Shown here one piece after another: positions 1 to 31,469 of a DNA stretch of 31,469 nucleotides (the stretch's first letter is position 1; every line of letters starts with the position of its first letter). The stretch lies in the IMG/VR virus record IMGVR_UViG_3300044580_000297, positions 1 to 31,469 of that record; one strand, written 5' to 3'. Made by a program: the position numbers and the translations under genes. This DNA comes from a virus. Lineage: Duplodnaviria > Caudoviricetes. The notes under the pieces were generated by a model, which worked only from the letters and a program-made list of their open reading frames with translations, had not been told where the DNA came from and did not search any database.

Positions 1-1
1 G

Positions 2-1066
2 CAATGGCTTGTTGAAAAAACAGGTATACCGTTTGAATACAAAGAAGAACTTGATGAAGAACTTGAACCTGTAAATAAAGAACAAATAGATGGAGAACTT
101 AATCAAAATTTAAATAATAAAATTAATATTGATAAAGAATTAAAAGATAATTTTAATTTTGCTGATGATGTTGAAATTATAATAGAACAACAACCACGAC
201 AAGAGAATGAATTGGAGAAAAAATATAATTTAGCAAGTTGGAATAATGCTTTAGATGAATATAAACAAATATTTATTAAAGAGATGAAAAGTGAATTACA
301 ATTCCAGATTGATAGGATAAAAAGATATTTGATTAAAAATCTTAATGCAACTAATTATATGCAAATTGTCAATGATATAGAAATAAAGAAGTCTCCTATT
401 AAAAAAATATTTAGTAATTATTTAAATTCTGTTTATGAATATGTGATGAGAAATTTTCAAAACACTGAATGGCAATTTAGTGAAATTGATACTTTTATAG
501 GATTTAGGATTAATGTTGTTGCTGGTAAACTGGTTAGTGATTTAGAATCATCTATAAAATTACAGATAAGTAATGATATGGCAGCAAGTAAAGCACAAGT
601 AGAGATATTAGATAGGATAGGTAATACTACATTGGAATCTTTTTTAACTTCACGGATGCCAGTAATAGCAGAGACTGAAATTGGATTTGTATTAAATAAA
701 AGTGTTGATTTTTATATTAAACAAAATTTGCAAGCTGTTAAAAAGGGTATAATTGATGAAATGAAAAAAATTGAACGTGTGCGGTATAGTGCAATACTTG
801 ATGGCAGAGTTTGTCCATTTTGTAATAAAATGGATGGGACAGTAGTTGAAGTTGGTAGTGCTGTTTATTATCGGTTTAGTCCGCCTATACATTATAATTG
901 TAGATGTGTATGGTTACCGATTACTACTGAAGAAATAATAAATCCACGTTATGAATACACTGATTTAACAAAAAATGAAAAAGGACGTACTATTAGTGTT
1001 GATGATATTATGCGTAAATTAGGGAAAGATAGTGAATTAAAAACTTTTAGTGATTTGGAGATATAA
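2..1066 (+). CDS. 5'-truncated CDS: probable portal (DUF935/Mu gp29-like) C-terminus fused to phage head morphogenesis protein (SPP1 gp7/MuF-like)
   Basis: The frame of ORF 212..1066 is open back to position 2 (QWLVEKTGIPF, then an acidic linker). The C-terminus has the MuF motif AILDGRVCPFC...PPIHYNCRC. Confidence 0.8.
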   Translation, partial: QWLVEKTGIPFEYKEELDEELEPVNKEQIDGELNQNLNNKINIDKELKDNFNFADDVEIIIEQQPRQENELEKKYNLASWNNALDEYKQIFIKEMKSELQFQIDRIKRYLIKNLNATNYMQIVNDIEIKKSPIKKIFSNYLNSVYEYVMRNFQNTEWQFSEIDTFIGFRINVVAGKLVSDLESSIKLQISNDMAASKAQVEILDRIGNTTLESFLTSRMPVIAETEIGFVLNKSVDFYIKQNLQAVKKGIIDEMKKIERVRYSAILDGRVCPFCNKMDGTVVEVGSAVYYRFSPPIHYNCRCVWLPITTEEIINPRYEYTDLTKNEKGRTISVDDIMRKLGKDSELKTFSDLEI

Positions 1067-1068
1067 TT

Positions 1069-2640
1069 ATGCCTATACCAAAACCATATAAAGATGAACT
1101 ACATGATGAATTTATAAAACGTTGTGTGAGTGATGATATTATGGTAAAAGAATATAAAGATACGAAACAACGTTATGCGGTATGCCAAACAAGTTGGGAT
1201 AATAAGAAAAAGCTAAGTGAAGAATTGTTGGCTGAGTTTGAACCACCTGATGCTGGTAATGCACCGCAAATAGTTAAGGATATTTTAAAAGAGGCTTATA
1301 CAAGTTGCCGATTAGATTGGGTTGATAAATATCCCGATGATAAAGAAAATGCTGATAATAAAACTAAGTGTGCTAAAATTGCTTGGGCTGCTGTAGAAAA
1401 TGCTGGTTGGTATAAGGATAATAATAATGTATGGAAAAAGAAAGTGAAAATGGCTGAGATACAAGAAATTATTGGTGAGGATTATGTGGAATTAGATGAT
1501 ATTGAAATATTAAATGTATATCCTAATAGCCATAATATTAAATTCACAAAAAATGATTTGATAGAATTGAAAAATAATTTTGATAAATTAAAAACAGATG
1601 GTGAATTACTACCTATTATTAAAATAAGTCATTCCGACCAACAAATGATTTTGAAAAAATTATTTGATATTGATGAGATAGATAGTTGGGAAGAGTTACC
1701 TTTATTAGGTGTTGTTGATGATGTACAATTGAGTAAAGATGGTAATTCTTTAAGAGCTAAGATTGCAAGAATACCAGCAAAATTTAAAGACGTATTTGGA
1801 AAGATGTTTAAAGCTGTATCGCCAGAGATTGTTTTTAATTGGCGTGGTACAGGACAAAAAGTTTTACGTGCCGTTGCATTAACAAATATGCCATCACAAA
1901 AGCACATCACGGATGTTGCACTAAGCGAAGGTCTTAGTTGTGGTGACATAATAATAATAGATGATGAGGTAAAAATCATGGGTGATGTAAAAGACGTTAA
2001 AGATGGGAAAGATGTAAAATTTGATGAGACTTTTATTGAAAAATTGGCTGATAAAATATTTGGTGTTTTTTCTAAAAAAGAAATTGCACCAGATCCATCT
2101 AATGGTGAGAAGTCAAATCAAAATTCTAATTCATCTAATAATAAGGATGCTGTGTTACTATCTTTAGCACAGTACAATGAGATTAAAAATGAAATGAACG
2201 AACTAAAGAAAAAGTTGCTTGAAAAAGATGAGCAGCAGAAAAACTTTAGTGAGTCCATTATCAAAATGAGGGAGCAAGCCAGAATTGAGAAAGCTGAAGC
2301 TGTATGTAGTAAGGCTCTTAATGACGGCGTGCCCAAAGTGGTGATTGATAAGCTAAAACCATTATTGATGTCTGATATTGGTGAACACAAAATTAAACTC
2401 AGCAAAGTGGTTGATGATAAAACTATTGAAGCTGAAGTTAATGTGTTCGAGCTTGTAAAAGATTTCTTTACTAATTATCCTGGCCAGAAAATCGATATGT
2501 CCGAAAAGACAGTAACTGAATTGTCAGCACCGTCAGAAGACAAGATGAAATTAGTCAGGGCTAAGGCTCAGGAATATGTGAAGTCAGGGTTATCTGAACA
2601 CGAAGCCTTGATGAAAGCAGGCCAGGAAATTTTGAAATAG
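1069..2640 (+). CDS. Mu-like prohead protease/scaffold with N-terminal accessory domains (including ChaB-like)
   Basis: Mu protease-like AVSPEI...VLRAVALTNMPS, coiled-coil C-terminal half, ChaB-like AKIAWAAVENAGWYK, position upstream of the capsid genes. Confidence 0.8.
   Translation: MPIPKPYKDELHDEFIKRCVSDDIMVKEYKDTKQRYAVCQTSWDNKKKLSEELLAEFEPPDAGNAPQIVKDILKEAYTSCRLDWVDKYPDDKENADNKTKCAKIAWAAVENAGWYKDNNNVWKKKVKMAEIQEIIGEDYVELDDIEILNVYPNSHNIKFTKNDLIELKNNFDKLKTDGELLPIIKISHSDQQMILKKLFDIDEIDSWEELPLLGVVDDVQLSKDGNSLRAKIARIPAKFKDVFGKMFKAVSPEIVFNWRGTGQKVLRAVALTNMPSQKHITDVALSEGLSCGDIIIIDDEVKIMGDVKDVKDGKDVKFDETFIEKLADKIFGVFSKKEIAPDPSNGEKSNQNSNSSNNKDAVLLSLAQYNEIKNEMNELKKKLLEKDEQQKNFSESIIKMREQARIEKAEAVCSKALNDGVPKVVIDKLKPLLMSDIGEHKIKLSKVVDDKTIEAEVNVFELVKDFFTNYPGQKIDMSEKTVTELSAPSEDKMKLVRAKAQEYVKSGLSEHEALMKAGQEILK
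1978..2640 (+). CDS. putative nested in-frame scaffolding protein (internal start)
   Basis: GAGGT Shine-Dalgarno (1966-1970) precedes an in-frame ATG at 1978, just after the protease domain. Analogous to Mu I/Z. Confidence 0.55.
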   Translation: MGDVKDVKDGKDVKFDETFIEKLADKIFGVFSKKEIAPDPSNGEKSNQNSNSSNNKDAVLLSLAQYNEIKNEMNELKKKLLEKDEQQKNFSESIIKMREQARIEKAEAVCSKALNDGVPKVVIDKLKPLLMSDIGEHKIKLSKVVDDKTIEAEVNVFELVKDFFTNYPGQKIDMSEKTVTELSAPSEDKMKLVRAKAQEYVKSGLSEHEALMKAGQEILK

Positions 2641-2652
2641 CGAGGTGGAAAA

Positions 2653-3069
2653 ATGGCTTATACAAGCGGATTAACAGAGCAAAAAGACCTGTTGAAAATA
2701 CAGGCATATGCCGAAGAGGCGATTGATGCGTATAGAATAGTGACTGGCGGAACTGCAACCGATGGGGTTGTGCTTGCTGATGATAGTAGTGTATTCCCAT
2801 TAGGGATAAGCGGCGATGCTGGTGAAGTAGGGAAAGATGCCTATGCAAGCGGTGATGCTGTGGCGGTGCGATATAGTGGAATAGCATATTGCAAGATGAC
2901 AGGTTCAGGAAACAGATTTGCACTGGTTATTGCAGGAACTAATGGAGTTGGGAAAGCACGCACGGTAGAAACTGGCTGGTGTGTTGGCATTGCAACAAAG
3001 AATTGGTCTGATGGTGAGATAATCCCAGTGATTATTCACCAGGTCTATATTGAAGGCGCAGGGTCATAA
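2653..3069 (+). CDS. capsid decoration/cement protein (DUF2190-like)
   Basis: 138 aa, Gly/Ala-rich beta protein (GDAVAVRYSGI...VGIA) between scaffold and capsid; GAGGTG RBS. Confidence 0.75.
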   Translation: MAYTSGLTEQKDLLKIQAYAEEAIDAYRIVTGGTATDGVVLADDSSVFPLGISGDAGEVGKDAYASGDAVAVRYSGIAYCKMTGSGNRFALVIAGTNGVGKARTVETGWCVGIATKNWSDGEIIPVIIHQVYIEGAGS

Positions 3070-3087
3070 GGTAGGAGGTGAAAAATT

Positions 3088-4041
3088 ATGAAAGGTGTGA
3101 CAAGATACGACGATTATTTAACCAATTTATCGTTAGCATATCCCCGGGGCAATTTAATAGGTGAGATAATAGCACCTATTGTGCCTGTCGATTTTTTCAG
3201 CAATAAAGTGTTCGTCGATGCTGATGATGCGATTATGCAGGTGAATGACTTAGCGGAAGCTGTGCCTTCCAATACTGTCGATAGCGAAGTTGGCACACCA
3301 TACAGTTACAGAACTACCAGGAAAGCCTTGAATGAAGTTATCCTGGACAAGGAACTAAGGAATGCAGAGCAAGTCGTAAGAGCAGAACAGAGAGTGACTA
3401 ACAAATTGACTAACAGACTGTTACTGAAACACGAAATGCGAGTTGCATCGATAGTCACCAACAGTAGCATAGTGACACAGTACACCGATTTATCGGCAAC
3501 AGGGCACAAAAATATCGATGAGACAGGCGGAAGCGATGAGCTGGAAAATGATATACAGCTTGCCGTAAAAACGATATACAACAACACAGGTGCAACAGCC
3601 AACACAATAGTCATACCATTTGAAGCCGCACTTGCGGTTGCTAATTTAGGGTTCGTTAAGGAAACATTAAAATATCAATATGGAATGGAAATTGTAACGG
3701 CTGGTTTTCAGGGGCAAGTGATGGCTCTTGTCGGACTGCCACCGATTATTAAGGGATTGAGAGTGCTTATTAGCAACGGAAGAGTGGCAACTTATAACAA
3801 GGGCAAATCGGCGTCTGTCGGAAATCCTTATGGTAACAATATTCTGATAGGGTATGTCCCAGACAATCCTGGAATTGACAGTATGTTTGGAATACTCACA
3901 ATGGAATATGATAGCCGAAAAGTCTATAAGGAAAGACAGACAGACCCAGCTGGAACTAAGGTTGTCGTCGAATGGGATTATGACATATTAAGAGCAGAGA
4001 TGAAATGCTGGTATATGTTAAAGAATGTCCTTTCGGCTTAG
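3088..4041 (+). CDS. major capsid protein
   Basis: 317 aa, strong AGGAGGT RBS, N-terminal D.YLTNLSLAY...IAPIVPV and C-terminal WYMLKNV typical of this capsid family, synteny. Confidence 0.85.
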   Translation: MKGVTRYDDYLTNLSLAYPRGNLIGEIIAPIVPVDFFSNKVFVDADDAIMQVNDLAEAVPSNTVDSEVGTPYSYRTTRKALNEVILDKELRNAEQVVRAEQRVTNKLTNRLLLKHEMRVASIVTNSSIVTQYTDLSATGHKNIDETGGSDELENDIQLAVKTIYNNTGATANTIVIPFEAALAVANLGFVKETLKYQYGMEIVTAGFQGQVMALVGLPPIIKGLRVLISNGRVATYNKGKSASVGNPYGNNILIGYVPDNPGIDSMFGILTMEYDSRKVYKERQTDPAGTKVVVEWDYDILRAEMKCWYMLKNVLSA

Positions 4042-4048
4042 GCGAGTA

Positions 4049-4149
4049 GGTTGGTGATAGGGCGATAGAGAGTACGGCTGGGCAGTTGAAGATGGAAGGT
4101 CAAAAGCTATGCAATGTAGCATTGGATACTGTCCAGCCACAACTCAACC
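4049..4149 (+). other. structured intergenic element downstream of capsid gene
   Basis: GGCTGGGCAGT (4076-4086) pairs with ACTGTCCAGCC (4128-4138); outer GGTTG/CAACC; inner short hairpin at 4106-4120. Confidence 0.5.
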
Positions 4150-4164
4150 ATAAGGGGGAAATAA

Positions 4165-4623
4165 ATGTTTTGTACTGTTGATGATATCAGAAAACTAACA
4201 AAAAAGTTGAATGATGTTGAAGTAGCCGACGAAGAGATAGAACAATACATTGCAGTTGCCGAAAAAGTTGTGATGGTTGATTTATCGCCGATTATCGATG
4301 CTGATAAATTGCAACAGGTGACAAATGGTCTTGCCTTAAGCTTGTTAACAAGTTACAAAACCTGTGAATTGATGTTGAGTGCATACTATGGTGCAAGTAG
4401 AAAAATTGATGAAGTGACTGACATACAATTTTTTCAGAAGTTGTATAATAAATTATTACAAAATATTGTAAATGGCAATGTGAAACTTGATGGTGCGAAT
4501 ATTATGACCAAAAGCTATCCTGCACTGGAAAAGAAGAGAACGAAATTATACAATGTCAAAGGCGAACAGACATTTTTTGGTGATGACAATAAAAGTGCGA
4601 ATGATGTGGAGTATGACGAATGA
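4165..4623 (+). CDS. head-tail adaptor (Mu gp36/DUF1320-like)
   Basis: MFCTVDDIR start, helical, YNKLLQNIVNGNVKL end motif; first gene after the capsid. Confidence 0.7.
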   Translation: MFCTVDDIRKLTKKLNDVEVADEEIEQYIAVAEKVVMVDLSPIIDADKLQQVTNGLALSLLTSYKTCELMLSAYYGASRKIDEVTDIQFFQKLYNKLLQNIVNGNVKLDGANIMTKSYPALEKKRTKLYNVKGEQTFFGDDNKSANDVEYDE

Positions 4624-5150
4624 TTGTCTATGGTCTTGATATACATAATAAGCAAGAAGTTATTAAATGGTTGAATAAGTTGCGTGAAGGGACTGGCGAT
4701 GCACGGCCGTTATGGATGGCGATGATACCAAAGATAAAAGAGTTTGTAAACTATGAATTTCATCCAACTATTGATAGTCACAAAGGTTGGGCAAGTTTAA
4801 AAGAAAAATATAAAGAAATGAAAATGAGAATGGGGCATGCGCCAGGCATAGGAGTAAGGAAAGGATGGTTGCGATATGGTGCTGGTGAAAAAGCAATAGT
4901 GAAAATGAATGAAAAAACGTTGATGTGGATATTAAATCCTAATCCGATGATTGAACATGAAGGCGAAGACTATTCTGTTGCATTTCATAAAGGGCATGAT
5001 AATGTTCCTGCAAGACCTATATATAAATACACAGCATTGAGAGTAAATAGTTTTTTGACGCTTGATGCTAAACGATTTTCTGATGGGAGTGTGCATGCTA
5101 ATTTTACATACAATTGGTTTAAATCAGTATTGGAGAAAAGCCTGAAATGA
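4620..5150 (+). CDS. virion morphogenesis/tail completion protein (Mu gpG/P2 gpS-like)
   Basis: D.RPLW, WASL...Y...K, FHKG...VPARP motifs; ATGA overlap. Confidence 0.65.
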   Translation: MIVYGLDIHNKQEVIKWLNKLREGTGDARPLWMAMIPKIKEFVNYEFHPTIDSHKGWASLKEKYKEMKMRMGHAPGIGVRKGWLRYGAGEKAIVKMNEKTLMWILNPNPMIEHEGEDYSVAFHKGHDNVPARPIYKYTALRVNSFLTLDAKRFSDGSVHANFTYNWFKSVLEKSLK

Positions 5151-5620
5151 AAGCATTGCTTGGAAAACTGACAGAACAAATAAAAAACAATGTTGCATAT
5201 CTGAATGAAAGTGGATATTATTGCAGAGATACCTTTGAATTAGTGCAATTGAATAAATATCCATTTTTTAATGTAATACCTACACCTACTACAACAATTG
5301 AAGTGAGTAGTCCTGCTGGGATAAATAATAAAGATATAGAACGGCATATTTATAATGTTACAATTCAATTTGCCACTCGAAGCCTTATAATTAATACTGC
5401 TTTAATGGGCGATGATGTAAAAAAGATTAAAGGCTTATTTGATGTATGGGCTGATATCTGGAACGCAATAAAAGTTGATAGGACGATCTCTGGAACGGTG
5501 AGTGGATTATTGCCTGCAAGTAGTATAAATTTTGATGTGGCACAGGATACAATTGACAAGTATTATATCGCAGTTGGGGAAGTGAATTTAAAGTTTTACA
5601 AGGATATAGCATTGTTATGA
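5147..5620 (+). CDS. probable tail terminator/completion protein
   Basis: YPFFNV...D.TISGTV pattern, size and synteny. Confidence 0.55.
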   Translation: MKALLGKLTEQIKNNVAYLNESGYYCRDTFELVQLNKYPFFNVIPTPTTTIEVSSPAGINNKDIERHIYNVTIQFATRSLIINTALMGDDVKKIKGLFDVWADIWNAIKVDRTISGTVSGLLPASSINFDVAQDTIDKYYIAVGEVNLKFYKDIALL

Positions 5621-6447
5621 TTGGAAGGGTTCGCTATATATGGGACAACAGGAATATATATTATAATGGCAAAATGAAGGACTTTATAAATAATGAAGTC
5701 TATGAAAACGAAATAACAGAATGCGCAGAATTGATACGGTCGGGAAAGTTTGTACCAGAAGACAATGAAACATTTGAAATGTTAAAGCAAATGTACGCCA
5801 CAACAAAATATAAACCGATTGAAAATATGTTGCAGGGAACAGATTGCTATATTATCGGAAGCGGAGCAAGCCTTAAAGATTTTGACTTCAATGCCATTTA
5901 TGGTAAAGGATATATCCTGGCGATTAATCACAGCGCAAAATATTGCAATAGCGATGCTATTATTTTTATAGATGAAAAATTTTATTATCAAAGCAAAGAG
6001 TTTTTGCAGGAATACAAAGGAACGATATTTGCAAGCTGGCAGAGCAACTATTGGCTGAATGCCTTAACAAGTGCAACGGTATATTATTTTAGCACCATAA
6101 GAGAAAAAACTTATAACGGCAGGCTACACTCACAATTTTACAAAGGATTATATGATAGTGGCAACACAGGGCTATGCGCAATACATTTGGCAATAATAAT
6201 GGGGGCTAAAAATATCTATCTATTGGGGTATGACCTGGACAGCAAAGCAAAAGAAAAACATTTTTATGATGAAAATGGGGTTGATAAATTTTCAAATGGT
6301 GGCAATTATAAAAAGGTTGAGAAGATGGCATCGTTGATTGAAAGGCATAGCAAATATTTTGGCAAGTATAGCCATATTTACAATTGTAATCCTAACAGTA
6401 AAATTGAATGCTACAAAAAGATAGCTATTGAAGGTGAAGCGATATGA
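5617..6447 (+). CDS. Maf/DUF115 (MptE-like) family putative nonulosonate glycosyltransferase
   Basis: CYIIGSGASL, LAINHS, IIFID, NTGLCAIHLAIIMGAKNIYLLGYD, IYNC motifs of this Rossmann-like family. Confidence 0.75.
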   Translation: MIGRVRYIWDNRNIYYNGKMKDFINNEVYENEITECAELIRSGKFVPEDNETFEMLKQMYATTKYKPIENMLQGTDCYIIGSGASLKDFDFNAIYGKGYILAINHSAKYCNSDAIIFIDEKFYYQSKEFLQEYKGTIFASWQSNYWLNALTSATVYYFSTIREKTYNGRLHSQFYKGLYDSGNTGLCAIHLAIIMGAKNIYLLGYDLDSKAKEKHFYDENGVDKFSNGGNYKKVEKMASLIERHSKYFGKYSHIYNCNPNSKIECYKKIAIEGEAI

Positions 6448-7079
6448 TATATTATGTCATACCAGCCAGGAAAGGAAGCAAGGGACTGCCATTTAAAAAT
6501 AGATTGCTATTCTGTGACACGGCGAACACAGTCAAGGATTATGGAAAGAATGTGATTGTATCAACCGATGATGAAGAGATAATGGTGATTGCCGAAAGGT
6601 ACGGCTTCACTATTAGAGAACGGCCAGCTGAATTTGCGCAAGACAATACAAAAATTAAAACAGTACTTCACGATATATTAAATAGTTTCAGAATGGAAGG
6701 CGATGACATAATAGTAATGCTCTATCTAACATACCCAGAGCGAACATTGCAGAACATACAGGATGCTATTCATTTTTTTGAAATGAATAATGGAAAGAGT
6801 ATGCTCTGTAAAAAGGAATGGAAGTATGTTCATCCTTGCCTATGTATGTACGATATGGGAAACAACAAGGGACAGCCATTATTTTATCACAGCTTTTATC
6901 GTCGCCAGGATTATCCAAAAGTTTTTCAGGTTAGCCATTTTATTGTAATTTTTAAAGTATATGAATTTAATAAATTAAATAATCAGCTCTATAATGAAAA
7001 TACAATCTTTATGCCAATTGAAGATTATATTGATGTCGATAGCCAGTCAGACTATGATAAATTTATAACAAGGAGTTAG
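6444..7079 (+). CDS. neuA: acylneuraminate (CMP-nonulosonate) cytidylyltransferase
   Basis: VIPARKGSKGLPFKN, VSTDDEEI, RPAEFAQD, RRQD, IDVDS..D motifs. Confidence 0.92.
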   Translation: MIYYVIPARKGSKGLPFKNRLLFCDTANTVKDYGKNVIVSTDDEEIMVIAERYGFTIRERPAEFAQDNTKIKTVLHDILNSFRMEGDDIIVMLYLTYPERTLQNIQDAIHFFEMNNGKSMLCKKEWKYVHPCLCMYDMGNNKGQPLFYHSFYRRQDYPKVFQVSHFIVIFKVYEFNKLNNQLYNENTIFMPIEDYIDVDSQSDYDKFITRS

Positions 7080-7084
7080 CTGAT

Positions 7085-7975
7085 ATGTGGATTGTTGCTG
7101 AAATCGGATGCTCACACGAAGGCGATGAAGAGAAAGCCAAGAAGCTTATTAATAATTGTGCAGAAGCAGGATTTACGCACGTCAAATTACAGAAACGAAC
7201 ACCAGAATTATGTGTCCCCAAGAGTATGTGGCATCAAAAAAAACAGATACCTTATGGTATAGTTGATTATATTGACTACCGCCATATTTTAGAGTTCAAT
7301 AAATATCAATATGAACGGCTTGCCAAATATGCAAATGAATGCGGAGTTATTCTTTTTGCATCGGTTAGCGATATACAGTCAGCTATCGATTTAAAAGATA
7401 TAGGAATGACAATTGTCAAGATACCGTCCCCAAAAATAGTTAATAAAGAATTACTAAACTATTGTCGGGATAATTTTGAATACAGGATTATGAGCACAGG
7501 GATGAGCACAGAAAGCGAAATTGAAAAAGCAATTGATATATTACAACCGCAGATAATCAATCATAGTGTCTCACAATATCCGACTTCAATGGAAAATTTA
7601 ACTATGGGCTATTTAAAATGGCTCAAAAATAAATATAAACATATCGATATAGGGTATAGTGGGCATAGCATCGAAAATGTTTCATCGATGCTTGCTCTAT
7701 GGTACGGCTCAATATACATAGAAAGGCATGTATGTTTCAATCGGGGAATAGACTGGATTAGCGATAACAGGATTAGTTTACAAGTGAATGAATATTATAA
7801 TTATGTCGGTAGACTGCTCATCGAAGTGAGCAAAATAGAAAGATACAGCGAAGATTTAAAAAATAAAAGGATAAATGAACTGGAAAATTTATTGCCGAAG
7901 GAAGCGTTACAGGGCAACAAAGAGCGGGAATTACTGGAATGCGAAATTGAAAAATATAAATCGTTGCGGGGCTAA
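7085..7975 (+). CDS. neuB: N-acetylneuraminate synthase family (PEP-dependent nonulosonate synthase), no obvious C-terminal SAF domain
   Basis: VAEIGCSHEGD, VKLQKR, KIPS, MSTGMS, HSVSQYPT, GYSGH, IERH motifs. Confidence 0.92.
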   Translation: MWIVAEIGCSHEGDEEKAKKLINNCAEAGFTHVKLQKRTPELCVPKSMWHQKKQIPYGIVDYIDYRHILEFNKYQYERLAKYANECGVILFASVSDIQSAIDLKDIGMTIVKIPSPKIVNKELLNYCRDNFEYRIMSTGMSTESEIEKAIDILQPQIINHSVSQYPTSMENLTMGYLKWLKNKYKHIDIGYSGHSIENVSSMLALWYGSIYIERHVCFNRGIDWISDNRISLQVNEYYNYVGRLLIEVSKIERYSEDLKNKRINELENLLPKEALQGNKERELLECEIEKYKSLRG

Positions 7976-7977
7976 TT

Positions 7978-8280
7978 ATGATATATTGTTTCGACATAGA
8001 CGGCACATTGATTAGCACAGTCTATAACAAAGATAAAGGGTATAGCATCCAATGGTTTGCAAACGATATGATCAAAATGATAAATTTATTATATGATGAA
8101 GGGCACACCATAATAGTACAGACTGGCAGACATTGGAATTGGTTTCAACAGACACAACAGCAACTAAGTGAAATAGGGCTGAAATACCATACTCTGATTA
8201 TGGGCAACGTTGTGGCTGATTATTATATTAACGATAAAGGTTTAAAACCTAACGAGTTTATTAAAATGCTGGAGGATTAA
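7978..8280 (+). CDS. small capless HAD-family phosphatase (capsule-biosynthesis type)
   Basis: FDIDGTL, TGR, ADYYINDK HAD motifs in 100 aa. Confidence 0.85.
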   Translation: MIYCFDIDGTLISTVYNKDKGYSIQWFANDMIKMINLLYDEGHTIIVQTGRHWNWFQQTQQQLSEIGLKYHTLIMGNVVADYYINDKGLKPNEFIKMLED

Positions 8281-8282
8281 AA

Positions 8283-8900
8283 ATGGCGAACAATCTAAAC
8301 ATTGACACAACAAAATTTGCTTTTAACGATGAGTATATGTTCCTGCACGACCCAGCGCTTTACCTGGATTTTCACGACGGAACAGGCACTCATCCGTTAG
8401 GATACCTGGAAGCCGAAAAAACCTGGCGCCAGACTATGGAGTATGCGATTTTTAAAACTGGAATACCAGAAAGTGAAATCCGCAGAGACTTAATATCACA
8501 GGAATTTTCGCTTGAAGGAACTTTAAAGCAAATACAGCCAGAGACATTAGCTCTGATTATGCAACGGCGAGTTGATGATACAACCGATGCTAATTGGACA
8601 AGAGTAATTATCGGCACAGAAGTGCCAGCCGCAATCTTCCCGTCAGCTATTCTTATCGGAAAAAATACAGGTGGCAAAGAGTTGCGATTGTATATCCGTA
8701 GATTACAGATAGTTGCGGAAGATATTGAAATAATTTTGGGCGGTAATGACTATGCGGGCGTAAAATTTAAAGGTTTAGCCTTGAAGGATACAGCGCCGAA
8801 AACTACTAACCAAACCTGGCCATTTGACACGGCTCACGCAGACCAGGACAATATAGCCTTTTGGGCTTTTGCGAAAGAAACTGCAACAAGTGGAACATAA
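8283..8900 (+). CDS. major tail tube protein
   Basis: 205 aa beta-rich, LGY motif, GGAGG RBS, followed by hairpin, chaperone and tape measure. Confidence 0.7.
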   Translation: MANNLNIDTTKFAFNDEYMFLHDPALYLDFHDGTGTHPLGYLEAEKTWRQTMEYAIFKTGIPESEIRRDLISQEFSLEGTLKQIQPETLALIMQRRVDDTTDANWTRVIIGTEVPAAIFPSAILIGKNTGGKELRLYIRRLQIVAEDIEIILGGNDYAGVKFKGLALKDTAPKTTNQTWPFDTAHADQDNIAFWAFAKETATSGT

Positions 8901-8904
8901 AACA

Positions 8905-8930
8905 AAGGCTGGCTGAAATATGCCAGCCTT
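8905..8930 (+). terminator. hairpin after tail tube gene (weak terminator or RNA stabiliser)
   Basis: AAGGCTGGC-N8-GCCAGCCTT perfect 9-bp stem, poor U-tract. Confidence 0.55.
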
Positions 8931-8951
8931 ATACTATTGCAAGGAGTGAAT

Positions 8952-9611
8952 ATGATTGTATATCTGCAAGACAGAAAGATAAAAATTAAAGAAATATTAC
9001 AGGATAACTACAATGATTTAGATATTCTGAAAGAGAAACCTATTGCATTTAAAAAAGGTAATTGGTATATAATCGCGCAACCTGTGAAGTTTATTGAACA
9101 TGATGCATTCTTACAGCAGATGTCAAGTTTGCTGATGAAATATTATGAAATATTTAAGCAGATTGATTTACTCACAATGTTTGATTACAAGAAAGCAGGA
9201 ATATTGGAACAAGTTGTTAATAGTTTAACAATATTTCAAGCAAGTAAAAAATATAATAAGTTTATCAAAGATGCTGTTAAATTCTGTACAAAGTGGTGCT
9301 ATGTTGCTAACGAAATAAATAAATATGCGAAACGAAGCAAATGGAGAGCAAGAAAAATAATATATGAATTAAATCCTGCTGAACTAATATATTTATTGTA
9401 TGTGTTATTTGTGTTTAACTTTGATATTGTAAAAAAAAATACCATTCAGTTTCTTGCAATGTTCACAGGCCAGGAAATCAACAGCAAGCTCTCACAATCG
9501 GGCACATTATCAGTTGGTACGAACAAAAAGGAATTGAAAATGCCACCATATTCAGAAAATCCTTTGCCAGTTTCAGTGTTGGACTTGTTAGAGGAGCAGA
9601 GCAGGCAATGA
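8952..9611 (+). CDS. tail assembly chaperone (gpG-like); -1 frameshift product would end at 9670
   Basis: Between tube and tape measure; AAGGAG RBS favours ATG 8952 over TTG 8937. Confidence 0.65.
   Translation: MIVYLQDRKIKIKEILQDNYNDLDILKEKPIAFKKGNWYIIAQPVKFIEHDAFLQQMSSLLMKYYEIFKQIDLLTMFDYKKAGILEQVVNSLTIFQASKKYNKFIKDAVKFCTKWCYVANEINKYAKRSKWRARKIIYELNPAELIYLLYVLFVFNFDIVKKNTIQFLAMFTGQEINSKLSQSGTLSVGTNKKELKMPPYSENPLPVSVLDLLEEQSRQ
9431..9439 (+). promoter_or_regulatory. putative programmed -1 ribosomal frameshift site (A AAA AAA)
   Basis: A9 run in-phase as X XXY YYZ. The -1 frame has a stop at 9422-9424 and is then open to TAA 9668-9670. Confidence 0.7.
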
Positions 9612-9682
9612 TGGAATTAGATACAATTCAGATCCAGGATAAGAAAGTCCAGAGATTAGTAAAAAAGTAAAGAGGTTAACCG

Positions 9683-11629
9683 ATGGCATCAGCCAATGAA
9701 ATTTTGATAAAATTAAATGCTGACAACAGCCAGCTCAAAGATAAATTGAAGCAGGCCGAAAAAGACGTTGAAGGATTTTCAAAAAAGACAGTCGAAAACA
9801 GCAACAAAATTGGCGGTGCTTTTAAAGCAATAGGGATGGCCGTAAAAACATATATCGGCGGGTATGTCATTAAGGAAATGATGCGGATAGCAGAAGAGAG
9901 CATCAACGTTGAGAAAGGATTTAAAAATTTATCAGATACAGCAGAAGGCGGGAGTAAAGCCTTATTGAAGGCAATGCAACAGGCCAGCGCAGGAATGATT
10001 GACCAGACTAACCTTATGAAGTCGGCTAACCTTGCGATACAACTTATGGGGCAAGATGTCATCGAAAAATTGCCAGAAATGGCAAAGATTGCAACGGCTA
10101 TTGCTCAGCAACGGGGCGAAGATGCCAGCAAAATGCTCAACGATTTAGTTGTTGCGGCTGGCCGACAGTCAGTAATGATACTTGACAACCTGGGCATCAG
10201 TAGCGTCAGAGCAGGACAGTTGATGGAAGAGTATGCCAGTAAATTAGGGAAAACAAGAGACCAGCTAACCGAAACAGAAAAACGTTCAGCTTTTTTCTAT
10301 GCCACTATGAAAGCAGGAAATGAAATCGTTGCACAGGGTGGCGGGGTTGTTGATGATTATGCGACCAGGATTGCAAGGCTCAAAGCAAAAACAACAGACT
10401 TAGCTGATGCAACGTCCAGATTATTAGTACCTATTTTTGAAAAATTTGTTAGTCTCTTAACAAAACTGATTGATAGTATGCAAAATGCTATCGATGAATA
10501 TAATGAATTTTCAGAATTAGTAGACACAGGAAAGGTTGACGTCGCAGGACAATGGGCAAAGGAAGCAATTGAAAGCTCAAAATGGTGGCAAGAAAATTAT
10601 AAAATACAAGAAAAATTATATAGTGACAAGTACGGATGGGAGCAAAAGTATCAACAGCTATTGCAAAAAGGATATACCGATGAAGAGATAAGAGCTAAAA
10701 AAAGAGAGATAATAGCAAAAGGATTATATGAAAAATTTTATCAATTAAGTTACGAACAGCAAAAGCAAGCCATTTTGGGAGTGCAGAAAAAGACAGGGAA
10801 AGCGATAACACCAAAAGTAAGTCCAGTAGGAACAGAAGTTAGTGAAAAAGACATCATAAACTATTCAAAGGAATTTAGTGACACGGCCATAAAGGTTGCG
10901 GAGAGTTTCGAAAAAATTAGACAGTATGCTATGGCTGGTGACCTGGAAGCAACAGCAAAAGCGATGCAGGAATTACAAAAACAAGGGTTAATCACAGGGA
11001 AGACAAATAAGCAATTTGCCGAAAGTATGGCTCAAATGGCAATCGAAGCGAAAGCGCAGGGCTATGCCGTAAATGAATTGACAGGAGCTTTACAATCATT
11101 AGAGAATGCCACAAAGCAAAGTCTCTATGAAATGCTATGGGGCAAAAATGGATGGGATAAATTCAAAGATGCTTTTAAAAATATAATTAAACAGCTTGTT
11201 GCCGATATTCTATATTTGACTGCCAAGACGGCCGCACTTCAAGCGATAATGTCATCAACGGGAGTGGGTGCTTTTGGCGGAAATAATTTTGTAGGCCAAG
11301 TGCTTAGCAAAATATTTGAACGGGGGCGAGTGCCAGCGTTCAGCAATGGAAGAGTGCCAGCCTATCCTAATGGCTACATACCGAGTGACCATTTTCTTGC
11401 GTATATCGGAACAAAAGAAGCTATTATAAGAAAGGAAGCAACACAGGCCAACAGGGACATATTAGCCTGGATGAATGCCAACAATGGTAGGCGATATGAT
11501 GCAAATAGCAACGTCGTAGTGAATATCACAGGAAATGTCCTATCAAAAGACTTTATCCAGAGCCAAGTAATACCAATTATTCAGAATGAGTTACGATATA
11601 AAGGCCAAAAAACTTTTGGGGTGAAATAA
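9683..11629 (+). CDS. tail tape measure protein
   Basis: EILIKLNADNSQLK start, long helical Ala/Lys-rich body, GRQSVMILDNLGI motif, C-terminal VVVNITGNV. Confidence 0.9.
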   Translation: MASANEILIKLNADNSQLKDKLKQAEKDVEGFSKKTVENSNKIGGAFKAIGMAVKTYIGGYVIKEMMRIAEESINVEKGFKNLSDTAEGGSKALLKAMQQASAGMIDQTNLMKSANLAIQLMGQDVIEKLPEMAKIATAIAQQRGEDASKMLNDLVVAAGRQSVMILDNLGISSVRAGQLMEEYASKLGKTRDQLTETEKRSAFFYATMKAGNEIVAQGGGVVDDYATRIARLKAKTTDLADATSRLLVPIFEKFVSLLTKLIDSMQNAIDEYNEFSELVDTGKVDVAGQWAKEAIESSKWWQENYKIQEKLYSDKYGWEQKYQQLLQKGYTDEEIRAKKREIIAKGLYEKFYQLSYEQQKQAILGVQKKTGKAITPKVSPVGTEVSEKDIINYSKEFSDTAIKVAESFEKIRQYAMAGDLEATAKAMQELQKQGLITGKTNKQFAESMAQMAIEAKAQGYAVNELTGALQSLENATKQSLYEMLWGKNGWDKFKDAFKNIIKQLVADILYLTAKTAALQAIMSSTGVGAFGGNNFVGQVLSKIFERGRVPAFSNGRVPAYPNGYIPSDHFLAYIGTKEAIIRKEATQANRDILAWMNANNGRRYDANSNVVVNITGNVLSKDFIQSQVIPIIQNELRYKGQKTFGVK

Positions 11630-12969
11630 TGAAATATAAATGGCGATATGGAATAGTTAACGAAGTCACTATAACAAATAATAATATAATCGGAGTTGGT
11701 GAAGATGATATAATACACGATGAAGATGATAGTCTGTATGTCTCAGCCAGCACAGGAAATGATACAACAGGTGACGGATCATATTCAAATCCGTTTGCAA
11801 CTATTCAGAAAGCAATCGGTGAATTAGATACACAAGTCAAAATAACTATATTAGATAGCGAAGTATATTATACCAACGAAGTTGCGAGTGAGCATATAAT
11901 AATTGATGGAATTACATTACAAGCAATACCAGGACAACAGCCTATTATTACAATAGACACAGCAAAAGAATATGATACCGAAATTATAGAGTTAGCAAAT
12001 GAAGGCCAGATAATCAATATTACCATACAAGGGCAAATCCTGGATGAAGACATAACAGGAATATTGCTAACAGAAGGAACAGTAAAGAATTGTGAAGTAA
12101 AAGACTTAAATTACTGCGGGATTGATATTGTTTCAGGGACTGTCCAGAATACAATAATACACGATATAAATGGAAATGCCGATAGCTATGGCATAGTTAC
12201 AGAAAGCACGGCTACATCAGCAACGATTGAAGACTGTTTATTATATAATTGCGGGATGGTAGGCATACAGAGCGATACAGCCAAAGTTACGATTAGCCAT
12301 TGCACCATAATCGATAATTTAGTTGGAGTGCAAGGACTAAATAATGCCGAAATAGAATTGAATGACAATATTATCTATAACAATATTGTTTATGATATTG
12401 ACAGCAACAATGTTACTAATGGAATAAACTGTATAGCTAAAACAAAATACACAATTGTAGGCGGGACAGTTATTACTGCTAATCCGTTATTAAATGAAAA
12501 CTATGGATTGACTTATACAGTAGACAGCCCGAACAGCATCGGGATTATATCACCTTGCATCTTGATAGCAAGCGATGGAAGGGATTTGGGTTGCTATAAT
12601 GTTACCAGGATAATAAACACAACGATTGCTGGCTCATTTGAAACTGAACGTCCATTGATAAGAAGAGAACGCAAAGAGCCAGTAAATCAAAACTATTATG
12701 TAACATACAATAAAAAGATTATTAATTATGCGGATGGAACAGTTGACATAGTATATTTGCAATGGCCAGACAATTATGTGCTCAACCAGAGCGAACTATT
12801 AAACATAATAACGGCCTATGAAACAGACGGCTACATACAACTTGATGAAGGGTATGGCTATTCAACGTATATAATCAATAAAAATAATAATTTTCAGTGG
12901 GTAAAGGCTCTTAATATAGAAGACAATACTTATGCGATGAGTATAGAATTGGAGCTCATAAAGATATGA
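11629..12969 (+). CDS. tail protein with right-handed parallel beta-helix (DUF1565-like start), distal-tail position
   Basis: LYVSASTGNDTTGDGSYSNPFATIQKAI followed by PbH1-like repeats (I.NC.I..N...GI) and SPCI...GRDLG. Confidence 0.75.
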   Translation: MKYKWRYGIVNEVTITNNNIIGVGEDDIIHDEDDSLYVSASTGNDTTGDGSYSNPFATIQKAIGELDTQVKITILDSEVYYTNEVASEHIIIDGITLQAIPGQQPIITIDTAKEYDTEIIELANEGQIINITIQGQILDEDITGILLTEGTVKNCEVKDLNYCGIDIVSGTVQNTIIHDINGNADSYGIVTESTATSATIEDCLLYNCGMVGIQSDTAKVTISHCTIIDNLVGVQGLNNAEIELNDNIIYNNIVYDIDSNNVTNGINCIAKTKYTIVGGTVITANPLLNENYGLTYTVDSPNSIGIISPCILIASDGRDLGCYNVTRIINTTIAGSFETERPLIRRERKEPVNQNYYVTYNKKIINYADGTVDIVYLQWPDNYVLNQSELLNIITAYETDGYIQLDEGYGYSTYIINKNNNFQWVKALNIEDNTYAMSIELELIKI

Positions 12970-15900
12970 TAAAATACAATGGCATAGATATTGCTAATAG
13001 CATCCTGGAATATAATGTCAATTCTGTTATTGATATTAATACTAATATTGAACGAACAGAAGTCGAAATAGTAATTGCAAAAAATAACATAATTAATTAT
13101 ACAGAAGATACTATTGTAGAAATAGAAGGGCAGGTATATTATGTCATTGAAGTCAATGATACTATCGATACAATAATTTTAACTTGCCACAATATCGAGT
13201 ATAAGTTATTATATACAGATGGATTTTATTACTATGATGGGGACGGTTTCCAGGATAGCAAGGCTTATGCAGGATATACAACACCAGCCGATCATATCAA
13301 AGCAATATTGTTGCGATATATCAATGAAAATAAAATAGACTATGCAAGTTTCGAGTATGCCCATAATTATTTATACGAATTAGGTATATTATGTGATTGT
13401 GAAGTAAAAATAGAAGATAATACAACGCCGTACGAATTTATCAACAGCCTGTGTCTCAATTTTCTAAAAATAAAAACAAAAAAAGGGAAAATTCAATTAA
13501 TAATAAGCACTTATGATAATGTCAATTATGGCAGGATTATAGACGATAATTTTATTGTTGCTATCAATGAAGTTGGCAAAGTAAAGACAGAAAAATATTA
13601 TACATACAATATTGCCTATGACGACAATGATGAAACTAAAATCGTTCAGCAGAGCATAGGGCAAAACGATGTATGCGATGCCTATCAATACTATATCTAT
13701 GATGAACAGGCTAACTGGAAACAAAACGAGTTAGTAGGCAAATATATATCGATTGGCACAAGCAATATGGTACTACACAAGATTTTTGCCAACACCAGCA
13801 AGTATGTTTATTTTGATAAAATAAATGATAATACTGGAAGCCAGGCCTATGCAATAGTCGATACTAATAATGTCTATAAAGTAGATTATAGTGACTATCC
13901 GATAAAAATGAAGAGCGCTCAATCCGTCGCATCGGTGGGCATCAATGTCCTGCTCAAATATAATTATATTAATTATTATATCAATTTTGAAGTCATTGAT
14001 TGTGACTTAACCGTAGGTGATTATATCATTATACAGTCAGATAAATATCAATTGAACACAAAGCATATTATTACTAATGTCCGTAAAAACAGTAAATCTA
14101 ATGCTATAAAAATAACAGCTTATAGCTACAATGACAGTGACAATATCATAAATGAATATGATTATTCAGATATAACACTAACCGGGCGCAGAGATGAAAC
14201 AAATGCCTACCTGGAATGGAGTAGCATAACAAATGCAATCTATTATAAAATTAAATATGATATGATTGGCCTTTTTGGAATTGAAGTCATAACAACGAAT
14301 GCCATAGCTACCATTAGTAATTTAAAACCGTTTCTGAGTTACAACTTTACCGTCTATGCTTATGATTATGCGGGTCGTGAAATTGGAAGGAGCAATATTT
14401 TAAATTTATATGCCATAGCACAAGATGTCGGATATATTGATGGAAGCGATGGCTATTGGTTCGATTATCCTGGATGGGGATATATCGATGATTATTTTTA
14501 TGCTCTGACATATAAAAATATTAGTGAAGCCGATAAATATTATTTAGCTAAAAACAATCTTGTTATCCTGGATGCCAGCCAAAAGGAAGGTACGCTAACA
14601 ATACAGGATTTTAAGCAAAGCACACTATTTGAAAAATTTTCAGCGAATAAACGGTCTCTTGGTTACATAGACACAGCAGGAGTATCGAATTATCTTGCAG
14701 AGTTTCAATATGATGATGGAAATGGATGTGCAGTTGTCAACGGTTTCGATAAACAAATAACAATCAAAATAAATGGAACAGATACAGTCATACAGCCATG
14801 CCAGGAAATACCAACAAGCAGACAATGGTATATTAAATATGGAAGCGATTATTGCACCTACTGGTACGGAACAGGGTTTCAGCTAAGAGCAACAAATGCG
14901 AATATGAGAGAATGGTTCAAGACAGCAAAAGTAAAATATACAATCGGAATTTTTGAAATTGATACAGCACAAGCAACAGTTGGTACAGATACAATAACAT
15001 TCACAACAACAAAAACATATATAAATAATCAATGGCAAAATTATTTTGTCTGTATAAAGTCAGGAAATAATGAATACTATGCCAAAATACTGTCGAACAC
15101 AGCAAGTACCATTACAACAGAATTAAATAAAAAAATTAGCAATGGAAATTATAAAATATTTATTACATACAACCCATATAAAAGTTTCGATGGATTGTTT
15201 ATGGATGATGTTTGGAGTGAAGTTTACCACAATGGAACGCCAGTGACTTTTGAACAGACACAAGGGACTGGATATTGTGAGAGCGATTTTCTGGAAGATG
15301 AAACGCAGGAATGGGTTGAAGGCCAGTTTGCTAATCAGTATGTATATATCAATGGCCAGCAATTGCTTATTGAATGGAACGATGAAACTTGCTTATACTT
15401 TACAGGATGTACCAGCACAGGCAATGTCTCATATACCATAAAAGATTTTTATACTGTTGAAGAAGGCCAGGAATATTGGCAAGGAATAAAACAATTAATT
15501 CAGGAAGTCGCAACACTTGCAGAGTATGTTAGCTATGAATGGGAAGGCAATGACACAAAATGCCAGAATGGAATAATTGTACTCAATACCTGGCCAGAAC
15601 GATGGTCGGTATACCAGGAGTATGCCAATGCCCTTTGCAATAATTATCGCCACTTGATAATGTTCGAAGCCCTACAATCAACGTGGGATATGCGCAACGA
15701 AGTGACAAGACAATATAATATAATCGATTTTGCCGAAATGATGTCTCGATGGAATAATATGAAAATAACATTGAACAACGGCAAAAAGACAAGGCTTATT
15801 AGTTTAGGCTATCCTTACAGCGAACAATTCTTATTGTCTCACATAGCAACAGGGCTATTGCTAACAGATAGGATTGATAATGTCTGTGATATGGTAGGCG

Positions 15901-18900
15901 CAGGAAACATACCACTCAATCAATTATACTACTGTGCACCGATGGCCAGAGACATAAATATCAATACGACGATAGGTAGGCCGATTGGGAATTACCAACA
16001 GAGTAATAATGATAAATATGGAATAGTTTATAGAGAATTTGACGGTTGCTATATATTATATAATCCGTCATTCAGCATCAAAACAATTCAGATGTCATTG
16101 GGCGAAGATTGCATAAGCTACCCAGAACAGAAAATGTACTTTACTGGAAACAATACAATAATATTGCCACCGATGTCAGCCACAATACTATATAAAAACA
16201 ATGATTATGGGCGGGATGCCTATGAATATCTATATAATTCACGATTGTATGTCAATATTGATAGCAATATCAACTGGATTGTATTTACTCAACAGGGCGC
16301 AAATAAAATTGGCAACAATTCAGTATGGCTCGTAAATGGATATTATTACCAGAACGAAGTCATAAAAGATGGTACACAGCCAATACCAGCAGGCACCATA
16401 AAACAGCTTTTTCATGCAGGTGATGGGATCACAACAAGTGTCGATTATAATGAGCCAGATTATGAAGATGTCGTATTGGGGCAGGCCGATGAAAAAATTG
16501 AATTGAGCAACAAGGGAATTTATGCAATAGTAAAGATAGTATATAATACAACAATATTAGAGCCAGGAACAGACTATGCCATTGAACAGTCAGGCCACAC
16601 AAACGCAGGATGGACAACAAAGATAGTCTGTCTCAATTCAGACTTTGATAGCGATACAGTAAGAGTATATTACTATGCGCAGACTATTAATTCAGGGCAA
16701 CTTGAAACATTACCACAGGGATTAGGATTTTTTGGATGTTGCTATGGCGGGAAAAATCTAACATTGAAAACTGGCGATATAAACCAGGAAGACTGTGACG
16801 TAACACTAACAGAAGGCGAAGACTATTACAGAATAATATTGTCAAATATAAATACCTGGCAATATAGGAAAATCGTCCATAAAGCAGATAAAAGCGAAAC
16901 GATAGATATAAAACTAAATGCGAATGAAATATATCAATATTTTGATAACAAGTCTATTCAGGGAATACATTGGGGGACAGTTGATTGTGACAATTGCATA
17001 TTAGTGAATGCTAATGGAACGTCGAAATGGAATGAAAAAAACGGCGCCATAATAGAAACAACAAAAACAATAGCAAAGCCGAAAGTGCTTGTCTATGGGT
17101 TCAGAACAAAAGCCAGAGAAGATAACGGTGCACCAGTACCACCAGCTGACAGAGTTATTGACAATTGGAGTATAGCCTCAATCTTATATAATAAAATCGG
17201 GGTTTATTATGATGATGTCATCGTCACAGGGGATTATGATGGAGTGCTCAATACAAGCAACGATGGTGGCAAATATGGAAGCATCAATGGCTTATTAAAT
17301 GATACCAGCAAAGGCCTGGATACAATAGACAAAATAATAGATTATTTTGATGTCATTATTATGGCCGATTATTTTACAGAATTTGCGTCAGGCCAGGAAA
17401 AGACACAATGGTGTAGCTGGCTCGAAGTCAATGATTATACATTGATAAAAAATTATTTAAAAAGAAGAGAGTTGAACGGCCAAAAAGGGCTAATAATCGA
17501 TAACAGGGGTGTATTGAATGCTTTTGTGTATGCTGGACTGGATGAGCCAGTAAAGAATAGTTTGCTGAATAAAAAGAACAGCCGAAACTTAACCGATGTC
17601 GCAGGGATATTAGCTTATGGAACAATTGACGTCAATGATTATATCAATTCTTTAAGTGAATTGTATATTAAGGATGAAGATGGAAATTATGTAAAGAATA
17701 CCATACTGAGCGATTATAGGTTTATAAAAAATATCGATAAACTGACAGACTATATAGCCATTGATACTGAGCCAGTTGTCAATATTTGGGAGCAGAACAG
17801 CGAATATATATTCTTTATACCAAAAAGTCGCAACTCAAAAAATTATATAAAAACAAAAGCCATAGATAGCAACAACTTATATTTAAAATGGCACAACTAT
17901 TTGGATGCAGACAATACAGATTTTGAAAAATATGAAAATGCCAGTGAATGCGCAATGCCGATTAAAAGGATGCCAGGCTTTTTGTATAACGATATAGGAA
18001 ACTTTAATACAGTGGGCGTAGCAGGTTGGAGCGAAACATTAGGGAACAACTACACAGAAGAGAACATTGTACAGCCTACGCCAATCATGGGTGAATTTGG
18101 TGACTTATGGTTCAATCCGATAATTAAGTACTCACAGGATGAAGTTGACTTAATAACATATAAATTTTTATACCTACTGGAAGCCGATGATGAAAATTAT
18201 AAAAGTTTATTTACTTATAATTACCCATTGTCTCAGTTATGGGAAGGTTTTAAAGGTTTTTATATAGCCAGCGCAGACAAAGAATATTTGCGTTCATACT
18301 ACCCAACCTTTGAAATCAATCGAAGTGCCTTTACTCATTACAGCCCTGGCGGTTCATACTTTACAGTTGAACGATGGGGGTATGCGCACGGTTCAGATAA
18401 AGCATCGCAAAATACTAACGTCAAAATAAATTATAGCAATTTATTCAAAATTAATACCTGGTCGGATGATATTCAGGACGTCATTAGAATTAGCTATGCC
18501 AGTGGCGGTCAGAATAAGATAGTACCATTGCAAAGAATGCAAGGAACGTACATTTGGCCTTATGAAGGCAAGATTGTTAATCAAGTCAAAAATTATGACG
18601 GCACAGTCGATTTATATTTGAATGCCAGTGAAATAAATGTCGCAGATATACCGATTGAAGAGCCACTTGCAACAGGAACATTATTAAAAGCACTTATGGT
18701 CGTACAAGATACTAATTATTCACTATGTCGGTTAAGTATAGCCACAACAGGGTACACAGGGAAATATATTTTTATATTTACTACGGGTGGTATAAAAATA
18801 TACCAGATAATTTATAGTGCAGGCGAGTATCTCTATGGTGAGCGATTGAAATGGAATGAAATAGTAATTAAAGAAAAACAGTGGATATTAGCCCCATACG

Positions 18901-19640
18901 AAGGTGACACTATTCAAATAAAAACGTACGGCACAGCCAAAGCCGTAAAGGCAATGATAGTCCAGAGCGCAGACAATCAGAATAATATCATTGATGCCCT
19001 ATGCGTAAGAAAATATAATGCATATAATATGATAAAAATATATGCACCACGATTGTCCAGTGCCAACAATGCAAATGCAGGATATGTCTATATATATGAA
19101 GAGCCATCGCAGTCATTAGACGATACATATAGAAATTTTTTGGGCGGGCGATTAGTCGGAACAGGCGAAGTAATCGGGGCGGATGTATGCTCAGAAGTCA
19201 TACCAGAATATGGAATTAATACATTGATGCCAGCCACAGTAATGGAAAGAGCTACCATAGGAGACTTGCCATATACTGTCGAACATTTTGAATGGGCTTA
19301 TGGGAATAATATTGAAGAGTTCATTGTCGAAAAAAATACTGGACTAATTGCAGGCCAATGCTACAACTATCACGGGGTCAGTGACAGAAGATTTATAGTC
19401 ACCAGCGGATGTGATGAAAACTGGATAATGGAAGCAATCAGTCGTAATATTGGAATTACTATTACATTTGAAAATGTTGTAGTTAATGAAGGTGATGAAT
19501 ATTATATTTATTATAATGCCATTGCTGATATGCTAAGAGCAGAATATAATTTACTTATCGATGATGGAAATTATAATAATTACTTATTAAGTTATGATAA
19601 TAAATTAGGAAACACTATATTGGCGGAGTTTATAAAATGA
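12966..19640 (+). CDS. large multidomain tail tip/host-specificity protein (hub N-terminus, FN3, putative glycoside hydrolase domain)
   Basis: 2224 aa; FN3 motif LEWS...Y.I.Y...NLKPFLSYNFTVYAY; FDGLFMDDV and VYREFDGCYILYNP. Confidence 0.75.
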   Translation: MIKYNGIDIANSILEYNVNSVIDINTNIERTEVEIVIAKNNIINYTEDTIVEIEGQVYYVIEVNDTIDTIILTCHNIEYKLLYTDGFYYYDGDGFQDSKAYAGYTTPADHIKAILLRYINENKIDYASFEYAHNYLYELGILCDCEVKIEDNTTPYEFINSLCLNFLKIKTKKGKIQLIISTYDNVNYGRIIDDNFIVAINEVGKVKTEKYYTYNIAYDDNDETKIVQQSIGQNDVCDAYQYYIYDEQANWKQNELVGKYISIGTSNMVLHKIFANTSKYVYFDKINDNTGSQAYAIVDTNNVYKVDYSDYPIKMKSAQSVASVGINVLLKYNYINYYINFEVIDCDLTVGDYIIIQSDKYQLNTKHIITNVRKNSKSNAIKITAYSYNDSDNIINEYDYSDITLTGRRDETNAYLEWSSITNAIYYKIKYDMIGLFGIEVITTNAIATISNLKPFLSYNFTVYAYDYAGREIGRSNILNLYAIAQDVGYIDGSDGYWFDYPGWGYIDDYFYALTYKNISEADKYYLAKNNLVILDASQKEGTLTIQDFKQSTLFEKFSANKRSLGYIDTAGVSNYLAEFQYDDGNGCAVVNGFDKQITIKINGTDTVIQPCQEIPTSRQWYIKYGSDYCTYWYGTGFQLRATNANMREWFKTAKVKYTIGIFEIDTAQATVGTDTITFTTTKTYINNQWQNYFVCIKSGNNEYYAKILSNTASTITTELNKKISNGNYKIFITYNPYKSFDGLFMDDVWSEVYHNGTPVTFEQTQGTGYCESDFLEDETQEWVEGQFANQYVYINGQQLLIEWNDETCLYFTGCTSTGNVSYTIKDFYTVEEGQEYWQGIKQLIQEVATLAEYVSYEWEGNDTKCQNGIIVLNTWPERWSVYQEYANALCNNYRHLIMFEALQSTWDMRNEVTRQYNIIDFAEMMSRWNNMKITLNNGKKTRLISLGYPYSEQFLLSHIATGLLLTDRIDNVCDMVGAGNIPLNQLYYCAPMARDININTTIGRPIGNYQQSNNDKYGIVYREFDGCYILYNPSFSIKTIQMSLGEDCISYPEQKMYFTGNNTIILPPMSATILYKNNDYGRDAYEYLYNSRLYVNIDSNINWIVFTQQGANKIGNNSVWLVNGYYYQNEVIKDGTQPIPAGTIKQLFHAGDGITTSVDYNEPDYEDVVLGQADEKIELSNKGIYAIVKIVYNTTILEPGTDYAIEQSGHTNAGWTTKIVCLNSDFDSDTVRVYYYAQTINSGQLETLPQGLGFFGCCYGGKNLTLKTGDINQEDCDVTLTEGEDYYRIILSNINTWQYRKIVHKADKSETIDIKLNANEIYQYFDNKSIQGIHWGTVDCDNCILVNANGTSKWNEKNGAIIETTKTIAKPKVLVYGFRTKAREDNGAPVPPADRVIDNWSIASILYNKIGVYYDDVIVTGDYDGVLNTSNDGGKYGSINGLLNDTSKGLDTIDKIIDYFDVIIMADYFTEFASGQEKTQWCSWLEVNDYTLIKNYLKRRELNGQKGLIIDNRGVLNAFVYAGLDEPVKNSLLNKKNSRNLTDVAGILAYGTIDVNDYINSLSELYIKDEDGNYVKNTILSDYRFIKNIDKLTDYIAIDTEPVVNIWEQNSEYIFFIPKSRNSKNYIKTKAIDSNNLYLKWHNYLDADNTDFEKYENASECAMPIKRMPGFLYNDIGNFNTVGVAGWSETLGNNYTEENIVQPTPIMGEFGDLWFNPIIKYSQDEVDLITYKFLYLLEADDENYKSLFTYNYPLSQLWEGFKGFYIASADKEYLRSYYPTFEINRSAFTHYSPGGSYFTVERWGYAHGSDKASQNTNVKINYSNLFKINTWSDDIQDVIRISYASGGQNKIVPLQRMQGTYIWPYEGKIVNQVKNYDGTVDLYLNASEINVADIPIEEPLATGTLLKALMVVQDTNYSLCRLSIATTGYTGKYIFIFTTGGIKIYQIIYSAGEYLYGERLKWNEIVIKEKQWILAPYEGDTIQIKTYGTAKAVKAMIVQSADNQNNIIDALCVRKYNAYNMIKIYAPRLSSANNANAGYVYIYEEPSQSLDDTYRNFLGGRLVGTGEVIGADVCSEVIPEYGINTLMPATVMERATIGDLPYTVEHFEWAYGNNIEEFIVEKNTGLIAGQCYNYHGVSDRRFIVTSGCDENWIMEAISRNIGITITFENVVVNEGDEYYIYYNAIADMLRAEYNLLIDDGNYNNYLLSYDNKLGNTILAEFIK

Positions 19641-20740
19641 TAACAAAATTAACAAAAAATAATAAATTGTATACAAAGAAAATAAATGAGATTATTGATA
19701 ATCTTGGTAGTGGTGGCGGTGATGCCGATACAGTCGATGGCTATCACGCAGGAAATGATGAAGGTGAAGTCGCAGTTAATAATGGTACGCTTAATACAAA
19801 CCTTGATGCAGATAAATTGGATGGATATCATGCAGGGAATACAAGCGGAAGCATACCAATTAACAACGGCACAGTTAATACTAATCTTAATGCTGATATG
19901 TTAGACGGTTATCATATAACAGATATTAATGCTATAAACAATGATTTAAGTTTAGCAACTTATTCTAAATATTATGTTGTCAGCTCACTCAACGCAAGCC
20001 CTGCACACGGTGAATTGAATTATAGAACAAGCGATAATAAGCTGTTTAAGTATAATGCTGTTACACAGACGTGGACAGAAATAGACTGGGTGAATGCGGT
20101 GAAAGCGACACCTGAGTGGATAAATCAAAAATTAAGAACAACGAATGGATATTTAGAAATAGCGAATGGTTCGACAGGTTGGTATCAGTGTTATCCAGTC
20201 ATCGGCACATCAGAAATTCAGGACAGTACAAATTATAAGTATTTCTTATTACCTTCTGCTATGGCAGTATATAAAAACAAAAGTAATATCAACATTGTGT
20301 ATAATTATAACACTGGAATTCACTTAGACATAACGTTAATTTCAGGAGTAGGTACTGATTCAAAAGAAGTTTTACTTTATGTATTGCAGAATGAAAGCAT
20401 TACTATGTACAGTGCCTGTACATACTTTTATGATCCTTCTACATATATAGGTTATAACATGACAATTCATAATGGTATATATTTAGGGAATATATATGCG
20501 ACAGCAAGAAATCTATTCGCTTCCACACGTTTGAGTATTTACCCAGTTGCGGGAAGTTACAATATATTCGCCACAAGCATGTCTAAATATGTTGCTACGG
20601 CTTCACCTTATAATTATAGTTATATATCCTTAATATGTCAGGGTGCAATAGCGAATACATATTATTATATCTCTGCACTTAAAAACGATTCAGGCACAGC
20701 TAAAACTGCTGAGTATATGGCAATACGGAGGATAGGATGA
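19637..20740 (+). CDS. tail fibre/receptor-binding protein
   Basis: Three (L)DAD.LDGYH repeats typical of fibre shafts; Tyr/Ser-rich C-terminal domain. Confidence 0.75.
   Translation: MITKLTKNNKLYTKKINEIIDNLGSGGGDADTVDGYHAGNDEGEVAVNNGTLNTNLDADKLDGYHAGNTSGSIPINNGTVNTNLNADMLDGYHITDINAINNDLSLATYSKYYVVSSLNASPAHGELNYRTSDNKLFKYNAVTQTWTEIDWVNAVKATPEWINQKLRTTNGYLEIANGSTGWYQCYPVIGTSEIQDSTNYKYFLLPSAMAVYKNKSNINIVYNYNTGIHLDITLISGVGTDSKEVLLYVLQNESITMYSACTYFYDPSTYIGYNMTIHNGIYLGNIYATARNLFASTRLSIYPVAGSYNIFATSMSKYVATASPYNYSYISLICQGAIANTYYYISALKNDSGTAKTAEYMAIRRIG
19721..19915 (+). repeat. tandem 84-bp (28-aa) degenerate coding repeats
   Basis: DADTVDGYHAG / DADKLDGYHAG / NADMLDGYH with NNGT.NTNL spacers. Confidence 0.8.
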
Positions 20741-21087
20741 TAGCATTCGTTCAAAATGGTGTTATATATCTCGAAAAAGATATGGAATTCGTAAAAGATT
20801 ATACACACATTGCAACTGTTCCTGATAATGTGCGGACAGAAGATTTAATTATAGATGGCGACAAAATAAGACTCAAAACTGAAGCCGAAAAAGAAGCTGA
20901 TAGAAAATTACAAGAAGCACAAGAAGCAAAACAAAAATTTGTAGAAACCGACCCAGAAATGGCACGTGTTATAGAAGACATTATAGATGTATTGGTAGCT
21001 AAAAAAGTTATAGATTATAACGACCTGGCACAAGAAGTGCAGGACAAAATTAACGAACGCAAATTATTACGGGAGAAACTAAAATGA
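20737..21087 (+). CDS. probable tail fibre assembly chaperone
   Basis: Follows the fibre; TDPEMARVIEDIID...INERKLLREKL helical end. Confidence 0.55.
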   Translation: MIAFVQNGVIYLEKDMEFVKDYTHIATVPDNVRTEDLIIDGDKIRLKTEAEKEADRKLQEAQEAKQKFVETDPEMARVIEDIIDVLVAKKVIDYNDLAQEVQDKINERKLLREKLK

Positions 21088-21275
21088 AAATCGTTAACAA
21101 AATTTTAACAAGTAAATTTTTCATACGATTGTTTTTAATACTTATAGCAATAATTGTTATTCAAAAATGTCTTGGTGTTAGTTATATATCTGACACTTTG
21201 GTTCTTGGTTCTATGGGATTTGTGGCTGGTCTTATAGCATTATATAATAATGATAAGCATAAAACAGTATCATGA
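21084..21275 (+). CDS. holin-like membrane protein (2 TM)
   Basis: KILTSKFF start, two hydrophobic segments, basic tail. Confidence 0.55.
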   Translation: MKIVNKILTSKFFIRLFLILIAIIVIQKCLGVSYISDTLVLGSMGFVAGLIALYNNDKHKTVS

Positions 21276-21457
21276 CAGATAATGAATTTGAAGAACGGAT
21301 ACGATTATTAAAAATGTTGAACAAGAATATTATTTTAGCTTTAGAGAAAGCTAAAAAAGACTGGCACTATATTAGTGAATATGATAAAGCTGTACAGGAG
21401 TATGAGGATGAAAAAAACAAGTTGTATAGAGAACTACAACAAGATAGAGGTGATTGA
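21272..21457 (+). CDS. hypothetical protein
   Basis: ATGA overlap, 61-aa charged helical ORF. Confidence 0.55.
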   Translation: MTDNEFEERIRLLKMLNKNIILALEKAKKDWHYISEYDKAVQEYEDEKNKLYRELQQDRGD

Positions 21458-21715
21458 ATGTCTACAGAAGAAATTGTGGCGGCTGCAATTAGCAAGCTTA
21501 TTAATTGGATTATTATACTTGTTACGGGCTATTTTTGGCTTGTAATTAACCATATCAAAAAAGATATCAACAACGTTGCAGAATATGCACGTGAAGTCAA
21601 AGGCGATGTGGAAAGGCTCGAAGATATTACAACCTGTCTTAAGATAAATATTGGCAAAATGCAACAGCAAGTAGAAGACCATATAAAAGTATGTACCGGA
21701 AGACATAAAAAGTGA
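21458..21715 (+). CDS. single-TM coiled-coil protein (holin/lysis accessory-like)
   Basis: GAGGTG RBS; LINWIIILVTGYFWLVI followed by a coiled coil. Confidence 0.55.
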   Translation: MSTEEIVAAAISKLINWIIILVTGYFWLVINHIKKDINNVAEYAREVKGDVERLEDITTCLKINIGKMQQQVEDHIKVCTGRHKK

Positions 21716-21743
21716 TTGACAAATAAAAAAAAAATAGCATACT
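21716..21743 (+). promoter_or_regulatory. putative sigma70 promoter with A10 spacer
   Basis: TTGACA (21716-21721), 16 bp, CATACT (21738-21743). Confidence 0.5.
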
Positions 21744-21749
21744 GCAATT

Positions 21750-21914
21750 ATGGTGGGGATTGAATACATAATATTAGAAATCCTACATATCCTGGCCTGT
21801 ATATTATTATCGACAATAATTATCATAGCATTTATAATATTAGTAATTTGTATTCTATTATATAATTATAATAGAATGCCTAAGGTTATTGATTTGAGAA
21901 TAAATATGAAGTAA
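21750..21914 (+). CDS. 54-aa membrane peptide (not in ORF track)
   Basis: MVGIEYIILEILHILACILLSTIIIIAFIILVICILLYNYNRMPKVIDLRINMK fills the gap before the MTase; no SD, possibly leaderless. Confidence 0.45.
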   Translation: MVGIEYIILEILHILACILLSTIIIIAFIILVICILLYNYNRMPKVIDLRINMK

Positions 21915-21926
21915 AAAGGAATATGA

Positions 21927-22319
21927 ATGATAGTAGTAAGTCTATTTGATGGTATAGCGACTGCACGAGTAGCATTAGAAAGAGCAGGAATAGAAGTGAC
22001 AAAGTATTATGCAAGCGAAATAGATAAATATGCTATTTCAATTACACAGAAGCATTTTCCTGAAACCATACAAATAGGCGATGTAGCAAAAATTGATTGG
22101 GAATCTTTCCTTGCAAAAATAAACAATAATTACCATCTAACAAGGTTTGAGCCTACAAGTAAAATTAGTAAACTAAGCAGAAGCCACGGGGCTTGCCCTG
22201 TGGAGTGTCACTACAAAGCTCACACTTGCATCATTAGCACAGCCGATGCAGTTAGCTTATGCAGCAGCAAGAACAAAAAGGGGGATGTTGGAAATGGTAG
22301 ATTTATTAATAGGTGGTAG
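21927..22319 (+). CDS. C5 cytosine DNA methyltransferase N-terminal fragment (motifs I-III only)
   Basis: VVSLFDGI...YYASEIDKYA...IGDV, then non-MTase sequence; out of frame with the catalytic part. Confidence 0.75.
   Translation: MIVVSLFDGIATARVALERAGIEVTKYYASEIDKYAISITQKHFPETIQIGDVAKIDWESFLAKINNNYHLTRFEPTSKISKLSRSHGACPVECHYKAHTCIISTADAVSLCSSKNKKGDVGNGRFINRW
22021..22213 (+). repeat. 193-bp direct repeat, copy 1 (copy 2 at 23039-23231)
   Basis: Identical by eye except one T/C mismatch (22199 vs 23217); offset 1018 bp. Confidence 0.95.
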
Positions 22320-23232
22320 TCCATGTCAGGGATTCAGTTTTGCGGGTAAACAGCTGAATTTCTCTGACCCGAGAAGCAGATTATTTTTTGATTTCGTGGA
22401 GGCTTTAGAAGTGCTAAAGCCAAAGTATTTTTTGTTAGAAAATGTAAAAATGAAAAAAGAATATGAAAGGGTGATAACACAGCATTTAGGTGTCAAGCCT
22501 ATAGAAATCAATTCTGCTTTGGTGTCAGCACAGAATAGGATTAGGCTATATTGGACGAACATACCAGGTATCCAGCAACCAAAGGATAAAGGTATATTAC
22601 TAAAAGACATAATTATAAACGGTGAAGTAGATAGATATAAGTCATTCTGTGTAGACGGTAACTACTACAAGGGTGGAAATATCAAGCAATATTTTGAAAA
22701 ACATAGAAGGCAAATTGTCTTCACACAGAAGTTTGGTGAAGACTCACGATACTATAAGTTCAGAATGCTTTATCCGATAGAGTGTGAAAGACTTCAATCT
22801 TTACCTGATAATTATACTGCCATAGGTGTTATTGACGGTAAAGAAATACCCATACCAAAAACACAAAGATATAAAATGCTTGGCAATGGCTGGACTGTAG
22901 ATGTTATTGCACATATTTTTTCTTTCATACCAGAAACGCATTTACATACTGTTGTTAGTCTATTTGATGGTATTTCCTGCGGTCAATTAGCTTTGATAAG
23001 GGCGGGGAAGCAATATAGTAAATATTATGCTTCAGAGGTAGATAAATATGCTATTTCAATTACACAGAAGCATTTTCCTGAAACCATACAAATAGGCGAT
23101 GTAGCAAAAATTGATTGGGAATCTTTCCTTGCAAAAATAAACAATAATTACCATCTAACAAGGTTTGAGCCTACAAGTAAAATTAGTAAACTAAGCAGAA
23201 GCCACGGGGCTTGCCCCGTGGAGTGTCACTAA
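22294..23232 (+). CDS. C5 cytosine DNA methyltransferase, circularly permuted (motifs IV-X then I-III)
   Basis: GGSPCQGFS, LLENV, QNRIRLYW, ECERLQ, LGNGW, then VVSLFDGI, ASEVD, IGDV. AAGGGGG SD favours ATG 22294; the ORF track start is 22246. Confidence 0.85.
   Translation: MVDLLIGGSPCQGFSFAGKQLNFSDPRSRLFFDFVEALEVLKPKYFLLENVKMKKEYERVITQHLGVKPIEINSALVSAQNRIRLYWTNIPGIQQPKDKGILLKDIIINGEVDRYKSFCVDGNYYKGGNIKQYFEKHRRQIVFTQKFGEDSRYYKFRMLYPIECERLQSLPDNYTAIGVIDGKEIPIPKTQRYKMLGNGWTVDVIAHIFSFIPETHLHTVVSLFDGISCGQLALIRAGKQYSKYYASEVDKYAISITQKHFPETIQIGDVAKIDWESFLAKINNNYHLTRFEPTSKISKLSRSHGACPVECH
23039..23231 (+). repeat. 193-bp direct repeat, copy 2
   Basis: See copy 1. Confidence 0.95.
23155..23229 (+). 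mobile_element. IS200/IS605-family right-end-like remnant (also at about 22137-22211)
   Basis: AAGCAGAAGCCACGGGG-CTTG-CCCCGTGGAGTGTCAC: subterminal hairpin ending in TCAC. No transposase in the window; left boundary approximate. Confidence 0.5.
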
Positions 23233-23246
23233 ATTAGGAGGAAATA

Positions 23247-23339
23247 ATGCCATATTTAGATGTAAATTTTGAAATATATTGTAACTGTGGTGAACCATTA
23301 TGCAAACAGACAAATGTAAACGAACATATAATATATTAA
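23247..23339 (+). CDS. 30-aa Cys-containing peptide or truncated zinc-ribbon gene
   Basis: AGGAGG RBS then MPYLDVNFEIYCNCGEPLCKQTNVNEHIIY. Confidence 0.4.
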   Translation: MPYLDVNFEIYCNCGEPLCKQTNVNEHIIY

Positions 23340-23396
23340 AATGTGGAATAGTGTTACATGATGCAAAATTATTATACATAAACGGAGTAATATATT

Positions 23397-23822
23397 ATGA
23401 TAGTAACGAACCAAAAAATAACAAGTGATTATGGTGTAGAACGAATATTGCCTGATAGTAAAAAGCAAGTACATGATGGCATTGATTTCATATCACTAAA
23501 AGGTGATAGGACAGTGTATAGTATAACAAACGGATTTGTTGCATATGACTTTGACGATTATTGCCACATGCGACGATATGAAAAACCGAATACTGGCGGG
23601 AACATGGTGATTGTCACAAGTGTAATTAAAGGCGTTACTTATCATATTCGCTATTTGCATCTTGTCAAAAACAACGTTGTGAAAGGGCAGATGGTGTATG
23701 ATGGTATGCCTATTGGTGAATATGGCGATGTTGGATATTCATTTGGAGCGCATGTCCATCTTGATGTTTATACAGCCGATTGGAGTAAAAAAATAAATCC
23801 ACACTCTATATTGTTAATCTGA
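23397..23822 (+). CDS. M23 family metallopeptidase (endolysin)
   Basis: HDGID, GGNMVIV, YLHL, GAHVH zinc motifs, INP end. Confidence 0.9.
   Translation: MIVTNQKITSDYGVERILPDSKKQVHDGIDFISLKGDRTVYSITNGFVAYDFDDYCHMRRYEKPNTGGNMVIVTSVIKGVTYHIRYLHLVKNNVVKGQMVYDGMPIGEYGDVGYSFGAHVHLDVYTADWSKKINPHSILLI
23722..23765 (+). repeat. 44-bp exact direct repeat, copy 1 (copy 2 at 30217-30260)
   Basis: ATGGCGATGTTGGATATTCATTTGGAGCGCATGTCCATCTTGAT occurs at both sites. Confidence 0.95.
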
Positions 23823-23860
23823 CAAATATAAATAAAATGTAGTCAAAAAACGTAGCATAA

Positions 23861-23928
23861 TTTTTTTTAAAAAAAATCAAAAAAATTAAAAAAAAATGTT
23901 GACTTTATAATAGTGATGTGATTATATT
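23861..23928 (+). promoter_or_regulatory. putative strong early promoter with UP-element A/T tracts
   Basis: TTGACT (23899-23904), 18 bp, TATATT (23923-23928), preceded by T8/A8/A7/A9 tracts. Confidence 0.65.
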
Positions 23929-23964
23929 GATAATAGAATTAATTAATAAAAAAGGAGGAACAAA

Positions 23965-24210
23965 ATGAGAGAAGCAAAGGAAAAAATAATAACTGAAAAA
24001 AATAAAAAAGTTGTTATTGAAGTGAATTCAATAAGTGATTATAACGAATTATATAGGATAGCCAATGAATGGCTACCTATATTATTGGGATATGAAGACA
24101 TATCAATGATATGTCGTGAATATCCTGGCCCTGAAACAACAAGAATGTACACTCTGAATTTCCAGAATGTATTAAGGGCAGTTAAATTTGCAAGAGGTTA
24201 TTTGAAATAA
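23965..24210 (+). CDS. hypothetical early protein
   Basis: AAAGGAGG RBS, 81 aa. Confidence 0.7.
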   Translation: MREAKEKIITEKNKKVVIEVNSISDYNELYRIANEWLPILLGYEDISMICREYPGPETTRMYTLNFQNVLRAVKFARGYLK

Positions 24211-24260
24211 TAACTTGCCCCGCCCGCTGGGCTCTATAAGCGGGCAAAAAAGGAGGATAT

Positions 24261-24335
24261 ATGAAAAAAGTAACGTTAATGGACTTAAATGCACCAAGAG
24301 TAGTGACAAGCAATTTAATAATAAAGGGGGCTTAA
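24261..24335 (+). CDS. 24-aa peptide
   Basis: AAGGAGG RBS, MKKVTLMDLNAPRVVTSNLIIKGA. Confidence 0.4.
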   Translation: MKKVTLMDLNAPRVVTSNLIIKGA

Positions 24336-24336
24336 G

Positions 24337-24504
24337 ATGGAAAGAAAAATTTATTTAGTTGTGGATAAGGACAAAGCCGAAAGGCTTGTCCGCTGTTATC
24401 CTGAATTGAAGCGTCGTGTAGTGTATAATATGGCTTTTAATAAAGGGATTGAACAAATGATAAAGGAAAAGGAGGAACAAAATGGCAAAAAAACAACAAA
24501 GTAA
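24337..24504 (+). CDS. 55-aa protein, possible ribbon-helix-helix regulator (not in ORF track)
   Basis: AAGGGGG RBS; MERKIYLVVDKDKAERL... strand-then-helix pattern. Confidence 0.5.
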   Translation: MERKIYLVVDKDKAERLVRCYPELKRRVVYNMAFNKGIEQMIKEKEEQNGKKTTK

Positions 24505-25219
24505 AGAAGTAAAAAGCAAAGAAGTAATGAAAAAAACCCAAAAAAATGTCCAGATTAAAGAGCAATTTAATCTGGACAAGATAAGTAGCTTAATATTGAC
24601 AGGTGATTTACGGCAGTTATCACCTGAAGAGAAAGTGCAATATTATGGCAAACTATGCAAATCACTTGGTCTTAATCCTTTAACTAAACCATTTGACTAT
24701 ATAGTACTACAAGGGAGAGAAGTACTATATGCAAACAAAAATTGTGCTGAACAATTAAGACTATTGCACGGGATAAGTGTTGTTGATAGCACACAAGAGA
24801 TTATTAATAATATGTGTATTGTAAAAGTAAAGGTGCAGGATAAGAACGGAAGGTATGACATCGGGACAGGTGTTGTACCGCTTGGAAACTTATCTGGTGA
24901 TGCTCTTGCAAATGCTTTAATGAAAGCAGAAACAAAGGCGAAACGCAGGGCGACATTATCATTATGCGGTCTTGGGATGCTGGATGAGACAGAACTGGAA
25001 ACAATCAATATACAACATGCCGAACCAGAGATAAAAAAGTTAGTTGACAATCGAGCAGAAGCAATAGAAAAATTAAAGAAACTGCCTGATGAGATTAAAA
25101 CAAGAATGAGACAAAAGGGCATGAAGCTTGATGATGCTATTAAACTGTGTGAAGTTGCGAAATGGAATGTGGAATTGATTACAAAGGCGCTGGAGGATGA
25201 TAATGAAACTGGAAATTGA
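24482..25219 (+). CDS. single-strand annealing recombinase (Bet/RecT-like)
   Basis: LCKSLGLNPLTKPF and ANALMKAETKAKRRA.L...GLG.LDETE; adjacent to an exonuclease. Confidence 0.7.
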   Translation: MAKKQQSKEVKSKEVMKKTQKNVQIKEQFNLDKISSLILTGDLRQLSPEEKVQYYGKLCKSLGLNPLTKPFDYIVLQGREVLYANKNCAEQLRLLHGISVVDSTQEIINNMCIVKVKVQDKNGRYDIGTGVVPLGNLSGDALANALMKAETKAKRRATLSLCGLGMLDETELETINIQHAEPEIKKLVDNRAEAIEKLKKLPDEIKTRMRQKGMKLDDAIKLCEVAKWNVELITKALEDDNETGN

Positions 25220-25802
25220 AAAATTTGATAGAATAAATCATCAGTATTATTGTGATGGGCGGGTTATCCCATCTGTCACGAGAATATTGGAAACAAGTAA
25301 CTATTATAAAAATGTAGACAAGGAAATATTGGCACAAGCGGCGGCACGAGGAAGTTTATTGCATCAGAATGTTGCGTATTATATAGAAACAATGGATACG
25401 ATGAACGAGCCATTGCTTGACAAATTTGCTAAAACATTCGATAAGATACATAAATATATTGGCAATGTAATAGCAAATGAAATAATACTTGCCGCTGAAA
25501 TAAAGAATATGCGTTTTGCAGGAACAATAGATATTCTGACAGATATAGCAGTCATTGAAATAAAAAGTAATATGACAAATAAAAAGTTATACTGGTTACA
25601 ATTAGCTGGATATTCAGTGCTTGCAAAAGAAAACAATATGTCTAAAGCAAAATATTACATTATACTACATGTAAAGAATAATGATTGGGAATTTGCAATT
25701 GCAACAGGGAAAAAATTGAAAGAGTATGAGCGAATATTTATGTTGCACTTGCAAAAGTATTATTTGCAAGAGCAAATAAAAGAATATTTTAATAAATTAT
25801 AG
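25203..25802 (+). CDS. PD-(D/E)XK exonuclease
   Basis: IPSVTRIL, RGSLLH, FAGTIDIL, VIEIKS, LQLAGY; GGAGG RBS (alternative start 25197). Confidence 0.85.
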   Translation: MKLEIEKFDRINHQYYCDGRVIPSVTRILETSNYYKNVDKEILAQAAARGSLLHQNVAYYIETMDTMNEPLLDKFAKTFDKIHKYIGNVIANEIILAAEIKNMRFAGTIDILTDIAVIEIKSNMTNKKLYWLQLAGYSVLAKENNMSKAKYYIILHVKNNDWEFAIATGKKLKEYERIFMLHLQKYYLQEQIKEYFNKL

Positions 25803-25812
25803 GAGGTGTATT

Positions 25813-26022
25813 ATGATTATAGGAGCGGCTTGGCTTAAGGAAAAGGATGGACAAAAATACTTCTATGTTAAGTGTGATTTGCCGTTGTTAGGGAGCTTGT
25901 CATTTGTTATTAAAAAACGAGCAGATAAGAAAGGCAATCAGCCCGACTACGATGTAATATGGTATCCAGAAAGGAAACAGGGTGGTGCACAAGAAATACA
26001 AGAAGAAGAAATACCATTTTAA
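25813..26022 (+). CDS. DUF736-like putative ssDNA-binding protein
   Basis: IGAAW...QPDY motif and SSB-like acidic tail EEEIPF. Confidence 0.7.
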   Translation: MIIGAAWLKEKDGQKYFYVKCDLPLLGSLSFVIKKRADKKGNQPDYDVIWYPERKQGGAQEIQEEEIPF

Positions 26023-26034
26023 AAGGAGGATAAA

Positions 26035-26241
26035 ATGTATAATTATAATGATACTAAAGCATATAATAGATATCAATTATTGAAAGATAAATATTATATC
26101 CATGAAATATCAGGTGAAGTACGGTGGTTACCGAAGCAAACAGGATATTACAAGCCGTTAAGTTATGAAAAATATTTATTGCATTGTGTCAATACGCATA
26201 TTAATACTGCAATAAGACAGGGATATGAAAAATTAAAATAA
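26035..26241 (+). CDS. hypothetical protein
   Basis: AAGGAGG RBS, 68 aa. Confidence 0.65.
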   Translation: MYNYNDTKAYNRYQLLKDKYYIHEISGEVRWLPKQTGYYKPLSYEKYLLHCVNTHINTAIRQGYEKLK

Positions 26242-26254
26242 AGGGGGAACAAAT

Positions 26255-26467
26255 ATGCAAGACATAAAAGAAATCAAAATGATAATAGAATTGATGCTTG
26301 AACTAATGGGAATTTACTATTCATCGGAATATTATTTTATCCCAAAGTGTGGCGAAACTTTTGATGATGAAATAAGAAATAGTTGTGCGCAAAAATGTAT
26401 TGATTTTGATAATTGCTGGACTAAACATAAGATATGCAAAATAATGAATGAAGGAGGAACAATATGA
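26255..26467 (+). CDS. hypothetical Cys-rich protein
   Basis: RBS present, five Cys in 70 aa. Confidence 0.6.
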   Translation: MQDIKEIKMIIELMLELMGIYYSSEYYFIPKCGETFDDEIRNSCAQKCIDFDNCWTKHKICKIMNEGGTI

Positions 26468-26970
26468 AAGAGTTAAGCAAAATCACAATCAAAGCAATAA
26501 CGAATGAAAAGGAATTACAGCAAGCAGCACAAAATTTGATGGTTTTAAAATTAATGAAAGAAAAAGCAGAACAGATATATAAAGAGAAAAGGGAAAAATA
26601 TGCAGAAGTACTGAAAGAGATTGAAGCTATCAATCAGGAAGAGAAAGCTTTCATTGCAACAATCAAGGATTATGACAATAAAATAAGGACTGAGATAAAA
26701 AATTATATAACAGCCCTAATCCAGGAAGGGCAACAGGTAGAAAAAATAATCCCTGTTGAAGGCGGTAGAGTAACATTTGTAAAGGACATCGACATAGAGT
26801 ATGAAAAGGCAAAAGTGATTAAAATGGTATTACAGGGAAAATTGGATGAAGATGTCCTTGAAATCAATGAAACTAAATTAAAAGCAATAGTTGCTAATGG
26901 AATGAAAATACAAGGTGTTGAAGTAAAAGAAACTGTCACTATGAGAGTATTAAAAGAAAAAGGCGCTTGA
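26464..26970 (+). CDS. Gam/Gp157-like coiled-coil protein
   Basis: Long helical N-terminus, C-terminal INETKLKA...G.KIQGVEV motif. Confidence 0.55.
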   Translation: MKELSKITIKAITNEKELQQAAQNLMVLKLMKEKAEQIYKEKREKYAEVLKEIEAINQEEKAFIATIKDYDNKIRTEIKNYITALIQEGQQVEKIIPVEGGRVTFVKDIDIEYEKAKVIKMVLQGKLDEDVLEINETKLKAIVANGMKIQGVEVKETVTMRVLKEKGA

Positions 26971-26981
26971 AAAAGCGCCTT
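26952..26981 (-). terminator. intrinsic terminator (minus strand)
   Basis: AAGGCGCTT/AAGCGCCTT stem (26960-26981) followed on the minus strand by TTTCTTTT. Confidence 0.65.
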
Positions 26982-27041
26982 AAAGGTAAACTAAAAGGAG
27001 GAACAAAATCCCGCAAAAGGGTGGGTGCGGGAGGTTGTTAT
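26952..27041 (-). ncRNA. putative ~90-nt antisense small RNA with anti-Shine-Dalgarno core
   Basis: Leftward consensus promoter, 5' hairpin (27009-27032), single-stranded AUUUUGUUCCUCCUUUU, terminator hairpin with U-tail. Confidence 0.6.
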
Positions 27042-27047
27042 AATAAT

Positions 27048-27076
27048 AATATAGCACTTGTTATAAAGGATGTCAA
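27048..27076 (-). promoter_or_regulatory. leftward sigma70 promoter with extended -10
   Basis: Minus strand TTGACA (27076-27071), 17 bp, TGc-TATATT (27053-27048). Confidence 0.7.
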
Positions 27077-27127
27077 CAATGAATGTTAAAATTATTGAAA
27101 AAATTATAATATGTTGTACAAATAGAA

Positions 27128-27157
27128 AAGCCTTAAAGCAAGCGGGCTTTAAGGCTT
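27128..27157. repeat. 12-bp inverted repeat upstream of replication gene
   Basis: AAGCCTTAAAGC-N6-GCTTTAAGGCTT. Confidence 0.8.
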
Positions 27158-27187
27158 CAAATCAATTAATCGAAAAGGAGCAGGTCT

Positions 27188-28366
27188 ATGAATGACAACA
27201 ACAATATGCAAAAACGTTATGACATATTACCAGAATATATATGTCTTTGTCAACAACTAAATGCAACTGAAAAACTGATATTGGCTAAAATATTTAGCTT
27301 ATCCAGAAAAACTGGTTTCTGTTGGGCAGGAACAGAATATTTGATGAAAACGCTAAATATCTCAAAACCAACAATGCTTAAATACTTAAAAGAACTAAAG
27401 AAAAAAGGCTTTTTGGTTGAGTATATAGATGAACAAAGAAAAATACGGCTAAAATATCCATTGATAAATGAAACAAACAATCGTTTTGCTATATTGCATG
27501 AAGATGTGATGCAAGATGATGAATTAAAGCCTGCTGATAAATATTTGTATGCGATAATAACATTATTTAGTCAAAATAGTCTTGGAGTATGTTGGGCAAC
27601 TAATGAGCAACTAAACCAATATATGAATATATCTGAAAGAGAAATAAGAAATATTCTAAAAAAATTAAATACTAAAAAACATATATTGATATATCGCAAT
27701 AGCAAATATCGATACATAATCCCTAACTATGGTGTTGAATACACCGACATAGAAAGATTTTTAACTGGGGAGATTGATGAATTTTTAACAAAGTGTGCAG
27801 AAATAACACAGGCGGAAATATTTTTACCTAATAATGAAACAGAAGGCGGAAAAAATTTTACCGATGGAGGAAATATTTTTACCACAGGCGGAAAAATTTT
27901 TACCCATAACAATATAAATAACGATATAAATAACAATATAAAAAATTACACTTTTTCTGATGAAAAAGTGTCCGCAGAACAACAAAATGACATTGTTGCA
28001 ATAACAAATAACAACGTAATCAACAATGAAAAAACAAAAGAAAAAGACAATTTCAACAAAATTAAAGCAAAATTCAAAGAGTATAACAAAGATTATTATC
28101 ATGATGGAAAACAAGCTAAATTTATTAAGATGCTGTTAAAGCGATGCAATGATGATGTGAATATTGTGCTTGACTATCTTGATAATTATGTTAAACTTAA
28201 AATTGAGAATAAAAAAGAGTTTTGGAAGAGTGCACCGTTGACACCGCAGGGATTGTATACCAGGCTTGATTATTTGATTGAAATGCGGAAAGAATATATG
28301 AGCAAGGAGGATGAGGAAACTATTGCATATATTAACAAATTATTCGGGAGAGACAATAATGGTTGA
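27188..28366 (+). CDS. replication initiator with two tandem winged-HTH domains
   Basis: Two L...EK/DKL...I..(L/F)S...G.CWA..E.L repeats; internal iterons. Confidence 0.85.
   Translation: MNDNNNMQKRYDILPEYICLCQQLNATEKLILAKIFSLSRKTGFCWAGTEYLMKTLNISKPTMLKYLKELKKKGFLVEYIDEQRKIRLKYPLINETNNRFAILHEDVMQDDELKPADKYLYAIITLFSQNSLGVCWATNEQLNQYMNISEREIRNILKKLNTKKHILIYRNSKYRYIIPNYGVEYTDIERFLTGEIDEFLTKCAEITQAEIFLPNNETEGGKNFTDGGNIFTTGGKIFTHNNINNDINNNIKNYTFSDEKVSAEQQNDIVAITNNNVINNEKTKEKDNFNKIKAKFKEYNKDYYHDGKQAKFIKMLLKRCNDDVNIVLDYLDNYVKLKIENKKEFWKSAPLTPQGLYTRLDYLIEMRKEYMSKEDEETIAYINKLFGRDNNG
27811..27942. promoter_or_regulatory. putative replication origin (iterons plus AT-rich repeats)
   Basis: Four 18-mers GGMGGAAAWAWTTTTACC at 27811, 27845, 27866, 27887, then three 12-mers TAACRATATAAA at 27907-27942. 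Confidence 0.8.
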
Positions 28367-28946
28367 TAACATATTACAAAAAATAGAAAATATGTATGGA
28401 AATTACAGGCCAGCATATAAAGTGGCAGTACGCAATTTTTTAGAGAAAATCCCGCAAGAAAAATATGAAACTATGATGCAAAATTTACTGTTGAGATATA
28501 AATCTGAATATAATCAGCCGCCATCAATACCAACGCTAATGGAGATGGCAGGAATGACACTGGATAATGAAGCTGAAAAGGAATGGATAACATTAAGAAA
28601 TGTGAGCGCTATGGTAAGTGTTCTGATAATTAATCCCAGGACACAAGCAGTTGTCGAAAGTTATGGTGGGTGGTATAATTTTTGTCAGCAACGGGAAGAA
28701 AATGAATACACGCACAAGGATTTTATCGAACGATATAAAACTGTTACGCCTGCCGAAAAGCCGAAAGTGTTGAGGGGCTATGCTGACTATTTCTGGAATA
28801 GAGATATTGATTATAGCAAAGTAAAAATAATTGGAGATTATCAGAAAGGGACAATATTGCTATGTCAAATAGAAAAAAAAGAGATTGACAAAAAGCAAAA
28901 TGAGATTGAAAAGTTAGTTGCAAAAACAATAAAATATATTGAATAA
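28359..28946 (+). CDS. DUF6475-like replication accessory protein (helicase loader/inhibitor position)
   Basis: PPSIP.L and P.TQAVVESYGGW..FC...DFIERY; follows the initiator; GGAG RBS favours 28359. Confidence 0.6.
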   Translation: MVDNILQKIENMYGNYRPAYKVAVRNFLEKIPQEKYETMMQNLLLRYKSEYNQPPSIPTLMEMAGMTLDNEAEKEWITLRNVSAMVSVLIINPRTQAVVESYGGWYNFCQQREENEYTHKDFIERYKTVTPAEKPKVLRGYADYFWNRDIDYSKVKIIGDYQKGTILLCQIEKKEIDKKQNEIEKLVAKTIKYIE

Positions 28947-28960
28947 AGGAGGAACAAAAA

Positions 28961-29347
28961 ATGTACCAAGACACAATTATGTTAGCAGTAAGAGACGGAA
29001 AGCCAGAAATATCGCTTGATGGCGATGAATGGGTTGGGGTCAATATCGATATCAATGGATTAAAAGACGATGAGTACTTAATTGAATTCTATATTGATAT
29101 AATAGGTTATGATCCTGGCCGTGACGCGCCAGCACCAAAAAATGATATTCTGATGGCGATACCGCCTGAACCAGAGGAAGTTGATTATGAAATAGTCGGT
29201 GCAATTATCCTTGATAGTGATTTAAATGAAAAGAAAAAACTTGCTCTTTCTGATGCATGCAAGATAATTGGTGTGTACGAAAACACAATATATGATTGTG
29301 TGCTTGAATATGCAAAGGAGCAGTACAATGGAAATATATATGATTAA
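28961..29347 (+). CDS. hypothetical acidic protein
   Basis: Strong RBS, 128 aa. Confidence 0.7.
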   Translation: MYQDTIMLAVRDGKPEISLDGDEWVGVNIDINGLKDDEYLIEFYIDIIGYDPGRDAPAPKNDILMAIPPEPEEVDYEIVGAIILDSDLNEKKKLALSDACKIIGVYENTIYDCVLEYAKEQYNGNIYD

Positions 29348-29774
29348 GAAGAACAGTGTGTTTATCCCTGCATATGATAGTGATAGAGAAATGGCTAATA
29401 AAATAAATGATGGTGCAATTCTGCATTGCAAGATATACAAATGGCATTCTGTGCAACAGCACAAGGCAGTGTTTGCCCTGGCCAGGACTGTGTTGATGAA
29501 TATGCCTGAACATTCACGATGGGGTCAGGCGTATAAGAATAACAGGGAAAAAGCAACGTATAATTTTGTGAAAGCAATGGAACTTGAATTAGGATTTTTT
29601 GAAGTAATGATGAAATTTGACGGCACTGCATATGTGGTGCCGTCCTCTCTTAAATATGACATGATGGACAGGGAAACATTTAATTTATTATTTCAAGCAT
29701 ATCTGGATAAATGTGCAGAATTATTGGGGTGTGACGCCGAACAATTATTATTACAATCCAAGGAAAATCTATGA
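29328..29774 (+). CDS. DUF1367/NinB-like recombination protein
   Basis: H..VFAL...PSSLKYDMMDRETFNLLF motif; AAGGAG RBS favours 29328. Confidence 0.65.
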   Translation: MEIYMIKKNSVFIPAYDSDREMANKINDGAILHCKIYKWHSVQQHKAVFALARTVLMNMPEHSRWGQAYKNNREKATYNFVKAMELELGFFEVMMKFDGTAYVVPSSLKYDMMDRETFNLLFQAYLDKCAELLGCDAEQLLLQSKENL

Positions 29775-30103
29775 AGTGGCAGGATAAAAAACAAGAAATA
29801 TTAGCAAAAGCAAATTGGCAGTGTGAATATTCAAAGTGTCATGAAAAAGCTATTGAACTGGCACACAGGATAGCAAATACAGAATATAATGCAAAGCGTA
29901 TACAGAGATATTTAAGAGAGGAGTATGGAAAGTATCATTCTCTTGAATTTGTTAAAAGATATTATTTGAATAATGAATTGAACCTTGCGGCAAGTTGCCG
30001 TATACACAATGATTATTTTAATTGTGCGAATACAAAAGAATTTTATAAAATAGTTGATAAAATTGTTGCGAAGGAGGATAAAAAATGTATTACAATACAA
30101 TAA
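29771..30103 (+). CDS. HNH-like zinc-binding endonuclease
   Basis: CEYSKC...ELAHRI...NLAASCRIHN. Confidence 0.6.
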   Translation: MKWQDKKQEILAKANWQCEYSKCHEKAIELAHRIANTEYNAKRIQRYLREEYGKYHSLEFVKRYYLNNELNLAASCRIHNDYFNCANTKEFYKIVDKIVAKEDKKCITIQ

Positions 30104-30306
30104 CTGATATAATAAACGATTTAAGACCTGTTAAAAAAAATGTTACAGAGTTTATCACATTGCAATCACATGCGAAAGGGAGGCCGCCACAGGGCAGGGA
30201 TGCGCATGATATTGTAATGGCGATGTTGGATATTCATTTGGAGCGCATGTCCATCTTGATATATATACTCATGATTGGAGTGCGAAAGTTAATCCTCATG
30301 AATTAG
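30085..30306 (+). CDS. hypothetical, probably chimeric ORF
   Basis: AAGGAGG RBS; the 3' part reads out of frame through the endolysin remnant. Confidence 0.45.
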   Translation: MYYNTITDIINDLRPVKKNVTEFITLQSHAKGRPPQGRDAHDIVMAMLDIHLERMSILIYILMIGVRKLILMN

Positions 30307-30314
30307 GGTTATAG
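30217..30314 (+). pseudogene. M23 endolysin 3' fragment
   Basis: Translates GDVGYSFGAHVHLDIYTHDWSAKVNPHELGL*, versus the endolysin's GDVGYSFGAHVHLDVYTADWSKKINPHSILLI*. In-frame stop at 30207, no start codon. Confidence 0.85.
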
Positions 30315-30316
30315 AC

Positions 30317-30643
30317 ATGGCAAGAAAAATAATACGGGAAGTTAGCTTATGGGGTGATTATGTGTTTTGTAAAGGGTGTGGTAAGATGCAGCCTAAAGAA
30401 GATTTCAAAATAGCTGTACGACGTGGGCGACAAACGTATGAGTCATATTGTCTAAAGTGCAGGGGGGGAAGGAATAAGAAACAAAGGAAAGTATTAATAC
30501 TTGATGATGATATATCAGATGAAGTTAAGATGAGAAGGAAATATGCACAGGAGCACGGGTTACTTGTGTATCCTGTAACATTCATGATGTGTGGTGATGA
30601 TGATATAATAATGGATATGAAAAATGGGATGAAGGAGTTATGA
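30317..30643 (+). CDS. zinc-finger protein
   Basis: CKGC...F...YCLKC. Confidence 0.65.
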   Translation: MARKIIREVSLWGDYVFCKGCGKMQPKEDFKIAVRRGRQTYESYCLKCRGGRNKKQRKVLILDDDISDEVKMRRKYAQEHGLLVYPVTFMMCGDDDIIMDMKNGMKEL

Positions 30644-30686
30644 TAATATTTGGTATGTGAACTAAAATTATGGATAAGAGGTAGAT

Positions 30687-31469
30687 ATGACATCAAAAGA
30701 TATATTAAAATTACTTGCAGATAAACATTCAAATGATGTATTTATCCCAGAATGTAAAGATGGCAGTACATATAATAGGAAGCATTTAAGACTTGATGCA
30801 TGGGTTATGAATAGAAGCTGGGATAAATTGAAATTTACAGGTTATGAGATAAAAATCTCACGTAGCGATTTTCTTGCTGATGATAAATATCATTCATATA
30901 TGAAGGTATGCAATGAATTTTATTTCGTAACATTAAAAGGAGTTTGTTCTATTCACGAAATACCTCAAGAAGCTGGGCTGTATGTAATTGCGTCAACAGG
31001 CAACAAAATATTAACAAAGAAAAAAGCTGTATATAGGCATATTGATTTCCCAACAAAATTATTTGTTTATATATTAATGTGTAGAACTAAAATAATTAAT
31101 TGGGATACTTGTATTGATAATATAGAATATTGGGAACAATGGCTGGAGAATAAAAAATACAAGGAAAATTTAGGAAGAAGTGTATCTAAAAAACTGATAG
31201 AAAATTATAAAAAAAATGTATGGGAAGTAAAAAGAGAGAATGGTGAACTATATATGAAAATACAAGAATACGATAAACTCAAAGAACTATTAAATGAAAT
31301 AGGAATAACAGATAAGGATACATTCTATAAAGCAAAGGAAAAAATAATTGCATTGAAAGACAGTGAAATGATATCAATATTAGAATCAACATTAGAAATG
31401 TCAAATAGGACTATTGAAAATATATTAAATAATATATACATGCTTAAACAAAATAATTTACAAAAATAG
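30687..31469 (+). CDS. MmcB-like PD-(D/E)XK endonuclease
   Basis: RLDAW, GYEIKISRSDF, YMKVCNEFYFV, EIP..AGL. Confidence 0.75.
   Translation: MTSKDILKLLADKHSNDVFIPECKDGSTYNRKHLRLDAWVMNRSWDKLKFTGYEIKISRSDFLADDKYHSYMKVCNEFYFVTLKGVCSIHEIPQEAGLYVIASTGNKILTKKKAVYRHIDFPTKLFVYILMCRTKIINWDTCIDNIEYWEQWLENKKYKENLGRSVSKKLIENYKKNVWEVKRENGELYMKIQEYDKLKELLNEIGITDKDTFYKAKEKIIALKDSEMISILESTLEMSNRTIENILNNIYMLKQNNLQK

What the first reader, a model, noticed from the sequence alone, without database searches (positions are those of the whole stretch)
26952..27076. Leftward small RNA complementary to a ribosome-binding cassette shared by several early genes
Seen: the only clear minus-strand transcription unit. 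TTGACA-17-TGcTATATT drives an RNA with a 7-bp hairpin and C-rich loop, an unpaired AUUUUGUUCCUCCUUUU, and a terminator. That core (plus strand AAAAGGAGGAACAAAAT, 26993-27009, followed by C so there is no start codon) matches 17/17 the translation starts at 23950-23966 and 24467-24483 (recombinase), 15 nt at 28945-28959 and 12 nt at 26451-26462. Its position, antisense and just upstream of the initiator gene, recalls lambda OOP RNA. Inference: a multi-target trans-acting translational repressor, possibly RNA-based immunity or timing control, in a window with no recognisable CI repressor.
Basis: partly seen in the sequence, partly recalled or inferred. Interest (0 to 1): 0.82.

Follow-up and report, generated by a model that had tools for sequence, protein, structure and literature searches.

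The report
Phage RNA mirroring early ribosome sites
An uncultured sludge phage and its relatives keep a short non-coding stretch that is the mirror image of a tagged ribosome-binding site shared by six of the phage's own early genes, and it likely makes a small RNA that would switch those genes off together, though the RNA itself has not been seen.

Summary
A leftward extended -10 promoter, a hairpin, a core antisense to the tagged RBS and a terminator lie at 26952-27076. The tag occurs 6 times against 0.15 expected, only in the early region. The 73-nt block is nearly invariant in 6 of 6 spanning relatives, while the left-hand gene differs at about half its four-fold sites and the right flank is swapped. 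Each hairpin shows one compensatory pair, and a different promoter spacer keeps the -10 and the 17-nt spacing. No relative has a gene after the orphan RBS. The six best predicted targets are all early genes; the initiator is not one.

Corrections: half of the core is predicted to pair with the RNA's own 5' end. A second leftward unit (27120-27253), antisense to the initiator start, is the OOP-like one. Nothing supports immunity.

Best reading (0.5): a ~90-nt trans-acting repressor of early translation. Unresolved: no transcript evidence, possible termination at the first hairpin, and no RNA-target covariation. Side result: the reversed SAS of cluster K1 mycobacteriophages sits in a conserved hairpin loop, which offers a cultured test system.

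The parts
27048..27076 (-). Predicted promoter of the RNA (TTGACA, 17 nt, extended -10)
   Evidence: The TG and -10 are invariant in 6 of 6 spanning relatives; 4 of them have another spacer sequence with TTGCTA at the same 17-nt spacing.
26952..27041 (-). Predicted ~90-nt non-coding RNA; start inferred 7 nt after the -10, end at the U tail
   Evidence: Fold z -7.8; no AUG; start and end are inferred, not mapped.
27009..27032 (-). 5' hairpin (7 bp, 10-nt C-rich loop); also a borderline terminator
   Evidence: Compensatory pair 27012/27029 in L082; loop-region variants in runs X2, X4, X5; terminator score 0.5.
27002..27039 (-). Predicted lower stem: 5' AACAA (27035-27039) pairs with UUGUU (27002-27006) and masks the tag-reading half of the core
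   Evidence: invariant, so covariation says nothing about it.
26993..27009 (-). Core antisense to the tagged RBS (an orphan RBS on the + strand, no start codon)
   Evidence: unchanged in 6 of 6 relatives.
26982..27001 (-). Single-stranded anti-SD seed and linker (predicted toehold)
   Evidence: Unpaired probability about 0.9.
26952..26981 (-). Terminator-like hairpin and U tail, overlapping the stop codon of gene 26464
   Evidence: score 2.9 here, 0.2 in relatives; outer pair A-U here and C-G in relatives.
23950..23966 (+). Predicted target: RBS of the first early gene (23965)
   Evidence: 17/17; -20.7 kcal/mol.
24467..24483 (+). Predicted target: RBS of gene 24482 (likely single-strand annealing protein)
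   Evidence: 17/17; -23.0 kcal/mol; tag kept in 5 of 5 relatives that cover it.
26020..26030 (+). Predicted weaker target: RBS of gene 26035 (SD only here; full or near-full tag in orthologues)
   Evidence: 11 nt; -17.8 kcal/mol.
26241..26253 (+).
   Evidence: One G-U; -18.4 kcal/mol; longer match in L085, L086 and run X5.
26451..26463 (+). Predicted target: RBS of gene 26464 (Gam/Gp157-like lead)
   Evidence: 12 nt; -18.0 kcal/mol; full tag in 7 of 7 relatives that cover it.
28945..28959 (+). Predicted target: RBS of gene 28961
   Evidence: 15 nt; -16.8 kcal/mol; kept in 3 of 3 relatives that cover it.
27036..27044 (+). Perfect plus-strand extended -10 overlapping the RNA start (rival reading; not conserved)
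   Evidence: Sequence; broken at 27040 in the variant contigs of runs X2, X4, X5.
27095..27123 (+). Weak candidate for the divergent promoter of the replication module, back to back with the RNA promoter
   Evidence: TTGACA in 6 of 6 relatives, TTGAAA here; the -10 is poor in this allele.
27120..27253 (-). Second candidate leftward unit (~95 nt), cis-antisense to the initiator RBS and start; OOP/ctRNA-like position
   Evidence: The same layout with an unrelated terminator is in L083, L084, L086, L087. The promoter lies in codons, so protein constraint may explain its conservation.
27188..28366 (+). Replication initiator gene; not a predicted target of the 90-nt RNA
   Evidence: phrog_270; -5.4 kcal/mol.

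Best explanation
The stretch 26952-27076 is a conserved leftward non-coding unit that likely makes a ~90-nt small RNA, which would repress translation of about six early genes by pairing with the tagged ribosome-binding site they share. Shown: the promoter match, both hairpins, the complementarity, the restriction of the tag to early genes, and conservation of the block. Inferred: the open anti-SD stretch acts as a toehold; the target's AACAA then displaces the RNA's own 5' AACAA, which gives a 13-17-bp duplex over the SD and up to the start codon and spares ordinary strong RBSs (capsid, initiator). Its promoter sits back to back with the likely promoter of the replication module. The likeliest job is therefore timing: damping recombination and nuclease-inhibitor genes as replication begins. 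Immunity is less likely.
For: Tag: 6 copies against 0.15 expected. AACAA follows GGAGG at 4 of 11 window starts against 2 of 385 in 72 unrelated phage loci, and 0 of 36 such loci with >=5 sites share a 5-mer three times. Targets: the 9 best of 43 starts are all among the 18 early-region genes (p 9e-5; rank test p 0.002), and orthologous starts score -16 to -24 in relatives. Conservation: the 73-nt block differs at 0-2 positions in 6 of 6 relatives, while gene 26464 is 69% identical with about half of its four-fold sites changed and the right flank is replaced in 4 of 6. Promoter kept through a spacer swap. One compensatory pair in each hairpin. None of 7 observed changes falls in the 26-nt linker and core (p 0.05-0.07). 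No gene follows the orphan RBS in 6 of 6 loci, nor in the contig pieces listed for 4 DNA runs.
Against: No transcript was observed. Hairpin 1 is followed by U4-G-U2 and scores 0.0-0.5 as a terminator, as high as the final terminator of the relatives (0.2) (formula recalled), so much of the RNA may stop before the core. The core never varies, so RNA-target covariation could not be tested. Only 3 distinct sequences were aligned and the hairpin covariation is not significant (166 of 500 shuffles). The block is also the crossover point between swapped modules, so recent exchange may inflate its identity. U tails are cheap on this strand (22% of plus-strand 8-mers have >=5 A). The distant relative L001 has a leftward TTGACA and a hairpin at the same place, but a poor -10 and no tag family. 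In cluster K phages a similar tag persists in 8 of 13 genomes with no exact reversed copy, so such tags do not need an antisense RNA.
Confidence: 0.5

Rival explanations
1. The promoter is real, but transcription mostly ends at the first hairpin and gives a ~40-nt RNA. That RNA acts through its C-rich loop, or transcription itself tunes the divergent replication promoter. The tag copy downstream is then partly just the U tract.
For: Hairpin 1 plus UUUUGUU scores borderline-positive (0.5); the 5' AACAA can extend the stem into that tract; the relatives' second terminator is no stronger.
Against: The 10-nt loop, the weakening compensatory change in L082 (score 0.0) and the loss of the inner pair in X2/X4/X5 are all tolerated. 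The 18 nt beyond the U tract are invariant. The loop's complement lies close to a start codon at only one site among the loci scanned (L083, imperfect).
Confidence: 0.15
2. The tag is a DNA- or protein-read element (a recombination boundary for gene shuffling, or an SAS-like site). The orphan copy is the junction between the recombination and replication modules, and any antisense RNA is incidental.
For: The block marks the switch between left and right alleles; tags sit at junctions of a variable gene slot; the linker and core closely match the gene 26035/26255 junction of other strains. Cluster K SAS persist without an antisense copy in 8 of 13 genomes. PeSL cassettes mediate shuffling (PMC2839356, abstract).
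Against: It does not explain a conserved extended -10 with 17-nt spacing through a spacer swap, or two hairpins with compensatory pairs. The orphan copy is more conserved than the working 26255 junction. The tag copies are 13-17 nt and carry no promoter or hairpin.
Confidence: 0.15
3. The element works on the plus strand: an SD without a start codon that binds 30S subunits and protects the read-through mRNA to the initiator (STAB-SD-like), or a plus-strand extended -10 promoter.
For: Plus-strand termination at 26960-26981 is predicted poor (score -4.5 here, -0.8 in relatives), so read-through is likely. The plus strand folds as well (z -5.6). A perfect TG.TATAAT lies at 27036-27044. STAB-SD is described in PMC4113751 (passages).
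Against: The plus -10 is broken in variants from 3 of 4 runs, while X5 shows the minus -10 intact. A STAB-SD needs only the SD, not the AACAAAAT or a leftward promoter. An AUC-start peptide is frameshifted in those variants and changed in L082.
Confidence: 0.1
4. The RNA is made, but its main targets are host mRNAs with strong SD sequences (host shut-off), and the phage matches are a by-product.
For: The open seed is a generic anti-SD; known phage trans-sRNAs mostly target host genes (PMC12197685, passages).
Against: The longest predicted duplexes are with the phage's own tagged starts. The host is unidentified, so this was not tested.
Confidence: 0.07
5. Neutral scar of a deleted gene.
For: The linker and core resemble the end of gene 26035 plus the next RBS in other strains, a plausible origin by duplication.
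Against: 0 of 6 relatives have a gene there; the block is conserved while neighbouring synonymous sites are about 50% changed.
Confidence: 0.03

Closest known systems
c4 antisense RNA of phages P1/P7 (PMC12197685, passages)
   Same: Phage RNA that pairs around a ribosome-binding site of a phage mRNA and blocks translation.
   Different: c4 controls antirepressor synthesis and immunity through loop-located sequences. Here about six unrelated early genes share a tag and the seed lies in a linker. No Rfam match at gathering score.
Start-associated sequences (SAS) of cluster K mycobacteriophages (PMC3203893, section 15 read in part 1 of 2; PMC11373665, passages and section 19)
   Same: An SD extended by conserved non-pairing bases, before non-structural genes only, with a rare orphan copy. 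Function is stated as unknown, and binding of an RNA or protein is left open.
   Different: Different sequence and host group; 11-19 copies there against 6 here. In K1 the antisense copy is in a hairpin loop on the sense strand; here it is a separate leftward unit.
suhB/MmgR (RF00519) and similar hairpin / anti-SD linker / terminator sRNAs
   Same: Same layout; the weak alignment puts the anti-SD linker and the terminator in register.
   Different: 23.2 bits against a gathering score of 41; these are chromosomal alphaproteobacterial RNAs with host targets. A resemblance of layout only.
Lambda OOP RNA (PMC12197685, passages)
   Same: Short leftward RNA with its own terminator just before the initiator gene.
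   Different: OOP is cis-antisense to cII and acts through RNase III. This RNA overlaps only 19 nt of the upstream gene. The second unit (27120-27253), with its promoter in the first initiator codons, is placed more like pO (that detail of pO is recalled).
T4-type PeSL cassettes (PMC2839356, abstract) and STAB-SD (PMC4113751, passages)
   Same: A repeated regulatory cassette at variable gene slots; an SD with no start codon.
   Different: The copies here hold no promoter or stem-loop; STAB-SD has no antisense promoter and no tag.

Membership tests
c4 RNA (P1/P7) | Match to a curated c4 model | tested here: not met
   No Rfam hit at gathering in the window or in L082, L083, L001; no c4 family among the 17 weak hits.
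c4 RNA (P1/P7) | Target is an antirepressor operon | tested here: inconclusive
   No antirepressor match among the six predicted targets, but none of them has a significant family match.
c4 RNA (P1/P7) | Pairing sequences in hairpin loops | tested here: not met
   The seed lies in a linker and a weak stem.
c4 RNA (P1/P7) | Blocks translation by pairing at the RBS | not testable with these tools
   Predicted only.
Lambda OOP RNA | Cis-antisense over the coding end of a cII-like gene | tested here: not met
   Overlap of 19 nt, within the terminator; gene 26464 has a Gam/Gp157-like lead, not cII.
Lambda OOP RNA | Leftward unit just before the initiator | tested here: met
Lambda OOP RNA | RNase III-dependent target decay | not testable with these tools
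   None.
suhB/MmgR (RF00519) | Score at or above gathering (41 bits) | tested here: not met
   23.2 bits.
Cluster K SAS | Repeat just before start codons, one orientation, non-structural genes only | tested here: met
   5 of 6 copies precede an ATG; all are on + within 23952-28958.
Cluster K SAS | Conservation beyond the 16S-pairing bases | tested here: met
   4 of 11 against 2 of 385; kept in orthologues.
Cluster K SAS | The 13-bp SAS sequence and the ESAS inverted repeats | tested here: not met
   The tag has a different sequence; ESAS-type repeats were not searched for.
PeSL | Each copy holds a promoter and a stem-loop | tested here: not met
   Exact matches outside the unit are at most 17 nt.
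STAB-SD | SD without start codon at the 5' end of a stabilised mRNA | tested here: inconclusive
   An orphan SD is present; no RNA-end data.

The most novel reading that the evidence does not exclude
Phages write a private tag into the ribosome-binding sites of one gene class and shut the whole class off with a single RNA, an RNA-coded regulon switch. This element is one case. The reversed SAS of cluster K1 mycobacteriophages, exposed in a hairpin loop where Adephagia late transcription starts, is another, which would explain SAS.
Probability: 0.3. Interest if true: 0.85.

Novelty: new variant of a known kind. Interest (0 to 1): 0.62.

Why it matters
Known phage antisense RNAs control one phage gene (OOP, sar, c4) or host genes (PreS, DicF) (PMC12197685, passages). 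Four literature searches listed no phage RNA that reads a tag shared by a set of the phage's own genes; the library lacks most subscription journals. If true, gene-class timing can be written in RBS spacers and predicted from sequence, and newly acquired genes join the regulon by taking the tag. It also gives a concrete hypothesis for cluster K SAS, whose role was still called unknown in 2024 (PMC11373665) and which can be tested in a cultured phage. Within this scan the layout is not unique: 102 unchecked notes share the search words.

Tried and rejected
Expression: 4 metatranscriptome runs (X17-X20) were laid on 23500-29500. None has a contig on 26515-28323, but cover was thin (12, 11, 14 and 5 of 30 bins) and contigs from random-primed or unspecified libraries can miss a 90-nt RNA, so this is no evidence either way. 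RNA contigs starting at 23954-23955 may be assembly branch points, not start sites.

Distant homologues for covariation: two DNA patterns and four protein queries in viral contigs found nothing. The recombinase query gave 80 of 466 loci, of which only L001 shares gene order. The exonuclease query added the same contig and one weak hit that was not examined. The genome scan gave one weak hit. BLAST against cultured phages gave only 1% matches. The profile search found 9 proteins without context.

Host: not identified. One distant homologue of gene 26464 is named from a Spirochaetota MAG, a weak lead. Host targets were not tested.

Rfam: weak hits only. AUC-start peptide and plus-strand extended -10: not conserved. 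MAFFT misaligned the window's terminator; that pair was read by eye.

Cluster K covariation test: negative. SAS is unchanged in 13 of 13 genomes, while the loop differs in 8 of 12; the complements of the two variant loops searched have 0 forward copies. No covariance model was built, because there were only 3 distinct sequences. L081 and L088 end before or within the block and were left out of the 6. Minus-strand ORFs were not scanned against families.

Full report
Setting. The window is a whole 31,469-nt contig with 34% G+C. All recognisable genes are on the + strand: head and tail genes, a methyltransferase, an M23 peptidase, then an early block with an exonuclease, a replication initiator and a NinB-like gene (41 of 142 ORFs scanned). 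No terminase, portal, integrase or CI was matched, so the contig is a fragment. No lysogeny module lies between the lysin (ends 23822) and the first early gene (23965). Close variants occur in sludge, digester and wastewater DNA runs (four laid). The host is unknown.

Observation. The promoter is the only >=11/12, 17-nt site with TG in the window. The predicted 90-nt RNA folds far better than shuffles (z -7.8). The 13-nt tag occurs 6 times with <=1 mismatch against 0.15 expected, all between 23952 and 28958. The bases after the SD are unusual: AACAA follows GGAGG at 4 of 11 starts here and at 2 of 385 in 72 unrelated phage loci (only 14 of those sites come from loci under 42% G+C, none with the tag). 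Three corrections follow. Half of the core is predicted to pair with the RNA's 5' end. A second leftward unit exists. And the 'recombinase' label rests on a Rad52 lead only.

Relatives. Thirty other proteins are 64-98% identical to the product of the upstream gene 26464. Eight metagenome loci were recovered, six of which span the element. The block 26984-27056 differs at 0-2 of 73 positions, whereas gene 26464 is 69% identical, with 16-20 of 32-35 four-fold sites changed. In L083, L084, L086 and L087 the sequence changes right after the TG of the extended -10, yet TTGCTA stands 17 nt from the same -10. L082 changes both sides of one pair in hairpin 1, and the terminator's outer pair is A-U here and C-G in relatives. 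With 3 distinct sequences this is not significant (166 of 500 shuffles). Contigs of runs X2, X4 and X5 show a further allele. By my alignment of 30-letter loose ends it has an insertion and a substitution in or at the loop and one or two changes at the RNA start; X5 record 25 spans the block with 2 other letters and 1 gap. None of the 7 changes falls in the 26-nt linker and core (p 0.05-0.07). No relative has a gene after the orphan RBS. The block is also where left and right modules are exchanged, so some of its identity may be recent exchange.

Targets. Co-folding the whole RNA with 43 start regions ranks 24482, 23965, 26255, 26464, 26035 and 28961 first (-23.0 to -16.8 kcal/mol). The top 9 are all among the 18 early-region genes. 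The major capsid gene scores -10.1 and the initiator -5.4. In relatives the orthologous starts score -16 to -24 and the initiators -5.5 and -7.8. The tag is kept before orthologues of 24482 (5 of 5), 26464 (7 of 7) and 28961 (3 of 3), while spacers of untagged genes diverge. Two accessory genes in L083 lack it. In L085, L086 and run X5 the match before gene 26255 extends through the linker. This suggests that the core arose by copying that junction, and it allows longer pairing.

Mechanism. Inferred: host polymerase makes the RNA from a promoter back to back with the likely replication promoter. The open anti-SD seeds pairing, the target's AACAA displaces the RNA's own, and the duplex covers the SD up to the start codon. 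Timing control is more likely than immunity, given the gene order. The weak point is hairpin 1. With a terminator score recalled from B. subtilis work it gives 0.5 (0.0 in L082), against 2.9 for the final terminator here and 0.2 in relatives, so short and long forms may coexist. No transcript was seen.

Second unit. A minus-strand TTGACA-18-TG.TAATAT in the first initiator codons (27253..27224) points at a terminator at 27127-27158; the RNA would cover the initiator RBS and start. Four relatives with an unrelated leader have the same promoter position and a different terminator.

Comparison. It works like c4 (RBS occlusion) but fails the c4, OOP, suhB and PeSL membership tests. The tag behaves like the SAS of cluster K mycobacteriophages, whose authors left open an RNA or protein partner and noted a single reversed copy in K1 genomes (PMC3203893; passages and part 1 of section 15). 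I fetched that site. In Anaya it lies in the 10-nt loop of a long hairpin in a 385-nt intergenic gap. The same loop, with differing stems, is in Adephagia, Peanam and Amelie: 4 of 12 loci examined, which were Anaya and 11 others taken from 25 listed of 186 records. Adephagia late transcription appears to start in the gap between genes 92 and 93 (PMC11373665, section 19), and the hairpin lies upstream of gene 93. Against generality: four more phages have C-rich but mismatched loops, four have unrelated loops, SAS is unchanged in 13 of 13, and 8 of 13 have no exact reversed copy. So there is no covariation there, and tags can persist without an antisense copy. Supplementary figure S3 of PMC3203893 was not read.

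Papers. Passages: PMC12197685, PMC4113751, PMC11373665 (plus section 19). Abstract only: PMC2839356. All others were seen as search listings only. Earlier scan notes describe the same layout in other phages; they are unchecked and are not counted as support.

Verdict. A real, conserved non-coding unit; most likely a multi-target anti-RBS RNA (0.5); a new variant of a known kind; interest 0.62.

Noticed in passing
window 27120-27253 (-); L083:1392-1502: Second leftward promoter-terminator unit antisense to the initiator RBS and start, with unrelated terminators in two alleles. In the L083 allele a 27-codon leader ORF overlaps the initiator start.
   Followed up: partly
L092:34850-34902 (Anaya); L104:213-265 (Adephagia); L094; L097: The reversed SAS of K1 mycobacteriophages is exposed in the loop of a conserved hairpin, in the gap where Adephagia late transcription appears to start. 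Exact in 4 of 12 loci, with no covariation with SAS. No Rfam hit in the two loci scanned.
   Followed up: partly
window 5617-8280: Sialyltransferase/MptE-like, cytidylyltransferase, NeuB and phosphatase genes inside the head-tail module: possibly nonulosonic-acid glycosylation of the virion.
   Followed up: no
window 21927-23232: DNA methyltransferase in two overlapping ORFs, with a 283-nt repeat at 88% identity (21933-22213 and 22951-23231): a circularly permuted or duplicated gene, or an assembly artefact.
   Followed up: no
window 30217-30298 and 23722-23803: An 82-nt, 85% copy of the end of the M23 peptidase gene lies within ORF 30085; relatives have a different end there.
   Followed up: no
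window 24547-24578: 13-bp perfect inverted repeat with a minus-strand U run inside gene 24482; not found in the relatives scanned.
   Followed up: partly
window 24337-24504; L001:2584-2874: Small gene before 24482 whose product looks like a ribbon-helix-helix regulator by eye (recalled pattern; no significant Pfam hit): a possible transcriptional regulator of the early operon.
   Followed up: partly
L001:4965-5045: The distant relative has a terminator, a 10-bp inverted repeat and a leftward TTGACA between the 26464 homologue and a primase-helicase-like gene: same position, different element.
   Followed up: partly
window 23954-24003: RNA contigs in runs X17 and X18 share the first 49-50 nt (tag plus 13 codons) and then continue into a different gene.
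   Followed up: no
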